Shown here in pieces: positions 1 to 64,000 of a stretch of DNA of 64,000 nucleotides. The notes under the pieces were generated by a model. The model had not been told where the DNA came from and ran no database searches. It worked only from the letters and a program-made list of their open reading frames with translations. Where the stretch lies: the NCBI GenBank assembly GCA_038851325.1, contig JAWCKZ010000001.1, positions 35,769 through 99,768 of the forward strand, in the 5' to 3' direction. Made by a program: the position numbers and the translations under genes. This stretch comes from Candidatus Bilamarchaeaceae archaeon (lineage in GTDB: Archaea > Micrarchaeota > Micrarchaeia > Anstonellales > Bilamarchaeaceae). Each line of letters begins with the position of its first letter. Positions within the stretch are counted from its first letter, which is position 1.

Positions 1-293
1 CTTGTTGATGTTTTCCAGCCGTGCGTAACATTTAACAAACTGAATACGTATGAGTGGTTCAGGGAACGGATATACAAGCTCGAGGAAACTGGGCACAACC
101 CGAAAGACAAGAAAGCCGCACGTGAGAAGGCGGAAGAGGATTGTGCAACTGATTACAAAAAAGTACCTATTGGCTTATTCTACAAGGAAGAAAGACCTAC
201 TTACGAGGACCAGCTTCCACAGGTGAAGGACATGCCGCTTGTGGAGAAGAAGCTGGATGTCGATCTAACAAAAGAGCTGGAAAGACTTTCGTA
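1..293 (+). CDS. 3' fragment of a CDS, possibly the C-terminus of a 2-oxoacid:ferredoxin oxidoreductase beta subunit
   Basis: Frame-1 translation runs from the window edge to TAA at 291-293 (…VFQPCVTFNKLNTYEWFRERIYKLEETGHNPKD…VPIGLFYKEE…). I recall similar QPCxTFNK.NTYEWF and IPIGxFY motifs in KorB/OFOR beta C-termini, but this is from memory. Confidence 0.45.
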
Positions 294-333
294 ATAAACC
301 CAGAGAAAATGAAAGAATGAAAAAAGAAGAAAT

Positions 334-795
334 TTACTTCTTCATCGCGCCCGCGATAAGGTGGCCGACCACTGCGATTGCCGCACCGATCACCATCCCC
401 ACAACGATGCCGATTATTGACGCGACAACCCCCAATCCTGCGCTAATGGCGCCTCCTGTAAGGTCACCGCCTGTTGCCACGTTCACCCCAATGCCAAGCA
501 TGGTTGCAGCAAGCGAGATTATCATGCCGATAATTCCAGAGACAAGAGCGGTAAGCGCGCCCATTACTGCGCTGTCGATTATCTCAAGGCCTCCCTTCGC
601 AATGAGGTAGCCGATATAGGCATACAAAATGATGTCAGCGATAAGCAGTGGAACTCCGAGAATGCACATAAGCATATTCAAAATTGGAACCACGCTTATC
701 AACGACGCCAACAGTCCAAGCCCAATAATAACCAAGACGGGCAGTTTTGCCAATCCGAACGCTTTTCCTATATTCATGATATCACAGAGTAACAT
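334..795 (-). CDS. small Gly/Ala/Ile-rich integral membrane protein (153 aa)
   Basis: ORF track. Several hydrophobic segments with GxxxG-like runs. The opposite-strand ORF 317..610 is Pro/Thr/Ala-rich, as expected for the antisense of Gly/Ala codons. Confidence 0.5.
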   Translation of the reverse strand: MLLCDIMNIGKAFGLAKLPVLVIIGLGLLASLISVVPILNMLMCILGVPLLIADIILYAYIGYLIAKGGLEIIDSAVMGALTALVSGIIGMIISLAATMLGIGVNVATGGDLTGGAISAGLGVVASIIGIVVGMVIGAAIAVVGHLIAGAMKK

Positions 796-915
796 CTGCG
801 AAGGTATTTAAAAATCATTCGTCTCCAGAAAAAAAGTCGTTGTTTGTCGTAATCATTCGGCAAAATCGCTATGTTTTTAAGCACATCCAAGCAATTTCAA
901 GCTCGGGTAATTTTC

Positions 916-2076
916 ATGAGAAGAGTCGCAATAATAGGAGCAGGAATGACAAAATTTGGGGAACACTGGGAAAAAGGCTTTCGCGATCTGGTCGTAGAGG
1001 CAGGAATAAAGGCACTCACAGATGCGGGAATAGTTGGAGAAAAGGTGGACGCTGGATATGTAGGAACTATGGCTTCTGGAACGCTGATAGGGCAAGAGCA
1101 TATCGGTGCTCTGCTTGCGGACTACATGGGTCTTAACCCGATACCAATAACTCGTGTCGAAGGTGCATGCGCTTCTGGTGCTCTTGCACTTCGTCAGGGA
1201 TTTCTCGCAGTCGCATCCGGAATGCATGATATAGTAGTCGTGGGCGGCGTAGAAAAAATGACTGACCTAGGAACCGCTGAGGTAAGCGACGCACTCGGTG
1301 GCGCAGGGGACCAAGAGTGGGAGCTTTTCATGGGGGCTACATTTCCAGGTTTATACGCGCTTATGGCAAGAAGACATATGATAGAGTATGGAACAACATC
1401 TGATATGCTGGCTTCTGTGGCGGTAAAAAATCACAAACATGGAGCGAAAAATCCATACGCTCAATATCAAGACGAAATAACGATAGAAACTGTGCTCAAC
1501 TCAAAGATTGTAGCCGATCCGCTTCACGTATTTGATTGCTCTCCAATAACAGATGGAGCAGCAGGGGTTGTTCTTGCTCCGCTGGAAATAGCTGAAAGTT
1601 ACACGAAAAAACCAATTGAAATAATAGGAAGCGCGCACGCAAGCGACACAATAGCGCTCAACAATAGAAAAAGCATAACTGAAATAGCAGCAACGAGGAT
1701 AGCGGCTGAAAAAGCGTACAGAATGGCCAGAATAAAACCAACTGATGTGGACGTCGCGGAGGTCCACGACTGCTTTACAATAGCCGAGATAATGGCAATC
1801 GAAGACCTTGGCTTTTTCAAAAAAGGCGAAGGCGGAAGAGCGTCGCTTGAAGGAAGGACCACTTTCGGCGGCGATGTTGTTATAAACACAAGCGGCGGAC
1901 TAAAGGCAGCTGGCCACCCTGTCGGCGCTACCGGTGTGAAACAAGCTGTTGAGATATCATGGCAGCTTCGCGGTGAGGCAGAGGGAAGGCAAGTGAGCGG
2001 CGCTGAGATAGGCCTCAGCCAGAATGTTGGCGGCTCTGGTGCAACCGCTGTTGTGCATATATATAAAAGAGTATGA
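916..2076 (+). CDS. acetyl-CoA C-acetyltransferase (thiolase family)
   Basis: ORF 871..2076. The likely start is the internal Met ([15 protein letters not shown]). Thiolase-like active-site regions are present (…[12 protein letters not shown]…, C-terminal …[17 protein letters not shown]…). Confidence 0.85.
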
Positions 2077-2115
2077 TATACAAAGCGAACGAGAATGAAT
2101 AAAGGAGTTGATTGA

Positions 2116-3978
2116 ATGAGAATTCTCACCGTTCACGCAGATTTTATAGAGGTAGAGGCACTTAAAAAAGCAATCTCTGATGCAGAAGAAATAAAAGAGA
2201 AGGGAAAGAAGCGCTATGAGGAAGTGTTGGTTGTTTTTACAGCAGTCGAGGCTGGCGATGAGGATATCAACGGAAGCGCGCTTGCGCTCGCAGATGAAGC
2301 TGCCGCAGTTGCAGACCAGGTAAAAACAAATAGAATACTCCTATATCCATTAGTTCATCTTACATCAAAGCCTTCTGCGCCCAGAGTAGCAAAAGCGGTT
2401 GTTGCGAAGGCAGAGGAAGAACTTAAAAAACGAGGATATGACGCAAGTCATTCACCATTTGGATGGTATAAAGGTTATACTCTAAAATGCAAAGGCCATC
2501 CACTTAGCGAACTTTCGCGTGAATTTGGCGCAAGACGCGCTGTTGAAAAGAAGGAAGAGGTTTCAGAGAGTCTGAAAAAAGAGGCTGTCCTAAAAAGTAG
2601 ATTCTACATCATGGATCTAGATGGAAAGCTGCATGAAATAGAGAAGTTTGATTTCACGAAATATGAAAACCTAAGAAAATTCGCAGCATACGAGACAAAA
2701 AAGGTGCGCGCCTATGAGCATGAGCCGCCGCACATAAAGATAATGAAAGAGCATAGTCTAATCGACTTTGAACCTGGAAGCGATCCAGGTAATTTTAGAT
2801 ACCTCCCAAAAGGAAAGCTCATAAAAAAACTCCTTGAAAAAAGAATAACAGATATCTGTGTTAATGAATGTGGTGCTCTTGAAGTCGAGACACCTATAAT
2901 GTACGATTTCGAGCACCCAGCACTCAAAAAATATCTTAACAGATTTCCTGCAAGACAATACATCGTATTAAGCGAAGAAAAAAAACTCTTTCTGCGATTT
3001 GCTGCATGCTTCGGTCAGTTTCTCATAGCTCATGATATGGTTATCTCTTACAAGCAACTTCCGCTCAAGATGTATGAACTTACGCGCTATTCATTTAGAC
3101 GAGAACAAAGTGGAGAATTGGCTGGCCTGAAGCGCTTGCGTGCCTTTACCATGCCGGATATGCATACACTCGCTGCTGATATGGACCAGGCAAAGGAAGA
3201 GTTTGAAAAGCAGTTTGAAGTAGGGCTGGAATGGATAAAAGGACTCGGACTCGACGCTGAGGTCGGCTTTAGGATACAGGAGGATTTTTTTAACGAAAAC
3301 AAAGAGTGGTATATAAGAATGGTTAGGAAATTTGGAAGGCCTATATTAGTCGAGATGTTCAAAGAACGGTATGCCTATTTCATAACTAAATTTGAGTTTA
3401 ACTTCGTAGACTCGATGGCAAAGGCGAGCGCTCTTACCACCGTCCAGATTGATGTGGAAAACGCAGAGACTTATGATATAAATTACGTTGACAAAGACGG
3501 GCAGAAGAAAAAACCGCTTATTCTTCACGCCTCTTTAAGCGGTAGCATCGAGCGCGTTATATACGCTCTACTTGAAAATGAAGCGATGAAGATGGCCAGC
3601 GGTAAGAAGGCAATGCTTCCCGTATGGCTCTCTCCGACGCAGATTAGGATTATACCAGTAAGCGAAGGCCAACTCGAGTACTCAAAGAAAATCATGCAAA
3701 AGATGGACGCCCACTGCGTGCGTGTTGATATAGACGATAGAAACGACACCTTGGGAAAGAAAATAAGAGAAGCACAGAAGGATTGGATTCCTTACATCGC
3801 TGTCATAGGCGAAAAGGAAACAAAAACCGGAAAACTTTCTGTAACGGTAAGAGCCGACGATAAAAAAATTGAAGTTACACCTGAAGAGCTCATAAAGATT
3901 ATAGAGAGGGAGACTGCTGGAAAGCCATTTGAGAAACTCTCACTACCAAAAAAGCTTAGTGCGAGACCGATCATCTAA
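2116..3978 (+). CDS. thrS: threonyl-tRNA synthetase, archaeal type with N-terminal editing domain
   Basis: 620 aa. The N-terminal ~140 aa resembles the archaeal ThrRS editing domain. A class II core and C-terminal anticodon-binding domain follow (…HASLSGSIERVIYALLE…). Confidence 0.9.
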   Translation: MRILTVHADFIEVEALKKAISDAEEIKEKGKKRYEEVLVVFTAVEAGDEDINGSALALADEAAAVADQVKTNRILLYPLVHLTSKPSAPRVAKAVVAKAEEELKKRGYDASHSPFGWYKGYTLKCKGHPLSELSREFGARRAVEKKEEVSESLKKEAVLKSRFYIMDLDGKLHEIEKFDFTKYENLRKFAAYETKKVRAYEHEPPHIKIMKEHSLIDFEPGSDPGNFRYLPKGKLIKKLLEKRITDICVNECGALEVETPIMYDFEHPALKKYLNRFPARQYIVLSEEKKLFLRFAACFGQFLIAHDMVISYKQLPLKMYELTRYSFRREQSGELAGLKRLRAFTMPDMHTLAADMDQAKEEFEKQFEVGLEWIKGLGLDAEVGFRIQEDFFNENKEWYIRMVRKFGRPILVEMFKERYAYFITKFEFNFVDSMAKASALTTVQIDVENAETYDINYVDKDGQKKKPLILHASLSGSIERVIYALLENEAMKMASGKKAMLPVWLSPTQIRIIPVSEGQLEYSKKIMQKMDAHCVRVDIDDRNDTLGKKIREAQKDWIPYIAVIGEKETKTGKLSVTVRADDKKIEVTPEELIKIIERETAGKPFEKLSLPKKLSARPII

Positions 3979-4011
3979 AACTATTTAAAATTAAGCAAAG
4001 TATGATAGCGC

Positions 4012-5805
4012 ATGCCTGATTTTAGAACCGTGGTGCCTTTACAATTTAGAAACTTTGATGCGCAAAAAACGAAACAGGTAAGCAGACCACATTTCGATGG
4101 TGGTGCGCCTCTGATGGAATTTACTATTAGGCTCAGAAATAGATTTGGGGAGGAGAGAAAACTTTCTGGGCTTGTGCCAGAAGGCGCACGAAGAAATCAA
4201 GCAATAGAAATGGTTATAAGACAGCATGGAGGCGACTGCATAGTCAAACGGGGCGGGTTTGATCCTATAAACCAGATAGACCTTTCAGAATTCACATGGA
4301 TAACACATATCACCCTCAGCGACGGTTTCACAATGTCTGATTGGATCCAGATAAGAAATAGAAATGGCGAATTTGAAATAGGAAAAAGCAACGGAAGGTC
4401 GTGGTGGGAGAACGGAGACACAAAAAGGGCGAATAGAAAAGAAAATGAAATCATGCTGACTGAAGATTTTGGCATACGCAATGAGTTGCCTACAACAAGA
4501 GATGTAATATACGGTAGGACGGCGTTACAGGGTTGCGGCGGGGTAGCAACCAAGGATGAGATAGAAGCTGCAAAATTAGCTGCAAAGTTTGATATCGCAA
4601 GAGAGAACTACGCAGTGAATTTAGATCTAGGAGAGATAAAATTAATAGAAAATAATAGGAGTGAAAAAATTGAAAGCGAGTACGCCGTGCGGTATGGAAC
4701 GCACACAATAGAACGTGAAGAGATTGCACCGCTGACTCTTTTTACCGTGTTCCATCCAAATGAAATGAAAGCGGTAGATTTGTTTTATTACGCAAATCAA
4801 CTCTACCAAGAGAATCTTGCGAACGCAATCCCAATCGCTATTAAGAAGAAGATGGAAGACGAAGAAGAAATAATAACATTCGCGAATAGAGAACAAAACA
4901 AATCTTTTCATCCATCCCAGCAAGTAATTGGGCCGAGCGAACAGGTGGTCAGAAACGCCAACAAAAAAACCAGACAAAAAGAAACCTCTGAAAAACAAAA
5001 AGAGACCATACTAATAGAGACCATACTAATGCGGCTACTCTTTAATCCAGTTGAGAGAAGGCTTTACGGCAAACTTTACGGTCTTCCATCTGAAGAGAAC
5101 GAGGGAGAGCAAAATAAAGAAAAAACAAGAACGCCGCAGATGCCACCAAAAACACTAAAACCAGATTTGAAAGTTTCGTTAAAAGAAAGACAAACAGTAA
5201 GGATAAGGTTGAAGCAAAAGGATTACGAAAAGAAAATAACGTGTGACGAAAGAGTAGCCGTGAACGAGATCCCACAAGGGACAAACAAACTATTTCATAA
5301 GGTCGTTTACGACAAACCTTTCGTAACAGATGCTACAAGGAAAAGAAATAGAAGTGAGAGAGACGTGATTGGAATTGTACGCAAAGGAGATGTATGCCGA
5401 CAAGGCAAATCCTGGACTCACGAAAGCAATTCACGGGAAAAAACTGGTGAAAAGGTAAAAAAACAAAAAAGCGAGAAAAAGATGGGTATACATAAGGAAG
5501 TGTTCGCTCTAAAAATGCGGGGAAGCAGAAAAAAGTATGGAGAAAAAAGAAGAGAAAAGGACAAAACAAAGAAAACAGACTCTTTAATTGGTTTATTACC
5601 AATCAAAAAGCCTCAGTCACTGAAGAACCAGGGAAGGAAATTAAAAATAAACGCAGCGAGCGTCAAGTACATAAAGGCCTTCACAACTCTTTTATCAGAT
5701 ACGTTCAATTCTAATATTCTGTATCCGTCAAAGAATGGGAGGGGAAGAAGATTCACTGTGGCAACAACAAAATTGATTGAAAATGTTAGACCAAGAAAAG
5801 AATAA
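4012..5805 (+). CDS. hypothetical protein, 597 aa, very K/R/E-rich C-terminal half
   Basis: Uninterrupted 597-codon ORF in an AT-rich genome. The N-terminal ~250 aa look globular (…HGGDCIVKRGGFDPINQ…). The C-terminal half is low-complexity and basic. The 3' 193 nt overlap the convergent M50 protease gene. Confidence 0.5.
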   Translation: MPDFRTVVPLQFRNFDAQKTKQVSRPHFDGGAPLMEFTIRLRNRFGEERKLSGLVPEGARRNQAIEMVIRQHGGDCIVKRGGFDPINQIDLSEFTWITHITLSDGFTMSDWIQIRNRNGEFEIGKSNGRSWWENGDTKRANRKENEIMLTEDFGIRNELPTTRDVIYGRTALQGCGGVATKDEIEAAKLAAKFDIARENYAVNLDLGEIKLIENNRSEKIESEYAVRYGTHTIEREEIAPLTLFTVFHPNEMKAVDLFYYANQLYQENLANAIPIAIKKKMEDEEEIITFANREQNKSFHPSQQVIGPSEQVVRNANKKTRQKETSEKQKETILIETILMRLLFNPVERRLYGKLYGLPSEENEGEQNKEKTRTPQMPPKTLKPDLKVSLKERQTVRIRLKQKDYEKKITCDERVAVNEIPQGTNKLFHKVVYDKPFVTDATRKRNRSERDVIGIVRKGDVCRQGKSWTHESNSREKTGEKVKKQKSEKKMGIHKEVFALKMRGSRKKYGEKRREKDKTKKTDSLIGLLPIKKPQSLKNQGRKLKINAASVKYIKAFTTLLSDTFNSNILYPSKNGRGRRFTVATTKLIENVRPRKE

Positions 5806-6782
5806 ATCGCATTAAGCGCACTGTAGAACAAACTATCTGAAGAAAGTCCGCGCAATAAAAGTGCAGCAGCTATGAACAAAACAAAGAAGATTATTGCGGT
5901 TATAAAATTCGCAGTCGAACCCGCGACATAAACACGTGTCTGCTCTTTTTGAGTAATTTCGGAAAGCACTTTCTCATCAGGTTCAACAAAGGCACCGACT
6001 GGTATTATACCTAACAAAACAATGCCTGAAGAATTTATCGGCACGTTTGCCATCCTCGCCAAGACTGCGTGTGCACCCTCATGCACGACCAAGATAACAA
6101 CGAGCGCGAGTAAACCTTCAAGAAAAGGGAGATTCACGCCGGGAAGTAACAGAGTACCACCAGGCTGAGCCGCTGCCATTCCTTGATTGCCGAAAAAAAT
6201 TAATTGAAAGAAAAGGATCGCGATATGCGCTCCATAATACACGACACCCAAAAGCAAAACAAGAGAAAAACCGCCGAGGAGAAGAGCAAGAAGGAGCACC
6301 AAAGCAGACGTACGCTCATCCCCAAAATAGAGCGTCACTTTTTTTTCAAAACCAGAACCGGTCATTACAGAAGATAGATAATGAAGGGCAAATGGCGCAA
6401 CGAAAAAGGACAAGAGCAAAAGCAGACAAAGCCCGACCGCAAAGGACGCTGCGTTTGTGTTTTTCCTCATCAAGAACGCTCCGATAACTCCATAAGAGAT
6501 CGTTGTGCCAACATCAGAAAAGAAGCTCCATATCTTTTTGTGTTTTGCAAGTTCGTTTATGACAGCTATCCCGCGCTTACTTTTTAAAAGTACAAAACCA
6601 AGTTCTGTGTCAAGGTCGTATCTTTTTGAGATGATAAAACTTACGGCAAACATCTCCACGCAGGTCAAAATGAATTTTGCCAAGCCAGAAAGGCTACTCG
6701 TCAATATAGTATAAAAAATTGCCAACGCAACCAAAAAAATAAGAACCGCATGAAGCATGAAGTAAATTTTACCAGAAAACAA
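5613..6782 (-). CDS. site-2 protease family (M50) membrane metalloprotease
   Basis: Multi-TM protein with HExxH (VVHEGAHAV) and a downstream …LNLLPLPFFDGYRIL… motif typical of S2P/M50. Confidence 0.8.
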   Translation of the reverse strand: MFSGKIYFMLHAVLIFLVALAIFYTILTSSLSGLAKFILTCVEMFAVSFIISKRYDLDTELGFVLLKSKRGIAVINELAKHKKIWSFFSDVGTTISYGVIGAFLMRKNTNAASFAVGLCLLLLLSFFVAPFALHYLSSVMTGSGFEKKVTLYFGDERTSALVLLLALLLGGFSLVLLLGVVYYGAHIAILFFQLIFFGNQGMAAAQPGGTLLLPGVNLPFLEGLLALVVILVVHEGAHAVLARMANVPINSSGIVLLGIIPVGAFVEPDEKVLSEITQKEQTRVYVAGSTANFITAIIFFVLFIAAALLLRGLSSDSLFYSALNAIYSFLGLTFSINFVVATVNLLPLPFFDGYRILELNVSDKRVVKAFMYLTLAAFIFNFLPWFFSD

Positions 6783-6859
6783 TAAAAAATTACCGATAAT
6801 CTTAAAAGATTATATTATTCAAATTGCTAACAAAAAGTAAAAAAGAGGTGAGAACCCAA

Positions 6860-7216
6860 ATGGGAGGACTGCATATAATATCTGAGTTTTTTTCCTGCGA
6901 GAACAACGACGGATTAAAAAATAAGGAGGAATTACGTCGGGTGTGCAAAAAAATAGTAGACGAATGCGGCCTAAATGTTGTGGGCTCTTTTTTTCACAAA
7001 TTTGGAGATGAGGGAGGAGTGACTGGTGTTATTGTTTTAGCGGAATCCCACGTTTCCATTCATACCTGGCCAGAGAGAGGGGGCTTCGTTAACATGGATG
7101 TATTCGTTTGTAATGTAACGCAGGATAACAGCGAAAAGGCCAGAGAGGTACACAGAAGGATTAAAGATTATTTTAAACCGAAAAAAGAAGAAACGCAGGA
7201 AATAATGAGAAAATGA
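6860..7216 (+). CDS. speH: S-adenosylmethionine decarboxylase proenzyme (pyruvoyl-dependent, class 1)
   Basis: ORF 6824..7216, internal Met start MGGLHII. It carries the hallmark …LAESHVSIHTWPE… self-cleavage/active-site motif and …VNMDVFVC…. Confidence 0.8.
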   Translation: MGGLHIISEFFSCENNDGLKNKEELRRVCKKIVDECGLNVVGSFFHKFGDEGGVTGVIVLAESHVSIHTWPERGGFVNMDVFVCNVTQDNSEKAREVHRRIKDYFKPKKEETQEIMRK

Positions 7217-7476
7217 AAAACGAAAGAGAGAGAGTCCAAACAGATATTAAAAAATTGATAGAGATAATTAAAAAATTTGAAGAGTTAGGTTACTCAAAAA
7301 AGCATGCGCACGCGTATTCGTGGGCTAAAAATTATCTAGAAGACGCCGCTCATTTTTTTGAGAAGGGCGATTATTTTACTGCCTTTGGATGCGCGAATTA
7401 TGCCTATGGAATAATAGATGGAATATTAATAACAGAAGAATCGGTACAGGAAAGAAAAGAGAAGAATAGAGGGTAA
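7213..7476 (+). CDS. small conserved hypothetical protein (87 aa)
   Basis: ORF track. 4-nt overlap with the speH stop suggests translational coupling. Confidence 0.5.
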   Translation: MKNERERVQTDIKKLIEIIKKFEELGYSKKHAHAYSWAKNYLEDAAHFFEKGDYFTAFGCANYAYGIIDGILITEESVQERKEKNRG

Positions 7477-7481
7477 TGGTT

Positions 7482-7593
7482 ATGGGAGCGAAACCGCGAA
7501 AATGGAAATCTGCTCGAACAAGTTCGAGTCCTTCCATTTTCAGATATTGAAACCGGAGGGAGCGATTATGGGAGCGAAACCGCGAAAATGGAA
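7482..7593 (+). repeat. 28-nt direct duplication (ttatgggagcgaaaccgcgaaaatggaa at 7482-7509 and 7566-7593) spanning the start of the eL41-like mini-gene
   Basis: Exact 28/28 match read from the sequence. The first copy opens a frame that terminates after about 20 codons. The second opens the eL41-like ORF. Confidence 0.8.
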
Positions 7594-7681
7594 GAAGAAA
7601 AACAGGATGCGTTGGAAATGGGTCAAGAAAAAGAGAAAGAGATTAAAAAGAAAACTTAAGAGACGAGTTGGAGAGCTTTAG
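7568..7681 (+). CDS. ribosomal protein eL41-like mini-protein (37 aa, extremely basic)
   Basis: Translation is MGAKPRKWKKKNRMRWKWVKKKRKRLKRKLKRRVGEL. The KWKKK.RMR..K.KR.RLKRK pattern is recalled from eL41. Not in the ORF track because it is under 60 aa. Confidence 0.5.
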   Translation: MGAKPRKWKKKNRMRWKWVKKKRKRLKRKLKRRVGEL

Positions 7682-8244
7682 CTCTTCTTGGTTTTATCTA
7701 TTAAGTCAAACACTCTGTGACCCTTGAAAACTTTCACATAGTTTTTAATAAATGCAAGAAATATTGTAGGCCGTTCGACTATGACTACCTCTTTTTTTCT
7801 TTTTGTTTTAAATCCAAGGCGCCACATAAGTAATTCGTCCTCCCTAGTCAGACGAGATAGGACAACAACTCCGTCTTCGCTTATATTTCCAACAGCATCA
7901 AAAAGTCCTGCGAGATAGTTCGCCGCATACTCGTTTAAGTATTTAAAGCGTTCAAGTTGCTCTTCTTCAACCTCATTGAAAAACTTTCGATAGGCAGTGT
8001 GATAGAAGTAAACCTGTTTCTGGTCTGTAAGAAGCCTCTCTGGAGTGGTAAGGCCTTGGGAGAGGACCTCTTTTGAGAAAACTTCGATGATTTTTTCGTT
8101 GCCGCGCACGCCGAGACCCTCAAAAGAGCGTTTTTTCCGCCAAAGGCCTATCACATACGCCAGCTCCGGCGTAAGCTTTATTTTCATAAGCCACACCCTG
8201 AAGCTTGCCAACTTAAACTCTTGCTCTTTTTTCCTCCCTTCCAC
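7678..8244 (-). CDS. LAGLIDADG-like protein (188 aa), free-standing, second motif degenerate
   Basis: Two LAGLIDADG-like motifs about 80 aa apart (…ELAYVIGLWRKKRS… and …YLAGLFDAVGNIS…). The second has V where the terminal catalytic acidic residue normally sits. No flanking intron or intein host gene. Confidence 0.45.
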   Translation of the reverse strand: MEGRKKEQEFKLASFRVWLMKIKLTPELAYVIGLWRKKRSFEGLGVRGNEKIIEVFSKEVLSQGLTTPERLLTDQKQVYFYHTAYRKFFNEVEEEQLERFKYLNEYAANYLAGLFDAVGNISEDGVVVLSRLTREDELLMWRLGFKTKRKKEVVIVERPTIFLAFIKNYVKVFKGHRVFDLIDKTKKS

Positions 8245-8695
8245 TCTCTTTCTGCAGTTCTTTCTCCCTTTCCAAAGAAACTAATTTTTTTGATGGAACA
8301 AATTCTGGCTTTTTTCCTGAAATAAATGCTTGTATCTCGTTTGCCAGTAGGTCATCAACATGCCTAGAGACCCATCGCGAGGCTTTTATCGAAATCCCCG
8401 CATCTGTAAATATCCTCTTTAATTCCTCAGCTTCCTCCTTCGTGAAAGGTTTTTTTTCGTTTGCTATTCTACCTGCTGCTTTTTCAAAAAGTGCGCTCAC
8501 TCGTTTTATGTCATTTTGCGTCGCGCCCCTCTTTAATGCAGATACAAGCCCAACAGCAAGTATCGCGTAGCGCTTGCGATCATTTGCAAGCAAGCGAGCG
8601 AGCTTCTTTAAATCGCTTTGGCTAAGCCCGCCTTTTTTAGCAGCATCAAGAACTTTTTTTGCAAACATCAAAAAACTCTCAACCATAATAACCAA
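8213..8695 (-). CDS. hypothetical protein (160 aa)
   Basis: ORF track. Overlaps the downstream LAGLIDADG-like gene by 32 nt. Confidence 0.5.
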   Translation of the reverse strand: MVIMVESFLMFAKKVLDAAKKGGLSQSDLKKLARLLANDRKRYAILAVGLVSALKRGATQNDIKRVSALFEKAAGRIANEKKPFTKEEAEELKRIFTDAGISIKASRWVSRHVDDLLANEIQAFISGKKPEFVPSKKLVSLEREKELQKESGREEKRARV

Positions 8696-8773
8696 TTTGA
8701 GATTAAACGCTCCCTTTTATAATTGTTTCATTTCTAATATACCGTAAAAAAAAGCGCTAAAGGAGGGAAGAAA

Positions 8774-9160
8774 ATGATTGTAGGAGAGAGAATACGAGAA
8801 ATTTCCGGCAGCAAAAGTAAACGCGAACCGATAAAGGGCTTGAGCATAAACATAGGTGTTGATGATGTCAGAGTAAGCAGCAAGGAAGTTGAAATAGACT
8901 ACACATACACTGCCAACTACGATGAAGGAATCGGAAAACTTCAGATAAAAGGTACACTACTCGCCAATGAGGACGAGGCTCTCTCAAAGAAGATAGAAAC
9001 AGAATGGAAAAAGAACAAGCGGCTGCCTGAAGAATATATGACAACCATCCTAAGTGCAATAAACTACAGCGGAAGCGCGAATGGAACGCTGCTTGCAAGA
9101 GTTCTTGGATTAACAGCACCGCTAATTCCACCAAGAATACAACTTGCAAAGAAGGCATAA
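8774..9160 (+). CDS. hypothetical protein (128 aa); paralog of 20672..21070
   Basis: Shared architecture and a similar C-terminal block (…ILSAINYSGSANGTLLARVLGLTAPLIPP… versus …ILNAINPFVSYNALFILRIFNLPPHIAPP…). Confidence 0.5.
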   Translation: MIVGERIREISGSKSKREPIKGLSINIGVDDVRVSSKEVEIDYTYTANYDEGIGKLQIKGTLLANEDEALSKKIETEWKKNKRLPEEYMTTILSAINYSGSANGTLLARVLGLTAPLIPPRIQLAKKA

Positions 9161-9165
9161 CAACA

Positions 9166-9741
9166 CTAATCTTGCCATAGAACACTGCAGTGGATGTAGA
9201 ATATGGTATAGCTTGCTCCACCTCTTGTTATACTATATTCTCTATCGTATACGGAGCAACGCTCAAGTTTATTTTTCTGGTTTTTGTAATCATAAAAACT
9301 CATGTTGAAATTACTGTCGTGAACTCCCCATTCTGGAGCTATTGATGAACAATTGCCAAGAAATACGGCAGCTACCTTAACGTTATATGGCACAGTTTTA
9401 TCTGTTCGTTCAAATACGCGAATTCCTACCGCACGAAGGTTTATGGGAAACCGCCCATTGAATAGCACTGCAGAATTTGGAACGGTTAAATTGGTATCTT
9501 TTGGTATTTTATCTAACGGCTGTTCAAGACCACTTAGTGCCCACTTATATGTTCTTATATTGTAATTTCCTTCTAGAGTTTCCTTATAGAATTGTACATT
9601 AAGCTTCTGAATTGCTACGTCCACCACATAAGCAGCGGTGTTTTCCGAGAATTCGTTACTGATGATTGCTGCGCCTACCAAGCCTGCAATAACAAGAAGT
9701 ACAAAAAGTAAACCATCGCTCTCTAAGTCTCCTCTTTTCAT
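9166..9741 (-). CDS. secreted or membrane-anchored protein (191 aa)
   Basis: N-terminus MKRGDLESDGLLFVLLVIAGLV looks like a signal anchor, possibly a class III/pilin-like signal. Cys-containing C-terminal domain. Confidence 0.5.
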   Translation of the reverse strand: MKRGDLESDGLLFVLLVIAGLVGAAIISNEFSENTAAYVVDVAIQKLNVQFYKETLEGNYNIRTYKWALSGLEQPLDKIPKDTNLTVPNSAVLFNGRFPINLRAVGIRVFERTDKTVPYNVKVAAVFLGNCSSIAPEWGVHDSNFNMSFYDYKNQKNKLERCSVYDREYSITRGGASYTIFYIHCSVLWQD

Positions 9742-9760
9742 GCGTTCACCTAGTAGTAGC

Positions 9761-10159
9761 CTACCCTCCTTTCAGCGTTTTGATGGCTGACTCTACCAAT
9801 GATTTTGCTTCCTTTATAAGTTTTTCCGGCGCTGCTTTAAGGCGCTTCGCTACATTTTCAGCTCTTTCTTCTCCGACGAAACCTCTTAAAACAATGCGCG
9901 TTGCTTTAATTACAGCCTCATTGCTCTCCAATGCTTGATGAGTGTAAGCAAGCCATAGGATTTCGTTTATAAGCGCTCTGCCGGTTAATCCCGTGGCTTT
10001 TTCTATCTTTTTATTCCATTCGTTTGAGAACTTGACCACTTCTGGATCTTTTAAAAACTCTTGAAATGTTCCAGTCTTTTTCTTTTCCTCCTCGGGTGCC
10101 TTCTTCACCTCCTCTTTGAAAATAGCAAGCCAGTTGGACAACATGGTCACCACGCTCAT
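9761..10159 (-). CDS. hypothetical protein (132 aa)
   Basis: ORF track. Helical and K/E-rich. Confidence 0.45.
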   Translation of the reverse strand: MSVVTMLSNWLAIFKEEVKKAPEEEKKKTGTFQEFLKDPEVVKFSNEWNKKIEKATGLTGRALINEILWLAYTHQALESNEAVIKATRIVLRGFVGEERAENVAKRLKAAPEKLIKEAKSLVESAIKTLKGG

Positions 10160-10204
10160 TTAACTATCTTAAAATTTATAAAGATTAGTGAGGGTATCTC
10201 ACAT

Positions 10205-11110
10205 ATGAAAGCTATCTGTCCTTTTCTTTTGTGCGCTGTGACTTTGATCCTACTACTTTTCGTTTTTGGATGTGTTGGTATTCCAACAACTCAACCTACC
10301 CAAAAACAAAGCAGTCCTGGCGAAACCGCTTATAATGTTTCCGCAGAAGAAAAACCAGTTGAGATTACAATCAAAGCAAACGAAACAACGAATGAGGAAC
10401 ATGGTGATGCAAAGACCGGACTAGATGGTATAGAGAGTAAAGAGATTTTATTTACGACAAAAGACAAGTGGGTAATATATGGAACGATTTATTATGCAAA
10501 CAAAAGCGATGGTGTCAGACATCCAGATACAGCCATCATCCTTCTTCACGAATTGGGCAAAGATAGAAAAAGTTTTGATGGGATAATCCCACGCCTCCAT
10601 GCCGAATTCCAAACAGCGGACATAGTTGCGCTTGACCTTCGCGGACACGGTAAGAGCACAAATCATGGATATTATACTAATTTCCAAGTTGGCGATTACA
10701 GGTCGATTAAAAACGATGTTATCGCTCTTAAAGAAGAGCTAAAAGTCCTAAGACCTACAATAAAAAAATATTACATTATTGGAGCGAGTATAGGAGGGTC
10801 GGTTGCACTTGATTTAGCAGCAAGCGGTGAAAGCTCCAAAATAATTCTCATCTCTCCTGGATTGGCATACCATGATTATGACATCTCAGAAGCCGGGAAA
10901 AATTACATCCATGAGATTTATATGGCTGTCGGGTCAGATGATCACTATTCGGCAGACTCGGCAAGGCGGTTGTACGACACTTCGCCGTCTGACGCGAAAG
11001 AACTTAAAGTCTACTATGGCATAAACGCTCATGGAACAGATTTGATTGAAGCTACGGCAACTACCAGTCAACCGCTTGAAGAATTAATTGTGAGGTGGCT
11101 AAAGAGGTGA
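10205..11110 (+). CDS. secreted alpha/beta-hydrolase (serine hydrolase)
   Basis: ORF 10061..11110. Start moved to the in-frame MKAICPFLL to avoid overlap with 9761..10159. Signal peptide, GxSxG nucleophile elbow (IIGASIGGSVAL) and …LDLRGHGKS…. Confidence 0.7.
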   Translation: MKAICPFLLCAVTLILLLFVFGCVGIPTTQPTQKQSSPGETAYNVSAEEKPVEITIKANETTNEEHGDAKTGLDGIESKEILFTTKDKWVIYGTIYYANKSDGVRHPDTAIILLHELGKDRKSFDGIIPRLHAEFQTADIVALDLRGHGKSTNHGYYTNFQVGDYRSIKNDVIALKEELKVLRPTIKKYYIIGASIGGSVALDLAASGESSKIILISPGLAYHDYDISEAGKNYIHEIYMAVGSDDHYSADSARRLYDTSPSDAKELKVYYGINAHGTDLIEATATTSQPLEELIVRWLKR

Positions 11111-11115
11111 GATGA

Positions 11116-11517
11116 ATGAGTAACAACGAAGAAGAAGAAATTGTAGTGAGACGACGTGAAAAGAGGGAGCCGCCCATTGAAGATGAACAAGTTGATATAG
11201 AACTTGAACAGAACGAGTCTGGTGCTGATGTTGACAGAATCGCAAATTTTATATGGGAACTCTCTCGAGAGGTTGTCTATCTAGAGGACCTCGTAGAAGG
11301 ATGGGAGAATGCAGATGATGAAAAAGATAAAAGAGAGATAGAAGAAAATTTACCAGACCAGATGGCACTCGTTCTCGACAGGCTAAAGAGGCTTGACGAA
11401 TTTAGGGTTAGATTCGGGAAGGATGCACCATCCGCTGATGAGTATGAGATGGAGCTTCGAGCACGCGCGGAGCGTCTGATTAAAGAAGCGAAGGCAATTT
11501 TGAAAAAAAGCAAGTAG
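11116..11517 (+). CDS. acidic hypothetical protein (133 aa)
   Basis: ORF track. Glu/Asp-rich and helical. Confidence 0.45.
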   Translation: MSNNEEEEIVVRRREKREPPIEDEQVDIELEQNESGADVDRIANFIWELSREVVYLEDLVEGWENADDEKDKREIEENLPDQMALVLDRLKRLDEFRVRFGKDAPSADEYEMELRARAERLIKEAKAILKKSK

Positions 11518-11553
11518 AAGAAAACTTTTAAATCTCGCCTCCTAATTGTCTCC

Positions 11554-13797
11554 ATGAGACTAGTGTTACTTTCCATCTTGGTTGTTTTTCTCTTATTATT
11601 TGGCTGCATCGCTGAAGAGGGGTATTCTGAAATAAAAAAAGAGAGTATAACAAAAAGGCAGATATATGACATCGATGAGGATGGTGTTTGGGATTACGCC
11701 GTGTATACATTCTCCCCTATCAAGATAGAAAAGAAAACAGAAATACAAAGGATAGTCACAATATCAAGAATTCAGCATGCGGTGTATTCTTCCTTCTATG
11801 ACATCACGGATATCGATCTTCTAACTGCAGACGAGAAACTAAACCGCTTTTCTCAGAAGAAGAAGGCGGATGAAAATCTCTGCTTACGAAACATGGGGCT
11901 TATAGGAGTAAGATGTCCGACTGTCGAATCATGCACTTACTTATGCAAAGCAAATTCTGGGAAGTGCAGCGAGGTAGCGGAGTACTACCCTGAAGTAATT
12001 GGGGGAAGTGCACTCTTATACACCACGAGCGGAATTTCTGTGGACCAAATGACAACAAATACGAGAAACCTAATTGTAGAACTCCGTCACGCACCAGAAG
12101 AGCAAAAGAACCTTGTTCTGAGTAATATAGAGAACATAAAAAATGAAATAGCTAATATGAATTCAAACCCGCTTGTGTCCTATCAAGAGTTCGCGCTGTG
12201 CGAACAGAGCAATTATGGAGTTGCAGACCTAAACGCCGCAGCAGCAATAATTGGAAACTACAGCCAAGAAACAATAGGGTATAAATATAACGTTCTCCTT
12301 GTGATAAGGAACACCGACAGCAGCGCCTCAGAAAAGCTTATCGGAGCGGATGTCGAGGATGCCCTACCACCTTCGACTGCGCAGAGCGATATTTCATCTT
12401 ATCAAAGGATAACCACAGAGAAGAGAGAGAAGGTGAGGTGGACACCATCAGGGGTAACTGAGAGGGGCTATGTGCTACATTACTATTTTCAATCAACCAA
12501 AGAACCTGACATTGTCCTACCGATGCTTGCAGTCCCTAATGTAAAAGTTAGGCGCCTTGATTTCACAATGGCAATGCCGATAAATTCTGTTTTTCTCCTG
12601 TTTCTTGGGATAACAAATAATGTTTATTTTGCAGCCGGTATTGCTCTAGGCATTCTATTCGCACTCCTTATTTTTCTTTACACTTTCTTTGTGCTCATAA
12701 TAAAAGTCATAGAGCACAAACTCAGTGGAAAAAGATTTGCTGATGCTGTGCGGAAAGCATTTGGTCGCACAGGTATACGATGGAAACTTGACCTCCCGCT
12801 TGCGGTTATTCTTCTATTAATCGGCTTTTATGTATCCTCTTACATCGCTCCCCCAGCACCGGCCAACATTATAACTATTTTCGATGTTGCCCAAGCACTT
12901 ATAGAACCTGTTGGGTTCATGGGATTTGCGCTCTCTGTAATAGGTGTTGTGCTGCTTTACGATGGAATTGAAAATCTCGCAAAGATAATAACAATAGAAA
13001 GATATTACGGTGCTATTGTACGCGAAGAGAAACTTGATTATATGGGTAACATACGTAGATTGAAGGAGAAGCTTGAGGAATTGAAGAAGCTCGTAGAAGA
13101 GTACAGTAGTGAGGAGTTTGACGTAAGCGCGGAATATGGCATTGCCAGTGCGATATCAACTAAACGGATTGAAATGTTTGAGAAAAAGATGACACCATCT
13201 AATATAGATGCTGTTGAGGAAGCGCTTGGAAAGGTCGAAAGCGCACTTGAAAGTTTGAAGGAGCGAAAGGCTGCGGCAGATGAAAATTGGCCAAAGTGGA
13301 AGGCAACTATAGATGCACTTCTTACCGAAAAAAATGAAGTGACAACGGCCCTTTTGATGGGCATTCCAGCCTCGTTGAGAACCTGGGCGCTGACAAGATA
13401 CGCAAAGGAAAAGGCTGCAGAAGGGGTTGTTTTCGAAAAAGACATCCTGAAGAAAAAGAAAGTAACAATCGATGCGCTTCTTAAAGAGATGGTAAAAAGC
13501 GGTCACTTAAAAGGAGGTATTGTAATAAAGAGCGAGAACGTTGTTGCCTCCTATATGGAAGGTGATAAGAGCCCAACTGTGCATGCTGCTCTTCTTTTTA
13601 GATTAAGAGCATACTTGCACTCACTAGGAAAAACGCTTGCGCTCGGAACACCAGTTAGCTTCGTCTCGGTAGGGGATAAAGCAGTGTTTGTGCTTATGAA
13701 GACAATGGAGTATGAATGCGGGTTGTTTGTTCAGCGCGATGTGTTCAAGGAAGCAATCGAAAAATGGAGAACTAAGATAAAAACTGTTACGGAATAA
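11554..13797 (+). CDS. large membrane protein (747 aa): signal/lipobox-like N-terminus, central TM segments, C-terminal coiled coil
   Basis: MRLVLLSILVVFLLLFGC… is followed by a Cys-containing domain. Hydrophobic block around residues 330-470. C-terminal heptad-like K/E-rich region. Confidence 0.55.
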   Translation: MRLVLLSILVVFLLLFGCIAEEGYSEIKKESITKRQIYDIDEDGVWDYAVYTFSPIKIEKKTEIQRIVTISRIQHAVYSSFYDITDIDLLTADEKLNRFSQKKKADENLCLRNMGLIGVRCPTVESCTYLCKANSGKCSEVAEYYPEVIGGSALLYTTSGISVDQMTTNTRNLIVELRHAPEEQKNLVLSNIENIKNEIANMNSNPLVSYQEFALCEQSNYGVADLNAAAAIIGNYSQETIGYKYNVLLVIRNTDSSASEKLIGADVEDALPPSTAQSDISSYQRITTEKREKVRWTPSGVTERGYVLHYYFQSTKEPDIVLPMLAVPNVKVRRLDFTMAMPINSVFLLFLGITNNVYFAAGIALGILFALLIFLYTFFVLIIKVIEHKLSGKRFADAVRKAFGRTGIRWKLDLPLAVILLLIGFYVSSYIAPPAPANIITIFDVAQALIEPVGFMGFALSVIGVVLLYDGIENLAKIITIERYYGAIVREEKLDYMGNIRRLKEKLEELKKLVEEYSSEEFDVSAEYGIASAISTKRIEMFEKKMTPSNIDAVEEALGKVESALESLKERKAAADENWPKWKATIDALLTEKNEVTTALLMGIPASLRTWALTRYAKEKAAEGVVFEKDILKKKKVTIDALLKEMVKSGHLKGGIVIKSENVVASYMEGDKSPTVHAALLFRLRAYLHSLGKTLALGTPVSFVSVGDKAVFVLMKTMEYECGLFVQRDVFKEAIEKWRTKIKTVTE

Positions 13798-13937
13798 TGG
13801 GATTGAAAGTGCTTTGCAGAAAATAGAATTAAACCTGCTAAAATCCTTTAAAACAGCGAAAAAACATACTAATTTAAAGGCTTTGAAATAATATATTAAT
13901 GGCATAGTTATCGACGTAAAAACCTATTCGAAAACAT

Positions 13938-15860
13938 ATGGTTTTAGTGTCTAGTATCAGTGGTTGTCTTATGAAACCGGAAGAGGAGTATACTGCAAAG
14001 GAAATTCAGATTCTGGAGGGTTTAGAGGCAGTGCGAAAAAGGCCTGCAATGTACATTGGAGATACTGGCAAAAGGGGGTTCCACCACCTACTTTTTGAAG
14101 TGCTTGATAACAGCATCGATGAAGCGCTTGCAGGATACTGTAAAAACATCGAGGTAACTATATACAGGGATGGGTCTGCGTCTGTTGCTGATGATGGCCG
14201 CGGGATACCGGTCGAGATGCACGAGAGCGGTAAGTCGGCACTTGAGGTTGTTACCACTATATTGCACGCAGGCGGAAAGTTTGAAAAAAAAGCGTACAGA
14301 ATAAGCGGGGGGCTTCACGGGGTTGGTATTTCAGTTGTCAATGCACTCAGCGAAAGAATGGAGGTCGAGGTCCATAGAGGGGGAAAGGTGCACGTCCAAG
14401 GGTATGCGCGGGGAAAACCGACCTCTGATGTCAGAGTCGTAGGTGAAACAAACAAACGCGGAACCGTGGTACGTTTTAAACCAGACCCAACAATATTTGG
14501 CGGGATACAGTTCGACTTCGACTACTTAAAGGAAAGGTTAATGGAGCTTGCTTATCTAAACGCTGGCTTACGTATCGTTTTTGTTGATGAGAGAGTCGGA
14601 ACTACAGAAACATTTTATTACGAAGGAGGAATAAAAGAGTTTGTAGAGCATCTCAATAGAGCAAAGACAAAACTCCATTCAGTAATCCATTACAAAAAAA
14701 CAGAAGACAGTGTAGAGATAGAATACGCACTCCAATACACAAACAGCTATACAGAAATGATGTATTCTTTTGTGAATAATATCCACACCATAGAAGGCGG
14801 AACACATCTATCTGGTTTTAAAGCTGCGCTGACTAGAGCAATTAATGAGTATGTGAGTTCGAGAGGGCTCGCGAAGAGCGAGAGCAAGATAAAAGGGGAA
14901 GACGTTCTTGAGGGGCTTACTGCTGTGCTCAATCTCAGGATTCCGGAGCCGCAATTCGAAGGCCAGACAAAAACGAAGCTCGGAAACAGCGAGATAAAAG
15001 GTGTGGTCGATAGTTTTGTTTACGAGTCTCTCACTCGCTATTTTGAAGAGCATCCCGACGACTCCAAAGCAATAATAACAAAGGTCCTAAGCTCAATGGA
15101 AGCACGAGAGGCGGCTCAGAAGGCAAAGGAATTGATAAGAAGGAAGAGTGTTTTCGAATCAAGTATTCTTCCAGGAAAGTTGGCTGATTGCACAGAGTCG
15201 GATCCTGCGAAGGCAGAGCTTTTCCTTGTTGAAGGCGAAAGTGCTGGAGGGAGCTCAAAGCAAGCGAGGGATAGAAGGCATCAAGCAATTCTTCCACTGC
15301 GTGGAAAGATACTGAACATCGAGAAAGCACCGCTCCATCGCGCGCTTGCAAACGAGGAAATAAAAGCAATAGCACTTGCGCTGGGCGCTGGTTTTAAAGA
15401 AGAGTTTGATCTAAGTAAACTCCGCTATCATAAATGCATAATAATGACGGATGCTGACGTCGATGGAAGCCACATAAGAACGCTGTTGCTTACTCTTTTC
15501 TATCGCTATTTCCGACCACTAATCGAGAAAGGCCACCTTTACATCGCTCAGCCCCCGCTGTATAGAATTAAGAGAGGAAAGACAGTTGTGTATGCGTACA
15601 GCGATGACGAACTTCAGAGGATATTGAGAGAGGGTGGGGAGGGCGCTGAGATACAAAGATATAAAGGTCTTGGTGAGATGAACCCAGAACAGCTATGGGA
15701 GACGACCATGGACCCTGCTCGACGGACCCTCAAACAAGTAACGATAAAGGATGCGATGCTGGCTGATGAACTTTTCTCAGTTCTAATGGGCGCCGAGGTT
15801 GAGCCGAGAAGGGAATTCATAGAGAAGCATGCAGCAGAGGTAAAGAATCTCGATATATAA
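13938..15860 (+). CDS. gyrB: DNA gyrase subunit B
   Basis: GHKL ATPase motifs (…[10 protein letters not shown]…, …GLHGVG…), Toprim (…[13 protein letters not shown]…, …[13 protein letters not shown]…) and the C-terminal QRYKGLGEM. The true start may be the internal MKPEEEY. Confidence 0.95.
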
Positions 15861-15870
15861 AGGTGAACAA

Positions 15871-18318
15871 ATGGCAGAGACCATTATGCCTAGGACAATC
15901 GAAGAAGATATGCGCGAGTCGTATTTAGATTATTCCATGAGTGTAATCGTTGGAAGAGCATTGCCTGACATCAGAGACGGGCTAAAGCCGGTTCATCGCA
16001 GGATTCTTTATGGAATGTACCAACTTGGAAACTATCACAATAAGCCGTTCAAAAAAAGCGCAAGAATCGTCGGTGAGATATTAGGAAAATTTCATCCTCA
16101 CGGAGATGCGGCGGTATATGATGCGCTCGTCCGCCTAGCGCAGGACTTTTCTCTCAGATATCCGCTGGTGGATGGCCAGGGTAACATGGGTTCGCTTGAT
16201 GGAGACCCGCCCGCTGCGCAACGTTATACCGAAGTGCGCATGGCGAGAATAGCAGAGGAAATGCTTGAGGAAATAGAAAAGGATACTGTGGACTTCGTCC
16301 CAAATTTTGATGGAACCTTAAAAGAACCAACCGTGCTCCCATCAAAAATACCGAATCTTTTGATCAACGGTTCCTCTGGAATAGCAGTTGGAATGGCAAC
16401 GAGCATCCCGCCCCACAATGTCAGCGAGATTATAGATGCCATCATCGCAGTTATAGATGGCGCGGACCAAGAAACTGTTTTAAACATTGTACGCGGCCCT
16501 GATTTTCCAACAGGCGGGATAATAGTCGGGAGAGCGGGGATACACCAGGCATACAGGACAGGAAAAGGAACAATTAGAGTAAGAGGAAAAACTGAAATAG
16601 ACCAGGAGAAGAATGCGATAGTAATAACTGAAATACCATATCAGATGACAAAAACAGCGCTCATAGAAGGAATAGTAGAAGCAGTTAAAGCAAAAAAGGT
16701 AGAAGGAATTGCAGGAATAAATGATTACTCCGATAAGAAAGGTCTTGCAATTACAATAGGATTAAAGAAAGGGGTTGATCCAAATGTTGTTCTTAATCAA
16801 CTTCACGCCCATACCCCGCTTGAGAGCACGTATGGGATAATAAACCTCGCACTTGTTGGGAAAAGGCCAAAACTGCTCGATCTCTATTCAATGATAAACG
16901 AGTTTGTAGAATTCAGAAAAGAGGTAGTAAGAAGAAGATGTGTATTTGAATTGAAAGAAGCAGAGGAAAGAGCGCACATACTTGAAGGGTTGCGCGTAGC
17001 ACTTGAGCACATTGACCCGATTGTTGCCTTCCTCAAAAAGTCGAGAGACGTGAATGAAGCACGCGCTGTGCTCATGAAGACCTATTCTCTCAGTGAAAAA
17101 CAGGCAAATGCTATCTTAGACATGAAACTACAGAGATTAACAGGACTCGAGAGAGAGAAGATAGAGCAGGAGTTCTCTGCCTTGCAGGAAAAGATAAAGT
17201 GGTTGAAAGAAGTCTTGGGCGATGTAAAACGGATACTTGAGATAATAAAAAAAGAGCTTCTAGAATTAAAGAGCAGATATGGTGATGAGAGAAGAACCAA
17301 AATCGTGGAAGCAGAAGAAGAAACTGTAACGGAGGCGCTTGTGCCAAATAAAGAGGTAGTTGTAGTGATAACAAATAAAGGGTATGTAAAGCGCGTTGAC
17401 TTAAATGAATACAGGGCGCAACGAAGGGGCGGCAGAGGGGTAATAGGTGCAGAGACACATGAGGATGATTTTGTAAGGGACATCATAACAACAAAAAACC
17501 ATAATTATATCATGTTCTTCACTGACAAAGGACGTGTCCACTGGCTCAAGGTATACCAGATCCCAGAAAGTGGGAGGTATGCCACTGGCAGGATGATAGT
17601 CAACCTGTTAGACTTGAAAGATGAGAGCATAACATCATGGATAAGCGTACCGCAATTCAGTCCAAATGAATTCCTTTTAATGGTCACAAAAAACGGAATT
17701 GTGAAAAGGATATCATTAGATAATTTCAGCAAACCGAGAAAAGGAGGGATAATCGCTATAACGCTAAAAGAGGGAGATATTTTAAAAGATGTCATAAAGA
17801 CGACTGGAAACGATGATATTCTTATAGCAACAAAAACTGGGCAGGCGATCAGGTTCAAAGAAACAGATGCACGTGAGATAGGAAGAACAGCACAAGGTGT
17901 AATAGGGATAAGGTTAAGAGAAGGGGATGAGGTCATCGGAGCTGCTGCTTGCAGAAAGCCAACACTACTTACAATAACGGAAAATGGATATGGAAAAAGA
18001 ACAGATATAGGTGAGTATCGTTTGCAGGGCAGAGGAGGACATGGTGTGATAAATATAAAGACAGAGGGAAGAAATGGAATGGTAGTTGGGGTAGCCGCTG
18101 TTAGCGACAGTGACGAAATAATAGTAATTTGTTCAAAGGGAAAAAGCATAAGAGTGCCCGTGGCTGACATTTCTGTCATCGGAAGAAACACGCAGGGAGT
18201 TCGAATAATAAGACTTGAGGAAGATGAAAAGGTATCGAGCTTCGCTGTCGTTGCAAACGAACATGAAGGCGAACATGAAGAGGAGCAACCTATAGAAAGC
18301 CAGAAAGCCCAGGCTTAA
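15871..18318 (+). CDS. gyrA: DNA gyrase subunit A
   Basis: …[12 protein letters not shown]…, active-site Tyr region …[11 protein letters not shown]…, C-terminal beta-pinwheel repeats. Directly downstream of gyrB. Confidence 0.95.
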
Positions 18319-19081
18319 TCCGCAGTCCATCTCTTGCAGCTATGGTTCTTATCCCAGTCGCATTTTCTATTATTCTCGCCTGATTCTCAGGCCCTGCTCT
18401 TAGCATGGAAAGACCAAAATGGCTTATGATAGCAGTCTTTGGCTTTGCCTCTTTTAGTATCTCTATTCCATGCGCGGTCTCGAGATGGTCTGGTATGCCA
18501 TCAAATTCTGGCTTTAGCACGTTTATAATAAGATAATCGCAATTTTTGAAGAGCTTTGGGAGTGCACCAAAGAATTCTGTATCGCTAGTATAACCAACTG
18601 TTATGTTCTCGATTTTTAATTTAAAACCGAAGGCTGTTGGTTCGTCATGTTTTATTTTTACGAATTCCATTTCAAACTCTCCTTTTTTTGTTTTGAATGT
18701 TTTCCTTTCTAAATCATTTTCAAGCTTAGGTGCATAAACCTCTTCGCAGCGCCCAAGATGATATTTTGTTATATACCTCTCGCTGCCCTCGATAACATCT
18801 CTGCTTCCTATGAGTATCCCTTTCTTCTTAAGCGCATAATTACTCATTGCCTCTATCATGACATTCGCATCATTGCAATGGTCTATATGCCCGTGCGTTA
18901 CTATTATTCCGTCTAGCTTTAACGGATTTTCTTTCATTTGATTGCTGCGCAGGAGCGCCCCAGGCCCGGGATCGACATGAATGTTTGCCGCGGTCGAGTT
19001 TATTCTGAAGCCTCCTGTCCACCGAACTTGTCTTATCAGGTTTATCCTTCCACCACCAGTCCCAAGAAAGACTATCTCCAT
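18290..19081 (-). CDS. metallo-beta-lactamase-fold hydrolase
   Basis: ORF 18290..19144 with start at the internal [11 protein letters not shown]. HxHxDH motif ([12 protein letters not shown]). Confidence 0.7.
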
Positions 19082-19097
19082 ACCGCACAAACTCCTA

Positions 19098-19643
19098 TTA
19101 TGGCTGCGCTTCTCTCCTACTTCTTGCATCATCAACGATGGCAAGCCAGGAATCGCTTATCTTCATTAAGTAGTTTCCGAATGTTTTGCTCAAGCTTATG
19201 CGCATCGGTCTAAATTTTCGTTTACTCTCGAGCGCAACGACTGTTTCTCGTTCTATCTTTATCATTCCAACACGTCTAAGCCTCGGAAGAACACGGTTAT
19301 AGAACGTAGCTTTTGAAATATTCTTTTCTGATATGAACGCTGCTAGGTCTCTTCCTTCAAGATTAGCCCTGGCTGTGAGCAAAGTCATAAAATCAGTAGC
19401 AATCTGGTGATACCGTTCTTGATATTTTTTTGGAAAAACAAAGTTCAACACTTCATCAAGGTTCCAAAGATTTTTGGTTGGGCTTTCGGATTCATCTTGA
19501 AATTTTCTTACATCTGAGTATGGTGGGAAGTATAAGGATTCTGAAGATGGAATTCCTCTTGAGGCAATTCCTTTATAGATAGGGGTTCTCTGTTCGGACT
19601 CGTTTGAAGGTTCGCTCAAAATCTCACCCGAAGATTGAACCAA
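19098..19643 (-). CDS. hypothetical protein (181 aa)
   Basis: ORF track only. Confidence 0.4.
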   Translation of the reverse strand: MVQSSGEILSEPSNESEQRTPIYKGIASRGIPSSESLYFPPYSDVRKFQDESESPTKNLWNLDEVLNFVFPKKYQERYHQIATDFMTLLTARANLEGRDLAAFISEKNISKATFYNRVLPRLRRVGMIKIERETVVALESKRKFRPMRISLSKTFGNYLMKISDSWLAIVDDARSRREAQP

Positions 19644-19932
19644 GTCCGGACTCTGCAGATTCCTCCTCGCTCTTTATTTTTTCTATTACCCTCTTCTCTT
19701 TTTCGCCTGTAAGCGGCTGCGCGATTTCTTTCAACCTTTCATCCGCTTTTTTAATGAAATCCGGCTGAGCTGAAAGATAAACATAAATCACATCCTTGCT
19801 CTCGCCGAGAGAAGCGCCGTCACGCATGCGATAACCGATTCGCGCAAAGCTATCTTGCGCGTAAGGGTCTGCCTCAAGAATCTTTTTTAGTTCACCTTTT
19901 TTTGCTTGTTGCACCTCGTATACTCTTTCCAT
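19624..19932 (-). CDS. hypothetical protein (about 103 aa from the internal Met MERVYEV…)
   Basis: ORF 19624..20043 trimmed to the internal Met. The longer form would overlap the upstream membrane protein by about 100 nt. Confidence 0.4.
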   Translation of the reverse strand: MERVYEVQQAKKGELKKILEADPYAQDSFARIGYRMRDGASLGESKDVIYVYLSAQPDFIKKADERLKEIAQPLTGEKEKRVIEKIKSEEESAESGLGSIFG

Positions 19933-19940
19933 GCAAACAC

Positions 19941-20675
19941 CTACTTCGTTTCCAGAACCATTTCTATAAGCGCAGCATATGCTATTGGAAAGGTGCAGAA
20001 TAGAGAAATGAATTGTACTATTGGAATGAGATTTAGAACCCATGCAAGCGAAAAGAGCGCAAACGTTATAAGAAAATAGATGTGTCTTTTCGTTATGAGA
20101 ACATAAATCATCCTAAAAGCCTCGAAAGTGCTTTTCTCTCCAAGACCGCAAGTTATTATTGCAGGCATAGCAATAAGGCGCATCAGAAACACGACCCCTA
20201 ACGCATAAACCGCAAACAATACATCCACATACTCGTATTCAAACCAGCCTAGGTAGTAGAGCAAACCGCCCACACCTCCAACAGCCAGAGCGGTGAACAC
20301 CTCGCGCATGAGGGTTATTCCAAACATAACTGGGGCTTTGCTCAAAAGGTAGTTATAGAAATCGAGAAGGCTGGTCTTCGCACTTCGCATCGCATTTTTA
20401 TATACCAAGACCATCGCTGCCGTAATGCCACCAGTAAAATACACAAGATATATGAAAAGAATTAGACCAAGCCCGATCACAACAGGGGAGTCATATGTCA
20501 ACGGATAATCGGCAAGGAACGATATTATGAGCGTAAGCATCACAATCCCAAGCGCCGAAAGAAAAAATAAAAGGATAAAAAAAACATAGAGGACAGAGCC
20601 CCACATAAAAAGGAATGGTTTATCAGTATAGAGAGCGAATGCCTTACTTAACTCTCGCATTAAACCCCACCTCAT
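19941..20675 (-). CDS. polytopic membrane protein (244 aa)
   Basis: At least six hydrophobic helices. Confidence 0.55.
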   Translation of the reverse strand: MRWGLMRELSKAFALYTDKPFLFMWGSVLYVFFILLFFLSALGIVMLTLIISFLADYPLTYDSPVVIGLGLILFIYLVYFTGGITAAMVLVYKNAMRSAKTSLLDFYNYLLSKAPVMFGITLMREVFTALAVGGVGGLLYYLGWFEYEYVDVLFAVYALGVVFLMRLIAMPAIITCGLGEKSTFEAFRMIYVLITKRHIYFLITFALFSLAWVLNLIPIVQFISLFCTFPIAYAALIEMVLETK

Positions 20676-21070
20676 TTCTTTTTAACAACTACTGGTGGCG
20701 GCGCTATATGGGGCGGAAGATTAAATATCCTCAAAATAAAAAGTGCGTTATAACTTACGAACGGGTTTATTGCATTTAATATAGTTGCACCAGTTTCTTC
20801 ATCTAGCCTATGCTTTTCCTTCCACATCTTTATTATCTTATCCAGCTCTTCGGGCGCCTCTGTTATAAGCGCATCACCGGTAAGCTGAAGAACGGCAGTA
20901 TTTGGAGCATAGCTAACGGTGTAGGTAAAGCCGACATTAGCCACGCCGAGCTGCTCCTTTGCCCTTGTTATCTTATCTATCTTAAGGTCGATTGTTATTC
21001 CTTTTGGCGGAACGTCCTCTTTTATCTTAACTGTTCCCTCGTTCAGCTTTATTCCAATAAGCCCTATCAT
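20672..21070 (-). CDS. hypothetical protein (132 aa); paralog of 8774..9160
   Basis: See 8774..9160. 4-nt overlap with the downstream membrane protein. Confidence 0.5.
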   Translation of the reverse strand: MIGLIGIKLNEGTVKIKEDVPPKGITIDLKIDKITRAKEQLGVANVGFTYTVSYAPNTAVLQLTGDALITEAPEELDKIIKMWKEKHRLDEETGATILNAINPFVSYNALFILRIFNLPPHIAPPPVVVKKK

Positions 21071-21135
21071 ACCTTCACCTTTTACGATCTGTTCTATGAT
21101 GGAGACTGATATTTAAAAGGGTTTCTCTGAGCTAT

Positions 21136-22311
21136 TTATACATTGTCCCTAACCACAACATAGAACGCCAAAAGCGCTGCAAGCGCTACGAATGCGGAAA
21201 ATAAAAATGGTGCGGGCGCGCCAAGGATACTTATTTCCCATAGCATTCCTGCTATAAAATTACTTGGTAGAGCAACAATACCAAGCAGCGCCCTGTAGAA
21301 ACCGACCGTGCTTGCATAACCGCCCTCCTCCGTTCCTCTCACTAGATAAGCAAGTGGAACGGTTTCGAATACAGCCATACTAATTCCAAGCACGATGAAG
21401 TTGGCCAAGATGAGCATCGGCACTCTGATGTACGCAAATACAAGCATCCCTATTGCGAATAAGATAATTCCTAACATTATAATTTTTCTCTCGTTCATGA
21501 TCTTAAGCAGATAAGGAGCGGAAAATGAGAAAGACGCGAAGGAGGCAAGGTAAGCAAGATAAAGAATCGGAACGAATACCAAATCGAAGAATCGCCCTCC
21601 CCAAGCAAGTAGGAGAAGCACGCTAAACTGACCAAGAGCGAAAAGTGCCATCACAGTTGAAAGTCTTTTTACCCTTTCATTTTTCAACAGCCGCGTTACA
21701 TTGATTGCGAAAGGAACTGCTCGCGCCTCTTTTTCCTTAAGCAGCAATAGCACAACAACACCAAGAACTGCCGGCATGAAGGCAATCGTAAAAAGAAATC
21801 TATAAGAGTCGATGCCATGCGTGTTATTGAAAAATAGCGCAATCAATGCTGCTGACAGGATAGGCCCTAGCATTGCACCAGCAGTATCCATCAACTTTCT
21901 AAATCCGAACGCAGCCTCCAAATTTTCCTTTTTCTCGGATAGCGCAATAAGCGCATCCCTTGGGCTTTCTCTTATTCCCTTTCCTACACGCTCTATTACC
22001 CTAAAGAAAACCACTTGCGGCCAGATAGTTGCATAAATAAGAAACATTTTGAACAGCGCTGACAAAGAGTAACCGAATATAACAATGGATTTTCGCTTTC
22101 CCAATTTGTCTGAATAAAGACCGAAAAAAAGAGCAGTTATAGCTGCTGCAAATTCACCAAGGCCTTCCATCAAAGTTACGACTATCACGGGCGAACCAAG
22201 GGTAACAGTCAAGAAAAATGGGAGGAGGGGAAATATCATCTCGCTGCTTACATCAACAAGAAAACTTGCAACACTGGCGACTACAGTGTTTCTGCTCAAT
22301 TTCGGATGCAT
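21136..22311 (-). CDS. MFS-type transporter
   Basis: 391 aa, about 12 TM helices. MFS-like motif (…GLYSDKLGKRKSIVIF…). Confidence 0.75.
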   Translation of the reverse strand: MHPKLSRNTVVASVASFLVDVSSEMIFPLLPFFLTVTLGSPVIVVTLMEGLGEFAAAITALFFGLYSDKLGKRKSIVIFGYSLSALFKMFLIYATIWPQVVFFRVIERVGKGIRESPRDALIALSEKKENLEAAFGFRKLMDTAGAMLGPILSAALIALFFNNTHGIDSYRFLFTIAFMPAVLGVVVLLLLKEKEARAVPFAINVTRLLKNERVKRLSTVMALFALGQFSVLLLLAWGGRFFDLVFVPILYLAYLASFASFSFSAPYLLKIMNERKIIMLGIILFAIGMLVFAYIRVPMLILANFIVLGISMAVFETVPLAYLVRGTEEGGYASTVGFYRALLGIVALPSNFIAGMLWEISILGAPAPFLFSAFVALAALLAFYVVVRDNV

Positions 22312-22369
22312 GAAGTATTAATTTACGATAGTGTTAAAATATTTGTCTAAAAGAAACGAATGTGATAAA

Positions 22370-23161
22370 ATGAATGTTTTGATTAAGTGCACAACAAAAG
22401 TTATCTTTGCAGTGCTGTTTCTGGCACTCATATTCAATTATGGTTGCCTCAACCAGGAAAAGCAAACTAAAGAGAACAGATGGATAGCACAGAGCGGCAT
22501 GGTCATAGAATCGAATGCAAGTGCAATTGTAATATCAGCGCCAAACTGCACTGCGTGTGACTTTGCTGATTATGTTCTTATGATTGTGGATAGAGAGGCT
22601 CCAGGAATAGCACCAACAGAAATAGAACGACTTGACCACGCCAGCCCTAAGGCAAGAGCTCTGATATCCAGGTATAAAATAGAAAAACTTCCAGTGGTGA
22701 TACTACAAAAGGAGACAGAATGGGATCCTCGTATGCTATCACTGTGGTCAGCGCAGTTCGGAACACTCGAAGACGACAATTCGCTTATTCTAAGAGATAT
22801 CTATCCGCCATACTATGATTTAAAGTCCGGTCAATTAAAAGGATTTGTTACGATAAAACTAATCGTAAATAAGTCCTGCACTGAGTGCTACGATGTCGAC
22901 AGCTTCACGAATGATATGATAAGCGTTTTCAAATTCATTGCCACAAAAAAAGAGATCGACATCGAAAGCGATGAGGGGAAGCAGTTTGTTGCGCAATATC
23001 ATATAGATAAGATTCCAACATTCGCGCTCTCATCTGATGCAGCAGAATACCCAGGCTTTAATGATTTTTGGCTATCAAAGAATAATACTATTGAAAGCGA
23101 TGGATGGTTTGTCTTTAGAGCAGTAGACCAGCTCGGTGCTTACTATATAAAACTGGAATAG
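22370..23161 (+). CDS. secreted protein with two thioredoxin-like CxxC domains
   Basis: ORF 22331..23161 with start at the internal MNVLIK. Signal/TM segment. CTAC and CTEC motifs in two repeated halves. Confidence 0.55.
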   Translation: MNVLIKCTTKVIFAVLFLALIFNYGCLNQEKQTKENRWIAQSGMVIESNASAIVISAPNCTACDFADYVLMIVDREAPGIAPTEIERLDHASPKARALISRYKIEKLPVVILQKETEWDPRMLSLWSAQFGTLEDDNSLILRDIYPPYYDLKSGQLKGFVTIKLIVNKSCTECYDVDSFTNDMISVFKFIATKKEIDIESDEGKQFVAQYHIDKIPTFALSSDAAEYPGFNDFWLSKNNTIESDGWFVFRAVDQLGAYYIKLE

Positions 23162-23263
23162 AAATAAGAGTGGGAACAAGAAATGAGAGAGCTGGATGAA
23201 GAAGATGAAGAATCTGATTTTGAGGAAGAATAAAATAAAAGAAAAAAGGAAAGAAAGGAAAAA

Positions 23264-24367
23264 TCAGCCAAGAACTTCAAGATCCTCGCTGTATGGCGGC
23301 ATAGCGGTTGTTTCTTCTGAGTGGAACGGTGCTCCAGCAACAGACGCGCCCTTCACGCCAGTTACTATCGCAACAATCTCTAACTTTCCTTCGTAGTTCT
23401 GTATAATTCTTGCGCCCCACTTAACATTTGCTTCTGGGTCCATTTTTTCTGTTATAATCTCTCCTGCTTTTATCGCATCACCAAGTGTAAGGTCAGACCC
23501 ACCAGATATATGAATAAGTGCGCCCTTCGCACCCTCAAAATCGACGTCCAGAAGTCTGTTCTTTATGACTCCTTCTGCAGCAGCGCGAACCTTATCGTTT
23601 CCTTTGCCTTCGCCAACTGCAATGAAGCCGACGCCGCCACCTTCCATGATCGCACGCACATCTGCAAAATCTATGTTTATCAGTGATGGTTGAGTAATAG
23701 TCCACACAAGCCCGCTTATTGCTCTCGCGAGTATCTCGTCAGCAACAGAGAATGCCTCTGTCATCGGAAGGTTTGGAACAAGCTGAACAAGCCTGTTGTT
23801 GTCCAATATAATAACAGAATCACAGTATTTTGTAAGTGCCTTTATACCTTCATCTGCTCTCTTTTTTCTTGCGCGCTCAAGCGCGAACGGGTATGTAACC
23901 ATTGCTACGACAATTGCGCCCTGCTCTTTTGCGATGTTTGCTACTATCGGTGCTGCGCCGCCGCCTGTTCCGCCGCCCATCCCTGCGCATATGAACACAA
24001 GGTGCGCGCCCTCTAACTCTTTTTCTATGAGCGGTCTATCGACCTCTGCAGATTTTGCTCCGATGTCTGGGTATCCACCGGCACCCAGCCCTTTTGTTAC
24101 GCTCTTACCTATAAGAATCTTCTTGGCTCTCTCATGTACTATATTCAAGTGCTGCTTGTCTGTATTTACCGCAACAAGCTCTGTACCCTTAACGCCAGAC
24201 TTTATCAACCTGTTGATGGTGTTGTTTCCTGCGCCACCAACACCGACGGTCACTATCTTAATTTGCTCTGAACTTAACGTCTCGCTCTCCTCCTTAACCG
24301 GGGCGGTTGATTCGCCCATAACAGACCTTACCAAATCTTCCATATTTTTCACCTGTCGCCTTACCAA
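23264..24367 (-). CDS. ftsZ: cell division GTPase FtsZ
   Basis: Tubulin signature GGGTGGGAAP, …NTDKQHL…, T7 loop …NIDFADVRAI…. Confidence 0.9.
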   Translation of the reverse strand: MVRRQVKNMEDLVRSVMGESTAPVKEESETLSSEQIKIVTVGVGGAGNNTINRLIKSGVKGTELVAVNTDKQHLNIVHERAKKILIGKSVTKGLGAGGYPDIGAKSAEVDRPLIEKELEGAHLVFICAGMGGGTGGGAAPIVANIAKEQGAIVVAMVTYPFALERARKKRADEGIKALTKYCDSVIILDNNRLVQLVPNLPMTEAFSVADEILARAISGLVWTITQPSLINIDFADVRAIMEGGGVGFIAVGEGKGNDKVRAAAEGVIKNRLLDVDFEGAKGALIHISGGSDLTLGDAIKAGEIITEKMDPEANVKWGARIIQNYEGKLEIVAIVTGVKGASVAGAPFHSEETTAMPPYSEDLEVLG

Positions 24368-24495
24368 CGGGTTTTACCGTGGGAGGTAAAAAATCTGCTT
24401 TTTGCTTTCTTTAAAAATGTTTTCTTTTACCTCGAAAAATGAATAGCGTTTGTATTCTTTTTTTACCATTATCAAAAAGTGCCCCTCGAAAAATT

Positions 24496-24521
24496 TAAAT
24501 ACATTTATTAAATACATTTAT
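24496..24521 (+). promoter_or_regulatory. tandem 13-nt direct repeat (taaatacatttat ×2) ending 8 nt upstream of the antitoxin start; candidate autoregulatory operator
   Basis: Exact tandem repeat read from the sequence at 24496-24508 and 24509-24521. Confidence 0.4.
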
Positions 24522-24529
24522 CGAATCCC

Positions 24530-24736
24530 ATGGTAAAAGTTATAACAATAATGGATGAAGTTTATTCAGAACTGTACAAATTAAAGAAATCAAAAGGGAT
24601 GTCTTTCAGCGAGGCGATCAGGTATCTTCTTGATGAACATAAAGAGAGCGGTAGTCCTATTATATCATTTGCTGGTTCCATCTCAGATGATGACATAGAC
24701 AAAAGAGCTGCTCTCAGAGTTAAAAGAGGTGTATAG
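24530..24736 (+). CDS. VapB-like antitoxin (68 aa)
   Basis: Small protein. 1-nt overlap with the downstream PIN gene. N-terminus MDEVYSELYKLKKSKGMSFSEAIRYLL resembles archaeal VapB/antitoxin families. Confidence 0.6.
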   Translation: MVKVITIMDEVYSELYKLKKSKGMSFSEAIRYLLDEHKESGSPIISFAGSISDDDIDKRAALRVKRGV

Positions 24737-25107
24737 TGGAAAAGATACTTTTAGACTATTACACAGCACTCGATTTTTTACGCGGAGAACCGCAGATAGT
24801 TGAAAAATTAAGTTACTATGCAAATACTGAGGAAATATGCATCTCTTCAGTTACCCTCGCACGTCTTCTTTTCACAATAAAAAAAACAGACGCAATAATC
24901 TCTTTTGCGTCTAGCATTACAGTACTGCCATTTGATAAAAAAAGTGCTATAATAGCATCGAAAATAAAAAGAGAAATGGATGAGAGATCAATCGACCCAC
25001 CTGAAGAGAGCATAGTAACTGCAGCAGTTTGCATGGCAAATGACGCATTCCTCTTCACACGAAGACCTGGCGATTTTGAGGGCATCAGGGGATTAAAAAG
25101 GGTTTAG
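24736..25107 (+). CDS. VapC-like PIN-domain toxin (123 aa)
   Basis: Reads along a PIN consensus: ILLD…LDFLRGEPQIVEKL…ISSVTLARL…VLPFD…IVTAAVCMANDAFLFTRRPGDFEGIRGLK. Confidence 0.65.
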   Translation: MEKILLDYYTALDFLRGEPQIVEKLSYYANTEEICISSVTLARLLFTIKKTDAIISFASSITVLPFDKKSAIIASKIKREMDERSIDPPEESIVTAAVCMANDAFLFTRRPGDFEGIRGLKRV

Positions 25108-25195
25108 GTTAGATTAAAAGCTAGCCCAGGTTTGGGACGATTATTAAGAATTACGCGGAAGCGTAATTATTAACTGGTGATTGCTGGGTGAGTCT

Positions 25196-26437
25196 ATGAA
25201 ATTAACACCAAAAGGAATGAGAGATTTCATGCCAGAGGAGAGTATAATCCGAGAGGAGGTTAGAGACAGAATAGCGACTATCTACAAAAAGTACGGTTTC
25301 GCTCCAATGGAAACACCTGCACTGGAATACTTCGAAACGCTCAGTGCGAAAGCAGGAGAAGAAATAGATAAACAGATATTCATGCTCAAGGATGAAAGGC
25401 TTGCGCTCAGATTTGATTTAACTGTTCCTCTTGCACGAGTCGCAGCGACTCTTGAAAGAGCAAGACCGTTTAAGAGGTACGCGATTGGTCCTGTGTGGCG
25501 AAGAGAGGAGCCGCAAAAAGGGAGATTCCGTGAATTCTGGCAAGCCGACGCAGACATAATCGGTAGTCCGAGCATGAGAGCAGAGGCAGAGCTGCTGACA
25601 ATAGCGAAAGAGATATGTGAAGAATTTGGGTTTGCCAAGCCGCGAATACTTCTTAACAACAGAAAGATACTGGATGCATTGGCACTGAAAATAGGATTTG
25701 AGGATAAAAAAGCAGAGACATACCGTCTTCTTGACAAGATAGACAAAGTTGGCAAGGATACGGTTGAGACAGAAGTTATAAAGCTTCTTGGTCAGCGTGG
25801 AAAAGAATTGCTCGATATAGTTTCAACTGGAAAAGACAACGATGAAAAGCTTGAGATAGTCGAGAAGAACGCAAAAGAGGCAAAGGAGGGAGTGAGCGAA
25901 CTACGTGAGATCCTTGAGCTCTGCAATTTTGACATTGAGATAGACCTTTCACTTGTCAGAGGTCTTGGCTACTATACTGGCCCAGTGTACGAAATAAAAT
26001 TAAGTGATGAGATTGGCACCGTAATCGCAGGTGGAAGATACGACAAACTTCTCTCACTCTACGGACGAGGTGATTATGCAACCGGGATATCTGTCGGTAT
26101 AGAACGCCTCATATCACTCTCACTCGAAAAATCAGAGAAGAGAAAAACAGAAACGAAGGCATTTATAGCAAACGCAAAGGATGAATTTTATAGAAATGCT
26201 CTTGAACTTGCTAAGAGTATAAGGGCTGCTGGAATACCTGCAGAAACCGACATCAACTCAAGAAGTCTTAGCAAACAGCTTGATTATGCCAACGCAAGAG
26301 GCATTCCATTTGTGATAATCATTGGTCAACAGGAAGTTAGTACAGGAATGTATAAGATAAGGAACATGAGGAATGGTGAGGAGAAAATAATAAAATATGA
26401 AGAATTAAGAGGCTTTTTGGAGGAACATAATGGCTAA
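25196..26437 (+). CDS. hisS: histidyl-tRNA synthetase
   Basis: Class II motifs (…FRREEPQKGRFREFWQ…, …GGRYD…, …GISVGIERL…) and a C-terminal anticodon-binding domain. Start moved to MKLTPKGMRDF. Confidence 0.9.
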   Translation: MKLTPKGMRDFMPEESIIREEVRDRIATIYKKYGFAPMETPALEYFETLSAKAGEEIDKQIFMLKDERLALRFDLTVPLARVAATLERARPFKRYAIGPVWRREEPQKGRFREFWQADADIIGSPSMRAEAELLTIAKEICEEFGFAKPRILLNNRKILDALALKIGFEDKKAETYRLLDKIDKVGKDTVETEVIKLLGQRGKELLDIVSTGKDNDEKLEIVEKNAKEAKEGVSELREILELCNFDIEIDLSLVRGLGYYTGPVYEIKLSDEIGTVIAGGRYDKLLSLYGRGDYATGISVGIERLISLSLEKSEKRKTETKAFIANAKDEFYRNALELAKSIRAAGIPAETDINSRSLSKQLDYANARGIPFVIIIGQQEVSTGMYKIRNMRNGEEKIIKYEELRGFLEEHNG

Positions 26438-26948
26438 CATCCGAATGTCTAATATCCTGAAGGTTCCTGTTATTTATATAAAGGATAAGCAAGCCTTTGA
26501 GAAGTATGCTGGAACCTTGCGGCTGCTCGGCAGTGCCCCTGAGATCGCAAGAGAGTTAAGCAAAAAATATAGATTGCTACATGTAGTTGATCTTGATCTT
26601 AAAGGCGGCAGCTTAGCAAATTTTGATATATATGATAAGCTTACATATTTCATTCACATCCAAGTAGAGTGCAGTAATGAAAGCGCTGCAAGACGCCTCC
26701 TGCAACTAAATGCACGCATAGTGGTAGAACTTCCAACTAAACTGCCGCTTGAAGAATGGAACAAAAGACTGCTCGTTGGTATTGTTAGTGGTGATGAAGA
26801 TGCAGCTCTCGTGCATGACGTAATTATCCGAAATCCATCGAAAGAAAAAATAGATAAATATCGTTCACAAGGAAAGCGTATAATGCTCTACGAAAACGAA
26901 TGGGATCAAAAGGAAGACATATGGGCGGTTATTTTGTCAAAACCTTGA
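26430..26948 (+). CDS. HisA/HisF-like (beta/alpha)-barrel fragment, probably degenerate (172 aa)
   Basis: …VPVIYIKD…YRLLHVVDLDLKGGS… aligns by eye with the HisA N-terminal half (…IPALDL…LHLVDLDGA…). The GGG phosphate-binding stretch is replaced by ECS. 8-nt overlap with the hisS stop. Confidence 0.45.
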   Translation: MANIRMSNILKVPVIYIKDKQAFEKYAGTLRLLGSAPEIARELSKKYRLLHVVDLDLKGGSLANFDIYDKLTYFIHIQVECSNESAARRLLQLNARIVVELPTKLPLEEWNKRLLVGIVSGDEDAALVHDVIIRNPSKEKIDKYRSQGKRIMLYENEWDQKEDIWAVILSKP

Positions 26949-27630
26949 CGCCTTCTTTTCCTATCTCAAAGTAATAACGCTTCATGGAATGAGGCGCGCC
27001 TTTCATTTTTATGACTTCGATAAAGCGTAGCCGTTCGTTTTTCTTTTGATCAAAGTAATATGATAGATTTATCCAACCGTCCGTAAAACTTTCTATTCCG
27101 TATGTGGTGTTTGGGAGCGCGTCCAGAGAGGATACGGTTGTATCCTCTGATATTATCAACGTCGTTGTCTCCCATTTTCTTATATTATCAATGAACTTAA
27201 GGAAGCCGTTTTTTCTTTCTTCCTCCCCTTTAAAGTAAAGCGCGATCGGCATTATCGAATCTATCACAACGCGCTTCACTCCAGATTTATTTATTATCTC
27301 CTTTATACCACCGGACTGCTGGATGAATTGGTCTACTTCATACACAGGATAGTCTAAGAAAATAAGTTTTTGCTTCTTCTCTATACCCTCGATGTCCCAC
27401 GCATATCCGCTCATATTAAAGAGCATAGAGTCTCTGCTCTCTTCTATGGAGATGTACATTCCAGGCTCATCAAACTGGTATGCACCAATATATAGAAACT
27501 GCATACCAAATGTGCTTTTTCCAACCCCTGTTGGTCCACCTATGGTTATGATAGAATTCTCTAAGAAGCCGCCATTAAGAACTTTATCCAGGCCCGGGAT
27601 GCCAGATTTTATAAACTTCCTTTCTCTCAT
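26929..27630 (-). CDS. KaiC-like RecA-superfamily ATPase (RadA paralog)
   Basis: …SGIPGLDKVLNGGFLENSIITIGGPTGVGKSTFGMQFL… (KaiC-type Walker A), plus Walker B …LIFLDY…/…VVIDSIM…. Confidence 0.7.
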   Translation of the reverse strand: MRERKFIKSGIPGLDKVLNGGFLENSIITIGGPTGVGKSTFGMQFLYIGAYQFDEPGMYISIEESRDSMLFNMSGYAWDIEGIEKKQKLIFLDYPVYEVDQFIQQSGGIKEIINKSGVKRVVIDSIMPIALYFKGEEERKNGFLKFIDNIRKWETTTLIISEDTTVSSLDALPNTTYGIESFTDGWINLSYYFDQKKNERLRFIEVIKMKGAPHSMKRYYFEIGKEGVKVLTK

Positions 27631-27633
27631 TTT

Positions 27634-28137
27634 TCACCCCTTCTTCTCTAGGAGTTTTTTGCCTGCCTCAGCCCTAAAGACTAACTGACGCTGTAGCTCT
27701 GCAATCTCTTCCGGCTTTGCCAACTTTGTTAATATAAGTCTTTTGTAATCTGCGGTGGTTGCAGAGAGTAGAGCAAGGAGTTCATGTGCCTCGCTTAGAC
27801 TAAATCTTATATCGTTTGGTCTCAAAATCTCAATGGAAAAGGGAGAGTGAGTAAGGCAGATATTCGCAAGTGTTGAAAAATTCTTGGTCAAAACTTTTAA
27901 TTCTATCGATGATGAATAGTTTTTTCCTTCACCACCCGCGATTGGTTCGTCTATCTCACCAAGAGCATAAACAACCCCGGGAGTGTAGATTATATGCTGG
28001 ATAAAGCCCGCGCCGAGGTTCTGAACATCCTCTTTAGTGGCTGCGTGGATATCAAAATACAGAAGCGCGAGCACGCCTCCTTCCGCTATCGTTTTTTCAG
28101 TAATTTTTTTAATATCTTTCTTGTCTTCCATAAACAT
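27634..28137 (-). CDS. hypothetical protein (167 aa) sitting between radA and the KaiC-like gene
   Basis: ORF track. 3-nt gap to the KaiC-like gene. Confidence 0.45.
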   Translation of the reverse strand: MFMEDKKDIKKITEKTIAEGGVLALLYFDIHAATKEDVQNLGAGFIQHIIYTPGVVYALGEIDEPIAGGEGKNYSSSIELKVLTKNFSTLANICLTHSPFSIEILRPNDIRFSLSEAHELLALLSATTADYKRLILTKLAKPEEIAELQRQLVFRAEAGKKLLEKKG

Positions 28138-28161
28138 TTTCTGTTCGTAAGCGCTTAAAAA

Positions 28162-29130
28162 TCAATCTGTTATCCCCTTCTTCGTTACCCTAAACACGCA
28201 CTCGCCCTCTGGCAGATTTGGACTATCGACAAGACGAGCTATTCTTTTATCATCCTTTCCCTTCCTTAGGTATAGTCTGTATGTCGAAGCGTGCGCAAGC
28301 ACATGGCCACCTATTGGTTTAGTTGGATCACCGAATAGCATACCTGGATCGTCCATAACCTGGTTCGTTACATAAACAGCAAGATTATAGGTATCTGCAA
28401 GCCTCTGCAGGGTATGCATATGTTTGTTAAGCTTCTGCTGTCTTTCACCAAGCGCTCCTCTACCAGTGTAGTCAGCCCTAAAATGAGAGGTAAGCGAATC
28501 AATGATAATAAGTTTAATGTTTTTTTCTTTTATGAGTTCCTCGGCTTTGTCTATTATAACCATTTGATGGTCACTGCTTTCAGCACGGACTATATATATG
28601 TTCTTCAGCACTTGCGCAGGATCCAATCCAGCACCTTCTGCTATCTGCGCTACTCTCTCTGGCCTAAATGTATGTTCTGTGTCAATAAAAAGAACGCTTC
28701 CGCCGAGCCCGCCAGCTCCTTCAGGCTTTTGAACATTTACTGAAAGTTGAAATGCGAGCTGACTTTTTCCAGAACTAAATCTAGCGTAAGCTTCTGTTAT
28801 TGCCTGTGTTTCTACACCGCCGCCCAAAAGCTCATCTAGCGCAGAAGAACCTGTTGTTATCTTTCCAACGCCTTTTCTTCTCTCATATACCGCATCTGCG
28901 GTCTCAACACCTATATCTATTGCTTCTTTCGCTGCTTCTATAGCTTTTTTTGCCGACTCCACCGACATTCCGGAAAGCTCAGAAAGGTCGTGAGGGCTTG
29001 CCGCTGCAATGGCAGAAAAGTTATCAAAACCTGCTGCCCTCAATTTTTCCGCTGTAGCCTCCCCCACACCAGGCAAATCCTCAAGTTCTTTATATATTTT
29101 CCTTGCCATAGTCACCCTCTCGATGCTCAC
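28162..29130 (-). CDS. radA: DNA repair and recombination protein RadA
   Basis: N-terminal HhH (…[17 protein letters not shown]…), Walker A …FSSGKSQL…, and …LAVYVTNQV…. Confidence 0.9.
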
Positions 29131-29429
29131 TTGTTGTTCGGGAACACGAGAAGCTTTAGCTGCCCTATTCTTAAGGTATAGAATTCATTTCCGTTTCTTG
29201 ATACGCTTTTCCACATGCCACCAACGTTTACATAAATCAGGTTTCCATTCCTATCCCTATCAGGCTGCACAACCCTAAAATCAGGTCTCGCACCTGGTTG
29301 TCGAGTTGCATCACCACCAACTCCGCTCGGCTCGCTGCCCATCCCGTTCGACGACACTGATGGCTTGTCGTAAACCTCTTCAAATCCCTCATCAACAAGG
29401 TTTATTTCTTCATTCTTCATTTCAGTCAT
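29127..29429 (-). CDS. hypothetical protein (100 aa) whose stop overlaps the radA start by 4 nt
   Basis: ORF track. Disordered Ser/Gly-rich middle. The C-terminal block …[40 protein letters not shown] could be an OB-like beta domain. This is inference. Confidence 0.45.
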
Positions 29430-29585
29430 TTGCTCACCTCATTATGTATTCATATATATTATGTATACATATACATAATATATACTAAGGGCATTAGATA
29501 TGATAGTTTTAAAAATAAATCGAACGCAGAGAGTAAAAATAAAAACCTTTTTATTTATTTTCATACACATTCAAAGCAATCTCAT

Positions 29586-30500
29586 ATGGCTGATACTATC
29601 GCGCTGAGGGATAAGATGGTTGTTTGCAGCATAAAAAAGTATAACGTGGAGGATAAAGAAAAAAGAATAGTTTGCGTAGAGACTTCAAAAAGTATTCATG
29701 CTTCTAAAAAATTGAAAGGAACTATCTTTGATCCTCAAAATGAAGAAATAATATACAAGATAGCAGAGCCTCTAAAAGAAATAGAGAACAATGCAGACCG
29801 GCTGCGGTATATTTATGAAATTTTTAATAACAAAAAAGAAAGCATAAAAAGTATTCTTTGCATAGGGTTGTTGAAAAACTGTTACTTTGAGGCTTCGTTT
29901 GATGAAAACCCGTTAACAGTAGCAGACATTATAGAAGAGGACATCATAGAAGAGGATCAAAAAGGAATAATTTTACTGGGAAATGGTGTCGAGGTTATAC
30001 TCATAAGCATAAGTGCTCTTAGGCTTGCCGATATACCCGCCTCTCCTGCTGTGATCTCACTGACAACGCCCTTTCGCAGCGAAATCATGTCCATGTTTTC
30101 TCTTGCAGTAATTGAAAAGAACCGCGCTTTTATCTCACTCCCTTACTCCGAAGTTGATATAGAACCACAAACATCGATAGAAAAACTTGAAATACTTAAT
30201 GACAACGAAGCAAAAGGATTGATAGATCTCGCTATAGCCAATGACATGCTAAACAGAATGGTAAGCAAAGCAAATATAGCAGAGGAGAACAACAAAAATC
30301 TAATCGAGATGATTGGAAAAGAGACCGTCCAGTTTATTTTTGCTGCTACTTTTTTAGATAAACACTGGAAAAACAATCCATATCGTAGATGTTTGCTCGA
30401 ATGTTTAGAGGAGTACTTAAAAAGGAATTTCGGCGAGACCAGAGGGGCTGAGATGGCAAAAGACGTTGAGAAGCTGATCAAAAATCTTAGAAAAACTTAA
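29586..30500 (+). CDS. hypothetical protein (about 304 aa from MADTIALRDK)
   Basis: ORF 29430..30500 trimmed to the internal ATG. The upstream part is AT-rich, repetitive (atatata…), promoter-like sequence. Confidence 0.5.
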   Translation: MADTIALRDKMVVCSIKKYNVEDKEKRIVCVETSKSIHASKKLKGTIFDPQNEEIIYKIAEPLKEIENNADRLRYIYEIFNNKKESIKSILCIGLLKNCYFEASFDENPLTVADIIEEDIIEEDQKGIILLGNGVEVILISISALRLADIPASPAVISLTTPFRSEIMSMFSLAVIEKNRAFISLPYSEVDIEPQTSIEKLEILNDNEAKGLIDLAIANDMLNRMVSKANIAEENNKNLIEMIGKETVQFIFAATFLDKHWKNNPYRRCLLECLEEYLKRNFGETRGAEMAKDVEKLIKNLRKT

Positions 30501-30502
30501 AT

Positions 30503-30576
30503 CGGGCCCGACGCGATTTGAACGCGTACCCCAAGGTCCGAAGCCTTGTCGGCTATCCAGGTTACCACACGGGCCC
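30503..30576 (-). tRNA. tRNA-Arg (anticodon TCG)
   Basis: Hand-folded cloverleaf on the minus strand: GGGCCCG acceptor, D-stem with two G·U pairs, anticodon stem CAAGG/CCTTG with loop CTTCGGA, T-arm ACGCG-TTCAAAT-CGCGT, acceptor CGGGCCC and discriminator G. No intron. Confidence 0.7.
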
Positions 30577-30880
30577 TTTTTATGTATTCCTCCTGTTTTC
30601 TTAAGTTTCTTTCTGTTTTCTCTGTTTTCTAAATGTTTTCTATGTGCCGTGGGCTTATGTTTTTCTCAGGCCACGGCGGTCGTGGAGGTTTTCTTACTAT
30701 TTAGGTTTTCTTACTGGTTTTTTAAGTTTCTTTCTGTTTTCTCTGCTTTCTAAATGTTTTCAAGGTGCCGCAGGCTTGCTGTTTCTCTCAGGCTGCGGCG
30801 GTCGTGGAGGTTTTCTTACTGGTTCTTTAAGTTTTTTTCTGTTTTCGCTATCTTTCTCATTGTGTTATATTTAAAAACGA
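30577..30880 (-). repeat. about 2.5 tandem copies of a ~105-nt RNA-gene-associated repeat module, co-oriented with and immediately 5' of tRNA-Arg(TCG)
   Basis: The reverse complement matches the modules at 44599..44717 and 45876..46126 (…cctccacgaccgCCGTGGcctgagaaaaacataagcCCACGGcacatagaaaacatttagaaaacagagaaaacagaaagaaacttaagaaaa…). The second copy has CCGCAG…CTGCGG arms, i.e. two compensatory changes. Confidence 0.8.
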
Positions 30881-30919
30881 TCGCTGAAAAGTTATTTAGG
30901 ATAGGCAGGGGGTGAAAGA

Positions 30920-31681
30920 ATGAAAGTGAAGGAATATATAGAAACAGAGATAGAAAAAAAGGGTGCGCTTTTCTTTGCGCTCATAGACCCTCTTGATTAC
31001 AATAGCCTTGAAAATGCTGTAAAAACAGCAAGGGATGCTGATGAGGCAGACGCAGACTTAATACTCGTTGGAGGAAGTACCGGCGTACAGGGCGTAATAT
31101 TGGATGAGATAACAAAAAGGATAAAGGAAAATGTTTCCAAACCTGTTGTTCTTTTCCCCGGCAACATAGGAACACTCACAAAGTACGCGGATGGTGTTTA
31201 TTTTATGTCGATGTTGAACTCTCGCAATCCTTATTGGATAAGCGAAGCACAAATGCTGGCAGCACCTGTTGTTAAGAGATACGGAATAGAACCGCTTTCA
31301 GTAGGATATGTAGTTGTAGAGCCCGGAGGGACTGTAGGGTGGGTTGGCGATTCTCGTCTTATACCTAGAAATAGACCAAAACTTGCTGCAGCTTACGCAC
31401 TTGCTGCAGAATACATGGGATTTGACTTTTTCATAACAGATGCTGGAAGTAATCCTGCTGAAGGACCAATACCGGTTGAGATGGTAAAAGCTGTTGCTTC
31501 TGCAATAAACATAAATTACATCGTTGCCGGTGGAATAAGAAAACCAGAAGAGGCAAGACGCATCGCAGAAGCAGGTGCAGATGCGATTCAAGTAGGAACT
31601 TATCTTGAGAAGGAGACCGAAAAGGGTAAGATAGAGGCTATGATAAAGGCGCTAAGAGAAGGAGCAAAATCAAGAGTGTAA
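30920..31681 (+). CDS. geranylgeranylglyceryl phosphate synthase (PcrB/GGGPS family)
   Basis: 253 aa TIM-barrel protein. …ADLILVGGSTGV…, …FFITDAGSNPAEGPIP…, …YIVAGGIRKPEEA…. Confidence 0.8.
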   Translation: MKVKEYIETEIEKKGALFFALIDPLDYNSLENAVKTARDADEADADLILVGGSTGVQGVILDEITKRIKENVSKPVVLFPGNIGTLTKYADGVYFMSMLNSRNPYWISEAQMLAAPVVKRYGIEPLSVGYVVVEPGGTVGWVGDSRLIPRNRPKLAAAYALAAEYMGFDFFITDAGSNPAEGPIPVEMVKAVASAININYIVAGGIRKPEEARRIAEAGADAIQVGTYLEKETEKGKIEAMIKALREGAKSRV

Positions 31682-31726
31682 TAAAATTTGAAAAAATAAG
31701 AAGATAGGAAAAATTCGAGAAAGAAG

Positions 31727-33397
31727 CTAATCCATTTCCATCCCGCCGCCCATTCCGCCCGCACCGCCGGCTCCGCCTGGTCCGCTAGAAGGCGCTCCGC
31801 TCTTTCCCTTAGAACTTATTATATCATCTATTCTCAACATAAGTCTTGCAGTTTCTGTAGCTGAGCTTATTGCTTGCTTTTTAACGCGTGCTGGCTCAAG
31901 CACTCCAAGCTTTTCCATATCGTCAACCTTACCACGTAAAACATCAACACCATAGGTCATTCCATCTTTGCTTCCCTTGTGCTTATTCCTGAGAGTTACT
32001 ATGCAGTCTATTGCGTCCATTCCTGCGTTTTCCGCAAGTGCTTTCGGGATAGACTCCAGCGCCTCTGCAAAGGCTTGAATCGCAAGTTGTTCTCTCCCTC
32101 CTATCTTCACAGCATACTCTTGAAGGGCTGCGCTAATAGCCATTTCTGCGCTCCCACCACCAACAACATACTTTCCGTACTCTATCGCGGCCCCCACAGC
32201 GCCAATCGCGTCCTTTACAGCACGCTCAACTTCACTTACAACATGTTCTGTCCCGCCACGCACAAAGATAGAAACGCTCTTTGGATCCTTGCATTCACGG
32301 ACGAATACCATTGCTTCTCCCGCGATTTTTTTCTCTTCGACAAGTCCAGCGTATCCAAGGTCGGCCTCGCTTAAGTCATCAAGACTGGATGCTATCTTTC
32401 CACCTGTAGCGCGTGCTAGCTTTTCCATATCGCTCTTCTTCACACGTCTTACAGCCATTATTTTCGCCTTTGCAAGATAGTGCTGCGCGAGATCGTCTAT
32501 TCCTTTCTGACAGAAAACAACGTTCGCTCCGGATTTCTGTATCTTATCGACCATCTCCTTTAGCATTTTTTCCTCCTGCTTTAGGAAAGACTCCATCTGT
32601 TCGGGCGATGTTATCTCTATCTTCGCATCTGTTTCAGTCTTCTCAACCTCAAGAGCAGCATCAAGGAGCGCTATCTTTGCATTCTTTACTGTTTTCGGCA
32701 TTCCGGCATGCACCACCTCTTTATCGACAACGATACCATTAATCAGTTCTGTATCGAGCACTGCCCCGCCTGCCTTTTTCTCTATTTGTACAAAATCAGA
32801 ATCAACAACATATTTACCATTTTTCTTTTGTGCAACCTGCTTTAGAGCTGTAACAACAATGCTCGCTATCTTCTTCTTTTCCTCTTCGCTTCCTATCCCC
32901 TTTGAGCCCATGGAGATAAGCGCTATTTTCTGGAGTGTTTCTGCATCATCTGGCGTAACATTTTTGCTTATCCTATCGAGCACATTGCATGCCTCGCGTT
33001 CTGCTAATTCATAACCTTTTATGATAGTAGTGGGATGGATACCTTGCTCCAGGAGCATACCTGCATTCTTTAAAAGGTTTCCTCCGATAACAACCGATGT
33101 AGTCGTGCCATCTCCGACCTCCTTGTCCTGTGTTTTAGCAACTTCAACCATAAGTTTGGCAGCCGGATGGTCTACATTCATCTCCTCGAGAATGGTGGCA
33201 CCATCGTTAGTTATTACAATGTCGCCCAGGTCGCTCACAAGCATTTTGTCCATACCTTTTGGGCCCAGGGTCGTTTTTACTATGTTCGCCACTGCATAGC
33301 CAATGGCGATATTTATTCTCATCGCGTCCCTACCCAAAATCCTTTGCGCCCCTTCTGGGAGCACATAGACTTGCTCTCCACCAACCTGTTTAGCCAT
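31727..33397 (-). CDS. ths: thermosome subunit (group II chaperonin)
   Basis: …[10 protein letters not shown]…, …TNDGATIL…, …GDGTTT…, Gly/Met-rich C-terminal tail [16 protein letters not shown]. Confidence 0.95.
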
Positions 33398-33632
33398 ATT
33401 CTCACCTTTTTCAACATTTGCTTTAGCATTTTTGAACAGCGCGATTCAATAAGACTCAAACTCGGCTTTAAGTCTAAAAATTGGCGTAAATATTTTACTA
33501 AAAAAATTTTTAAATCTTTATTTTAGTCGTTCTCGAGCCTGCCGCAAATTAGGGAAAAACTTTTAATTCGCAACACCCTACGTTCTCGTATATTATCACT
33601 CCGCGCATATCGCCAAAAGAAGAGCATAGTCC

Positions 33633-34295
33633 TCAGATAAAACTAGAACCGAATAAATGACCTACCTTGCATCTTTTCCTTCTTGCCTCCCGTCCGAGCC
33701 GCATAAGGGCGGTCTCAAAATTTACAAAATCATACCCTGGAATTCTATGCTCAGTCCAGAACTCCTTCGCATTCCTTATCCCAAGTTCTTTTGCAGCTGC
33801 TGTTGCAAGATGCCCAAGCGAAGGATTGGCCTTTTTCCACACGCCACGAAGATCACGGAGAAAGATGGTAGTGGTGGTTGGACCAATGCCACGAAATTCC
33901 TGCAATCTCTTTTCAAGATCCTTGCTATCCTTAGCCAGTTTATGTAACCTGTTCAGACTTCCGCGGTATTTATCACCGAGAAGTTTCATACAGGAAATCA
34001 AATCGTCTGCGGTGCTAAAATCATAGCGCACGTAGCCGCCCGCATCAAGCGCGTCCACAAGCTCATTCCAATTTGCTCTCTTCATACGCTCAAATGAGAG
34101 AAGGCCGCGCCTGGCGAATTCCTTATAGGTGTTCAATACTATGGTTTCTGTTATTCTTGCGCCAAAAAGGATGGATGCAATAAACCATTTAAACAGTTCG
34201 CTGTCTTTTTTGCTTTTCAATTTTATTCCAAGAATGTCAGAATATTTTTCACCATACCTTTGAAGGATGCCCTTAAGATTAAACTTCCGCTTCAC
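33633..34295 (-). CDS. HhH-GPD superfamily DNA glycosylase (AGOG/EndoIII-like)
   Basis: Helix-hairpin-helix element …LQEFRGIGPTTTTIFLRDL… and a basic C-terminus. 4-nt overlap with the map stop. Confidence 0.6.
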   Translation of the reverse strand: MKRKFNLKGILQRYGEKYSDILGIKLKSKKDSELFKWFIASILFGARITETIVLNTYKEFARRGLLSFERMKRANWNELVDALDAGGYVRYDFSTADDLISCMKLLGDKYRGSLNRLHKLAKDSKDLEKRLQEFRGIGPTTTTIFLRDLRGVWKKANPSLGHLATAAAKELGIRNAKEFWTEHRIPGYDFVNFETALMRLGREARRKRCKVGHLFGSSFI

Positions 34296-35203
34296 CTTGT
34301 CAGCACCTCATTTCCATCAGAGGTTATAAGCACTGTATGCTCTGCCTGAGCAACAATTCCACCGCCAGCTTCCTTCAAAACAGGATACCCCTTCAAAATT
34401 TTGCCTTCCAGCATCTCCTTAAGTGCAGCGTTAACAAGAAGTTTTGATGAAAACGCACGGATAACCCACCGCTCTGCAAACGGCAAGACTCCATATTCTG
34501 TTAGAATATACTCAAAAATCTTTTTCGATTGTCTCATTTTCACAGCCCCAACATCATAGAAGCTGAATATGTTAACTTCATCAGTATCTATAACATAGCC
34601 TGCCCCAGTGGTCAAAAAAGGTTCTACTGCGAAGATGTCACCCTCCTTAAGTACGTAGTCGTCGTCTGTCCTCAAATTTGGGACATCAACACCAGCATGA
34701 AGTATACCTGTCTTTATCTTATGCCCACTAAGGTTGCTTATTGTTTTATATCCGTGCTTTTTTGCTGTTTCCTCTATCACGCCACCTATTTCACCAACTT
34801 TTTTGTCAGGCTTCATCTCTTTAATCGCATTTTCAAGGGCGTCCTCTGTTGCTTTTATAAGCTGACCACTCTTTCCGCTTAGGTCTATGGTATACGCTGT
34901 ATCACCTATAGCTCCGTTCAATGCTACCCCTATATCAACCTTCACAACCATGTTTTCATCTATCGTTCTTGTATCGTTTATTGTCGGCGTAAAATGCGCA
35001 GCAATGTCATTCACTGAAATGTTCACAGGAAAGGCAGGTTTTGCTCCCTCTGCCACTATCATTTGCTCTATGGTCTCAGCTATATCAAGAAGCGGTTCAT
35101 CAACCATGATAAGTCTTTTGCTCTCCTCACGTATCTTTGCAGCAAGCCTACCAACTGTTCTAAAATCGTCAACATCATCCACTACATCAAATGCGTATTC
35201 CAT
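34292..35203 (-). CDS. map: methionine aminopeptidase (type 2, archaeal)
   Basis: 303 aa pita-bread fold. …DIFAVEPF… and other metal-ligand regions. Confidence 0.85.
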   Translation of the reverse strand: MEYAFDVVDDVDDFRTVGRLAAKIREESKRLIMVDEPLLDIAETIEQMIVAEGAKPAFPVNISVNDIAAHFTPTINDTRTIDENMVVKVDIGVALNGAIGDTAYTIDLSGKSGQLIKATEDALENAIKEMKPDKKVGEIGGVIEETAKKHGYKTISNLSGHKIKTGILHAGVDVPNLRTDDDYVLKEGDIFAVEPFLTTGAGYVIDTDEVNIFSFYDVGAVKMRQSKKIFEYILTEYGVLPFAERWVIRAFSSKLLVNAALKEMLEGKILKGYPVLKEAGGGIVAQAEHTVLITSDGNEVLTR

Positions 35204-35226
35204 GTGATGATTTTTGTCAATTGCAT

Positions 35227-36585
35227 TTAAAATTGTTCATTTTCAAGTGAGGCCATGTCAGCGATAACAATATCAGCAAACGCTCTGTCAAAATCGCTAA
35301 CATTTCTATTTTCTTTTATTGTTTCCATTTCCTTTACAAGTTCGTAAAGCGCATTCCTTGCAGCCTCCGAACCACCCCTGCATAGCATAAGAAGGACTTT
35401 ATACCCACATATCTGCTTTGTGGTATCTTGATCGTCTAAGAACTCCTTTGCTGTATTTATGAGCTTATTCTCAAGATTCTTAGCGTTCTCTTCGGAAAGC
35501 GTTGTGAAGTTTAAGAAGCTTCTTGTTATGGCTGACATCTGGAGACGCAGATTATTGAACAATGTTTTTAAGTTGTGTAAAATTTTAGATACCCTTTCTC
35601 TATCAGCATCGTCTTTTTTTAAGAGGGCGTCTAGTTTCTGCGCGATCTGTTTAAGCATCGTCGTAGCCATGTTATACATAACAGTGCTTTCTATATCAAC
35701 AAGAGACGAAAGTACGCTTTCTGTGGGTCCGTTTACTATATTGTCATTTAATAATAATTTTAGTTCCACACGCAGGTATGACTTCTGATGTAACCGTAAA
35801 CCATTTTCTATAATGGATAGCGCTGTGTCTCTTGTTTTAGGATCATCAAGTGATTTTAGCAAAATTTTGGAAAGCCCAAAAGGCATACCATGCTCGCAAA
35901 AAGATTTGAGTATATTTTCTCTTGTTTCCGCTGGAAGCCGATCAAAATTTTCTGCCACCCACCTACCCGGGAGCGAACCACGATATAATCTGTTCGCTAG
36001 AAAAGACGCGCCGCGTTTTAACACCTCGTCTCCACCTTCTGTTTCCATTAGTTTTTCTAATACGAATGTCACTATCTGATCATCATAATGATCAAGAAGT
36101 TCTTCCCAGAATTCGGCGCGATAATAGTTACAGTGCCACAATGCCTTAACAGCATTTCTTGCGTTTACTATCGCTTTTTCATTCTTTGGATTGTAGTTTT
36201 CAACAACCTCAATTAAAGAGGTAGTTAGTTTTTTATCAAACTCAAAATCTTCCCATCCTTCTGCTTTACTGATATTCAGGACAAGCTTTATCAGAGAGTC
36301 ACACAGCTCTAGGTCTCCATAATACCTTGAATTTGTCCTTTTTATATCTTGAGCGAGGCTCTTCTCTCTAAACTTTTTCCTCTCATCATTTGTGCACGCC
36401 ATGTATGCTTCTTGTAGTTTGTTGATTGCCTCCTGACCATGCTTGTACTTTTTATATAATCTTCTGAGCTCTCTCTTTCTTTTCCATTTTTCTAACAGTA
36501 ATCGGATTGCATTTTTTCCTGTTTTGACCTTATTCTCACTGCCAATGCGATCGACTGTATCATTATCCACTGTACTATTAATCAT
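35227..36585 (-). CDS. hypothetical all-alpha protein (452 aa)
   Basis: ORF track. Long helical repeats. No recognisable catalytic motif. Confidence 0.45.
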   Translation of the reverse strand: MINSTVDNDTVDRIGSENKVKTGKNAIRLLLEKWKRKRELRRLYKKYKHGQEAINKLQEAYMACTNDERKKFREKSLAQDIKRTNSRYYGDLELCDSLIKLVLNISKAEGWEDFEFDKKLTTSLIEVVENYNPKNEKAIVNARNAVKALWHCNYYRAEFWEELLDHYDDQIVTFVLEKLMETEGGDEVLKRGASFLANRLYRGSLPGRWVAENFDRLPAETRENILKSFCEHGMPFGLSKILLKSLDDPKTRDTALSIIENGLRLHQKSYLRVELKLLLNDNIVNGPTESVLSSLVDIESTVMYNMATTMLKQIAQKLDALLKKDDADRERVSKILHNLKTLFNNLRLQMSAITRSFLNFTTLSEENAKNLENKLINTAKEFLDDQDTTKQICGYKVLLMLCRGGSEAARNALYELVKEMETIKENRNVSDFDRAFADIVIADMASLENEQF

Positions 36586-36611
36586 AAATAAATAATACTA
36601 AGAAACATTTT

Positions 36612-37679
36612 TTAAATGTTGTTTTTTATAAATATTAGTGGAATTTTTGGAAAGAGAGCTAATCTAAAAATTATACGACTTATGATGTCCATATCGCCGT
36701 TTTTTTCAAGAAACTCCTCAAAGCCATTTTCTGCGAGTTCTCTTCCAAGAGCAGTAAGCCTGTCATCGTTAAGCCTGTTAAGCAACCTCCGCGCTATCAT
36801 GTGAAGAAAAAGCTCTCTTTCATATTTTGCTCGCCATTTGAACTCGTAGTGAAACGGATTTGTGGACACGCCGGCAATCGAAGCGCACCACGCACCGAAT
36901 ATGACTCCACCACCGGTCGTAGCCTTTGTCTGTCCTGCTGCATCCCCAACAAGAAAAACCGACCTGCCATTAACTCTTTTCGCACTTTCTGCTCTTGTTC
37001 TGACAGGGATCACGTATCCACGAACATTTCTTACATCACGTACGTGGATTCTTCTCTTCAGCTTTTCAAATGCTAAATCAACATTACCTGGAAGTTCAAT
37101 ACCGCAACCTATCTCGAAACTACCGCTCCCACGTGGTATAACCCAACCGAAAAATCCTTTGAAATCAGAAGAAAGAAAAACTTTGACGATATCCTTATCC
37201 CAGTCCGCGTTCACGTTCCCCTGTAGTGTTGCAACAAACTTCGTAAGCGGTGTAAATCCAAAGAATGATGCAACAGACGAAAAGACACCGTCAGCGCCTA
37301 TTATACGATTTGCACAAAACTTTTTTGTGATTCTTTCGCCGTATCTTATTTTCACGCCTTCGCGCTCTGCGGAGCATGCAAGCAGTTTATCAAATTCGCT
37401 ACGGTTGCATGCATACGCGATCGGGCCTCTTTTTTTAACAGTAAGAACAGAGTTACCAAGATGAAGCTCAGCTCCGTATATCTCTTTCTCGACTGCTTCC
37501 TTCCAATCAAGATAATCCCTAAGTGTTTCCAACCCAGACTTAGAAAATAATCCAGAGCATGGCTTCCCACCGGTTGCTGGGTGCTCTTCGCTGACAAGCA
37601 CATTGTAGCCTGCGCGTGCTGCTGAAATAGCCGCCACACAACCAGCCGGTCCAGCCCCAATAATGTGAACATCAAACAC
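36612..37679 (-). CDS. geranylgeranyl reductase family flavoprotein (lipid saturation)
   Basis: N-terminal FAD-binding GxGxxG (MFDVHIIGAGPAGCVAAISAARAGY) and a second …VFLVGDAAGQ… motif. Confidence 0.8.
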   Translation of the reverse strand: MFDVHIIGAGPAGCVAAISAARAGYNVLVSEEHPATGGKPCSGLFSKSGLETLRDYLDWKEAVEKEIYGAELHLGNSVLTVKKRGPIAYACNRSEFDKLLACSAEREGVKIRYGERITKKFCANRIIGADGVFSSVASFFGFTPLTKFVATLQGNVNADWDKDIVKVFLSSDFKGFFGWVIPRGSGSFEIGCGIELPGNVDLAFEKLKRRIHVRDVRNVRGYVIPVRTRAESAKRVNGRSVFLVGDAAGQTKATTGGGVIFGAWCASIAGVSTNPFHYEFKWRAKYERELFLHMIARRLLNRLNDDRLTALGRELAENGFEEFLEKNGDMDIISRIIFRLALFPKIPLIFIKNNI

Positions 37680-37714
37680 AGAACAATTACTGAAAGAAGA
37701 TTTAAAATCTCTGC

Positions 37715-38857
37715 TTGCCCAATGAGCTCATGATGAAGGTAACGCCTTGGGAAGTTGAAGGAATCATAGATTACAATAGGCTCATAAAAGAATTCGGAAC
37801 AAAGGAGATCGATGATGCCTTGCGGTCCAGGCTTGAGAAAGCAGCTGGCGAGAGTCATGTAATGCTAAGAAGAGGGTTCATATTTTCACATCGCGATCTT
37901 GAGCTTGTCCTTGACGACTACGAGAAAGGAAAGGGTTTTTTTCTCTATACTGGAAGAGGACCGAGTGGTCCGATGCACATAGGTCATCTTCTTCCTCTCA
38001 TTTTCACAAAATGGCTCCAGGAGCGCTTCGATGTAAATCTCTATATAGAGATAACAGATGATGAAAAATTTCTCTTCAAAAGAGAGTTAAGCTGGGAAGA
38101 CGTTAGCCGCTACTCAGAGGAAAACATCTTAGATATTGCGGCTGTTGGTTTTAACCCAGATAAAACATTCATATTCAAAGATAGTGAGTACATCGGTCAC
38201 TGCTACCCGCTACTGATGAAGATTGCGAAAAAGATAACATTCTCAACAGCAAAGGCAGTTTTTGGTTTTACAAATGAAACGAACGTTGGCGCAATATTCT
38301 ACCCAGCGTATCAGATAGTCCCGACGTTTTTTGAAAAAAAACGTTGTCTCATACCAAACGCGATAGACCAAGATCCATATTGGAGGATACAGCGTGATAT
38401 AGCAGAAAGTCTGGGCTACCTTAAGGCATCCGCAATCCACTCAAAGTTTATACCGCCTCTTCAAGGGGTAACTGGAAAGATGAGTTCAAGCGTTGCAGAC
38501 ACGGCGATTTGGTTGAGTGATGATGAAAAAAAAGTGAGCGAGAAGATAATGAAGTATGCTTTTTCAGGCGGCCAGCCAACAATTGCAGAACACAGGAAAA
38601 AAGGGGGCAAACCAGAGATTGATGTTTCGTTTCAATGGTTGAAAATTCTTTTTGAGCCTGACGATAAAAAGTTGAACACGATCGAGCAGGACTATCGCTC
38701 CGGAAAGCTTCTTACAGGAGAATTAAAGAAAATACTAATAGATAAAATAAACGAATTTCTGATGGAACATAGAAGAAGAAGGGAAAAGGTAGATGTAGAG
38801 AGATATACAAGAAAGGGGAGGTTAGCGCAGAAAATGTGGAGCGCATATTATTCGTGA
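37715..38857 (+). CDS. trpS: tryptophanyl-tRNA synthetase
   Basis: Class I HIGH-type motif (…TGRGPSGPMHIGHLLP…) and KMSKS-like …KMSSS… motif. Archaeal/eukaryotic-type length. Confidence 0.9.
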   Translation: MPNELMMKVTPWEVEGIIDYNRLIKEFGTKEIDDALRSRLEKAAGESHVMLRRGFIFSHRDLELVLDDYEKGKGFFLYTGRGPSGPMHIGHLLPLIFTKWLQERFDVNLYIEITDDEKFLFKRELSWEDVSRYSEENILDIAAVGFNPDKTFIFKDSEYIGHCYPLLMKIAKKITFSTAKAVFGFTNETNVGAIFYPAYQIVPTFFEKKRCLIPNAIDQDPYWRIQRDIAESLGYLKASAIHSKFIPPLQGVTGKMSSSVADTAIWLSDDEKKVSEKIMKYAFSGGQPTIAEHRKKGGKPEIDVSFQWLKILFEPDDKKLNTIEQDYRSGKLLTGELKKILIDKINEFLMEHRRRREKVDVERYTRKGRLAQKMWSAYYS

Positions 38858-39504
38858 TGGATATCCACCTTTGGCACTTTCTTATCCTCTTCACCCACTC
38901 TGAAATACTCGGCTTCTTTCATCCCCATTAGCAAAGCGAGTATAAAATCAGGGAAGACGTGAATACGTGTATTATAAAGATAGACTGTATCATTGTAGAA
39001 TTCTCTTCTGTCTGCTATTTGATTTTCTATGGCGACAAGTTGATTTTGAAGCTGCATAAAGTTTTCGCTTGCGCGTAGTTTTGGGTAATTTTCGGCCACG
39101 GCGAATATAGTCTTAAGCGCTTCGCTTATCTCCTCACTTGCTTTCGCCTTTTCCTTTAGTCCCTTCGCTACCAGCATTGCAGCACGAAGTTCTGTTATTT
39201 TAGAGAGAACACTGCGCTCGTGCTTCATATATCCCTCGACAGCCGCAACGAGGTTTGGCACAAGATCGTTCCTCTGTTTAAGAAGTACATCTATGTTTGC
39301 CCATGCCTTGCTTACCTGATTCCTTAATGATATCAGGCCGTTTATGATTGATATAGTATACACAATAAACAGCACTGCAAAAATGACAACCGCAAACCCC
39401 AAACAGCCCAAGCAGATGCTACCAACAGCGGACGGAGGTATCGTATACTGCTGCGCCACCATCAAACAGCGCCAGTAAGGAGAGTTATCGACAATGCCAA
39501 ACAT
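38848..39504 (-). CDS. LemA family protein
   Basis: N-terminal TM anchor followed by …NQVSKAWANIDVLLKQRNDLVPNLV…, typical of LemA. Confidence 0.75.
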   Translation of the reverse strand: MFGIVDNSPYWRCLMVAQQYTIPPSAVGSICLGCLGFAVVIFAVLFIVYTISIINGLISLRNQVSKAWANIDVLLKQRNDLVPNLVAAVEGYMKHERSVLSKITELRAAMLVAKGLKEKAKASEEISEALKTIFAVAENYPKLRASENFMQLQNQLVAIENQIADRREFYNDTVYLYNTRIHVFPDFILALLMGMKEAEYFRVGEEDKKVPKVDIHHE

Positions 39505-39520
39505 TTTAAAACCTCCTTTT

Positions 39521-40300
39521 TCACGTCATAAAATTGATGATAATCAAAGGAACACACATCCCACAGATGAGTAGGCCGACTGCGAGCCAGCCTATGATTT
39601 CCCATTTTATCTTTTCTGTTATATGCTTTTCTTCCTGGTCGCTGATATACATCACGTTATCTCTTCCCATGCAGATAATAAGGTTCTCATTGGCAGGACC
39701 GGCACCTGCCTCTGTTCTTACCTCTGCTGTCCCGAGCACATAAACGCGGTCGTCCTCATTTATGTAATATTCGGACACTCTCAGCAGACTATTGCTATGG
39801 ATTCGGAATTGCAACTTTGCTTCCGGGTGCTCATCAAGAAATTCCAATACCTTCTTGTCGAGCTGTTGTTGCGGCAGCAAGCCAAAGAATCCCCTGTCTG
39901 AGAGGTGACCTGTATATACATTGTCCGGAGGGATTTCTACAATTGCGTTTTTTGGGCTCACAAGTATCCGCCCTGTATCGTCCTCAAGATAGAATTCAGA
40001 GGATGCGTCCTTCTTGTAAAAAACGCACCATCTCCCTCCGTGCTTCCCGCTCTGATAATATTCTGCAACAAGACGCCAAAAAACACATTTTGTTTTTGTG
40101 ATGGGGCTTGTAATCGGCTCTTTGTATTTTGCTTTGCCATAGAGCTCCACGAGACCAAGTGCTGCGGAGCGCACCTTCGAAGTAGGGGTACTCTTTATCT
40201 TTTGCATGAGAAAATATTTCGAGACCGCAGTATATATGAAAACAAAGCCTATGATAAACGTGAAACCAACAAAGCAAACTTGCACCGGATTGAATGGCAT
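39521..40300 (-). CDS. membrane protein (259 aa; N- and C-terminal TM helices) likely co-operonic with LemA
   Basis: 16-nt gap to lemA. TM helix at each end with a soluble middle domain. Confidence 0.5.
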   Translation of the reverse strand: MPFNPVQVCFVGFTFIIGFVFIYTAVSKYFLMQKIKSTPTSKVRSAALGLVELYGKAKYKEPITSPITKTKCVFWRLVAEYYQSGKHGGRWCVFYKKDASSEFYLEDDTGRILVSPKNAIVEIPPDNVYTGHLSDRGFFGLLPQQQLDKKVLEFLDEHPEAKLQFRIHSNSLLRVSEYYINEDDRVYVLGTAEVRTEAGAGPANENLIICMGRDNVMYISDQEEKHITEKIKWEIIGWLAVGLLICGMCVPLIIINFMT

Positions 40301-40314
40301 ATATTTTATCCCAC

Positions 40315-40713
40315 CTATAAAAGTCGGAATTTAAATCCGTAATGGATCAGACCTTCTGGGTCATCTTTTTGTATCATCCTAAATACACTTTCAACCTCCG
40401 CGCCTACTTTAACATCTTCAGGCTTACAATCAACTACCTGCCCAAGAACCTTCGCGCCTTCATCAAGCTCCACTAACGCTATTATGTATGGAACTTGGTC
40501 CTCAAAACTGCTCGGCGCAGAATATATTACCGTATAACTATAAATTTTCCCCTTACCAGAAAATTGCACGTCTCTTACTTTTCCTTTTCTTCTGCATTTT
40601 GGGCAAATCGTCCGGCGTGGGAAGTAGCGCCCATTGCAAACTTCGCAAATAGAACCGATAAGTCTGTATCGTTCTGGTATCCTGCGCCACGTGAGTGGAA
40701 TGGACTCCTTCAC
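40315..40713 (-). CDS. DUF35-type Zn-ribbon/OB-fold protein (thiolase/HMG-CoA synthase-associated scaffold family)
   Basis: CxxC…CxxC ribbon (ICEVCNGRYFPRRTICPKCRRKG) followed by an OB-like domain (…IYSYTVIYS…IIALVELDEGAKVLGQV…). Confidence 0.65.
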   Translation of the reverse strand: MKESIPLTWRRIPERYRLIGSICEVCNGRYFPRRTICPKCRRKGKVRDVQFSGKGKIYSYTVIYSAPSSFEDQVPYIIALVELDEGAKVLGQVVDCKPEDVKVGAEVESVFRMIQKDDPEGLIHYGFKFRLL

Positions 40714-41369
40714 ATAATCACCCCTTTTTGTGTTTGCTCGTAGTGCTCCTTAAAGAGCTTTATTCCTTTTTCTGTGAGAGGATGGTGCCAAAGTTGTTCC
40801 AGCACTGTAGGTGGGATGGTTGCTATGTGCGCGCCAGCAAGTGCCGCCTCTACTACATGCTTTTCAGAACGAACAGATGCAACAATTATCTCTGTTTTAA
40901 ACTTATAGTTTGTATACACCTGAACTATCTGTCTCACGAGCTCCATTCCATTCTCACCAATATCATCAAGCCTTCCAACAAAAGGAGAAACATATGTCGC
41001 GCCTGCCTTTGCAGCTATGAGTGCCTGCGGTACCGAAAAAACTAGGGTCACATTTGTCTTTATTCCCTTTTCTGACAATATACGAACTGCGCGCATGCCT
41101 TCCTTGGTCATTGGTATTTTTATTACTATATTGCTCCCCAATTTAACATACTCTTCTGCCTCTTTTACCATTCCTTCAGCATCATCACTTATGACCTCAA
41201 CACTTAGAGGTTTGTTGCCTAGTAACCGAGCGATCTCCCTGGCGGCTTCTTCCTGCGTCTTTCCAGCTTTCATAACGAGCGTAGGATTCGTAGTCACCCC
41301 ATCGCATACTCCTAACTCAAGCGCTTTCTTTATTTCTCCTGCGTTGGCAGTATCGATGAAAAATTTCAT
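40710..41369 (-). CDS. transaldolase / fructose-6-phosphate aldolase (family 3B)
   Basis: ORF 40710..41414 with start at the internal MKFFIDTAN. …FIDTANAGEIKKALELGVCDGVTTNPTLV… and the Schiff-base Lys region …IVIKIPMT…. Confidence 0.85.
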   Translation of the reverse strand: MKFFIDTANAGEIKKALELGVCDGVTTNPTLVMKAGKTQEEAAREIARLLGNKPLSVEVISDDAEGMVKEAEEYVKLGSNIVIKIPMTKEGMRAVRILSEKGIKTNVTLVFSVPQALIAAKAGATYVSPFVGRLDDIGENGMELVRQIVQVYTNYKFKTEIIVASVRSEKHVVEAALAGAHIATIPPTVLEQLWHHPLTEKGIKLFKEHYEQTQKGVIM

Positions 41370-41414
41370 ATCCTCCCACCAAGAAAAGAATAAAAGCAAA
41401 CAATTTAAGAGCAT

Positions 41415-42284
41415 TCACTTCATATTCTCAAGTATTCTTAATACATAATCCGCCCCACCGGTTAGAGAGCGCTCAAATAGTTCTGCGCATTCAATGACTG
41501 AAGCATCCGACTCTCGAGAGAGAACCTTTGCAGAGAAAAGTTCCACCAGTTTACCCTTTTTATCCAAAGGGATACCTGTATCACTTATAAGCGCACTAAC
41601 TGCTGTTCTATAGGAGTATATGACGTGTTTTCCAAATTTCTGATCAAGCTTAACTATGGTTCTACCAACACATCCTATAGTTGAAGCGCTCTTCAGCACG
41701 AGTGCAAGCTCAATGAATCGTTCCGTTGCGGATCTTAAGGTTTTCTCACCTATATAAGACAGCACATTCAATGCAGCGAGGATATCGGAGTTTGTAAACA
41801 CCTCTCCAATAGTTGCCAGAGCATCCTTGTCATGAATATTATTTAACTCAAAATCAATCCGCTTTAAAAAACAAAGAGAGGCAGGAAGACCGTTTTTCAT
41901 ATTAGAAATCCTGTCAGCTGCTTGAAGAACTTCAATAAAATCCGCCTCCTTTTCAAGCGCTAAAAGAATATTTATCAAAGCCTGCGCTACTTTTTCCTGA
42001 TCATCCTTCTCAGAAAATTTTTTAATGAAGGATATTGCGAGTCCATCGTCATTCACGAAATTTTTTTCTTCGCCTTCGAATTTACCGAAGAAGGCTTCAA
42101 CAAAAATATGGAACTCGCTGTTGGCCACTTTTATTCTAAGAGGGGGTGGTGTTCTAAAAATTTGTGAGATGCCCGTATCCTTCATTGGTTCTTCTATCAT
42201 AGTCGGCGAACGCGATGTGAGAGTTATCCTCTTTTTAATGACTTCTGGCGTGTATCTTCGTTGGTTTCTCTCATCGATTTTCAT
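41415..42284 (-). CDS. hypothetical protein (about 290 aa)
   Basis: ORF 41415..42347, probable start at the internal MKIDERNQ. Confidence 0.45.
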   Translation of the reverse strand: MKIDERNQRRYTPEVIKKRITLTSRSPTMIEEPMKDTGISQIFRTPPPLRIKVANSEFHIFVEAFFGKFEGEEKNFVNDDGLAISFIKKFSEKDDQEKVAQALINILLALEKEADFIEVLQAADRISNMKNGLPASLCFLKRIDFELNNIHDKDALATIGEVFTNSDILAALNVLSYIGEKTLRSATERFIELALVLKSASTIGCVGRTIVKLDQKFGKHVIYSYRTAVSALISDTGIPLDKKGKLVELFSAKVLSRESDASVIECAELFERSLTGGADYVLRILENMK

Positions 42285-42498
42285 ATCTCCCCCTCCGACC
42301 CACACCAAACTATATAACATAACAGCAAAAAAATTTAAAGTTTGCACAAATTAATTGCCAATTTCAAGTTCTAAAACTATTTTAGAAACAACCAAATGTG
42401 TTCAGTACACATGAAGATACACAAAAGATGAAATAGTGGATGAGTTCGGTCATCGTTATGCGTATAATTTTAAACTCTTACCAATATGATTATGATTT

Positions 42499-43062
42499 GT
42501 GGTTGGTATGATAAAGAAGTGCTGGTATGCAAAAGATAGTGTGCCAATGAAAAACGAGGAAACCAAAAATAATGAGAAAAAAATAAGAAAATTGATAAGT
42601 AGCGTTCCAGGGCTAAAAGAAGGATTAATGATTACTGGGATTATGCTTACTCTCCCGTTATGTCAAATCAACGAAACAGGGCGTAGTAATAAATCGTCCC
42701 GACCTTATGTTGTGCAATCCGCTGTGGCTGAGAAGAAGCCACAACCATCGCTTATTTTACACGAAGGAATGCTCAAAGAATTAGTACTCCTTATGAAAGA
42801 GGGCAGTTCTGCCAGTTTCAGGCTAACTGAAAGAACTCAGACTGCGATATTCCTTAAGATAGTCAGCATATCTGAAGAGGGGGTGGACATTGCGCTTGGT
42901 ACAGAAATCCTTGGAGAAAAACCTGCCCGCCAAATTGTCAGAGTCAGTTATGGCGAAGCAGAGCTGGGGAACAACCCGATTAAGAAGCTTGCTGTAAAAA
43001 AAGAAAGCGATGGAGAAGTGACCATTAGAATATTCTTAAACACCAGCTTTAAACCTCAATGA
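42499..43062 (+). CDS. hypothetical protein (187 aa)
   Basis: ORF track only. Confidence 0.4.
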   Translation: MVGMIKKCWYAKDSVPMKNEETKNNEKKIRKLISSVPGLKEGLMITGIMLTLPLCQINETGRSNKSSRPYVVQSAVAEKKPQPSLILHEGMLKELVLLMKEGSSASFRLTERTQTAIFLKIVSISEEGVDIALGTEILGEKPARQIVRVSYGEAELGNNPIKKLAVKKESDGEVTIRIFLNTSFKPQ

Positions 43063-44278
43063 GTTCCTTGAAGAATTTTGGAAGTGCGAAAGCCGCTTTA
43101 TGTATCTCTGGAGTATAGTATTGTAATCCTTTTAACTCCCGCGCTCTTTTTTCGTCAAATTTAAATGGGTCGTATTTTTTTGAGCAAAAAGAAAATCCTA
43201 TAACCCCGCTCGGATAGGTCGGCACATTCGCATAATAATATTTGTATATTGGAAATAGTTTCTTGTTAAAGCATGCCATATCCTTCAAAAGGTCTTGATG
43301 GTAGTACATAGATTCTGATTGCGTTACCACGATTCCATCCGCCCTGCACGCATCTCTCAGATCTCTATAAAAATCCTCTTTGAAAAGCGGTTCTGCTGGA
43401 CCTACAGGATCAGACGAGTCAACGAGTATAACATCATAATAGTCTTTTTTTCCTTTTATGAATTTTGAGCCGTCTTCGTAGAATATCGTTAACCGTGGGT
43501 CGTTGAGTGCACAACTAACCTTCGGAAAATATTTTTTCGCTGCACCTACAACCATCTTATCTATCTCGCACATATGGATCTCGTTAACACACTTATGCTT
43601 TGCAATCTCGCGCACAGCGCCACCATCTCCTCCTCCTATGACAAGAACGCGCTGCGGGTTAGGATGAACAAGCAGAGGAACATGCACTATCATCTCATGA
43701 TAAACAAACTCGTCATATTCGGTGAGCATCACCGCACCATCAAGCACCATCATCCTTCCAAAATGATCTGTCTCAAAAATTTGCATGTGCTGGAAAGGTG
43801 AGTGCTCATCGTGCAATAGTTTCTTAATTCCGATTGATAGCGCTCTCCCTTTAAGCGTCTCTTCCTTTTCCTGGAATGCCGCTTTTCTATAAATCGTGTT
43901 TATCTTGTAATCCGCTGCGCCAAACCATTTTTTCGTAAACTCTGCTGCCTTATAGGGATCAAAGTGTTTACAACTGAAAATGTCAATATATGCATACCCT
44001 GCTTTTGTTTTTTGGTCTATTCCAAAATGGCCTGTAATTCCTGATGTTTCTATAAGCTGAAAAGCAGAGTAGCCTTTAACTCGTGGGTCTTCTCCGAAAT
44101 ATACAATATGTGGTTCACCGTATCTTTTCATATCTATCAGTTTGCACAGTTCTATTATCCACTGCTCGATTGTTTCCTTTGATTCGACTTTCTTAGAGTC
44201 GCACATAATTAGATCAACCGAAGCAAGCATCCCCCATACGCCAAACCTTTTGTATTCGTGTTCTGTATATTCGTACAT
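43049..44278 (-). CDS. speE: fused AdoMetDC-like domain + spermidine synthase (aminopropyltransferase)
   Basis: The N-terminal ~130 aa parallel AdoMetDC (…GYSAFQLIETSGITGHFGID…YAYIDIFSCKHF… versus canonical …ESHISIHTWPE…YAAVDIFTCG…). The C-terminal part is spermidine synthase (…VLVIGGGDGGAVRE…, …VDSSDPVGPA…). Confidence 0.75.
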   Translation of the reverse strand: MYEYTEHEYKRFGVWGMLASVDLIMCDSKKVESKETIEQWIIELCKLIDMKRYGEPHIVYFGEDPRVKGYSAFQLIETSGITGHFGIDQKTKAGYAYIDIFSCKHFDPYKAAEFTKKWFGAADYKINTIYRKAAFQEKEETLKGRALSIGIKKLLHDEHSPFQHMQIFETDHFGRMMVLDGAVMLTEYDEFVYHEMIVHVPLLVHPNPQRVLVIGGGDGGAVREIAKHKCVNEIHMCEIDKMVVGAAKKYFPKVSCALNDPRLTIFYEDGSKFIKGKKDYYDVILVDSSDPVGPAEPLFKEDFYRDLRDACRADGIVVTQSESMYYHQDLLKDMACFNKKLFPIYKYYYANVPTYPSGVIGFSFCSKKYDPFKFDEKRARELKGLQYYTPEIHKAAFALPKFFKELIEV

Positions 44279-44358
44279 CTGTCAACCCCCACATTCTAAT
44301 TCAAAATTTTATGTGCTCATATTAAATAAAAAATTTAAATGTATCATCATTGGTAGAA

Positions 44359-44510
44359 CCCTAAAACGCAGGGAGGGGGCTGATGTTTTCTTCTATTCCC
44401 CTCCCTTCATTTTTAGGGCTAATTCTGATTCCCTCCCTAAAACGCAGGGAGGGGGCTGATGTTTTCTTCTATTCCCCTCCCTTCATTTTTAGGGCTAATT
44501 CTGATTCCCT
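44359..44510 (+). repeat. two exact tandem copies of a 76-nt unit, each a long near-perfect hairpin (CCCTAAAA…GGGAGGGG…CCCCTCCC…TTTTTAGGG)
   Basis: Copy 1 at 44359-44434 and copy 2 at 44435-44510, read directly. ORF-track entries 44142..44459 and 44383..44628 are translations of this repeat. Confidence 0.85.
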
Positions 44511-44598
44511 CCCCTTTCTGTTTATTTATGTTTGTTTATTTATCTTTTTGTTTGTTTTATGTTTTTGTGTTTTTGTTTTGCGCCGATTTTATTTCAGA

Positions 44599-44717
44599 AG
44601 AAAACCTCCCACGACCGCCGTGGCCTGAGAGAAACATAAGTCCACGGCACATAGAAAACATTAGGAAAACAGAGAAAACAGAAAGAAACTTAAGAAAACA
44701 GGAGGAATACATAAAAA
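44599..44717 (+). repeat. single copy of the ~105-nt RNA-gene-associated module, ending exactly at the 5' end of the candidate ncRNA
   Basis: …gaaaacctcccacgaccgccgtggcctgagagaaacataagtccacggcacatagaaaacattaggaaaacagagaaaacagaaagaaacttaagaaaacaggaggaatacataaaaag. The last ~30 nt are identical to the 30 nt preceding tRNA-Arg(TCG). Confidence 0.8.
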
Positions 44718-44923
44718 GGTGAGGAGAGTAGTCTGCCTTCTGTTGTAGCGGCATTTTACTACGCGGCGTAAAGCCTTGCACAATCATCGAAAGGAAAGCG
44801 TCCGTTTCATCCAAGTCAAAGCTTGGTATCGTTTCTGTTACGCTTTCAGCTCCTTAAGAGCATCACATTCTCTTGTGGGCAGAACTTCCTCCGAATCATT
44901 CGGTGAGCCGCTCTCTCCTCACC
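44718..44923 (+). ncRNA. candidate structured ncRNA (~206 nt) closed by an 11-bp terminal helix; identity unresolved (SRP RNA-like or RNase P-like motifs)
   Basis: 5' GGTGAGGAGAG pairs perfectly with 3' CTCTCTCCTCACC. Internal hairpins include CCAAG-TCAAAG-CTTGG and CCGAA-TCA-TTCGG, plus a GNRA-tetraloop-like …UCGAAAGGAAAGCGUCCG…. No ORF of at least 60 aa on this strand. It sits where the repeat module otherwise precedes tRNAs. Confidence 0.5.
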
Positions 44924-45214
44924 ATATTTATCTGGAATTTGAAGGATTTAAATCTTTGCAGGGCATCAAGCTTTTCGCTCCTTTACTTCCACTTGTTCTT
45001 GACTTGCTTTTCAGATAAAATTCGGCGAGTGAAATGTTTATTATTCTGCTAGGCCAAAGCAAACAACTGAGAGAATACTAAAGATACCTGTGAATAGCGC
45101 AGCGCCCAAAATGAAAAGAGATTACTCTTATATAGCTAACTGCTTTTTACAATACAATCTATGATCAATCTATGATTTTGTTGTACATTTACTTAAGACC
45201 TTCTTTTACTAACG

Positions 45215-45222
45215 AAAAAAAA
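45215..45222 (-). terminator. oligo-T tract (T8 on the minus strand) immediately 3' of tRNA-Phe
   Basis: aaaaaaaa on the plus strand at 45215-45222, directly after the tRNA discriminator base. Confidence 0.4.
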
Positions 45223-45350
45223 TGCCGCGGGCCGGAGTTTTTGGCAGCTGCGCGGGCAGCCTGAACCAGCGACCCCTCGGTCTTCAGCCGAGTGCTCTCC
45301 CAACAGCACGCCCTAGTGGCGAACCACCCAGAGCTCTGAGCTACCGCGGC
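45223..45350 (-). tRNA. tRNA-Phe (anticodon GAA) with two non-canonical introns: about 32 nt in the D-loop and about 23 nt in the T-loop
   Basis: Minus-strand reading: GCCGCGG-TA-GCTC-AG[AGCTCTGGGTGGTTCGCCACTAGGGCGTGCTG]TTGGGA-GAGC-A-CTCGG-CTGAAGA-CCGAG-GGGTC-GCTGG-TTCA[GGCTGCCCGCGCAGCTGCCAAAA]ACT-CCGGC-CCGCGGC-A. Removing the bracketed segments gives a canonical 73-nt tRNA-Phe with the classic AGTTGGGAGAGC D-arm. Confidence 0.6.
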
Positions 45351-45395
45351 ACTGATAAGATGTTAATGCCAAAAAAATAAAAAATTTGGACAATC

Positions 45396-45485
45396 TTAAA
45401 ATTCTTCTTCCTCTTCTTCCTCCCATTCTTCTTCGTCTTCTTCCTCTTCCCACTCCTCTTCTTCATCTGCTTCGAAATGCCTCAT
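45396..45485 (-). CDS. possible 29-aa ultra-acidic mini-ORF (MRHFEADEEEEWEEEEDEEEWEEEEEEF)
   Basis: Read from the sequence. May simply be an artefact of a GAA/GAG-rich tract. Confidence 0.2.
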   Translation of the reverse strand: MRHFEADEEEEWEEEEDEEEWEEEEEEEF

Positions 45486-45539
45486 AGGATATCACCACTT
45501 AAAAACTGGAGAGTAATACATAGAAACTATTAAAAATGT

Positions 45540-45656
45540 TTAGCCGTCGCAAGCACCCCAGCCGCAGCTTAGACAAGTCATACAACCTTCTTGAAACACA
45601 AGCGGAGTATCGCAGACTGGACACAAACCATTTTTTATTTTTTCTTCGTCGCTCAT
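45540..45656 (-). CDS. possible 38-aa Cys4 zinc-ribbon mini-protein (MSDEEKIKNGLCPVCDTPLVFQEGCMTCLSCGWGACDG)
   Basis: ATG to TAA ORF with a CPVC…CLSC spacing typical of zinc ribbons. Under 60 aa, so absent from the ORF track. Confidence 0.4.
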   Translation of the reverse strand: MSDEEKIKNGLCPVCDTPLVFQEGCMTCLSCGWGACDG

Positions 45657-45875
45657 GATCGCACCCATCCTTTTTTTCGCAGAAATTTTAAATCTGTTGC
45701 TTTCCACCCCTAGAGTTAAGTTCCATAATAGATATAAGTTGACAACTCATAAGCTACTCTTTTCGTCATTGCCGATTGGCTCCGTCTGGGACGGTAATTT
45801 CATCGTTGCCATGTTTATAGGAGAGATCCTTATATAAATTATTTTCTACCATCGAAAGACCGCGTAAGTGCTTAA

Positions 45876-46126
45876 AAACTTACCTGAGAAAAACTAAACA
45901 GCTGCCGTGGCCTGAGAAAAACATAAGCCCACGGCACATAGAAAACATTTAGAAAACAGAGAAAACAGAAAGAAACTTAAGAAAATAGTAAGAAAACCTA
46001 AATAGTAAGAAAACCTCCACGACCGCCGTGGCCTGAGAAAAACATAAGCCCACGGCACCTTGAGAACATTTAGAAAACAGAGAAAACAGAAAGAAACTTA
46101 AGAAAATAGTAAGAATAAATAAAAAC
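45876..46126 (+). repeat. two tandem copies of the ~105-nt RNA-gene-associated module immediately 5' of tRNA-Arg(TCT)
   Basis: …ccgtggcctgagaaaaacataagcccacggcacatagaaaacatttagaaaacagagaaaacagaaagaaacttaagaaaatagtaagaaaacctaaatagtaagaaaacctccacgaccgccgtggcctgag… read directly. A TATA-like cttatataaa sits about 45 nt upstream, around 45829-45838. Confidence 0.8.
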
Positions 46127-46232
46127 GGGCCCGTGGCGCAGCCTGGATAGCGCAGCAGCCTTCTATGCGTTTCGAACTTCGTTCAAACCCCAAGAGAGCT
46201 GACGGTCGCGAGTTCAAATCTCGCCGGGCCCG
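46127..46232 (+). tRNA. tRNA-Arg (anticodon TCT) with a 31-nt intron at the canonical 37/38 position
   Basis: GGGCCCG-TG-GCGC-AGCCTGGATA-GCGC-A-GCAGC-CTTCTA[TGCGTTTCGAACTTCGTTCAAACCCCAAGAG]A-GCTGA-CGGTC-GCGAG-TTCAAAT-CTCGC-CGGGCCC-G. The T-arm and acceptor are perfect. The anticodon stem has one G/A mismatch at its base. Confidence 0.6.
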
Positions 46233-46276
46233 CTGATGGCATTTAAGTTTCAACCACGCCCTTTGGAGGTGGGAAG

Positions 46277-46531
46277 ATGACGGTAGAAAAGAGCCTAAGT
46301 AAAATATGCGAAATGATGGATGACATAACTAGTGATACAGCGGTTCCTAAAAATATCCGCCGTGCTGTGTCCGAAGCTAAGAGTAGGCTTGAAGGAACAG
46401 AGGAACTGTCGGTTAAAATAAGCGCGGCCATCTATCTCATAGAGTCAGTAAGCGATGACGTCAACATGCCGCCCCACACTAGATCACAGATATGGGCGAT
46501 CCTAGGAGCCCTTGAATCTATAAAGAAATGA
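46277..46531 (+). CDS. small conserved archaeal protein (84 aa)
   Basis: ORF track. 4-nt overlap with the PolD small subunit start suggests co-translation. Confidence 0.5.
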   Translation: MTVEKSLSKICEMMDDITSDTAVPKNIRRAVSEAKSRLEGTEELSVKISAAIYLIESVSDDVNMPPHTRSQIWAILGALESIKK

Positions 46532-47949
46532 CGGTTATGGATAGTCTTGCTCAGAACGAAATTCGTCTTTCTGTAGAGGCAGAGGAACTGCTAAAGAAAA
46601 ACGAACATATCATAGATAAGGTCCTCTCTCTAAATAAACCTTTTATCACAAAAGATGATGTAGAGGCAATTTTGAATGAGTCGAAGCCAGTTGAGGTAGA
46701 GTTTAAGAAAAGCGATTTTCTACCAGAGGCAAAGAATTACAACGCTGACATCCGTGTTCTTCATCAATTGGATGTGACATCAAAATCCAGAACGCGCGGA
46801 GAAGTTGAAAATTTTGTAAATTATTTTAGGAACAGGTATGAGCGCCTTGCAAGGATAATGCGTACAACTACGCGAAATATTCAAACACTCTCGGTGAATG
46901 ACGCAAAGAGACGTGTTGGAGAAAGAGTAAGAATTGTAGTTATGGTAACTGAAAAAAGGAAAACGCAGAAAGGAAATCTTTTCCTCGAAGTTGAGGATGA
47001 AAGCGGTTCCTTTAAAGTGATCTTTTCCGGAGGTTCACAAAAGAAGGCAGAGACGGTGGCGCTTGATGATGTTGTTGCGATCACCGGCAAAGTGCTCGAG
47101 CCATACATGATAGCAGACGATGTCGAGTGGCCGGATATCCCGGTCACACGTGAGAAAAGGCTCTCAGAGAGAGACCTCGCAATTGCGTATATATCTGATA
47201 TCCATTTCGGCAGCAACAATTTTCTCAGCAATTATCTAGAGCGATTTGTGAGATGGCTATATGGAGAAGGAGATGAGAGTGCAAGAAAAATAGCAAGCAA
47301 GGTGAAATATATTATTGTGGCTGGAGACGTCGTAGATGGAATAGGTGTCTACCCAAAGCAGGAAAAGGAGTTAAGCATTAAAGATATCTATAAACAATAC
47401 GAGATGTTTGATAATTTTGTTCACGAACTTCCTGATTATATAGATGTTATTGTATGCCCGGGTAATCATGATGCTGTAAGACGTGGCGAACCCATGCCAG
47501 CCATTCCGAAGGAATTCATAAAAACAGACGTAGTACGAATAGGCAGCCCATCGTATGTAGTAGTGGACGGTATAAAGCATCTTGTTTATCACGGAACATC
47601 TATCGACTCGTTTGTGGCTAATATTCCTGGAATGTCATATGCGCATCCGGAAAAGGTCATGGTAGAGTATTTAAGAAGAAGACATCTCTCGCCTGTTTAT
47701 GGTGAGAATCTAATTGTGCCTGAAAATATAGATTATCTTGTAGTTGAAGAAATACCGGATGTTATACATTGCGGTCACGTACACAAAAACAGTTACGCGC
47801 AATATAGAAATGTTATGCTAATAAATTCTGGCACGTTTCAGGCACGAACAGAATATCAGATAAAGCAGGGGCATGTCCCAACACCTGGTTTTGTTCCAGT
47901 TTATGAGCTAAAAACTGGTAGGCTTCGCACTTTGGATTTTACAAAGTGA
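46528..47949 (+). CDS. DNA polymerase D (Pol II) small subunit DP1 (calcineurin-like phosphoesterase/exonuclease)
   Basis: N-terminal OB region and an MPP-fold phosphoesterase domain (…IAYISDIHFGS…, …VAGDVVDG…, …CPGNHD…, …GHVH…). Confidence 0.9.
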   Translation: MTVMDSLAQNEIRLSVEAEELLKKNEHIIDKVLSLNKPFITKDDVEAILNESKPVEVEFKKSDFLPEAKNYNADIRVLHQLDVTSKSRTRGEVENFVNYFRNRYERLARIMRTTTRNIQTLSVNDAKRRVGERVRIVVMVTEKRKTQKGNLFLEVEDESGSFKVIFSGGSQKKAETVALDDVVAITGKVLEPYMIADDVEWPDIPVTREKRLSERDLAIAYISDIHFGSNNFLSNYLERFVRWLYGEGDESARKIASKVKYIIVAGDVVDGIGVYPKQEKELSIKDIYKQYEMFDNFVHELPDYIDVIVCPGNHDAVRRGEPMPAIPKEFIKTDVVRIGSPSYVVVDGIKHLVYHGTSIDSFVANIPGMSYAHPEKVMVEYLRRRHLSPVYGENLIVPENIDYLVVEEIPDVIHCGHVHKNSYAQYRNVMLINSGTFQARTEYQIKQGHVPTPGFVPVYELKTGRLRTLDFTK

Positions 47950-48030
47950 GATCTATGGAGCAAAATCAATTTTTAGCTGACCTTACTCACATTTTTATTT
48001 TTATGTCTATAAGTAAATGATAGACCGACC

Positions 48031-48699
48031 ATGATATCTTCGGTTTTTTTTGATATCGATGATACACTATTTCCATCAACAGAATTCTCAGAGTTCGCAC
48101 GAAGGAACGCGATACGCGCGCTCATAGCCATGGGCTTACCTTATAGTGAGAGTAAGATAACACGCATTCTCAATGATATTGTAGCCAAAAAGGGTTCGAA
48201 CTATCCCAGACATTTTGATGAGGTTCTTAAAAGGCTTGGCGTGAAAAACCGCAATCGCTATGTTGCGGCTGCTGTTGCGGCGTATCATGATACAAAAGCG
48301 TCGATTTCTCCGTATCCTGAAGTGCCGCGGATTCTCGTCGCACTTAAGAGCGCAGGGAAAAGGATATACGTCGCGTCCGATGGCATTGAAGTAAAACAAT
48401 GGGACAAACTTATACGAATGAAAATTGCGCTTTTTTTTGATGATGTTTTCGTCTCAGAAAATCTCAAGATAAAAAAAGGGGAAAATTTTTACAAAGAAAT
48501 ACTGCGAAAGCTTCGTGCGAAACCGAACGAATGTCTTATGGTAGGCGACAGGGAAGACAAAGACATCGTACCGGCAAAGAAAGCTGGAATGCTAACCTTT
48601 AGAGTCTTTAGAGGGAAGTACAGCACAAAGCATAAGAGCACGGTAGCGGACTATTACGGAGATGATCTCACACGGCTCGTTGATATAGTAAAAAGATGA
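48031..48699 (+). CDS. HAD-superfamily hydrolase
   Basis: Motif I FFDIDDTLF, motif II/III region …VASDG…, motif IV …MVGDREDKDIVPAKKAG…. Confidence 0.7.
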   Translation: MISSVFFDIDDTLFPSTEFSEFARRNAIRALIAMGLPYSESKITRILNDIVAKKGSNYPRHFDEVLKRLGVKNRNRYVAAAVAAYHDTKASISPYPEVPRILVALKSAGKRIYVASDGIEVKQWDKLIRMKIALFFDDVFVSENLKIKKGENFYKEILRKLRAKPNECLMVGDREDKDIVPAKKAGMLTFRVFRGKYSTKHKSTVADYYGDDLTRLVDIVKR

Positions 48700-48761
48700 A
48701 AGGAATGAACGCTTCTGCCAAACCCGCATGATTAAAAAATTATGCGATTAAACAAGACTCC

Positions 48762-49604
48762 ATGAGAAGACTTCTACTATCATTGTTGATTTTAGGGATG
48801 CTAGTTCTCATCGGTTGTATTGGTGGCGGCGCAAAGAAATGCCAGACAAATGCAGATTGCCCGCCCTATCAGGAATGCAATGTAACCAGCGGTACATGCG
48901 AACTGAAGCCTGGCTACTGCAACACTGACGCCGAATGTGGCGATGAATTAATGACATGCAATACGAATACCCATATCTGCGAATTTAAAGCTGGAAGATG
49001 CCGGTTTGATAAGGATTGCCCATCATGGCAGGTCTGTAACGCTGAACAAAGATGCATAGCAGCTCCAGGGTATTGTGATTCTGATGCGCAATGTAATACT
49101 ACATTTGAGTATTGTAACCCAACAAGACATACGTGTTCTCCAAAACCAGGTTACTGCACTGCTGACACAGATTGTGCAGGATGGGAAACGTGTAAGATAA
49201 GCGAAGGAAGATGTAGACCAATAAGCGGGAGATGCAATGTAGACGGCGATTGTGAAACCTGGCAACTCTGCGATCTGAAGACGCATTGGTGTAAAGCTAA
49301 ACCAGAGTATTGCATAAACGATGCAGATTGCGGCACATGGGCCACTTGCGATACAAGTACACATAGATGTAGGGCACGGCAAGGGTATTGCTCAATGGAT
49401 AACGACTGCAATGAATGGGAATATTGCAGCACAACTACACGGAGATGCACGCCACGAAAGGATCACTGCAATACAAATGCCGACTGCGGTGCATGGCAAG
49501 TTTGTGTGAACCACTTCTGTGCTGCTAAAACAGGTTATTGCAATACAAATGATGACTGCGTAGCTGGCGAGGTTTGCAATCAGCAAACGCATATGTGCCA
49601 ATGA
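48762..49604 (+). CDS. secreted or lipoprotein-like protein built from about 12 Cys-rich repeats of ~24 aa
   Basis: Signal peptide with a lipobox-like LIGCIGG. Repeated C-x-x-D-x-D/E-C-x-x-W/Y-x-x-C-N/D…C units (e.g. CQTNADCPPYQECNVTSGTCELKPGY). Confidence 0.6.
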   Translation: MRRLLLSLLILGMLVLIGCIGGGAKKCQTNADCPPYQECNVTSGTCELKPGYCNTDAECGDELMTCNTNTHICEFKAGRCRFDKDCPSWQVCNAEQRCIAAPGYCDSDAQCNTTFEYCNPTRHTCSPKPGYCTADTDCAGWETCKISEGRCRPISGRCNVDGDCETWQLCDLKTHWCKAKPEYCINDADCGTWATCDTSTHRCRARQGYCSMDNDCNEWEYCSTTTRRCTPRKDHCNTNADCGAWQVCVNHFCAAKTGYCNTNDDCVAGEVCNQQTHMCQ

Positions 49605-49621
49605 TGGAGGCTCTCTAAAAC

Positions 49622-51670
49622 GTGGCGGACATGGAACTTGTTGTAGCAGAGAAACCTAAGGTCGCACAAAAAATAGCGACAGCGATATGCAAGAATCTGC
49701 AAAGAAAAATATACAACAATATTCCATACTATCATGGCGAGCGCAACGGAAAAGAAATTATTGTCGCATCAGCCGTAGGGCATGTTTATGCCCTTGTTGA
49801 ACGAGAGAGAACAAAAAGCTATCCTGTTTTTGATGTTGTGTGGGCGCCTGCTTATAAGGCATCAAAAGGTGCGGCTTACACAAAACAATACATCGCACTT
49901 CTAGAGGAACTTGGCAAAAAAGCAGATATTTTTGTGTCGGCGTGCGATTACGACATCGAAGGCTCCACGATAGCATACAATGTCTTCAGATTTGCCACAA
50001 AAATAAGAGAAGGCAGAAGAATGAAATTCTCAGCACTAACAACCAGAGATCTTTCAGAAGCTTATGAAAACATGGGTGATTTTGACTACAATAACGCATA
50101 TGCCGGAGAGGCGCGGCATATCCTTGATTGGTATTACGGTATAAATCTCAGCAGAGCACTCATGGCATCCTTAAGAACAGCAGCACGTCATAAAATAATG
50201 AGTATCGGAAGAGTTCAAGGCCCGGCACTTGATATCCTCGCCACGCTAGAGAACGAAATTAGGGCATTTGTGCCAGTTCCGTATTGGGTACTTACGATAA
50301 GTGTAAAGAATACAGCATTCACGCATAAGAAGAGACAATTCTTTGATGAAAAAGAGGCGGAAACCTCTTTACAGAGAACGGCAGATGAAGGAAGGGTTGT
50401 TAATATCAAGAAAGAGACTGTAAAGTTGTGGCCTAATCCGTGTTTTGATCTCACGAGCCTTCAAGTAGAAGCGCATAGGGTGTTTGGTTTCAATCCATCG
50501 AGAACGCTTCAACTTGCACAGACACTTTATGAGGATTCGCTCATTACCTATCCAAGGACATCGTCGCAACAAATTCCACCTACGATAAATCTCCACGCAA
50601 TTCTGAAAAAACTGAAAGACATAGAAGAATATAGAGAACCTGTGAGCAAGATAATAGAGAATGGGTGGTTTAGGGTGTTTCAAGGAAAGAAGGAAGACCC
50701 TGCCCATCCTGCGATCCATCCTACTGGTCTCAAACCTGAACGACTCGATAAGGAAAGCGCAAAGCTGTACGATCTCATAGTCAGACGTTTCCTCGCAGCC
50801 TTCGCCCCTCCTGCCGAGAAGGAGAATACTTTGGTTGAGATTGATGCTGGTGGAGAGTTATATGACGCGACTGGAAGCCATCTGAAAGAGCCAGGTTGGA
50901 TCAATTTTTATGGAAAATATTTTAAAAACAAAGAGAAGGAACTTCCAGAATTTGAAGAAGGGGAAATTGTAGAGATAAAGAAAAAGAAAAAAACACAAAA
51001 AGAAACACAACCGCCGAGAAGGCATACACAAGCATCAATGGTATCAGAGTTGGAGAAGAGAAAACTCGGAACAAAGGCGACAAGAAGCGTCATAATAGAC
51101 ACTCTATTCAAAAGAGGTTACATAACTGGAAAACAGATAGAGGTTACAGATTTTGGTCTTAAGGTGCGCGATATCTTGAAAAAATATGCGCCAGAGATCT
51201 TGGATGAAGAACTCACGAGAAAGATAGAAGAGGATATGGAAAAGATACAGGAAGGGAAAATAGAGAAGGAGGAAGTGATAGCTGAAGGAAAAGAGATCCT
51301 TATACAAATTCTTGACAAATGGAAAACAAACGAAGAAAGGATAGGTCGTGAACTTTCAGAATCGTTAAAACTTACAGAGAGCAAGGAGGGCAGCGTTGGA
51401 CGATGTGATAAATGCGGCGGAGAGCTCAGAATTATTCGAATGAAAGGTGGAAAGCAGTTTATTGGATGTTCAAACTACCCAAACTGCACAAATACCTACC
51501 CTCTTCCCCCGAGTGCGTTTGTAAAACCAACAACAAAAGCATGCTCTGTATGCGGCAAGCCGGTTGTGCTTGTTCTGAAAAACAAGAGTAGATTTGAAAT
51601 GTGTATTGATATAAAATGCCCTTCAAAAGAAAAATGGAGGCGAGGGAATAAAGATGAGAAAGATTCTTGA
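49622..51670 (+). CDS. topA: type IA DNA topoisomerase (Toprim + C-terminal zinc ribbons)
   Basis: N-terminal Toprim (MELVVAEKPKVAQKIA…) and a C-terminal pair of Cys4 ribbons (CDKCGGEL…CSNYPNC…CSVCGKP…CPSKEK). Active-site Tyr region …LITYPRTSSQ…. Confidence 0.8.
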   Translation: MADMELVVAEKPKVAQKIATAICKNLQRKIYNNIPYYHGERNGKEIIVASAVGHVYALVERERTKSYPVFDVVWAPAYKASKGAAYTKQYIALLEELGKKADIFVSACDYDIEGSTIAYNVFRFATKIREGRRMKFSALTTRDLSEAYENMGDFDYNNAYAGEARHILDWYYGINLSRALMASLRTAARHKIMSIGRVQGPALDILATLENEIRAFVPVPYWVLTISVKNTAFTHKKRQFFDEKEAETSLQRTADEGRVVNIKKETVKLWPNPCFDLTSLQVEAHRVFGFNPSRTLQLAQTLYEDSLITYPRTSSQQIPPTINLHAILKKLKDIEEYREPVSKIIENGWFRVFQGKKEDPAHPAIHPTGLKPERLDKESAKLYDLIVRRFLAAFAPPAEKENTLVEIDAGGELYDATGSHLKEPGWINFYGKYFKNKEKELPEFEEGEIVEIKKKKKTQKETQPPRRHTQASMVSELEKRKLGTKATRSVIIDTLFKRGYITGKQIEVTDFGLKVRDILKKYAPEILDEELTRKIEEDMEKIQEGKIEKEEVIAEGKEILIQILDKWKTNEERIGRELSESLKLTESKEGSVGRCDKCGGELRIIRMKGGKQFIGCSNYPNCTNTYPLPPSAFVKPTTKACSVCGKPVVLVLKNKSRFEMCIDIKCPSKEKWRRGNKDEKDS

Positions 51671-52835
51671 CTATGATGTAAATGGAAAAAGCATTCTTCT
51701 CCGGGTTGATTTAAATTCTCCTGTAGTGAATGGAAAAGTCATCCTCAACGAAAGGATTTCAACACATGTTAAAACTATGGATAAGCTGAGCAGAAGAGGC
51801 GCAAGGGTCATAGTGCTTGCGCATCAGGGGAGGAAAGGTGAACCAGATTTTGTGAGCCTTAGGCAACATGCTCATTATATTACCAATATCTTAGGCAAGA
51901 ACATCACATTTGTCCCAGACCTCACTGGCCCAAAGATTAGTAACGCTCTGAAATCCGCAAAGAACGGTGATATTATTCTCCTGGAAAACGTGCGGTTTTT
52001 AGAGTCCGAAGAGAGGGAGAGCGGAGAGATCGTAAAGATGCTCACTCCATTAGCAGATTATTTTGTTCTTGATGCCATGAGTGTTGCGCATCGAGCGCAT
52101 GCGAGTGTTGTCGGTTTCACGAAAACACTCCCATCATTCTATGGCCCTGTACTTGCTGAAGAGGTGGATGCTATCTCAAAGGTTATGAGTGCGAATGATG
52201 TCACGTTCGTTCTTGGTGGTTCAAAAGCAGGAGATTCGCTTGGTATTATAGAAAACTGGATGCGAACTAAAAAAAGAGGTAGATTTTTACTCGGTGGCGC
52301 GCTTTCGCTTTTGTTTCTAAAATCAAAGGGGTTTTTCCTTGGCGCATCTGAAGAATTCTTAAAAAAGGAGAACCTATTGGAACATCTTGAGGATGTCAGA
52401 GCAATTTGTGAAAATGAAAATATTACTCTTCCTCACGACGTTGGGGTTTGCGTCGATGGGAACCGTATCGAAATTCCCGTTGGAAGTATAACGCAAGGAA
52501 ATGTTTGGGACATAGGAAAGAAAACGGCAGAGCATTATGCTGGTATAATCGCTAATTCCAGCGTGGTTGTTATGAACGGCCCGATGGGGGTATACGAGAT
52601 GAAAGGTTTCGAGATCGGCACAAAGATTGTTTTAGAAGCAATAGCCAACAGCAAATGCTTCTCCTTACTTGGTGGCGGGCACACTGTCTCTGCACTTGAA
52701 GCGCTTAAATTTGATAAAAAGTTGTTTGGGTATGTTAGCCTCTCCGGAAAGGCACTTATAAAATACCTTTGCGGAGAAAAACTTGTTGCCCTGAAGGCAC
52801 TCGAGGACAATGAAAAAAACTTTATGGTTAAATAG
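51654..52835 (+). CDS. pgk: phosphoglycerate kinase
   Basis: N-terminal …SILLRVDLNSP…, …VIVLAHQGR…, C-terminal nucleotide-binding region. 17-nt overlap with the topA stop. Confidence 0.9.
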   Translation: MRKILDYDVNGKSILLRVDLNSPVVNGKVILNERISTHVKTMDKLSRRGARVIVLAHQGRKGEPDFVSLRQHAHYITNILGKNITFVPDLTGPKISNALKSAKNGDIILLENVRFLESEERESGEIVKMLTPLADYFVLDAMSVAHRAHASVVGFTKTLPSFYGPVLAEEVDAISKVMSANDVTFVLGGSKAGDSLGIIENWMRTKKRGRFLLGGALSLLFLKSKGFFLGASEEFLKKENLLEHLEDVRAICENENITLPHDVGVCVDGNRIEIPVGSITQGNVWDIGKKTAEHYAGIIANSSVVVMNGPMGVYEMKGFEIGTKIVLEAIANSKCFSLLGGGHTVSALEALKFDKKLFGYVSLSGKALIKYLCGEKLVALKALEDNEKNFMVK

Positions 52836-53994
52836 ACTTCCTTGTGAGCTTTTTGTAGATAGAAAGGAATCTTTTTACCACATTCTCAATCTCATATCGT
52901 TTGGCTTCTTTCTTACCGAACATGCCAAGCCTTTTCCGTAATTTTCTGTTTTTGAGAATGCGTATCACGTTCGTAGCAAGGGCTACCTCATCACCAGGTT
53001 CGGTAAGCAACCCTGTTTGCGCTCTTATTACACTGGCGGCACCAAGTCTTTTCACTCCAACAACAGGCAACCCAAAGTACATGGCTTCAACAAACGTTAG
53101 TCCAAATGTCTCACTGTCAGATGCGGACACAAAAACATCTGCAGTTTTATAAAGTAATGGGAGAACGCGATCAGGGACAAAACCAGTAAACAGGACACCC
53201 TTAAGCCTCATAGCATTTGCAAGTTTTTTGTAGTCGGCAAGGTATGGACCGCTCCCAGCGATCACCAAACACGCGTTCGGAACTTCTTTTTTCACCAGCC
53301 TGAAGGCGCTAAGCAAAACTTCTATCCTCTTCTCGAAACTTATCCTACCAACGTAGAGCACCAAAAGAGCATCATTTGGTATGTTGTAAAATTTTCTGAT
53401 ATCCTGCCTTGTAGACACATTTTCGAATTTTGAAAATGAGATCCCGTTTGGAATGTAATTAACATTTCTTATTCCGTATCCTTCCAGCTCCCTTTTCAGA
53501 GCAGTAGTCGGCGCGGTAACAACATCAGCCTGCGAAAAAACTATACCAACGAGCTTCTGCACTGGGATTTTTGCCATATCAGCAATCCACCCTCTCAGAA
53601 GCCCTTTTGAGAGATGCGGGAGATAGTCTGGAAAATGCGTATGGTAAGTAGCTACAACAGGTATACGCATTTTTTTGCCAACCAGAAGAGCCCTTAAACC
53701 AAGGAGCACTGGGGCGTGAAGATGGATAACATCTGGCTTTTCAGCTGCAAGGAGTTCTGCGATTTTTTTCCTTCTTATTGTGGCCATTCTATAGCCTTCA
53801 TAAAAGGGAAAAGGAAGCGCTGGGACTGAATATACTCTTATTCCTCCCTTTTTCTCAATTTTTAATTCTCTATCTCCAGGTGCAAAGAGCACCACCTCAG
53901 CATACTTGGAAAGCACTGGAAGAAAATCTGAAAGAAATGTAACAACGCCATTTTTTTGAGGATAATAGGTATCTGTGAATAAGGCTACCTTCAT
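52828..53994 (-). CDS. glycosyltransferase family 4
   Basis: GT-B fold. C-terminal …EAMYFGLPVVGVKRLGAASVI… (E-x7-E-like region). Confidence 0.8.
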   Translation of the reverse strand: MKVALFTDTYYPQKNGVVTFLSDFLPVLSKYAEVVLFAPGDRELKIEKKGGIRVYSVPALPFPFYEGYRMATIRRKKIAELLAAEKPDVIHLHAPVLLGLRALLVGKKMRIPVVATYHTHFPDYLPHLSKGLLRGWIADMAKIPVQKLVGIVFSQADVVTAPTTALKRELEGYGIRNVNYIPNGISFSKFENVSTRQDIRKFYNIPNDALLVLYVGRISFEKRIEVLLSAFRLVKKEVPNACLVIAGSGPYLADYKKLANAMRLKGVLFTGFVPDRVLPLLYKTADVFVSASDSETFGLTFVEAMYFGLPVVGVKRLGAASVIRAQTGLLTEPGDEVALATNVIRILKNRKLRKRLGMFGKKEAKRYEIENVVKRFLSIYKKLTRKSI

Positions 53995-54008
53995 ACTCTT
54001 TTAGCCCC

Positions 54009-55034
54009 TCAATCCTTCACGATTGCATATCCGTTTTGGTCTATAACGATTTTTACCGTCCCCAACTTATATGTCTCATAATACGTCATGTGATATTGCT
54101 CTTGCTCCATCACTCTCTTAAAAGGAAGCCGTGTGGAACCCTCGACCTCCATCGTCTCATCAGAGCAGCCACATATAATTGCATTCCTTGGTTTGCTTGC
54201 TTGAAGGAAAAAGGCTATATTTGCAGTTCCAGCACCGACGCCGTAATAGGGTGCTTCAATCACATCCGCTTTTATTTTCTCTCTGAAGGTATTCACGATG
54301 TCTCCCTGCGCACCGGTTTGTATGTTCGATAGAAGCAAGACGGTTGTATTTCTATCAGATAGCAGGAGCACAACAGCATCATTATTAACATCATCAAACT
54401 GTGGTTCCTTTGGATTGAGAGCTTCAAATTTTATCCCATTAAACTCGCGTTCGTATCCTCTTTTCACAATAACAGTATTCTCTGCTTTCTCGCTTACGGC
54501 TTCCACAGTCGAACGATAGTCTTGTGAGAGAGAAACACCGCCCCACCAAAACTCTTCTATCTGGTAAACAGCAGCAATCGATAACAATCCGCCATATCGA
54601 CGTGGGTCCCCTGCTGTTGAAACGAGAACATCTATGTCATCCACACCCTTTTTTCTTAACAAATCAAGAACACGACCGGATGTTGTTGTGGACCCGGCAT
54701 CTATGAGCATATCAAAATCTCCTTTTTTTATGAAAATTGATGAGCCGTGTTCTCCGCTGGAGTAATCGCATACATCAATAAAGTAGACACCGAGCTTTTC
54801 AGATGGAGCGTATGTATAATTCACACCTACTTCCTCAATCTTTTCCTCAGTTATATTTTCCTCTGTTTCTCCATAGCTTTCATTTCTTATTTGAGTGATA
54901 TTTTTCTGGGGCTCTGTTACGATTATGATTGTTTTATTTTTCTCTGTTTCATTAACAGGCTGCTGTGTCTCCCCAACGCAACCAAGAGCACACACGAGCA
55001 AGATTATTAACGCCAACAAAGTCAATCGTTTCAT
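54009..55034 (-). CDS. secreted MBL-fold (ComEC/Rec2 lactamase-like) domain protein, metal-site motifs degenerate
   Basis: Signal peptide. …GSSIFIKKGDFDMLIDAGS…DVLVSTAGDPRRYGG… resembles the ComEC beta-lactamase domain, but the canonical HxHxDH is not preserved. Confidence 0.5.
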   Translation of the reverse strand: MKRLTLLALIILLVCALGCVGETQQPVNETEKNKTIIIVTEPQKNITQIRNESYGETEENITEEKIEEVGVNYTYAPSEKLGVYFIDVCDYSSGEHGSSIFIKKGDFDMLIDAGSTTTSGRVLDLLRKKGVDDIDVLVSTAGDPRRYGGLLSIAAVYQIEEFWWGGVSLSQDYRSTVEAVSEKAENTVIVKRGYEREFNGIKFEALNPKEPQFDDVNNDAVVLLLSDRNTTVLLLSNIQTGAQGDIVNTFREKIKADVIEAPYYGVGAGTANIAFFLQASKPRNAIICGCSDETMEVEGSTRLPFKRVMEQEQYHMTYYETYKLGTVKIVIDQNGYAIVKD

Positions 55035-56530
55035 AATGATACCTTTTCGTGTACGATGTTTTCTTCTATCTTGTCAATGAGCTCTTTTATATTCACCCGT
55101 TCCTGTTTTCCATCATTTCTATATCTTATTGTGACGGTGTCGTCCTTTAAAGTATCATAGTCAACCGTTATAGCGTACGGAACGCCTATTTCATCAGCCC
55201 TCGCATACCGTCTACCGATACTTCCGCTCTCGCTGTACAGAATAGACAACTCTTTTCTGAGTAATCGCGCAACATCTCTTGCTTTCTCATCAAGTCCATC
55301 GCGTTTCATTAATGGATAAACTGCTGCATCGTAAGGTGCTATTGCTGGGCGGAAGTCGAACCATTCCCAATCCTTGTCTAAGCTTGCCTCCCTGAGAGCA
55401 TGTTCCAATACGCAAAAGAACAGTCTGTCTACTCCGAGGGAAGCCTCAAAAACATGCGGGATTATCTTTCTCCCTCCCAGAGACACTGCAAAATTTTCTC
55501 CGCTGAACTTTGCATGCTGTGAGAGATCAAAATCAGTGCGATAGGCGTTCCCTATAGTTTCTATTATACCAAAAGAAGTCTCTACCTCCATGTCTATATT
55601 TCTTCTTGAATAGTGCGGGGTTTCCTCTTCGCCAAGGACCCGGAAGTACATCCTAAGTTCGTCTACCCCGACAGCTTTGTAGAACTTCCACTCCTTTACA
55701 AGAAAATAAGCAAAAATCTCGTTTGGCACTATTCCCTCGGCCACGCACTCATCGGCAGTCTTTATCTCCGTCTTTCCATTGATCATAAACCTCATCTTAT
55801 AATCGGCGACATCTACAAATCGAGGTATCTCCTGATTCTCAGGATCAAAGAAATACTCTAACTCCATCTGCGTAAATTCTCGCATTCTGATCAATCCTTT
55901 ACGGGGCGATATCTCGTTGCGGAAACTACGACCGATCTGACCAATCGCCATCGGAAGTGCAGTTCCATGGTTTCTGAAAAGTCTTGGGAAGGCTGTAAAA
56001 ATACCCTGAGCAGTTTCTGGGCGCACATAAGCTGGTGCTCTCTCAGCCCCTATACCGGTAGCAAACATAAGGTTAAACATGCGCGCGTGCGAGAATTCAG
56101 AACTGCATCTTGGGCATTTCAGTCCATTCTCCTCAAGGGCCTTATTTAGACTTTCTATCTTTCCATCCCATTTAAAATCGCTTATCGTATCTGCTATAAA
56201 GGAGTCGGCACGAACCTTTGTGCCGCACTTTTTGCACTCAAATATGGGGTCTGCAAAGTTATCAACATGCCCGGATGCTTTTAGGATAATCTCTGGAGTG
56301 ATGAGTGCAGACTCTACTTCAAGAAATCCTTCTTCCTGTATAAACATCTTGCGCCAGAGCGCCTCTATCTTGCGCTTTATGGGTGTACCAACCGGCCCGT
56401 AGTCATAGAGCCCGCCGGTTGCACCGTATGGCTCGTTTGAGGGATAGAAAAAAGATCTTTTGAGTGCCAAATCAAAAATCTTCTCATACAGCTTCATAAA
56501 ATCACTAATAGCCATTTCTGATGTTTGCAA
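55031..56530 (-). CDS. glyS: glycyl-tRNA synthetase (archaeal/eukaryotic alpha2 type)
   Basis: Class II motifs (…FRNEISPRKGLIRMREFTQMELE…, …GVDRLFF…) and a C-terminal anticodon-binding domain. Confidence 0.9.
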   Translation of the reverse strand: MQTSEMAISDFMKLYEKIFDLALKRSFFYPSNEPYGATGGLYDYGPVGTPIKRKIEALWRKMFIQEEGFLEVESALITPEIILKASGHVDNFADPIFECKKCGTKVRADSFIADTISDFKWDGKIESLNKALEENGLKCPRCSSEFSHARMFNLMFATGIGAERAPAYVRPETAQGIFTAFPRLFRNHGTALPMAIGQIGRSFRNEISPRKGLIRMREFTQMELEYFFDPENQEIPRFVDVADYKMRFMINGKTEIKTADECVAEGIVPNEIFAYFLVKEWKFYKAVGVDELRMYFRVLGEEETPHYSRRNIDMEVETSFGIIETIGNAYRTDFDLSQHAKFSGENFAVSLGGRKIIPHVFEASLGVDRLFFCVLEHALREASLDKDWEWFDFRPAIAPYDAAVYPLMKRDGLDEKARDVARLLRKELSILYSESGSIGRRYARADEIGVPYAITVDYDTLKDDTVTIRYRNDGKQERVNIKELIDKIEENIVHEKVSL

Positions 56531-56535
56531 AGAAC

Positions 56536-57264
56536 TTAATCAACCTTGTTTATCTTTATACGCGCCTTCATGGTCGGAAAACTCAGATCAAAATAATCAC
56601 ACTCTCCAGGCTCGCGCATAACAATGCTGGCGTTCTTTCCAGGACTTATCACACCCGTATCAAACAGCGGCAGGCATGTCGCCGAGCGCGGGTACCCGCC
56701 CTCATTTACCCAGGTTACTGTATCTCCAACATTCACGGTTGCAGTTGCAGGCTCGTATGAGAAGTCTTTTATTTTAATCACATGCTCCACGGGAGTATAC
56801 TCTGTTATTACCTTTCTAACATAAAATCGCACAGACCTGCTTATCTTCGGGGTGTAAGAGCTGCCATCGTTGTGAACAAGCTCTATTCTTAGAACATGTT
56901 CCCCTTCCCCGACATTTTCGAGCGTGAATACCTTTTTGTATTCAGAGAAGCGCTCGCTCTCGTCCAGCGTAACCAAAAAATGTCCTTCCCCTATTTTTTT
57001 AGCGCCTCCCTCTCTAATAACAAGGTTCTTCGTACTCAGTACAACCTCAACAGCGCTCACACCCTCTGAAGTCAGAAAAACCTCGTCATCATCTGGTGCG
57101 ACGATAGTAAATGATGGAAGTTCTACAACTGGTTGCGGTTTAGTTATGTTTTCAGTAACATTCGTTGTCTCTTGAGCCTCGCCACCGATGCACCCGGCCA
57201 TAAGCAGGAAGACTGCGAATAAAGACAGAGTAAGCATAGCGTCTTCTTTCATAAAATCGACCAA
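56536..57264 (-). CDS. secreted cupredoxin-like (plastocyanin-fold) protein, copper ligands apparently incomplete
   Basis: Signal/TM N-terminus. C-terminal …TVNVGDTVTWVNEGGYPRSATCLPLFDTGVISPGKNASIVMREPGECDYFDLSFPTMKARI… parallels plastocyanin/halocyanin but lacks the two His ligands. Confidence 0.45.
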   Translation of the reverse strand: MVDFMKEDAMLTLSLFAVFLLMAGCIGGEAQETTNVTENITKPQPVVELPSFTIVAPDDDEVFLTSEGVSAVEVVLSTKNLVIREGGAKKIGEGHFLVTLDESERFSEYKKVFTLENVGEGEHVLRIELVHNDGSSYTPKISRSVRFYVRKVITEYTPVEHVIKIKDFSYEPATATVNVGDTVTWVNEGGYPRSATCLPLFDTGVISPGKNASIVMREPGECDYFDLSFPTMKARIKINKVD

Positions 57265-57327
57265 CTATTCTAATACGCCAGAAGGTTTATATTCTCTTTT
57301 ATTCTATAGCCAGACGGGGGTGTGAAT

Positions 57328-58071
57328 ATGAAAATCGTTGCAGCAGACGCATCATCTTTAAAGGCAGCTATAGACGCCATCGTTAATCTTGTAGAGGAGG
57401 GGGAATTTGAGGTTCTTAAAGATGGGCTTTATCTGAAGGCTATGGATCCGTCACAAATTTCGATGGTTTCATTTAAAATGCCAAGAACAGCATTTGAAGA
57501 GTACGCTATAACAGAGGATAGCAGAATAGGTGTGGACATCATCCAACTCTCAAATGTACTTTCAAGGGGAAGGCGCGGGGAGAAAGCCGAGTTGGGTGTG
57601 GACGAAGGCAAACTTGTAATAAAGTTTTATGCGGCAAAAAGAAAAAGGACATTCAAAGTTCCACTACGCGAAATCGGAGAAAGAATTCAGAAAGAACCTA
57701 GGATAGATTTTAGAAATTATGTTGTTGTGAGGGCAGAAGCAATGAAGGAAGCACTTAAGGATGCAAAGCTCGTGAGCTCCCATGTGCGGTTGGCTTTAAG
57801 TCCATCCGAGTTTTCTATTGAGGTGAGAGGCGATAGCGGGGATGTAAACGAGCAGTTCGAAGTTGGAGGGGAAGAGGTGGTAGAAATAAAAACGACTCAA
57901 GGTGCAAAAGCAACCTTCCCGCTCCAGTACCTTGAAGACATGATGAAGGCGTCAAGCAGCGCTACACCAGTAAAAGTCTCTTTAGAAACTGACAAACCAC
58001 TCAAGCTTGAATACGGTATCGAGGGTGCGGAGGTTACTTACTATCTAGCCCCGAGAATAGAGACAGAATAA
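57328..58071 (+). CDS. pcn: DNA polymerase sliding clamp PCNA
   Basis: About 247 aa. …LKAMDPSQISMVSFKMPRTAFEEY…, typical PCNA length and two-domain repeat. Confidence 0.85.
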   Translation: MKIVAADASSLKAAIDAIVNLVEEGEFEVLKDGLYLKAMDPSQISMVSFKMPRTAFEEYAITEDSRIGVDIIQLSNVLSRGRRGEKAELGVDEGKLVIKFYAAKRKRTFKVPLREIGERIQKEPRIDFRNYVVVRAEAMKEALKDAKLVSSHVRLALSPSEFSIEVRGDSGDVNEQFEVGGEEVVEIKTTQGAKATFPLQYLEDMMKASSSATPVKVSLETDKPLKLEYGIEGAEVTYYLAPRIETE

Positions 58072-58145
58072 GAAGGCAGAACTGCTTTAAGAACGGATTT
58101 AAATATTTCTGGACAAAAAATTATAAGAAAGCGGGGTGGGTGTAG

Positions 58146-59027
58146 GTGAAAAAAATCGACTGCTTAGAAAAACATATAGACGAAAGCGCAAAAAGGCTTG
58201 AAGAGCTCGATGGCGCAAAGCAGGACGAATACGAGCTGCCATATTTTTCAAAAGATGTTCCCCTGTCATCCCAGAAAAGACGTTCCGGACACTTAATGAC
58301 AGTCACATATAACTGGCAAAATCTTTACGAAACGACCATGAAGATAAAGGAGATAACATACGAAGAAAACGCCGGACTCGCAGAGCTTTACAAGATCCCT
58401 TTGCATGATGGTGTAGACCGAGGCGCATTTAATTTCAGAGGGAATGTATATACGATATATAAGGTCAGTGAGTACGCAGCCAAGAAAATATACGAAAATG
58501 CAAAGATGGTCACAGAAATTGTAGAGAAGATAGTTGGATACTTCAAAACAATGCTTGGAAACTTTTATATAATCGGAAAGATTGAGCAGGAGGCGTGGGT
58601 GTTTGATGAAGAACGCAAAGCAGAAGGTATAAACATCTTGAATGTTTCATCATTAAGAGAGGATTGCAAAAGAACACTTTTCGAGCGAACCTTGGAAAAG
58701 ATCGCTGACCTTCACCTCAACGACTTCATTCTTGGAAACTTTTCAATTAATAGTGTGATGCTACACGATAAGAAATTGCTCTTCTCTGATTTGAGAATGC
58801 TTAAGAAAACAAGGAAATTGTCATTTTTAGTACGGGAATTCCAAAAGGTTATCTCTGTACTCTGCACGAATGGTATTGTGGCTGAACAGGAGCAGATTGC
58901 ATATGCTGTCAGGTACTATGTAGGCGAAAACCCAATCGCATCAAAAGAGTGGTTTAAGGAAGAAACAAAAAGAGAGCCAAAGGATGACGAGGAGATAGCA
59001 GAGCTCCTTGAGCGCAAGTTCTGTTAG
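58146..59027 (+). CDS. hypothetical protein (293 aa) with a kinase-like catalytic-loop remnant
   Basis: …IADLHLNDFILGNFSINSVMLHDKKLLFSDL… resembles the HxDxxxxN…D region of atypical (RIO/Bud32/Kdo-like) kinases. No glycine-rich loop was seen. Confidence 0.4.
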   Translation: MKKIDCLEKHIDESAKRLEELDGAKQDEYELPYFSKDVPLSSQKRRSGHLMTVTYNWQNLYETTMKIKEITYEENAGLAELYKIPLHDGVDRGAFNFRGNVYTIYKVSEYAAKKIYENAKMVTEIVEKIVGYFKTMLGNFYIIGKIEQEAWVFDEERKAEGINILNVSSLREDCKRTLFERTLEKIADLHLNDFILGNFSINSVMLHDKKLLFSDLRMLKKTRKLSFLVREFQKVISVLCTNGIVAEQEQIAYAVRYYVGENPIASKEWFKEETKREPKDDEEIAELLERKFC

Positions 59028-59043
59028 AATTGTAAGAAGAGAA

Positions 59044-61341
59044 TTAGATTGTTTCTACTTTTGTCGGACCACCATGCTCCTTATCTCTTGAAAAGCGATA
59101 CGTTGTTGAAAAATCTGCGCCTATAAGGGATTCTTCATGGGTTATCACAAACGTTTGTTTTACTACTTGCGGGACCTTTACCTGAAGAGTCTCTGAAAGA
59201 AGAGCAATAGCCTGAGCATCAAGATTGTGCGTTGGTTCATCAAGTATGAGCCAACTAAGATTCGGCGTCAGTATCATTGCTAGTGCGACACGAAGGGTGA
59301 GCGCAGCGCACGCGCGCTCTCCGCCGCTCGCAACTATTTCAAGCGGTTTCCAAACCTCGTTCTCTAAAACTTCGAGTACGTAGTCCTTCTCACTTACCTC
59401 AATGCGAATTGATTTGTAGTTGTTATACGGATAAAAAATACGCCATATATCATTCATCGCAGTGTTGATAGCGTCTATAAGTCCTTTTCTTAATGTTGTT
59501 TGAGTCTCGAGAAGAGCATTTTTGTAAATTTTCAATTCCTCTATCAACTCACGAATTGAGGTTGCTTTCTTGTAAACTGCTCTCATCTCATCTAGCTCGC
59601 GCTTGTAAATCTCCTTCCCCTCTTCCATCATTTTCTTTTCTTTTTCGAGATATTCAATCTTTTGCGCAAGCCTCTCGCACTCTAGTCTTCCACTTTCAAG
59701 CCTTCGCCTTACTTCTTCGTACTCTTTTTCATCAAACTTTATTTTTTCTTGTTCGCTTTCTAGAACAGCAAGCCTTTTTTTCACTGCTGCGGCTGTCTCC
59801 TCCCGTCTCAACATCTCTTCTTCGCCTTTCAACCGCATAAGCAGGTTTTCAATCTTCTGCCTTATTTCTGCTATCTCGCTCTCTCTCTTTTTGGTTGTCT
59901 CCGAAATTGTAGTTAGTTGCACATGCGCATGCTCTTTCTGTTTTATTAGCTCACTTACATCTACCAACCCTTGAGTGAGCACTGCGATTCTCTCGTTGAT
60001 GAACTCGATTTTTTTTACCCTCTCTCTAGTAACCCTGATGCTCCTCTCTGTCTCTTCGATTTCTTTTGCAAGAAGTGCTACTCTTTTTTCGGAGCTTCTT
60101 ATCTCCCCCTCCTTTTTTCTCAGTATTCTTGTAATGCCCTCTGGTCCAAGTTCTGATTCGCACAACGGACAACTTGTCATACCAGAAGATAGGTGTTTCA
60201 AAAGTTCTCTTAACTCCTTTACTTTTTCCATTTCGGTGTTTTTTTCTGAGGTTTTCTCAAGCATCTTCTTCTCAGCATCTGAGAGCGCACGTTGGATATT
60301 CTCAAGCGTCTCGCTGCGTAAAAGACCACCCCGAGTGGCATTTAGTTCTTCAAGCTTCTTCTGAAGTTCCACCTGCTCCTTTATTCTTGTCTCTATCACA
60401 ACTATGCGGTTCGATAATTCTTTTTCCTTCTTCATGTCTTCAAGGAGCGCTTCCTCACACATCTTTAGCCTTCCTCTAAGCTCTGCAAGCTGTGCTTTAT
60501 CTCTATTATACACTGCGATATCAACCCTCTTAAGCCCCTCTTCAAGGCTCGCTACTCTACCTTTTAATTCGGCGATTTCTCTTCCAAGTTCCTCAATTCT
60601 TTTCCTCTTTTTCTCCAATTCAACATAGACGATAGAGAGCTCTCTCACTTCTTTTTCTACTTTTGCGAATGTCTTCTTCAGAGATTCTGATTCTGCGTTG
60701 ATTTTACTTTCTTTCTCTTCGTATTCCATAATTGTCTTTCGAAGCTGTTCGACTCTTTTCTCGTCGTACTTCTCAAACAATGCTTGCGCCATCGCCTCAA
60801 ATTTGTTTGTTATCGTGACTGTATTTGCTCGTGCCTTCTCGAATCGGTCTAGGCCAAGAAGACGATCAAACTCTTCCTTTCGTCTTCTCGGGTCGAGAGA
60901 CAGAAAATAGTCTATGTTGTTCTGCTCGGAATAAATCGCACGCGTAAAAAGATCATAGTCTACACCTATCGTTTCCACTATTCGCTCACTTACTGCCCTT
61001 CCACCAGTTTCCAGAAGAGTGCCATCCCTATATAGCTCAGCCCTGCTGCTCATACGGTCGTTTCTTTTTCCTATCTCGCGCATAACTTTATAGTCGCTGC
61101 CGTTCCAGGAAAATTCAAGCATTACTCTTGTGGTGTTTTCGTTGTACCTAACAATATCCTCAAGCTTAAGTTGTCTTCGCTCGAGAGCAGGAAATGTCCC
61201 AAAAAGCGCAAAACTTATTCCGTCCAGAACAGCGCTCTTTCCGGAACCCATTATACCAACAAGAAGATTCGTTCCATGACTGAATTTAAGGAAAGTATCA
61301 GAGTGAGAACGCCAGTTAAAAAGTCTGATGGAACGAATCAT
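59044..61341 (-). CDS. rad50: Rad50/SbcC-family SMC-like ATPase with zinc hook
   Basis: N-terminal Walker A …LLVGIMGSGKSAVLDGISFALFG…, long coiled coils, central CPLC zinc hook, C-terminal signature …ASGGERACAAL… and Walker B …LILDEPTHNLD…. Confidence 0.8.
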   Translation of the reverse strand: MIRSIRLFNWRSHSDTFLKFSHGTNLLVGIMGSGKSAVLDGISFALFGTFPALERRQLKLEDIVRYNENTTRVMLEFSWNGSDYKVMREIGKRNDRMSSRAELYRDGTLLETGGRAVSERIVETIGVDYDLFTRAIYSEQNNIDYFLSLDPRRRKEEFDRLLGLDRFEKARANTVTITNKFEAMAQALFEKYDEKRVEQLRKTIMEYEEKESKINAESESLKKTFAKVEKEVRELSIVYVELEKKRKRIEELGREIAELKGRVASLEEGLKRVDIAVYNRDKAQLAELRGRLKMCEEALLEDMKKEKELSNRIVVIETRIKEQVELQKKLEELNATRGGLLRSETLENIQRALSDAEKKMLEKTSEKNTEMEKVKELRELLKHLSSGMTSCPLCESELGPEGITRILRKKEGEIRSSEKRVALLAKEIEETERSIRVTRERVKKIEFINERIAVLTQGLVDVSELIKQKEHAHVQLTTISETTKKRESEIAEIRQKIENLLMRLKGEEEMLRREETAAAVKKRLAVLESEQEKIKFDEKEYEEVRRRLESGRLECERLAQKIEYLEKEKKMMEEGKEIYKRELDEMRAVYKKATSIRELIEELKIYKNALLETQTTLRKGLIDAINTAMNDIWRIFYPYNNYKSIRIEVSEKDYVLEVLENEVWKPLEIVASGGERACAALTLRVALAMILTPNLSWLILDEPTHNLDAQAIALLSETLQVKVPQVVKQTFVITHEESLIGADFSTTYRFSRDKEHGGPTKVETI

Positions 61342-61414
61342 CGCGACTCACCAAATCGAATGCGGCCGCCGGGATTGTCAGCCTGCTGGCAAATGCTGCA
61401 CGCCAGTACAAGAC

Positions 61415-61729
61415 TTTTGAACCCGGGTCACAGGCTTTCTTCCCGAACCGCAGGGAACCTACGGTTCCCCTCAGTTTGAGGTTCCTCCTGATCCCCTCCC
61501 TTAGAGAATCCCTATGAGCAACCTAAGTTCTCCTCAGGGCTTTTGATGAAACTTTTGCCCGAACCGCAGGGAACCTACGGTTCCCCTCAGTTTGAGGCTC
61601 TCCCTGACTCCCATCTTTAAGGAGATCGCCTACAACCTGAGAACTCTCTCAGGGCTTTTTGGGAACCTCTTGCTCTTAGAAAACCCAAGAGCATAAGTTT
61701 TCCTCAGGGTTTTGATGAAACTTTTGCCC
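61415..61729 (+). repeat. about 2.3 tandem copies of a 116-nt repeat with a 40-nt invariant core containing a GGGAACC-TAC-GGTTCCC hairpin and recurring CTCAGGGYTTTT elements
   Basis: The core cccgaaccgcagggaacctacggttcccctcagtttgagg is identical at 61442-61481 and 61558-61597. Flanks are divergent. No cas genes and no CRISPR-like spacing. Confidence 0.75.
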
Positions 61730-61860
61730 TAAGAATATAGGAGACAAAAGTTTCTTGGAAGGCCTGAATCCTAACCATTGTCCTAAGTGTTGCCTATTGG
61801 TACTAAAGGCAAAAAGCCTCTAGACTACGGCCGCAGTGGAGAAGAAATGTCAGATTCTGT

Positions 61861-62190
61861 TTAAATAGTTTTCCCACTACTCGAATTAAAATTTCTGGAA
61901 AGCCAATTAAAGCATCTAGCCGCTCCCTCGAATGCACTCTGTTCAACAAGCCTCACGGCCGTCTCGAGATACCTCCTTACTCTTTCATGTAGTTCATCTT
62001 TTATCTCAGGAAGTATCAGAAACGGGTTCTGAGTACCAAGAGCGAGCGCGAATTCTCTTATAAATCGTCTTCCAGCGCTCTTCTTTATCTCTTTTATCGT
62101 CGGATTTTTTTCCTTGTCTGCAGCAAGTAGCGTTGCATCGTGAGTTTTGCGGTTTTCTGGTTTCAGGCTCCGTATGTTGCCGTGATCCAC
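61861..62190 (-). CDS. hypothetical protein (109 aa); possibly the frameshifted C-terminal part of the upstream archaeal ATPase
   Basis: Overlaps the 3' end of 62163..63317 by 28 nt in another frame. Archaeal-ATPase proteins often carry a ~100-aa C-terminal domain. Confidence 0.35.
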   Translation of the reverse strand: MDHGNIRSLKPENRKTHDATLLAADKEKNPTIKEIKKSAGRRFIREFALALGTQNPFLILPEIKDELHERVRRYLETAVRLVEQSAFEGAARCFNWLSRNFNSSSGKTI

Positions 62191-63317
62191 CTTTTGAGCA
62201 TCGGGTCGACTAGGACGTATTTTCCCACTGCCTTTTTCTTGACATATGATTTTTCAATAAGGCGCTCTATCATTTTTGCAATATTTGGAAGAGGTTTGCC
62301 AATTTTTCTGGCGATACCGGACATGTTCTCATTCCCAAGTCCTATTTCTATAAGAACACTTTTCTCCCCTGCAGAAAGCTTTTCTAAACTAGAACGAAAA
62401 ACAGCATCGCCCTCCGCCAGCATCACCTTTAGGGAGTCTTCTATTACAGCTTCGGTTATTTCTTTCTTTTCGGAATCATATATCTTATCACCTAGCCATT
62501 GAAGGTAATACGGATAACCTTCAGTAACATGATGGATCTTTTTTAGGTGTTCCTCTGTAAAAGAGAGACCTGCTTTTCTAAATTTCTCCCGCATCATCTT
62601 TATTGAAGTTGCTTCATCAAACGGACCGAGCTGATAAGGTTTCAGCAGATGAAAAAAAGGCGCAGTTTTTGGAAGTGCCATCTGCTCCAAAAGCGAGACT
62701 TCTGACCCACAAACAATTATCGATGTATTTTTCCATCTTTGGATGATAGCTCTTATTGCCCAGACGGTATTCTTCTCGAGTTCCTCAACCATCTGAAATT
62801 CATCAAATATCAGAATAGCCCGGCTCTTTGTTTCCCTCCCAAGACTTTCTGCTACACCAAACGATTTTTTGATCAAATCCTGAAGACTGGCTTTCTTTTC
62901 CTTGAAACTCACTTTGACTTGCAAATAATCCTTTATGGAAACCCCAACCTCGGTACTTCTCAGCAACGCAGCCAATGCTTCCCCGGAACCTTTTAGTGCC
63001 TCGATCAACCGGCTTTTTATCTCCCTCTTTGGCCTAAACGCATCCACGCATTTCAAGAATAGTTGATCGTGAAAAGACTCTATGTCGAAGGGATGCAGAC
63101 TGGAAACATCAAAATACACAGGGGTTGCAGAACTCTTCTTTTTCACCCTATTGACAAACTCTTCCAGAAGGGAGGTCTTTCCGATCCGCCTGGGACCGTA
63201 TATGACATAACCAAGTTTGCCTCTTTTAACCAGGTCCCTATAAAGCATTTCGAGCACTTTTTCTCTGCCGTAGAAATCTTTTCCAACTACTGGGCCACCG
63301 ACCTTAAACAAAGTCAT
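62163..63317 (-). CDS. archaeal ATPase-family (AAA-like) protein
   Basis: Walker A …YGPRRIGKTSLL…, Walker B …LIFDEFQ…. Architecture typical of the Arch_ATPase family common in archaeal accessory regions. Confidence 0.7.
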   Translation of the reverse strand: MTLFKVGGPVVGKDFYGREKVLEMLYRDLVKRGKLGYVIYGPRRIGKTSLLEEFVNRVKKKSSATPVYFDVSSLHPFDIESFHDQLFLKCVDAFRPKREIKSRLIEALKGSGEALAALLRSTEVGVSIKDYLQVKVSFKEKKASLQDLIKKSFGVAESLGRETKSRAILIFDEFQMVEELEKNTVWAIRAIIQRWKNTSIIVCGSEVSLLEQMALPKTAPFFHLLKPYQLGPFDEATSIKMMREKFRKAGLSFTEEHLKKIHHVTEGYPYYLQWLGDKIYDSEKKEITEAVIEDSLKVMLAEGDAVFRSSLEKLSAGEKSVLIEIGLGNENMSGIARKIGKPLPNIAKMIERLIEKSYVKKKAVGKYVLVDPMLKRWITATYGA

Positions 63318-63330
63318 GTTATCCCCTTAA

Positions 63331-63362
63331 TTGACATTTTTGTCTATTGACATTTTTGTCAA
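63331..63362 (+). promoter_or_regulatory. tandem dyad-symmetric 14-nt sites (TTGACAtttttGTC ×2; the second is a perfect TTGACA-N4-TGTCAA palindrome) in the divergent region between the ATPase and the recombinase
   Basis: Read from the sequence at 63331-63344 and 63347-63362, 14 nt upstream of the ATPase start codon. Confidence 0.35.
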
Positions 63363-63668
63363 TAATACATATAAACCTTTGCTTATTGCTACACCAGATG
63401 CAGTTTCGGCCCAGCAATTATCAAAATCCAAATGAAAAAATAATGAAAATCAGCATGTGCCAGAATCTACTTTTTTGATGGAAAAATGGGCCCGCGGAGC
63501 CGCCTGATGGCAGTTTCCTGTTCAGAGTTGCCAGTTTCCAGACGTGAAAACGGAGGGTTTTCCGTTCCGGGCAACCAGTTCCCGGAATGCAGTGAAGAAC
63601 GACCTGCCTGGAAAGCAAAGCAAATCTCAAAAGAGCTTACGGCTAAATGGCCTGAAATAAAGCGGGAA

Positions 63669-64000
63669 ATGGAGTTCTTAGGCCGCTATCTGACAAAATG
63701 GAATCTGGTAAAGGCTATAACAATCCTGTCAGAAGCGAGAAAAAGCCGGTTTTTGAGAAGGAAAACACCAAAGTATGGCTCTATGAACAAGGGGTTTACG
63801 GAAGAGGAATTAGAGCGGTTTTTCAGCGTTATAGATGACCCTAAGCTGCATCTTCTCTTCAACTTCCAGGCAATAATGGGGTTGAGGATTGGAGAAGCAG
63901 TGCGGGTCAATATCAAAGACGTAAACTTGAAGACAAGAGAACTCCGCATCTTTACAGAGAAAACGGGCAAGACAGATTATCTCCTGCTGCCTTTGGACCT
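63669..64000 (+). CDS. tyrosine recombinase/integrase, 5' partial (runs off the window)
   Basis: Open frame from ATG 63669 to the window end. …FFSVIDDPKLHLLFNFQAIMGLRIGEAVRVNIKDVNLKTRELRIFTEKTGK… matches the box I region of phage-integrase-family catalytic domains, including the conserved Arg in GLRIGE. Confidence 0.6.
   Translation, partial: MEFLGRYLTKWNLVKAITILSEARKSRFLRRKTPKYGSMNKGFTEEELERFFSVIDDPKLHLLFNFQAIMGLRIGEAVRVNIKDVNLKTRELRIFTEKTGKTDYLLLPLD

What the first reader, a model, noticed from the sequence alone, without database searches (positions are those of the whole stretch)
26929..29429. RadA operon: a small unknown ORF overlapping the radA start, radA, a 167-aa unknown and a KaiC-like RadA paralog, all tightly packed on one strand
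The minus-strand order is 100-aa ORF (29429-29127, stop overlapping the radA ATG by 4 nt), then radA, then a 167-aa unknown (24-nt gap), then a KaiC-like ATPase (3-nt gap). The overlap and short gaps suggest translational coupling, so the small proteins probably act with RadA. Mediator, SSB-like or paralog-regulator roles are possible. The 100-aa protein has a disordered Ser/Gly-rich centre and a beta-rich C-terminal block (…[46 protein letters not shown]) that I cannot place in a known RadA-accessory family.
Basis: inference. Interest (0 to 1): 0.55.

Follow-up and report, generated by a model that had tools for sequence, protein, structure and literature searches.

The report
Small conserved partner gene of RadA
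In Micrarchaeota (tiny DPANN archaea), the DNA-recombinase gene radA is almost always preceded by a gene for an uncharacterised ~100-residue protein, which probably helps or controls RadA on single-stranded DNA; the other two genes of the proposed "operon" form a separate unit.

Summary
All four ORFs exist at the stated coordinates, but the "RadA operon" is two conserved gene pairs that lie side by side only in this lineage.

**Pair 1: the 100-aa gene plus radA.** A homologue lies directly upstream of radA, on the same strand, in 75 of 79 informative Micrarchaeota species genomes. None of the other window neighbours is retained there.

**Pair 2: the 167-aa protein (Pfam MJ0538 family) plus the KaiC-like ATPase.** This pair recurs in four other Micrarchaeota next to a Nop gene, not radA. 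It keeps its own TATA-like box.

**The 100-aa protein has three parts:**
- an acidic N-terminal motif, D-E-G-F-E-E-V, which resembles the RadA polymerisation motif G-F-E-T-A of the same phylum;
- a disordered linker;
- a basic four-stranded beta unit, distantly related to DUF736 (hhalign 99%). Two such units are predicted to form an eight-stranded barrel with no informative PDB match.

**Context.** Viral relatives sit in replication or recombination modules. One occupies the SSB slot after RecE and RecT and ends in the bacterial SSB tip DDGDIPF. A conserved palindrome lies in the promoter or leader.

**Best reading (inferred, not shown):** an SSB-like, RadA-docking accessory protein. No paper in the held literature describes it.

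The parts
29452..29515 (-). Promoter or leader of the 100-aa gene. It holds a TATA-like TTTTTAAA (29508-29515), then cccTTAG and a perfect 15-nt inverted repeat, TATATATTATGTATA / TATACATAATATATA, with a 2-nt spacer (29453-29484). This is the window's version of the palindrome conserved upstream of this gene in other Micrarchaeota.
   Evidence: As RNA the leader folds at -17 kcal/mol, z = -3.0, partly pairing the SD. The exact TTAGTATATA occurs once in the 64-kb window.
29434..29440 (-). Shine-Dalgarno-like GAGGTGA, 4 nt before the ATG of the 100-aa gene.
29127..29429 (-). The 100-aa protein (p100), the RadA-linked small protein. Residues 1-19 form an acidic N-terminal motif; DEGFEEV is encoded at 29373-29393. 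Residues 20-47 are a disordered Ser/Gly-rich linker. Residues 48-100 are a basic four-stranded beta unit related to DUF736.
29112..29119 (-). RBS-like GAGGGTGA in front of the radA ATG at 29109.
28162..29109 (-). radA (315 aa from the ATG; a GTG at 29130 is the alternative start). Its polymerisation motif is V-E-T-A instead of F-x-x-A, and its Walker A is A-RFSS-GKS.
   Evidence: NCBIfam PRK04301 483 bits (cut-off 259) and TIGR02236 471 bits (cut-off 361). Pfam Rad51 1e-90. PDB alignments. Motif table.
28154..28161 (-). TATA-like TTTTTAAG in the spacer after radA, 23-30 nt before the second ATG (28131) of the 167-aa gene. It is probably that gene pair's own promoter.
   Evidence: the same position as TTTATAAA, TTTTATAAA and TTTTAATT in L081, L086 and L087.
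27634..28137 (-). The 167-aa protein (probably 165 aa from 28131), Pfam PF27325 'MJ0538' family. Function unknown. It is the conserved partner of the KaiC-like ATPase, not of RadA.
26929..27630 (-). Single-domain KaiC-family ATPase, 233 aa, 3 nt after the 167-aa gene.
   Evidence: Pfam KaiC 1.9e-51. NCBIfam KaiC_arch_3 127 bits, below the cut-off of 249. PDB hits: KaiC 1e-48, Sso2452 8e-15.

Best explanation
The 100-aa gene and radA form a two-gene unit that is conserved across Micrarchaeota and expressed from a regulated promoter upstream of the small gene.

The small protein is a RadA accessory factor with an SSB-like, modular build:
- Its basic C-terminal four-stranded unit pairs with a second copy to form an eight-stranded DUF736-type barrel that binds single-stranded DNA (inferred).
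- A flexible linker carries an acidic N-terminal tip.
- The tip's G-F-E-E-[V/I/L] motif imitates the RadA polymerisation motif G-F-E-T-A. It docks on the RadA ATPase core as BRC repeats dock on RAD51 (inferred).

In this way the protein would bring RadA to ssDNA or tune filament growth.

**Shown:** the gene is real and conserved; it is linked to radA; its domain architecture; its homology to DUF736-scoring proteins; the replication or recombination context of viral relatives; and the conserved cis element.

**Inferred:** DNA binding, dimerisation, contact with RadA, and whether the effect is positive or negative.

The 167-aa and KaiC-like genes downstream are a separate, independently promoted pair that is adjacent to radA only in this lineage.
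For: **Linkage**
- 75 of 79 informative GTDB species-representative loci have radA directly downstream on the same strand. The gap has a median of 56 nt and ranges from -10 to 460 nt. None of the window's other neighbours is retained.
- The divergent members P0262 and P0283 are also directly upstream of radA; in the P0283 locus the resolvase gene hjc lies nearby.

**Architecture**
- The first 20 residues carry a median net charge of -5 and the C-domain +5.
- 22 columns are invariant, including W73, F83, Y84, K92 and F96.
- The AF2 C-domain has pLDDT above 90.

**Homology and fold**
- hhalign gives 99.1% probability between the p100 family and the tandem proteins. Members of that tandem set pass the Pfam DUF736 threshold.
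- The AF2 model of a tandem protein gives a compact eight-stranded barrel, pTM 0.72.

**Context of relatives**
- P0327 follows a RecE-like exonuclease and a RecT-like annealing protein and precedes a DnaC-like loader. It ends in DDGDIPF, the bacterial SSB tip.
- P0243 and P0258 lie near protein-primed PolB genes.
- P0322 lies directly after a PD-(D/E)xK nuclease.
- A weak phage hit lies directly before an exonuclease gene.

**N-terminal motif**
- An [FY][EV]E[VILMA] motif is present in 61 of 80 loci. The four loci where the gene is not next to radA all lack it.
- The G-F-E-E codons vary at synonymous sites, so selection acts on the peptide.
- Micrarchaeota RadA carries I-G-F-E-T-A-D at the position aligned with FKTA of S. 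solfataricus RadA.

**Regulation**
- A palindrome is found within 200 nt upstream in 39 of 80 loci, against 6 hits elsewhere in 757 kb.
- The extended form was followed by this gene in 5 of 5 metagenome hits.
Against: - No direct test of DNA binding or RadA binding was possible.
- The SSB-tip relative P0327 is a singleton, and its similarity to the p100 family is modest (E 3.7e-4).
- The fourth motif residue is V, I or L, not Ala. In the RAD51/RadA system the Ala is highly conserved; an ethyl side chain there costs about twofold in affinity, and Ser or Glu abolish binding (PMC4855620).
- A second subclade carries a different N-terminus (SG[DE]GEMP) whose codons are constrained at the RNA level. 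RadA docking through G-F-E-E therefore cannot be universal.
- Gaps of up to 460 nt mean co-transcription is not assured everywhere.
Confidence: 0.5

Rival explanations
1. The small protein is a negative regulator of RadA, like RecX, DinI or PsiB. Its acidic tip, or its mimic of the polymerisation motif, caps or destabilises RadA filaments rather than loading RadA. Its position upstream of radA, under the same promoter, sets the stoichiometry.
For: - It has the same linkage to radA as the best explanation.
- A free copy of a polymerisation motif would be expected to compete with RadA self-association, as isolated BRC/FxxA peptides do (PMC4855620).
- The N-terminus is strongly acidic, net -6 over the first 20 residues, reminiscent of DNA-mimicking tails (own knowledge).
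- In the window's subclade RadA itself has V or I instead of F in the motif, while the small protein keeps F or Y.
Against: - There is no sequence or fold similarity to RecX, DinI or PsiB.
- Viral relatives sit in pro-recombination modules.
- The sign of the effect cannot be read from sequence.
Confidence: 0.2
2. It is a general single-stranded-DNA-binding or nucleoid protein of Micrarchaeota, merely co-expressed with radA. Its acidic tip serves self-regulation or other partners, and it makes no specific contact with RadA.
For: - Its architecture mirrors bacterial SSB: a folded domain, a disordered linker and an acidic tip.
- The viral relative P0327 sits in the SSB slot and carries an SSB tip.
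- The C-domain is far more conserved than the N-terminus across subclades.
Against: - Adjacency to radA is maintained across the phylum while all other neighbours change. That is unusual for a housekeeping SSB.
- The N-terminal F-E-E motif goes with radA adjacency: 60 of 61 loci that carry it are adjacent to radA and the remaining one is cut by a contig end, whereas the four non-adjacent loci all lack it.
- I could not check whether these genomes lack a canonical RPA or SSB.
Confidence: 0.15
3. It is the autoregulator of its own operon. A symmetric dimer of the beta unit binds the palindrome upstream of its gene, or the equivalent hairpin in the mRNA leader, much as T4 gp32 controls its own translation.
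For: - The palindrome is specific to this gene's upstream region.
- The half-sites are about 21 bp apart centre to centre, which would suit a dimer.
- The 3' arm abuts or overlaps the SD, and the leader folds at -17 kcal/mol, z = -3.
Against: - The C-domain is nearly invariant across subclades, yet subclade B has an entirely different leader element.
- Viral relatives are not in regulator positions.
- An acidic disordered tail is not typical of transcription factors.
- No similarity to AbrB-type or other DNA-binding barrels was found.
Confidence: 0.07
4. One reading: all four genes form one translationally coupled RadA operon, and the 167-aa and KaiC-like proteins also act with RadA.
For: - In this window the genes are tightly packed on one strand, with gaps of 17, 24-30 and 3 nt.
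- KaiC-like ATPases belong to the RecA superfamily, and some single-domain archaeal members (aRadC/Sso2452) act in repair (own knowledge; weak hit).
Against: - The 167-aa plus KaiC-like pair occurs without radA in four other Micrarchaeota and is absent from the 80 radA loci.
- Its own TATA-like box is retained.
- The ATPase is closest to KaiC, not to aRadC.
Confidence: 0.08

Closest known systems
Pfam DUF736 (PF05284): uncharacterised ~100-aa proteins that are backbone genes of proteobacterial ICEs and plasmids (msi110 of ICEMlSymR7A; PMC8627217)
   Same: They share the beta-hairpin unit [PD][FY]R[VI]...VG[GA][MI]WK..SK.G..[FY]..[LV].IG.L[KR]L..F.N. Pfam matches residues 43-89. Intermediate relatives pass the DUF736 threshold, and hhalign links the families at 99.1%.
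   Different: The window protein scores 16.8 bits, below the threshold of 22.1. It has one unit rather than two, adds an acidic N-terminal motif and a disordered linker, is archaeal and chromosomal, and is linked to radA. DUF736 itself has no known function.
Bacterial and phage SSB proteins (folded DNA-binding core, disordered linker, acidic tip such as DDDIPF)
   Same: The logic is a modular core, linker and acidic tip. One relative (P0327) carries a genuine DDGDIPF tip and sits in the SSB slot of a RecE-RecT module.
   Different: The fold is not an OB fold. The tip is N-terminal. DNA binding is untested.
BRC repeats of BRCA2 and other FxxA-motif partners of RAD51/RadA
   Same: The short motif G-F-E-E-[VIL] resembles the recombinase's own polymerisation motif, G-F-E-T-A in Micrarchaeota. 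BRCA2 likewise combines recombinase-docking motifs with DNA-binding domains (own knowledge).
   Different: The fourth residue is not Ala. There is no LFDE-like second module. One subclade lacks the motif. Binding is untested (one search gives the known constraints).
RecX, DinI and PsiB: small bacterial RecA modulators, with recX often co-transcribed with recA
   Same: It is a small protein genetically coupled to the recombinase gene.
   Different: There is no sequence or fold similarity, and the gene lies upstream rather than downstream.
Archaeal RadA paralogues (RadB, aRadC/Sso2452, Rad55), the known archaeal mediators
   Same: The presumed role is to assist RadA.
   Different: Those are RecA-fold ATPases; this protein is a 100-aa beta protein. 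The window's KaiC-like gene is nearer to KaiC than to aRadC.

Membership tests
Pfam DUF736 (PF05284) | HMM score at or above the gathering threshold of 22.1 bits | tested here: not met
   The window protein scores 16.8 bits, E 0.006. The relatives P0242, P0303, P0243, P0327 and P0308 score 32.2, 27.3, 25.4, 23.7 and 22.8 bits. hhalign against the tandem set gives 99.1%. It is therefore a homologous superfamily member but not a Pfam family member.
Pfam DUF736 (PF05284) | Two-unit, ~100-aa architecture forming one barrel | tested here: not met
   The window protein has a single unit, residues 48-100. Tandem relatives model as an eight-stranded barrel.
RadA (archaeal recombinase), for the second gene | Equivalog HMM scores above the cut-offs; HhH N-domain plus Rad51 core | tested here: met
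   PRK04301 scores 483 bits (cut-off 259) and TIGR02236 471 bits (cut-off 361). HHH_5 and Rad51 domains are found. The best PDB match is P. furiosus RadA, E 6e-119.
RadA (archaeal recombinase), for the second gene | F-x-x-A polymerisation motif in the linker | tested here: not met
   The window has V-E-T-A. Its close relatives have I-E-[TSR]-[GA], and most Micrarchaeota have F-E-T-A.
SSB-like proteins | OB-fold DNA-binding core | tested here: not met
SSB-like proteins | Binding to ssDNA | not testable with these tools
   The only support is contextual plus a net charge of +5 on the C-domain.
FxxA / BRC-type recombinase-binding motifs | Phe and Ala spaced by two residues | tested here: not met
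   The motif is F-E-E-[V/I/L/M]. Phe or Tyr is conserved, but Ala is replaced by a larger aliphatic residue.
FxxA / BRC-type recombinase-binding motifs | Physical binding to the recombinase ATPase core | not testable with these tools
   No multimer prediction was available.
Pfam MJ0538 (PF27325), for the 167-aa protein | Match to the family HMM | tested here: met
   The match comes from precomputed Pfam hits on the 100%-identical P0121 and on all 120 listed homologues, and from the name given. The model is absent from the local Pfam copy.
KaiC family (PF06745), for the 233-aa protein | Pfam score above 26.6 bits; subfamily equivalogs | tested here: met
   Pfam scores 175 bits. The NCBIfam subfamilies KaiC_arch_3 (127 bits against 249) and ArlH are below their cut-offs, so it belongs to the family but to no named subfamily.

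The most novel reading that the evidence does not exclude
The small protein is a minimal, BRCA2-like recombination mediator of DPANN archaea. A mimic of the RadA polymerisation motif is tethered to a previously unrecognised ssDNA-binding beta barrel, the DUF736 fold. If so, the reading would also give a first function to DUF736 proteins: handling ssDNA and RecA-family recombinases on bacterial conjugative elements and in phage recombination modules.
Probability: 0.2. Interest if true: 0.8.

Novelty: new variant of a known kind. Interest (0 to 1): 0.6.

Why it matters
Archaeal recombination mediators known so far are RadA paralogues. No small non-ATPase partner encoded with radA has been described, and the held literature has nothing on this family: only four passing mentions of DUF736 and none of MJ0538.

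A phylum-wide radA partner with a clear modular build gives a directly testable handle on how genome-reduced DPANN archaea load or restrain RadA. It also offers a route to the function of the widespread DUF736 superfamily of mobile elements. Finally, it corrects a plausible but wrong four-gene operon call.

Tried and rejected
- **Foldseek against BFVD:** nothing below E 1e-3.
- **afdb50 library:** not available.
- **Profile searches of PDB sequences for both small proteins:** nothing significant.
- **PHROGs and NCBIfam:** no hits for either small protein.
- **tblastn against phages and plasmids:** no match for the window protein against phages, none for the DUF736-scoring relative P0242 against plasmids, and one weak phage hit for P0327.
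- **IMG/VR scan with the family profile:** no relatives.
- **Homologue search with the SSB-tip relative P0327:** it is a singleton, so the SSB-tip argument rests on a single protein.
- **Metagenome scan for the core palindrome, meant to define a regulon:** the 19-base core is not specific (7 of 120 hits lie next to the gene). Only the extended form is specific (5 of 5).
- **Literature searches:** no functional data for DUF736, MJ0538 or Micrarchaeota with RadA. Makarova et al. 2017 on KaiC-like ATPases is not held.
- **FN3-like multi-repeat proteins in the representative search (P0309, P0326):** rejected as spurious beta-hairpin similarity.
- **RNA hairpin versus DNA operator for the clade A palindrome:** could not be decided. 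Core substitutions are uncompensated, but the flanking triplets covary, and symmetric half-sites would covary in the same way.
Full report
**Observation.** The four minus-strand ORFs exist as described. They are a 100-aa ORF (29127-29429), radA (28162-29130 in the mechanical ORF list), a 167-aa ORF (27634-28137) and a 233-aa KaiC-like ORF (26929-27630). The 24-nt and 3-nt gaps are correct. The stated 4-nt overlap with "the radA ATG" is not. The overlapped codon is a GTG (GTGA). The first in-frame ATG is at 29109, preceded by GAGGGTGA, and alignments to other RadA proteins begin there. The real spacer is therefore most likely 17 nt. The 167-aa protein probably starts at its second ATG, because the 100%-identical database protein is 165 aa.

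**Identity of the genes.** The source is a Micrarchaeota (DPANN) archaeon of the Bilamarchaeaceae; the best hits are 99-100% identical MAG proteins.
- **Gene 2** is a bona fide RadA (PRK04301 483 bits, TIGR02236 471 bits).
- **Gene 4** is a single-domain KaiC-family ATPase (Pfam 1.9e-51). It is much closer to KaiC (1e-48) than to the archaeal RadA paralogue Sso2452 (8e-15).
- **Gene 3** belongs to the recent Pfam family PF27325 "MJ0538". I found no literature on that family and no structural relative by sequence.
- **Gene 1** gives only a sub-threshold Pfam hit to DUF736 (16.8 bits against 22.1).

**Two modules, not one operon.** A profile of the 100-aa family recovered 80 loci from GTDB species representatives, all of them Micrarchaeota. 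In 75 of the 79 informative loci, radA lies immediately downstream on the same strand. The gap has a median of 56 nt and ranges from -10 to 460 nt. None of the window's other neighbours recurs in these loci: the 167-aa gene, hisS, the GGGP-synthase-like gene, the thermosome gene and ftsZ are all absent, and a KaiC-like gene appears only in L044. Two divergent family members (P0262, P0283) are also directly upstream of radA; in the P0283 locus hjc lies two genes further on.

The 167-aa gene behaves differently. In four other Micrarchaeota it is directly followed by a KaiC-like ATPase (gap or overlap of 0-3 nt). It is preceded there by a divergent Nop-domain gene and followed by the same His_biosynth-like and HisRS genes as in the window. 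In Bilamarchaeum dharawalense the two pairs lie about 185 kb apart on one contig. A TATA-like box sits 23-31 nt before the start codon in L081, L086 and L087, and in the window (TTTTTAAG, 28154-28161, relative to the second ATG). I infer that the 167-aa plus KaiC-like pair is an independent transcription unit that has come to lie behind radA in this lineage.

**Anatomy of the 100-aa family.** Forty aligned members share three parts:
- an acidic N-terminal motif, consensus MKExEVxLxDEGFEE[VIL];
- a low-complexity linker of very variable length;
- a nearly invariant C-terminal block of about 50 residues, [51 protein letters not shown].

The first 20 residues carry a median net charge of -5 and the C-domain +5. 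AlphaFold2 leaves residues 1-47 unstructured and gives a four-stranded meander for residues 51-95 with pLDDT above 90.

**Context of relatives outside Micrarchaeota.**
- P0327 has one unit, a Pro/Gln-rich linker and a C-terminal DDGDIPF. It lies directly after a RecE-like exonuclease (4e-51) and a RecT-like annealing protein (6e-33), and upstream of a DnaC-like loader two genes on. This is the usual slot of a phage SSB, and DDGDIPF is the bacterial SSB tip.
- P0243 and P0258 lie in virus-like contigs with protein-primed PolB.
- P0322 lies directly after a PD-(D/E)xK nuclease, with RusA and an integrase nearby.
- A weak phage hit lies directly before an exonuclease gene.
- DUF736 genes are backbone genes of Mesorhizobium ICEs (PMC8627217).

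Together these contexts point to ssDNA and recombination transactions. P0327 is a singleton, however, and no member of the superfamily has been tested.

**The N-terminal motif.** Micrarchaeota RadA carries I-G-F-E-T-A-D at the position aligned with the polymerisation motif FKTA of S. solfataricus RadA. The small protein's best-conserved N-terminal residues are G-F-E-E-[VIL].
- The codons vary at synonymous sites (GGA/GGT/GGC, TTC/TTT, GAG/GAA), so the constraint is on the peptide.
- The motif is present in 61 of 80 loci. The four loci in which the gene is not next to radA all lack it.
- This suggests BRC-like docking on the RadA core.

There are three caveats. The fourth residue is not Ala, which is highly conserved in this system; an ethyl side chain there costs about twofold in affinity, and Ser or Glu abolish binding (PMC4855620). 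A second subclade has a different N-terminus, SG[DE]GEMP, whose codons are invariant and pair with the mRNA leader. And there is no strict co-variation with the RadA motif. In the window's own subclade RadA has V or I in place of the Phe, while the small protein keeps F or Y.

**Regulation.** Upstream of the small gene, most loci share this layout: GCGGAAATGA, then about 13 nt, a TATA box, about 20 nt, and then cc[c/a]tTAGTATATAC-N11-GTATATACT[t/c]a[g/t]g abutting the SD.
- The palindrome occurs within 200 nt upstream in 39 of 80 loci, against 6 hits elsewhere in 757 kb.
- The extended form was followed by this gene in 5 of 5 metagenome occurrences. The 19-base core alone is not specific.
- The window has a rearranged version, a perfect 15-nt inverted repeat with a 2-nt spacer (29453-29484). 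As RNA it would fold at -17 kcal/mol and pair part of the SD.

I could not decide whether the element acts as a DNA operator or as a leader hairpin. Either way, the unit appears specifically regulated from a promoter upstream of the small gene.

**Interpretation.** The best-supported reading is a RadA accessory protein with SSB-like modular logic. It would have a dimeric basic barrel on ssDNA and a flexible acidic tip that contacts RadA, possibly by imitating its polymerisation motif. I put functional linkage to RadA at about 0.8 and the specific mechanism at about 0.3-0.5. The rivals are:
- a RecX-, DinI- or PsiB-like negative regulator;
- a general SSB or nucleoid protein that is merely co-expressed;
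- an autoregulator that binds the palindrome.

**Novelty.** The held literature contains no description of this family or of a small radA-linked gene in archaea. It is best called a new variant of a known kind, a recombinase accessory or SSB-like factor, built on an uncharacterised fold. If the mediator model holds, it would also suggest a function for DUF736 on mobile elements.

Noticed in passing
L003, L009, L013, L015, L016, L036, L047, L074, L077 (radA genes): radA is interrupted by insertions of about 1.4-1.5 kb at two sites: after the residue aligned to window RadA position ~116 (P-loop region) and at ~273-275. L015 has both. These are probably inteins. The window's radA has none.
   Followed up: no
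window 28162-29109 (-) and L001-L005, L007, L040, L050, L052: The window's RadA subclade has Ala instead of Gly at the first Walker A position (YARFSSGKS against YGKFSSGKS). In the window and L001-L004 the Phe of the polymerisation motif is also replaced by Val or Ile (GVETA, GIETG). The partner protein keeps the aromatic residue in its G-F/Y-E-E motif.
   Followed up: partly
L006-L052, about 40-110 nt upstream of the small gene: A conserved GCGGAAATGA (more generally [CT]GGAAA) motif lies 12-16 nt upstream of the TATA box of the small gene in most subclades. It is absent from the promoters of the 167-aa gene. It may be an upstream regulatory site. It is not evident in the window itself.
   Followed up: partly
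L063, L066, L068, L071, L073, L074, L077, L078 (-62 to +30 around the start codon): In the SG[DE]GEMP subclade the mRNA leader has a conserved structure. AUUUCACC pairs with codons 6-8 (GGU GAA AU), an 8-bp helix that is invariant, so the SD and AUG are enclosed. An inner GC hairpin shows compensatory changes in 5 pairs. The GEMP 'peptide motif' may therefore reflect an RNA-level constraint.
   Followed up: partly
P0001 (closest MAG protein, 99% identical): The public annotation of the closest genome calls this gene as 76 aa, cutting off the conserved acidic N-terminal motif. Family-wide conservation supports the 100-aa start at 29429 with its GAGGTGA.
   Followed up: yes
L082 3873-4160; L084 5535-5939; L088 2970-3206; L089 5001-5390: DUF736-like small proteins recur in viral replication and recombination modules: after RecE and RecT, near protein-primed PolB, and after a PD-(D/E)xK nuclease. 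One carries the bacterial SSB tip DDGDIPF. This gives a functional lead for the uncharacterised DUF736 superfamily.
   Followed up: partly
window 30503-30576 (-) and 29430-30500 (+): A tRNA-Arg(TCG) gene abuts the end of the 356-aa plus-strand ORF. That ORF has no family match, and its true start is probably the ATG near 29586 (MADTIALRD...). This leaves a divergent AT-rich intergenic region of about 156 nt shared with the 100-aa gene.
   Followed up: no
window 44718-44923 (-) and 44359-44513: The archaeal RNase P RNA match spans only 206 nt against a 288-position model (95.6 bits). A perfect 76-bp x2 tandem duplication lies about 200 nt away.
   Followed up: no
window 46127-46232 (+): A tRNA is detected by Rfam (106 nt, so it probably contains an intron) but not by ARAGORN.
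   Followed up: no
window 61442-61659: A 116-bp unit is repeated 1.9 times (82% matches). Its nature is unknown.
   Followed up: no
window 24530-25107 (+): Two small ORFs, 68 aa and 123 aa, overlap by one base between ftsZ and hisS. The layout looks like a toxin-antitoxin-type cassette. This was not tested.
   Followed up: no
window 26430-26948 (+): A 172-aa ORF gives only weak HisA-like hits (E 7e-4). It converges on the KaiC-like gene and overlaps its 3' end by 20 nt. The same small gene sits between the KaiC-like gene and hisS in other Micrarchaeota (L081, L086, L087).
   Followed up: partly

What the first reader, a model, noticed from the sequence alone, without database searches (positions are those of the whole stretch)
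30577..30880. A ~105-nt structured repeat module sits co-oriented immediately 5' of three different stable-RNA genes, with compensatory base changes in its hairpin
Near-identical modules occur at 30577-30880 (minus orientation, 2.5 copies, abutting tRNA-Arg TCG), 44599-44717 (one copy, abutting the candidate ncRNA) and 45876-46126 (two copies, abutting tRNA-Arg TCT). The module is …CCTCCACGACCG-CCGTGG-cctgagaaaaacataagc-CCACGG-cacatagaaaacatttagaaaacagagaaaacagaaagaaacttaagaaaa…. In all three loci it has the same orientation as the downstream RNA gene, and its last ~30 nt (aaacaggaggaatacataaaaag) run right up to the first nucleotide of the RNA. One copy (plus 30741-30800) has arms CCGCAG…CTGCGG instead of CCGTGG…CCACGG. 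That is two compensatory pair changes (T-A to C-G, G-C to A-T) that preserve the 6-bp stem, which argues for selection on RNA or hairpin structure rather than a recent duplication. The upstream CCACG/CGTGG alternative pairing is not preserved in that copy. Plausible roles are a shared pre-RNA leader processed away by RNase P, a promoter/terminator cassette for stable-RNA genes, a small mobile element targeting tRNA 5' flanks, or independent small RNAs. I do not recognise it as a described element.
Basis: seen in the sequence. Interest (0 to 1): 0.8.

Follow-up and report, generated by a model that had tools for sequence, protein, structure and literature searches.

The report
Repeated promoter-like module beside tRNA-Arg genes
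A ~121-base repeat specific to one lineage of a tiny DPANN archaeon (Micrarchaeota) sits in front of two arginine tRNA genes and, turned the other way, behind the RNase P RNA gene; it most likely carries duplicated promoter signals plus a small hairpin, and is a modest curiosity rather than a new kind of system.

Summary
The repeat is real. There are five full copies and one partial copy of a ~121-nt A-rich module at three loci, 83-97% identical to each other. The headline claim is only partly right. Two arrays lie directly 5' of tRNA-Arg(TCG) and tRNA-Arg(TCT), in the same orientation as those genes. The "candidate ncRNA" is the RNase P RNA, and it is on the minus strand. The third copy therefore abuts its 3' end in reverse orientation, where its T-rich strand extends the oligo-T terminator.

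Each module has a 7+2-bp hairpin followed by five GAAAAC-like motifs spaced 9-11 bp apart. These resemble this genome's own BRE/TATA promoters. One TATA-like octamer is centred about 25 nt before the first tRNA nucleotide, the same geometry as the RNase P promoters.

Relatives lack the module at the orthologous tRNA-Arg(TCT) site in four lineages and at the RNase P 3' flank in five loci. All five relatives keep RNase P directly upstream of the GGGPS gene. That link is broken here, with inverted module copies on both sides, which suggests an inversion. One diverged copy (~80% identity) lies upstream of glnA in a related species.

Covariation support comes from a single copy, which counts as one event. 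My best reading is a lineage-specific, promoter-bearing intergenic repeat. Interest is low to moderate.

The parts
30503..30576 (-). tRNA-Arg (anticodon TCG); its first nucleotide directly follows module C1
   Evidence: ARAGORN; Rfam tRNA, 50.4 bits
30577..30697 (-). Module copy C1, the tRNA-proximal copy. Its tail is ...GAAACTTAAGAAAACAGGAGGAATACATAAAAA. The hairpin is at 30646-30677. The TATA-like CTTAAGAAA lies about 21-29 nt before the tRNA 5' end, and ATTTAGAA lies at -58..-51.
30698..30819 (-). Module copy C2. Its hairpin variant GCCGCAG...CTGCGGC (30767-30799) has two adjacent pairs changed on both sides.
30820..30880 (-). Partial module copy C3. It has the 3' A-rich half only and no hairpin. 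It abuts the TATA box (TTATATTTAAAAA) of the divergent GGGPS gene at 30920-31681 (+).
44595..44717 (+). Single module copy A, 97% identical to C1, with its hairpin at 44617-44648. It is antiparallel to RNase P RNA and abuts that gene's 3' end. Read on the minus strand, the RNase P 3' end is followed by TTTTTATG... and further T4 runs.
44718..44923 (-). RNase P RNA (206 nt). Its promoter TATA ATTTAAAT lies 23-30 nt upstream of its 5' end, at about 44946-44953.
   Evidence: Rfam RF00373, 95.6 bits
45876..46002 (+). Module copy B2, the distal copy. It lacks the CCTCCACGACC segment. Its hairpin is at 45904-45935.
46003..46126 (+). Module copy B1, the tRNA-proximal copy. Its hairpin is at 46025-46056 and its tail is ...CTTAAGAAAATAGTAAGAATAAATAAAAAC.
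46127..46232 (+). tRNA-Arg (anticodon TCT) with a 33-nt anticodon-loop intron
   Evidence: Rfam tRNA, 49.5 bits

Best explanation
The module is a ~121-bp intergenic repeat specific to this Bilamarchaeaceae (Micrarchaeota, DPANN) lineage. I think it carries archaeal promoter signals. It has been tandemly amplified and copied between loci by recombination.

Each unit has a short hairpin followed by five GAAAAC-like motifs about one helical turn apart. These motifs look like this genome's BRE (TFB-recognition) element. Two of them are followed by TATA-like octamers: GAAAAC-ATTTAGAA and GAAAC-TTAAGAAA.

In the tRNA-proximal copies the second octamer is centred about 25 nt upstream of tRNA nucleotide 1. 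Transcription would then start at or next to the mature 5' end. The first octamer would give a leader of about 28 nt. Upstream tandem copies would add further start sites, and their transcripts would carry the hairpin.

The sense strand is about 50% A and has no T runs, so sense transcription should run through to the tRNA. The opposite strand is full of T4-T7 runs, so antisense transcription should stop. This is why the reversed copy behind RNase P RNA works as, or extends, that gene's oligo-T terminator.

That copy probably reached its present place when inverted module copies recombined and inverted the 13.7-kb segment between them. This separated RNase P RNA from GGGPS.

Shown: the anatomy, the orientations, the absence from relatives and the synteny break. 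Inferred: promoter and terminator activity, the role of the hairpin and the inversion mechanism.
For: (1) By elimination, the promoter of tRNA-Arg(TCG) must lie in or just beyond the array. The ~340 nt between the tRNA and the divergent GGGPS gene hold only C1-C3 and the GGGPS TATA/leader.

(2) The genome's own promoters read purine-rich/GAAAAC followed by TTTTAAAT. Examples are FtsZ (AGAAAACATTTTTAAAGAAAG) and gene 11554 (AGAAAACTTTTAAATC). The module has GAAAACATTTAGAAAAC.

(3) The geometry fits. RNase P RNA genes here and in five relatives have a TATA octamer (ATTTAAAT, TTAATAAA, TTAATAAG, TTAAAATA...) at about -31..-23 from the mature 5' end. The module's CTTAAGAAA lies at about -29..-21 before both tRNA-Arg genes.

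(4) In four related lineages the tRNA-Arg(TCT) promoter is GGAAG(C/G)(A/G)ATTAAAAAT. This resembles the module's GAAAGAAACTTAAGAAAA.

(5) GAAAAC-like motifs are spaced 11, 9, 11, 9 nt. TRF reports period 11 with 5.6 copies and period 20.

(6) Strand asymmetry: the sense strand is 50% A and 10-14% T, and the antisense strand has 6-14 runs of T4 or longer per array. T5 directly follows the RNase P 3' end, as it does in relatives L044 and L056.

(7) The only cross-species copy (L044/L045) is ~80% identical, although housekeeping proteins of the two species are only 74-77% identical. Its best-conserved block, CGGCACATAGAAAACATTAG (20/20 with copy A), covers the BRE/TATA-like core. It lies upstream of and co-oriented with glnA.

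(8) RNase P(+) immediately upstream of GGGPS(+) is conserved in five relatives. It is broken here, with 94%-complementary inverted module arms at 30575-30692 and 44602-44719.
Against: There are no transcription start data. The TATA-like octamers each contain a G (TTAAGAAA, TTTAGAAA) and are weaker than the TTTAAA cores of neighbouring promoters. A strong orphan TATA (CTTATATAAAT, about 45828-45838) lies upstream of the B array, and the symmetric GGGPS TATA lies upstream of the C array. Either could instead drive long leaders that contain the modules. The promoter idea does not explain the hairpin. Similarity between the module and the ancestral tRNA-Arg promoter is low-complexity and weak. I could not obtain the genome-wide distribution. 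The inversion scenario does not by itself explain why copy A has the tRNA-proximal type of tail.
Confidence: 0.45

Rival explanations
1. The module is a non-autonomous mobile element of MITE, REP/BIME or PATE type. Its hairpin would be the recognition structure for a transposase encoded elsewhere. It would insert next to A/T tracts at the ends of stable-RNA genes and then amplify in tandem.
For: There are dispersed near-identical copies at three loci (A and C1 are 97% identical). The module is absent from orthologous sites in relatives. A copy ~80% identical lies at a non-orthologous site in another species. All three junctions fall at an A5/T5 tract next to a G-rich helix end: AAAAA|GGGCCC, AAAAC|GGGCCC and AAAAA|GGTGAGG. 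The internal hairpin is conserved in form in L044 although its inner-stem sequence differs. Short-read contigs break at the module (L042, L050).
Against: There are no terminal inverted repeats and no clear target-site duplication; the unit ends are direct, tandem-type. The Pfam scans found no transposase, integrase or RAYT-like gene (30 window proteins scanned), and none appears among the genes called for neighbouring loci. There were no matches in viral contigs, phage records, plasmid records, GTDB genomes or JGI metagenomes. Only one copy was found in ~190 kb of relatives' DNA.
Confidence: 0.2
2. The module acts at the RNA level. It would be either a structured 5' leader of the pre-tRNAs, removed by RNase P, or an independent small RNA, with the hairpin as the selected feature.
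For: The hairpin folds at -14.6 kcal/mol with z = -3.7 (sense) and -22 kcal/mol with z = -4.0 (antisense). Copy C2 keeps the stem through two double changes. The L044 copy forms an equivalent hairpin at the same place with a different inner stem. The sense strand has no T runs, so a transcript started upstream would reach the tRNA. Candidate upstream TATA boxes exist for both arrays.
Against: Only one covariation event is seen. All other stem positions are invariant and so uninformative. In single-copy settings (locus A, L044, and L051 at locus B) the hairpin lies upstream of the module's own promoter-like motifs. At locus A, sense transcription would run antisense into RNase P RNA. Outside the hairpin the RNA is predicted unstructured. 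Rfam gives no match even at E<=1. Orthologous tRNA-Arg(TCT) genes in relatives do without it.
Confidence: 0.15
3. The module is neutral repeat DNA. It would be a by-product of segmental duplication, unequal crossing-over and gene conversion around two paralogous tRNA-Arg genes that share the first 9 nt (GGGCCCGTG). It would have no function of its own beyond containing whatever promoter was there originally.
For: Variants are distributed in a mosaic. CACATAG occurs in A, B2 and C1, while CACCTTG occurs in B1 and C2. The GGAGGAATACAT tail occurs in A and C1, and the GTAAGAA tail in B1, B2 and C2. This indicates recombination among copies. Copy number at locus B differs between assemblies of the same species, two in the window and one in L051. 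The region is a rearrangement hot spot among relatives. The genome carries other intergenic tandem repeats.
Against: About 80% nucleotide identity is retained with a species whose proteins are only ~75% identical. A perfectly conserved 20-nt core argues for constraint or transfer. DPANN genomes are compact, and intergenic gaps in this window are mostly under 100 nt.
Confidence: 0.15

Closest known systems
Putative mobile promoters (PMPs): conserved 50-100-nt upstream sequences propagated within prokaryotic genomes (Matus-Garcia et al. 2012, PMC3488235)
   Same: It is a conserved upstream segment of at least 80% identity and more than 50 nt. It is found in front of different genes within one genome and is absent from orthologous sites in relatives. 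It is not an IS element.
   Different: Here the downstream genes are two tRNA-Arg genes, plus glnA in another species, whereas PMPs were defined upstream of non-homologous protein-coding genes. The units are tandemly amplified, carry a hairpin, and one copy is reversed behind a gene. Promoter activity is untested.
Intergenic repeats of halovirus HF2 that carry promoters (PMC8707807)
   Same: These are short repeated intergenic units in an archaeal genome, with AT-rich motifs that act as promoters.
   Different: That element is viral and this one is chromosomal. Its units are 29-58 bp without a hairpin or phased GAAAAC motifs. There is no sequence similarity.
Tandemly repeated promoters upstream of haloarchaeal rRNA operons (Halobacterium; recalled from the 1980s literature, not checked here)
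   Same: A stable-RNA gene is preceded by several direct repeats, each with its own archaeal promoter.
   Different: The lineage and the genes differ (rRNA versus tRNA). Here there are only 1-2.5 copies. There is no evidence that each copy fires.
Bacterial REP/BIME intergenic palindromic repeats
   Same: These are intergenic and hairpin-containing. They occur singly or in small arrays, can act as terminators or transcript stabilisers, and serve as substrates for rearrangement.
   Different: REPs are ~35-nt palindromes present in tens to hundreds of copies, with an associated RAYT transposase. Here the hairpin is a minor part of a 121-nt A-rich unit. No RAYT was seen and the copy number is unknown.
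Fixed-distance promoters giving leaderless tRNA transcripts in Nanoarchaeum equitans (recalled, not checked here)
   Same: It is a DPANN archaeon in which a TATA-like element at a fixed distance of about 26 nt would start transcription at tRNA position +1.
   Different: This organism retains RNase P RNA. The start sites are only predicted.

Membership tests
Any Rfam RNA family | Covariance-model match at the gathering score, or at least E<=1 | tested here: not met
   The whole-window cmscan at gathering threshold and at E<=1 found only RNase P RNA and the two tRNAs, with nothing over the modules.
MITE / IS-derived non-autonomous transposon | Terminal inverted repeats at the unit ends | tested here: not met
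   The only inverted repeat inside a unit is the internal hairpin. The unit ends are direct-repeat type: CAG(A/T)AAGAAAACC at the 5' end and CAG(G/T)A(G/A)GAA at the 3' end.
MITE / IS-derived non-autonomous transposon | Target-site duplication and a cognate transposase in the genome | tested here: inconclusive
   Only TTAT/TTTTTA microhomology is seen at the inferred RNase P/GGGPS breakpoints. No transposase was found in the Pfam scans of window proteins.
REP/BIME-like repeats | High-copy ~35-nt imperfect palindrome with an associated RAYT | tested here: inconclusive
   A 32-nt hairpin is present. Only 5 hairpin copies occur in 64 kb and no RAYT-like gene was seen. Genome-wide copy number is unknown.
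Putative mobile promoter (PMC3488235) | At least 50 nt at >=80% identity upstream of different genes in one genome | tested here: met
   C1 and B1 are 94% identical over 121 nt, upstream of tRNA-Arg(TCG) and tRNA-Arg(TCT). Caveat: both downstream genes are tRNA-Arg, not unrelated protein-coding genes.
Putative mobile promoter (PMC3488235) | The sequence actually contains a promoter | not testable with these tools
   Only sequence resemblance to local BRE/TATA elements and the correct distance to the mature 5' ends are available.
Archaeal BRE/TATA core promoter | A/T-rich octamer centred about 26 nt upstream of the start site, preceded by a purine-rich BRE | tested here: inconclusive
   GAAAC-TTAAGAAA is centred about 25 nt before tRNA +1, and GAAAAC-ATTTAGAA lies at -58..-51. 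The start sites are unknown and the octamers are imperfect.
Archaeal oligo-T terminator | A run of at least 5 T on the non-template strand right after the RNA 3' end | tested here: met
   The RNase P 3' end ...CTCCTCACC is followed by TTTTTATG and five further T4 runs. T5 follows RNase P in relatives L044 and L056. Function was not assayed.
Structured RNA supported by covariation | Several independent compensatory changes across copies | tested here: not met
   Among nine aligned sequences, only C2 shows double changes (two adjacent pairs) among the window-species copies. The third double change counted and all six unpaired cells come from the L044 row, which is misaligned by 2 nt.

The most novel reading that the evidence does not exclude
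The module is a self-propagating, direction-dependent 'promoter one way, terminator the other way' cassette. It targets the A/T-tract boundaries of stable-RNA genes in a DPANN archaeon and moves between species (window lineage and L044 lineage). It co-regulates the two tRNA-Arg isoacceptors, and through its inverted copies it drives chromosomal inversions. Its conserved hairpin would be the recognition or processing element.
Probability: 0.12. Interest if true: 0.55.

Novelty: new member of a known kind. Interest (0 to 1): 0.3.

Why it matters
If the modules do carry promoters, they would be a clear archaeal example of promoter duplication and spread. This would be in a reduced DPANN genome, where every intergenic base is usually accounted for. 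They would also show one repeat acting as promoter or terminator depending on orientation, and acting as a substrate for an inversion that broke an otherwise conserved RNase P-GGGPS linkage. In practical terms, the result corrects the strand of the RNase P RNA gene. It also warns that short-read MAG assemblies of this lineage break or collapse at these repeats. It does not open a new class of system.

Tried and rejected
(1) A GTDB genome scan with GAAAACAGAAARAAACTTAA gave 40 single chance hits in unrelated bacteria. The source genome is not in that collection.

(2) Two JGI metagenome pattern scans gave zero hits and six unrelated chance hits respectively.

(3) The viral-contig scan, phage BLAST and plasmid BLAST found nothing.

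(4) I searched a spurious 76-aa ORF that spans the repeat against 5.8 billion proteins, hoping to find other copies through mis-called genes. It gave no hits.

(5) I considered a replication origin with ORB-like elements and rejected it. The copies are 14 kb apart, the resemblance to ORB is only TCCAC, and the Pfam scans of window proteins found no Orc1/Cdc6.

(6) I considered an att site of an integrated element and rejected it. The module contains no tRNA-derived sequence, there is no integrase, and the flanking genes are housekeeping genes.

(7) I considered a coding role and rejected it. The sense strand has no ATG, only short spurious ORFs occur on the T-rich strand, and these have no homologues.

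(8) Aligning the module 3' part with relatives' tRNA-Arg promoters gave only low-complexity similarity. I treat it as suggestive at most.

(9) TRF did not report the 121-nt period, because there are only 2 copies. It did report the 11- and 20-nt sub-periods.

Full report
Organism and context. The geranylgeranylglyceryl-phosphate synthase gene (GGGPS, 30920-31681) is 99% identical to a protein of an NCBI MAG named Candidatus Bilamarchaeaceae, and its other homologues are Micrarchaeota. The window is therefore chromosomal DNA of a DPANN archaeon. It is densely packed with housekeeping genes: ThrRS, gyrase, FtsZ, HisRS, RadA, thermosome, PolD small subunit, PCNA and Rad50. Pfam scans of 30 window proteins found no transposase or integrase.

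Checking the observation. The repeat is real and far beyond chance. Five full copies and one partial copy of a ~121-nt unit occur at three loci. They are C1-C3 at 30577-30880 (minus orientation), A at 44595-44717 (plus), and B2-B1 at 45876-46126 (plus). Pairwise identity is 83-97%. ARAGORN and Rfam confirm tRNA-Arg(TCG) at 30503-30576 (minus) and an intron-containing tRNA-Arg(TCT) at 46127-46232 (plus). Each is directly preceded by a co-oriented module.

The usual form is GCCGTGG...CCACGGC, and C2 has GCCGCAG...CTGCGGC at 30767-30799.

One central point is wrong. The "candidate ncRNA" is archaeal RNase P RNA, and it lies on the minus strand from 44923 to 44718 (Rfam RF00373, 95.6 bits, full length). 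Its own TATA box is on the high-coordinate side. Module A therefore abuts the 3' end of RNase P RNA and points towards it. It is not a co-oriented 5' element. The tRNA-Phe gene at 45223-45350 (minus) and the RNase P 5' flank have ordinary promoters and no module.

Anatomy. A unit reads (AGTAAGAAAA)CCTCCACGACC, then the hairpin GCCGTGGCC-N12-GCCCACGGC, then CACATAGAAAACATTTAGAAAACAGAGAAAACAGAAAGAAACTTAAGAAAA, then a variable tail. The hairpin has 7+2 bp. It folds at -14.6 kcal/mol on the sense strand (z = -3.7) and at -22 kcal/mol on the antisense strand, where G-U pairs extend it (z = -4.0). The rest of the unit is predicted unstructured.

GAAAAC-like motifs recur at spacings of 11, 9, 11 and 9 nt. 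TRF reports sub-periods of 11 and 20 nt. The sense strand is about 50% A and 10-14% T. The opposite strand carries 6-14 runs of T4 to T7 per array.

Comparison with relatives. I fetched orthologous loci through GGGPS and PolD homologues.

(a) tRNA-Arg(TCT), upstream of the UPF0147-PolD genes, has no module in four related lineages: L047, L052-55, L067-72 and L073-74. They have a short promoter instead, GGAAG(C/G)(A/G)ATTAAAAAT at about -36..-28.

(b) In five relatives (L043, L044, L047, L056, L059) RNase P RNA lies immediately upstream of GGGPS and is co-oriented with it. It is often followed by a T5 run, and there is no module. In the window this ancestral adjacency is broken. GGGPS now follows array C, and RNase P is followed by copy A. 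The two module blocks are inverted with respect to each other (94% complementary arms) and flank a 13.7-kb segment. Un-inverting that segment restores the order RNase P-GGGPS-thermosome. I infer an inversion by recombination between inverted module copies. T5A microhomology (CACC|TTTTTA in the window and in L056) explains why the module seems to start exactly at the RNase P end. Other rearrangements have also happened in this region, so the history is not fully resolved.

(c) A same-species MAG contig (L051) has one copy at locus B where the window has two. This is either real copy-number variation or assembly collapse. Short-read contigs L042 and L050 end in or next to the repeat.

(d) In ~190 kb of relatives' DNA the only homologue is one copy in L044/L045 (E = 5e-11). 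It is ~80% identical. It has a structurally equivalent hairpin with a different inner stem and a 20/20-identical block CGGCACATAGAAAACATTAG. It lies about 50 nt upstream of glnA, a protein-coding gene, and is co-oriented with it.

(e) Scans of GTDB genomes, JGI metagenomes, viral contigs, phage records and plasmid records found nothing related.

What it most likely is. The upstream regions of protein genes in the window show this organism's promoter form. It is a purine-rich element, often (A)GAAAAC, directly followed by TTTTAAAT-like TATA boxes. Examples are FtsZ (AGAAAACATTTTTAAAGAAAG) and gene 11554 (AGAAAACTTTTAAATC). The module's GAAAACATTTAGAAAAC has the same form with one G in the TATA.

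RNase P genes here and in five relatives carry TATA octamers at -31..-23 from the mature 5' end. These include ATTTAAAT, TTAATAAA, TTAATAAG and TTAAAATA. Stable RNAs in this lineage therefore appear to be initiated at or near their mature 5' ends. The module's GAAAC-TTAAGAAA sits at about -29..-21 before both tRNA-Arg genes.

The ~340 nt between tRNA-Arg(TCG) and the divergent GGGPS gene hold only modules and the GGGPS TATA/leader. The tRNA promoter must therefore lie in the module or at that shared TATA.

I conclude, with confidence of about 0.45, that the module is a duplicated promoter-bearing cassette. The proximal copy would drive the tRNA. Upstream copies may add tandem starts whose transcripts contain the hairpin. 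The extreme A/T strand asymmetry would let sense transcription proceed and stop antisense transcription. In the reversed copy behind RNase P RNA, the same asymmetry provides T5 plus further T runs as a terminator.

The role of the hairpin is unresolved. Only one copy shows compensatory change, in two adjacent pairs, which counts as a single event. The shuffle control has little power with so few and so closely related sequences. Quasi-palindrome templated mutation or conversion from an unseen subfamily could produce the same pattern. The diverged but still paired L044 hairpin gives modest extra support for selection on pairing.

Rival explanations. The first is a non-autonomous mobile element. 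In its favour are the dispersed near-identical copies, the absence from orthologous sites, the cross-species copy at a non-orthologous site, and junctions at A/T tracts. Against it, there are no terminal inverted repeats, no clear target duplication, no transposase and no matches anywhere else. The second is an RNA-level leader or small RNA. It is possible because candidate TATA boxes lie upstream of both arrays. It is hard to reconcile with locus A, where sense transcription would be antisense to RNase P, and with single-copy settings. The third is neutral repeat DNA shaped by gene conversion. The mosaic of variants supports it. The ~80% conservation across species whose proteins are only ~75% identical argues against it.

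Comparison with known systems. The closest concept is the "putative mobile promoter" of Matus-Garcia et al. (PMC3488235). The closest archaeal precedents are promoter-carrying intergenic repeats of halovirus HF2 (PMC8707807) and, from memory, tandem repeated promoters of haloarchaeal rRNA operons. The module is not in Rfam and has no relatives in the collections I searched. I rate it a new member of a known kind. Interest is about 0.3. What remains is a tidy but untested lineage-specific promoter/terminator repeat, associated with a probable inversion.

Noticed in passing
window 45223-45350 (-): tRNA-Phe(GAA) was missed by ARAGORN and Rfam. Compared with its L044 orthologue it carries a ~32-nt insert in the D-loop and a ~23-nt insert in the T-loop, with no anticodon-loop intron. 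L044 has only a canonical anticodon-loop intron, and L043 has D-loop plus anticodon-loop inserts. Intron positions therefore turn over quickly in this family.
   Followed up: partly
window 44718-44923 (-): The RNase P RNA is only 206 nt, with large deletions relative to the 288-position Rfam model. Its orthologues in the five relatives also appear variable in length.
   Followed up: partly
window 44359-44513 and 61442-61659: There are two other intergenic tandem repeats: 76 nt x 2.0 at 100% identity, and 116 nt x 1.9. They share CGCAGGGA and CTGAT(T/C)CCCTCCCT and are rich in hairpins. A UGAUGA...CUGA spacing is vaguely like a C/D-box sRNA. Rfam gives no match.
   Followed up: no
L044 1940-2075: This is a strongly structured intergenic stretch with two perfect hairpins (z about -3.8 on both strands). 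It lies immediately upstream of the L044 module copy, between a 789-aa gene and glnA. Rfam gives no match.
   Followed up: partly
window ~45828-45838 (+): An orphan strong TATA-like box, CTTATATAAAT, is preceded by the purine-rich GGAGAGATC. It lies about 40 nt upstream of array B and could drive a long leader through B2-B1 into tRNA-Arg(TCT).
   Followed up: no
window 63329-63364: A 16-nt direct repeat, ATTGACATTTTTGTCT x 2, lies just upstream of an archaeal ATPase_2 (PF01637) gene at 62163-63317 (-). It may be a regulator binding site.
   Followed up: no
window 45400-45490 (-) and L044 8759-8851 (+): A tiny, extremely acidic ORF (MRHFEADEEEEWEEEEDEEEWEEEEEEEF-like) is conserved next to the tRNA-Phe/RNase P cluster in the window and in L044.
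   Followed up: no
L042 start, L050 start, L051 1491-1617: Public short-read assemblies of the same species break at the module or collapse it (one copy at locus B instead of two). MAG contiguity in this lineage is therefore limited by this repeat.
   Followed up: partly

What the first reader, a model, noticed from the sequence alone, without database searches (positions are those of the whole stretch)
44359..44510. Exact tandem duplication of a 76-nt perfect-hairpin element between the speE-fusion gene and the ncRNA locus
The unit CCCTAAAAcgcaGGGAGGGGgctgatgttttcttctattCCCCTCCCttcaTTTTTAGGGctaattctgattccctc occurs twice, head to tail, with 100% identity. Each unit folds into a long hairpin through two nested inverted repeats (CCCTAAAA/TTTTAGGG and GGGAGGGG/CCCCTCCC). 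It also contains a C-box-like GCTGATG and a D-box-like CTGA about 40 nt apart, so a C/D-box-type sRNA cannot be excluded. A MITE-like element or a transcription-termination or processing hairpin is equally plausible. Perfect identity of the two copies suggests recent duplication or gene conversion.
Basis: seen in the sequence. Interest (0 to 1): 0.55.

Follow-up and report, generated by a model that had tools for sequence, protein, structure and literature searches.

The report
Duplicated mobile hairpin element in archaea
The two identical 76-base units are a very recent local duplication of one copy of a small jumping DNA element, apparently undescribed, that folds into a hairpin and is shared by many ultra-small (DPANN) archaea; it is not a C/D-box guide RNA.

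Summary
In detail: window 44359-44510 holds two exact head-to-tail copies of a 76-nt unit. Two genomes about 98% identical to the window carry one copy at the same site with the same flanks. The tandem is therefore a strain-specific duplication, bounded by CCC(T) microhomology.

The unit belongs to a family I could not find in Rfam, phage or plasmid collections, or the literature. It has an outer stem, an invariant CGCA/YTCA internal loop, a purine/pyrimidine inner stem, a variable apical loop, an invariant CTGAT and a pyrimidine tail. A second, older pair lies at window 61442-61618.

A structural pattern found 9 matches among 185,579 reference genomes, all in DPANN archaea, and about 21 real matches in metagenomes. 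Twelve of 14 stem pairs show compensatory changes.

About half the copies are flanked by 12-47 bp (mostly 16-21 bp) direct repeats of host DNA. One filled/empty site pair proves insertion of a 57-59-nt element with a 20-bp target duplication.

The tail tracks the purine arm in parallel (mirror) sense, as an intramolecular triple helix would. No transposase or reverse transcriptase is associated, so the mobilising mechanism is unknown. The C/D-box reading is rejected.

The parts
44359..44434 (+). Element copy 1 (76 nt). Outer stem 5' strand 44359-44366 (CCCTAAAA); internal loop CGCA 44367-44370; purine arm GGGAGGGG 44371-44378; apical loop 44379-44397; pyrimidine arm CCCCTCCC 44398-44405; loop TTCA 44406-44409; outer stem 3' strand TTTTTAGGG 44410-44418; linker CTAATT 44419-44424; invariant CTGAT 44425-44429; pyrimidine tail TCCCT(CCC) from 44430, running into the first 3 nt of copy 2.
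   Evidence: covariance-model match 63.6 bits, E 5e-14
44435..44514 (+). Element copy 2, identical to copy 1 over 76 nt and carrying the complete tail TCCCTCCCC (to 44514). It corresponds to the single copy present in the relatives L033 and L034.
61442..61502 (+). Family member B1: CCCGAAC / CGCA / GGGAACC-TAC-GGTTCCC / CTCA / GTTTGAGG / TTCCTC / CTGAT / CCCCTCCC. It lies about 100 nt upstream of the start codon of the Rad50-like gene, on the opposite strand.
   Evidence: covariance-model match 76.4 bits; also present in L038, which is 99.97% identical to the window
61558..61618 (+). Family member B2, 116 nt downstream of B1. The units are 82% identical and the tail of B2 is degenerate (CTGACTCCCATCTTT).
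   Evidence: 66.9 bits
61533..61558 (+). Upstream copy of the direct repeat CTCAGGGCTTTTGATGAAACTTTTG(C) that flanks the B2 unit (target-site-duplication-like).
   Evidence: (family D16)
61702..61727 (+). Downstream copy of the same direct repeat. A diverged third copy lies at 61648-61673.

Best explanation
The unit is one copy of a small (about 58-80 nt), non-coding, non-autonomous mobile element found across DPANN archaea. The window comes from a Micrarchaeota (Bilamarchaeaceae) genome.

SHOWN:
1. The family exists and is confined, as far as sampled, to DPANN genomes.
2. Its hairpin is kept by compensatory substitutions, and G.U pairs favour the + strand as the folded strand.
3. It inserts into chromosomal intergenic DNA and duplicates 12-47 bp (mostly 16-21 bp) of target. 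The hairpin-side boundary is exact. The tail-side boundary is variable.
4. In this strain, a resident single copy was duplicated in tandem very recently. The 76-nt unit is bounded by the CCC(T) that occurs both at the element's start and in its tail.

INFERRED:
5. The duplication arose by replication slippage or by ligation of a hairpin-protected flap on that microhomology.
6. The active form is single-stranded. In it, the pyrimidine tail lies in the major groove of the purine/pyrimidine inner stem, parallel to the purine arm (C+.G-C and U.A-U triples).
7. Mobilisation is in trans by an enzyme encoded elsewhere. The junction features most resemble target-primed copying of a + strand RNA or DNA. 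These are long variable duplications, 0-7 nt of microhomology at the exact end, downstream repeats that often start with T after a T-rich element end, and 5'-truncated copies.

The tandem state itself probably has no function.
For: Tandem and its recency:
- Exact tandem.
- Single copy with identical flanks in L033 (GCA_038890785.1, about 98% identical) and in L034.
- The adjacent protein is 98% identical to one from a 'Candidatus Bilamarchaeaceae archaeon' MAG.

Family:
- All 9 of 9 genome hits are DPANN MAGs.
- 22 metagenome loci, one of which (L012) is a chance match.
- 33 distinct covariance-model matches.

Structure:
- 96.5% of cells paired and 12 of 14 pairs with changes on both sides; 0 of 500 shuffles reach this.
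- 23 G.U cells against 5 A.C cells on the + strand.

Insertion:
- Direct repeats abut the outer stem in about 15 of 30 copies.
- L016 filled against L024 empty: a 77-nt difference, made of the element plus a 20-bp duplication.
- tRNA 3' ends are duplicated at L003, L027 and L028.

Triplex:
- 182 of 211 purine cells obey G->C, A->T in parallel register. Tail shuffles give 160.8 +/- 3.7 (0 of 2000 reach the observed value). Shifted registers give at most 137.
- Column 74 equals column 98 in 31 of 33 sequences. Two of the three differences between the orthologous copies L007 and L013 are this coordinated change.

Context:
- Neighbours are housekeeping genes, with no recurrent mobile-element gene.
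Against: - The window copy at 44359 shows no target-site duplication of its own.
- Copy number is low, at 2-4 detected per genome fragment sampled.
- Elements are 80-88% identical between organisms whose proteins are only about 50-60% identical.
- A copy sits at the same place in the rRNA spacer of two Micrarchaeota. These last two points fit a host-useful element as well as a selfish one.
- No mobilising enzyme was identified.
- The purine core AGGGA is mirror-symmetric, so an antiparallel tail/arm pairing also scores 92.9%. The triplex rests on the flanking columns and on a few variant copies.
- A run of C+.G-C triples is unfavourable at neutral pH.
- L028 breaks the triplex rule.
- Sequences are related by descent, so the shuffle statistics overstate independence.
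Confidence: 0.72

Rival explanations
1. The element is a host-useful structured RNA module that also spreads. Possible roles are an RNA 3'-end stabiliser or exonuclease block, a terminator or insulator, or a processing signal. Selection on that role, rather than on transposition, maintains the sequence.
For: - The core is more conserved than its surroundings. L007 against L013: element 95%, upstream 400 nt 77.5%.
- The same site in the 16S-23S spacer is kept in two Micrarchaeota, with the core unchanged.
- About two-thirds of flanking ORFs lie on the strand opposite the element's + strand.
- Copy number is low and neighbours are housekeeping genes.
Against: - No common gene class or fixed distance to a gene feature.
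- Presence/absence polymorphism and target duplications show ongoing insertion.
- The better-folding + strand is usually antisense to neighbouring genes.
- No expression data are available.
Confidence: 0.25
2. The element is a retroposon (SINE-like). A + strand RNA with a processed 5' end and a U-rich 3' end is copied into nicked target DNA by a reverse transcriptase encoded elsewhere. The triple helix protects or presents the RNA's 3' end.
For: - Target duplications are variable, 12-47 bp.
- One boundary is exact, with 0-7 nt of microhomology. The other is variable and T-rich, and 10 of 14 downstream repeats begin with T.
- 5'-truncated copies occur in L027 and L004.
- In L025 the element begins immediately after the discriminator base of a sense-strand tRNA-Leu, and in L018 2-3 nt after it. 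There, tRNase Z could create the exact 5' end.
Against: - No reverse transcriptase was found among 122 neighbouring ORFs.
- Target-primed retroposons are unknown in prokaryotes (general knowledge).
- Archaeal promoters are external, so most copies would be silent.
- Targets at tRNA 3' ends do not show the T-start rule.
Confidence: 0.25
3. The element is mobilised purely as DNA. Either an unidentified transposase or nuclease makes nicks about 20 bp apart, or the single-stranded hairpin is incorporated during lagging-strand synthesis (template switching or flap ligation).
For: - Most duplications cluster at 16-21 bp, about two helical turns.
- Insertions recur beside existing copies, and tandem units of about 116-120 nt occur at window B, L026 and L016.
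- IS200/IS605 elements, which use single-stranded hairpin transposition, are reported in more than 65% of Micrarchaeota genomes (PMC13343696).
- DDE elements of the IS1202 group are known to make 24-29 bp duplications (my recollection of ISfinder, not checked here).
Against: - No terminal inverted repeats.
- IS200/IS605 elements make no target duplication.
- Outliers of 12, 31 and 47 bp occur.
- No associated gene was found.
Confidence: 0.3
4. Each unit is an archaeal C/D-box sRNA. GCUGAUG is box C and CUGA is box D, and the RNA guides 2'-O-methylation.
For: - CUGA is invariant in the family.
- An 11-nt stretch ending in the C of CUGA (AGGGCTAATTC) is complementary to the 23S rRNA of another Micrarchaeota, L020.
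Against: - The C-like box occurs only in the apical loop of the window copy. Loops of other members are 4-21 nt of unrelated sequence.
- It departs from the RUGAUGA consensus at two positions.
- There is no C'/D' pair, and a 10-bp stable hairpin occupies the would-be guide region.
- The 11-mer match is expected about 0.07 times by chance and is not kept in the nearest relatives L011 and L005.
- There is no complementarity of 9 nt or more to the window's tRNAs or RNase P RNA.
- Rfam gives no C/D match on the element.
Confidence: 0.02
5. The hairpins are integron attC-like recombination sites for a tyrosine recombinase.
For: - The architecture resembles a folded attC: the outer stem ends ...AAC / GTT..., there is an unpaired central spacer, extrahelical bases and a variable terminal loop.
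- A Phage_integrase-family gene lies about 2 kb from locus B.
Against: - Copies are solitary or adjacent, not spaced by cassettes.
- Neighbours are core housekeeping genes.
- Insertion produces target duplications, which integrase recombination does not.
- No integrase recurs near copies.
Confidence: 0.03

Closest known systems
MITEs (miniature inverted-repeat transposable elements) of bacteria and archaea
   Same: Small, non-coding and dispersed in intergenic DNA. Show insertion polymorphism. Flanked by target-site duplications. Depend on a function supplied in trans.
   Different: No terminal inverted repeats. Duplications are 12-47 bp rather than 2-10 bp (definition as in PMC11602168). One boundary is variable. 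No parent IS was found. Sequence is conserved across phyla rather than within a genus.
REP/REPIN elements mobilised by RAYT (TnpA-like HUH) and IS200/IS605-derived PATEs
   Same: A short imperfect hairpin with bulged bases acts as a strand-specific single-stranded signal. Located between genes.
   Different: REP/IS200-type insertion makes no target duplication. REPINs are inverted doublets present in hundreds of copies. No RAYT or TnpA was seen near copies. The present element has a single hairpin plus a tail.
SINEs/LINE-dependent retroposons (target-primed reverse transcription)
   Same: Variable-length duplications of about 10-20+ bp. Microhomology at junctions. One exact and one variable end. 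Truncated copies. A recognition stem-loop near the end. Preference for sites near stable-RNA genes.
   Different: Known only in eukaryotes. No reverse transcriptase partner and no internal promoter were identified here. Only about 60 nt long.
Integron attC sites
   Same: A folded single strand with paired R-like boxes (AAC/GTT), an unpaired central spacer, extrahelical bases and a variable loop.
   Different: No cassette array, no attI or intI context. Insertion duplicates the target. An extra conserved CTGAT plus pyrimidine tail is present.
Triple-helix RNA 3'-end elements (ENE with A-rich tract in PAN, MALAT1 and plant/fungal transposon RNAs; from my own knowledge)
   Same: A strand 3' of a hairpin is inferred to fold back into the major groove of a helix. 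Occurs in transposable-element transcripts.
   Different: ENEs clamp an A-rich tail between U-rich loop strands (U.A-U triples). Here a pyrimidine tail would bind a G-rich purine arm (mostly C+.G-C). Formation is only inferred from covariation.

Membership tests
Archaeal C/D-box sRNA | Box C (RUGAUGA) near the 5' end and box D (CUGA) near the 3' end, able to form a k-turn and conserved among homologues | tested here: not met
   The C-like GCUGAUG is in the apical loop of the window copy only. The other 32 members have unrelated loops. Only CUGA is conserved. No Rfam C/D family matches the element.
Archaeal C/D-box sRNA | A 10-12 nt guide next to D or D', complementary to rRNA or tRNA | tested here: inconclusive
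   One 11-nt match to a heterologous 23S rRNA (L020), with about 0.07 expected by chance. It is not conserved in L011 or L005. No match to the window's tRNAs or RNase P RNA. The organism's own rRNA is not in the window.
MITE | Terminal inverted repeats of at least 10 bp | tested here: not met
   The ends CCGAACCGC... and ...CCCTTCCT are not inverted copies of each other. The only repeats are internal stems.
MITE | Short target-site duplication of fixed length (2-10 bp) | tested here: not met
   Duplications are 12-47 bp, mostly 16-21 bp.
MITE | Dispersed copies with presence/absence polymorphism | tested here: met
   33 copies in 27 loci. L016 filled against L024 empty.
REP/REPIN-RAYT or IS200/IS605 PATE | Insertion without target duplication; an associated Y1 HUH transposase | tested here: not met
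   Target duplications are present. No recurrent transposase among 122 neighbouring ORFs. Whole genomes were not searched.
Integron attC | Located at cassette boundaries in an array next to intI/attI | tested here: not met
   Copies are solitary or adjacent and lie among housekeeping genes.
Integron attC | Imperfect palindrome with R/L boxes, an unpaired central spacer and extrahelical bases | tested here: inconclusive
   An architectural resemblance only: AAC/GTT, a 4x4 loop and a 1-2 nt bulge. No attC model was run.
Target-primed retroposon (SINE-like) | Variable-length target duplication, junction microhomology and truncated copies | tested here: met
Target-primed retroposon (SINE-like) | An RNA intermediate and a reverse transcriptase partner sharing the 3' recognition structure | not testable with these tools
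   No RNA data are available. No reverse transcriptase is found near copies.
Intramolecular pyrimidine-motif triple helix | A homopurine strand in a Watson-Crick helix, plus a pyrimidine third strand parallel to it with C for G and U/T for A | tested here: met
   182 of 211 cells obey the rule. 0 of 2000 tail shuffles and no shifted register reach this. Variant copies: GGAGGGGG with CCTCCCCC, and GAGAA with CTCTT. An independent family in L003 has GGGGGG/CCCCCC/CCCCCC.
Intramolecular pyrimidine-motif triple helix | Physical formation of the triplex | not testable with these tools
   Needs melting, CD, NMR or chemical probing. An antiparallel alternative scores 92.9% on the symmetric core.
Archaeal bulge-helix-bulge splicing motif | Two 3-nt bulges on opposite strands, separated by a 4-bp helix | tested here: not met
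   On the + strand the unpaired segments lie on the wrong sides of the 4-bp helix. On the - strand the arrangement is 2 nt / 4 bp (with an A.C mismatch in 18 of 33) / a 4x4 loop.

The most novel reading that the evidence does not exclude
A class of prokaryotic mobile element not described before. It is a roughly 60-nt RNA- or ssDNA-borne module, made of a hairpin capped by an intramolecular triple helix, that is copied into staggered (about 20 bp) target nicks. The mechanism would be SINE-like target-primed synthesis, or core replication/repair enzymes. The module is conserved across DPANN phyla and is inserted preferentially next to stable-RNA genes.
Probability: 0.3. Interest if true: 0.9.

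Novelty: new variant of a known kind. Interest (0 to 1): 0.72.

Why it matters
DPANN archaea have about 1 Mb genomes with little room for repeats. Even so, a 60-nt element is kept at 80-88% identity between organisms whose proteins are only about 50-60% identical, and it still inserts.

Its signatures do not fit any prokaryotic element family I tested. It has no terminal inverted repeats, makes target duplications of about 20 bp, has one exact and one variable end, and has no linked enzyme.

If the mirror covariation reflects a real triple helix, this would be a rare natural case with three-way covariation support, and it can be tested on a 60-mer. If the mobilisation is RNA-templated, it would extend target-primed retroposition to archaea.

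In practice, the element breaks short-read assemblies: Logan contigs end in it. It also marks strain-level variation in Micrarchaeota.

Tried and rejected
- C/D-box sRNA: rejected. There is no conserved C box, Rfam is silent, and the guide match is weak and not conserved.
- Rfam, at gathering and at E<=5 thresholds: nothing on the element.
- H/ACA, k-turn, hammerhead, HDV-like, group II domain V and ORB (replication-origin) readings were considered from the sequence and dropped. The defining motifs are absent (GA.AG pairs, ACA box, CUGANGA...GAAA, and so on).
- Bulge-helix-bulge intron motif: the geometry does not fit.
- tRNA-like or split-tRNA reading. The tRNA-like sequence next to some copies turned out to be duplicated 3' ends of real tRNA genes, that is, target duplications.
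- Integron attC: the context is wrong.
- Promoter upstream of the element: a TATA-like TTTAAAT lies 22 nt upstream of the window copy, but there is no consistent box at other loci.
- Associated gene search: all-against-all BLAST of neighbouring ORFs and Pfam on 122 ORFs found only housekeeping families.
- Phage, plasmid and viral-contig searches: no match.
- Literature: sequence strings and keyword searches found no description.
- Antiparallel tail/arm helix and a UCA/UGA mini-helix. The first is not excluded for the symmetric core, and the second has no covariation either way.
- A regex search for head-only or tail-only fragments was too noisy to use.

Full report
OBSERVATION

Window 44359-44510 consists of two exact head-to-tail copies of a 76-nt unit. 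Tandem Repeats Finder reports period 76, 2.0 copies, 100% matches and score 310, and the match runs 3 nt further to 44513. A 20-mer from the unit occurs nowhere else in the window, with 0 expected by chance.

Each unit folds into a hairpin of -28.7 kcal/mol on either strand. The pair folds as two separate hairpins at -57.5 kcal/mol, z = -4.7.

The hairpin has this layout:
- an 8-bp outer stem (CCCTAAAA/TTTTAGGG, with one extra T);
- a 4x4 internal loop (CGCA/TTCA);
- an 8-10-bp inner stem with an all-purine 5' arm (GGGAGGGG);
- a 19-nt apical loop.

After the hairpin come 6 nt of linker, then CTGAT, then a pyrimidine tail TCCCTCCC(C).

CONTEXT

The window is archaeal, with about 42% G+C.
- The tandem lies 80 nt upstream of the start of a minus-strand gene for an AdoMet-decarboxylase/spermidine-synthase fusion.
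- It lies about 200 nt from the 3' end of a minimal (206-nt) RNase P RNA on the minus strand (Rfam, 95.6 bits).
- The fusion protein is 98% identical to one from a MAG named Candidatus Bilamarchaeaceae archaeon, which places the window in Micrarchaeota (DPANN).

THE TANDEM IS A RECENT, STRAIN-SPECIFIC DUPLICATION

The syntenic locus was compared in two sources. L033 is NCBI GCA_038890785.1 and is about 98% identical to the window over 7 kb. L034 is a Logan contig. Both have exactly one copy, with the same flanks on both sides.

The duplicated segment is bounded by CCC(T). This sequence occurs at the element's first bases (GAA|CCCTAAAA) and again in its tail (TTCCCT|CCCC). The event is therefore a microhomology-bounded tandem duplication of the whole element. 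Slippage, or ligation of a hairpin-protected flap, is my inference for how it arose.

THE UNIT BELONGS TO A FAMILY

A second locus in the window (61442-61618) holds two older copies, 116 nt apart and 82% identical. They share the architecture but have different stem sequences: CCCGAAC/CGCA/GGGAACC...GGTTCCC/CTCA/GTTTGAGG/...CTGAT/CCCCTCCC.

A pattern built only from the shared positions was then scanned across public collections.
- Genomes: 9 stretches among 185,579 species-representative genomes. All are DPANN MAGs: Micrarchaeota, Anstonellales, Iainarchaeum, Nanoarchaeia and Aenigmatarchaeota. My estimate of chance matches for that pattern is about one.
- Metagenomes: a related pattern found 22 loci, one of which (L012) is an evident chance hit in coding DNA.
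- Viral contigs: none.
- Phage and plasmid collections: none.

A covariance model built from 29 sequences finds 33 distinct copies in the window plus 26 loci, including diverged ones.

Rfam has nothing on the element at gathering or at permissive thresholds. Literature searches, by sequence string and by keyword, returned no description.

STRUCTURE IS UNDER SELECTION

On the model-fitted alignment, 96.5% of cells form standard pairs. Twelve of 14 pairs show changes on both sides. No shuffle (0 of 500) and no slid register reaches this. RNAalifold, run on the independent MAFFT alignment, recovers the inner stem.

Outer-stem variants include CCGAAC/GTTTGAGG, AGAGGAAA/TTTCCCTCT, GCGGAAC/GTTTCACG and CCCTAAAA/TTTTTAGGG. 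A 1-2-nt bulge on the 3' strand is always present.

CGCA, YTCA and CTGA(T) are essentially invariant. The apical loop is free in length (4-21 nt) and in sequence.

G.U pairs number 23 on the + strand, against 5 A.C cells that would be G.U on the other strand. Eighteen of those 23 come from one column. On this evidence, the + strand is the better-folding strand.

THE TAIL TRACKS THE PURINE ARM IN MIRROR (PARALLEL) SENSE

Arm and tail pair up as follows:

| Purine arm | Tail |
|---|---|
| GGGAAACC | CCCTTCC |
| GGGAAAAC | CCCTTTCC |
| GGGAACC | CCCTCC |
| GGGAGGG(G) | CCCTCCC(C) |
| GAGAAACC | CTCTTCC |
| GGAGGGGG | CCTCCCCC |

A separate hairpin family in L003 shows the same pattern: GGGGGG/CCCCCC with tail CCCCCC.

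Quantitatively, 182 of 211 purine positions obey G->C, A->T in one parallel register. Tails shuffled among sequences give 160.8 +/- 3.7 (0 of 2000 reach the observed value). Shifted registers give at most 137.

The pyrimidine closing the inner stem (column 74) and the first tail pyrimidine (column 98) are identical in 31 of 33 sequences. T/T and C/C states occur in at least three subfamilies. Between the orthologous copies L007 and L013, two of the only three differences are this coordinated change.

A third strand that is parallel to the purine strand, and carries the same base as the Watson-Crick pyrimidine, is the signature of a pyrimidine-motif triple helix (established nucleic-acid chemistry). 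I therefore infer an intramolecular triplex.

Four caveats apply:
- The core AGGGA is mirror-symmetric, so an antiparallel tail/arm helix also scores 92.9%.
- L028 violates the rule.
- Runs of C+.G-C triples are disfavoured at neutral pH.
- The sequences are related by descent, so they are not independent.

IT IS A MOBILE INSERTION

In about 15 of 30 copies, the 12-47 nt just 5' of the outer stem recur downstream of the tail. Most of these repeats are 16-21 nt. The upstream repeat ends exactly at the outer stem, with 0-7 nt of overlap (microhomology). The downstream repeat starts between -6 and +184 nt from the end of the model. It often begins with T and follows a T-rich element end.

The orthologous loci L016 and L024 differ by a clean 77-nt insertion. 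It consists of a 57-59-nt element plus a 20-bp duplication of TTATAAyTTwTTAATCTCCT. This fixes the mobile unit as outer stem through tail.

At L003, L027 and L028 the duplicated target is the 3' end of a tRNA gene. In L003 and L027 it starts 1 nt beyond the discriminator base. L003 shows two successive insertions at the same tRNA. L027 and L004 contain 5'-truncated copies.

Several copies lie next to stable-RNA genes:
- L025, immediately after the discriminator base of a tRNA-Leu in sense orientation, and L018, 2-3 nt after a tRNA discriminator;
- L002 and L020, 33 nt upstream of 23S rRNA in the rRNA spacer, antisense to the rRNA;
- the window copy, next to RNase P RNA.

Neighbouring genes are housekeeping: aminoacyl-tRNA synthetases, RNA polymerase subunits, topoisomerase VI, H+-pyrophosphatase and ribosomal proteins. 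No transposase, integrase or reverse transcriptase recurs.

About two-thirds of flanking ORFs lie on the strand opposite to the element's + strand (the ORF calls are crude).

HOW IT MOST LIKELY WORKS

Shown:
- a structured element of about 60 nt inserts with a long target duplication;
- in this strain one copy was duplicated in tandem.

Inferred:
- The element is non-autonomous.
- Its single-stranded + form, hairpin plus triplex, is the recognised or protected species.
- The junction anatomy resembles target-primed copying. That anatomy is one exact end with microhomology, a variable T-rich other end, variable duplications and 5'-truncated copies.

An RNA template would make it a SINE-like retroposon. 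A DNA route is equally open, either through staggered nicks about two helical turns apart or through incorporation at the replication fork. IS200/IS605 elements are reported to be common in Micrarchaeota (PMC13343696), but that family makes no target duplication.

A host-useful role cannot be excluded, for example an RNA-end stabiliser or an insulator. It is suggested by conservation at orthologous sites. The tandem state in the window probably has no function of its own.

COMPARISON WITH KNOWN FAMILIES

- C/D-box sRNA fails on its defining C box and on conservation of the guide.
- Strict MITE fails on terminal inverted repeats and on duplication length (definition in PMC11602168).
- REP/REPIN and IS200-type elements fail on the presence of target duplications.
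- Integron attC fails on context.
- The bulge-helix-bulge motif fails on geometry.
- The SINE/target-primed signature is met at the DNA level, but neither an RNA nor an enzyme is known.
- The triple-helix idea has a functional analogue in ENE elements of transposon RNAs (my own knowledge), but with different chemistry.

VERDICT

The element belongs to a family that is widespread in DPANN archaea, apparently undescribed, and unusual in its features.

I rate it as a new variant of a known kind (small non-autonomous mobile elements). There is a real chance, about 0.3, that its mechanism is categorically new.

Noticed in passing
window 44600-44716 (+), 45887-46123 (+, two units), 30576-30849 (-, two to three units); L006 about 3690-3790: A unit of about 121 nt is repeated in tandem directly upstream of two tRNA genes. 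One further copy abuts the 3' end of the RNase P RNA gene and points into it (convergent). Each unit carries a hairpin whose stem covaries (CCGTGG/CCACGG, CCGCAG/CTGCGG; in L006 GACGAAGCG/CGCTTCGTC) around a conserved loop CCTGAGArAA..TAAGyC, followed by AGAAAAC repeats and a TTAAGAAAA box about 25-30 nt before the RNA gene. A homologous unit exists in a different Micrarchaeota MAG (L006), where the hairpin element has inserted into it.
   Followed up: partly
window 44718-44923 (-): The RNase P RNA is only 206 nt long against a 288-position Rfam model (95.6 bits). The P12-like and other peripheral regions are deleted (46 and 39 model positions replaced by 9 and 5 nt). This is a strongly reduced RNase P RNA.
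   Followed up: no
window 46127-46232 (+): A tRNA gene with a 33-nt insertion in the anticodon-loop region, presumably an intron. Rfam finds it (49.5 bits) but ARAGORN misses it.
   Followed up: no
L003 4177-4285: A second, sequence-unrelated element has the same architecture: outer stem GAGCTTTT/AAAAGCT, G6 purine arm, C6 arm and C6 tail. It is inserted at the same tRNA-Thr gene with its own 23-nt duplication of the tRNA 3' end. This suggests that the architecture, rather than the sequence, is what is mobilised.
   Followed up: partly
window 44515-44580: A T-rich run of short repeats (TTTATGTTTG and similar) between the element and the 121-nt unit. It differs by 8-nt and 20-nt indels among the window, L033 and L034, so it is polymorphic between strains. 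It resembles a degenerate inverted 121-nt unit.
   Followed up: no
window 43049-44278 (-): The AdoMet decarboxylase + spermidine synthase fusion (409 aa) is conserved as a fusion in many Micrarchaeota and Diapherotrites-type MAG proteins (P0001-P0034). More distant homologues lack the decarboxylase domain.
   Followed up: no
window 63486-64000 (+), running off the window end: By comparison with L038 (99.97% identical), this partial ORF is the start of a 310-aa Phage_integrase-family (tyrosine recombinase, possibly XerA) gene. It lies about 2 kb from element locus B.
   Followed up: partly
window 48762-49604 (+): A cysteine-rich protein built of 78-nt (26-aa) repeats (TGC..GA(C/T)TGC..). It matches DUF5885 and, weakly, a Dickkopf-like Cys-rich domain.
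   Followed up: no
window about 45043; L033 2132-2319: The relative L033 has an extra 187 nt here, annotated there as a 54-aa ORF, that is absent from the window. This is a strain-level indel just upstream of the RNase P RNA promoter region.
   Followed up: no
L001, L034, L039, L040 (Logan contigs): Short-read contigs of the same population end inside or next to the hairpin elements, so the element breaks de Bruijn-graph assemblies.
   Followed up: no
window 44415-44425 against L020 23S rRNA (about position 914): An 11-nt perfect complementarity (AGGGCTAATTC) between the stretch ending at the C of CTGA and the 23S rRNA of another Micrarchaeota. About 0.07 such matches are expected by chance. 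It is not conserved in the closest family members.
   Followed up: yes
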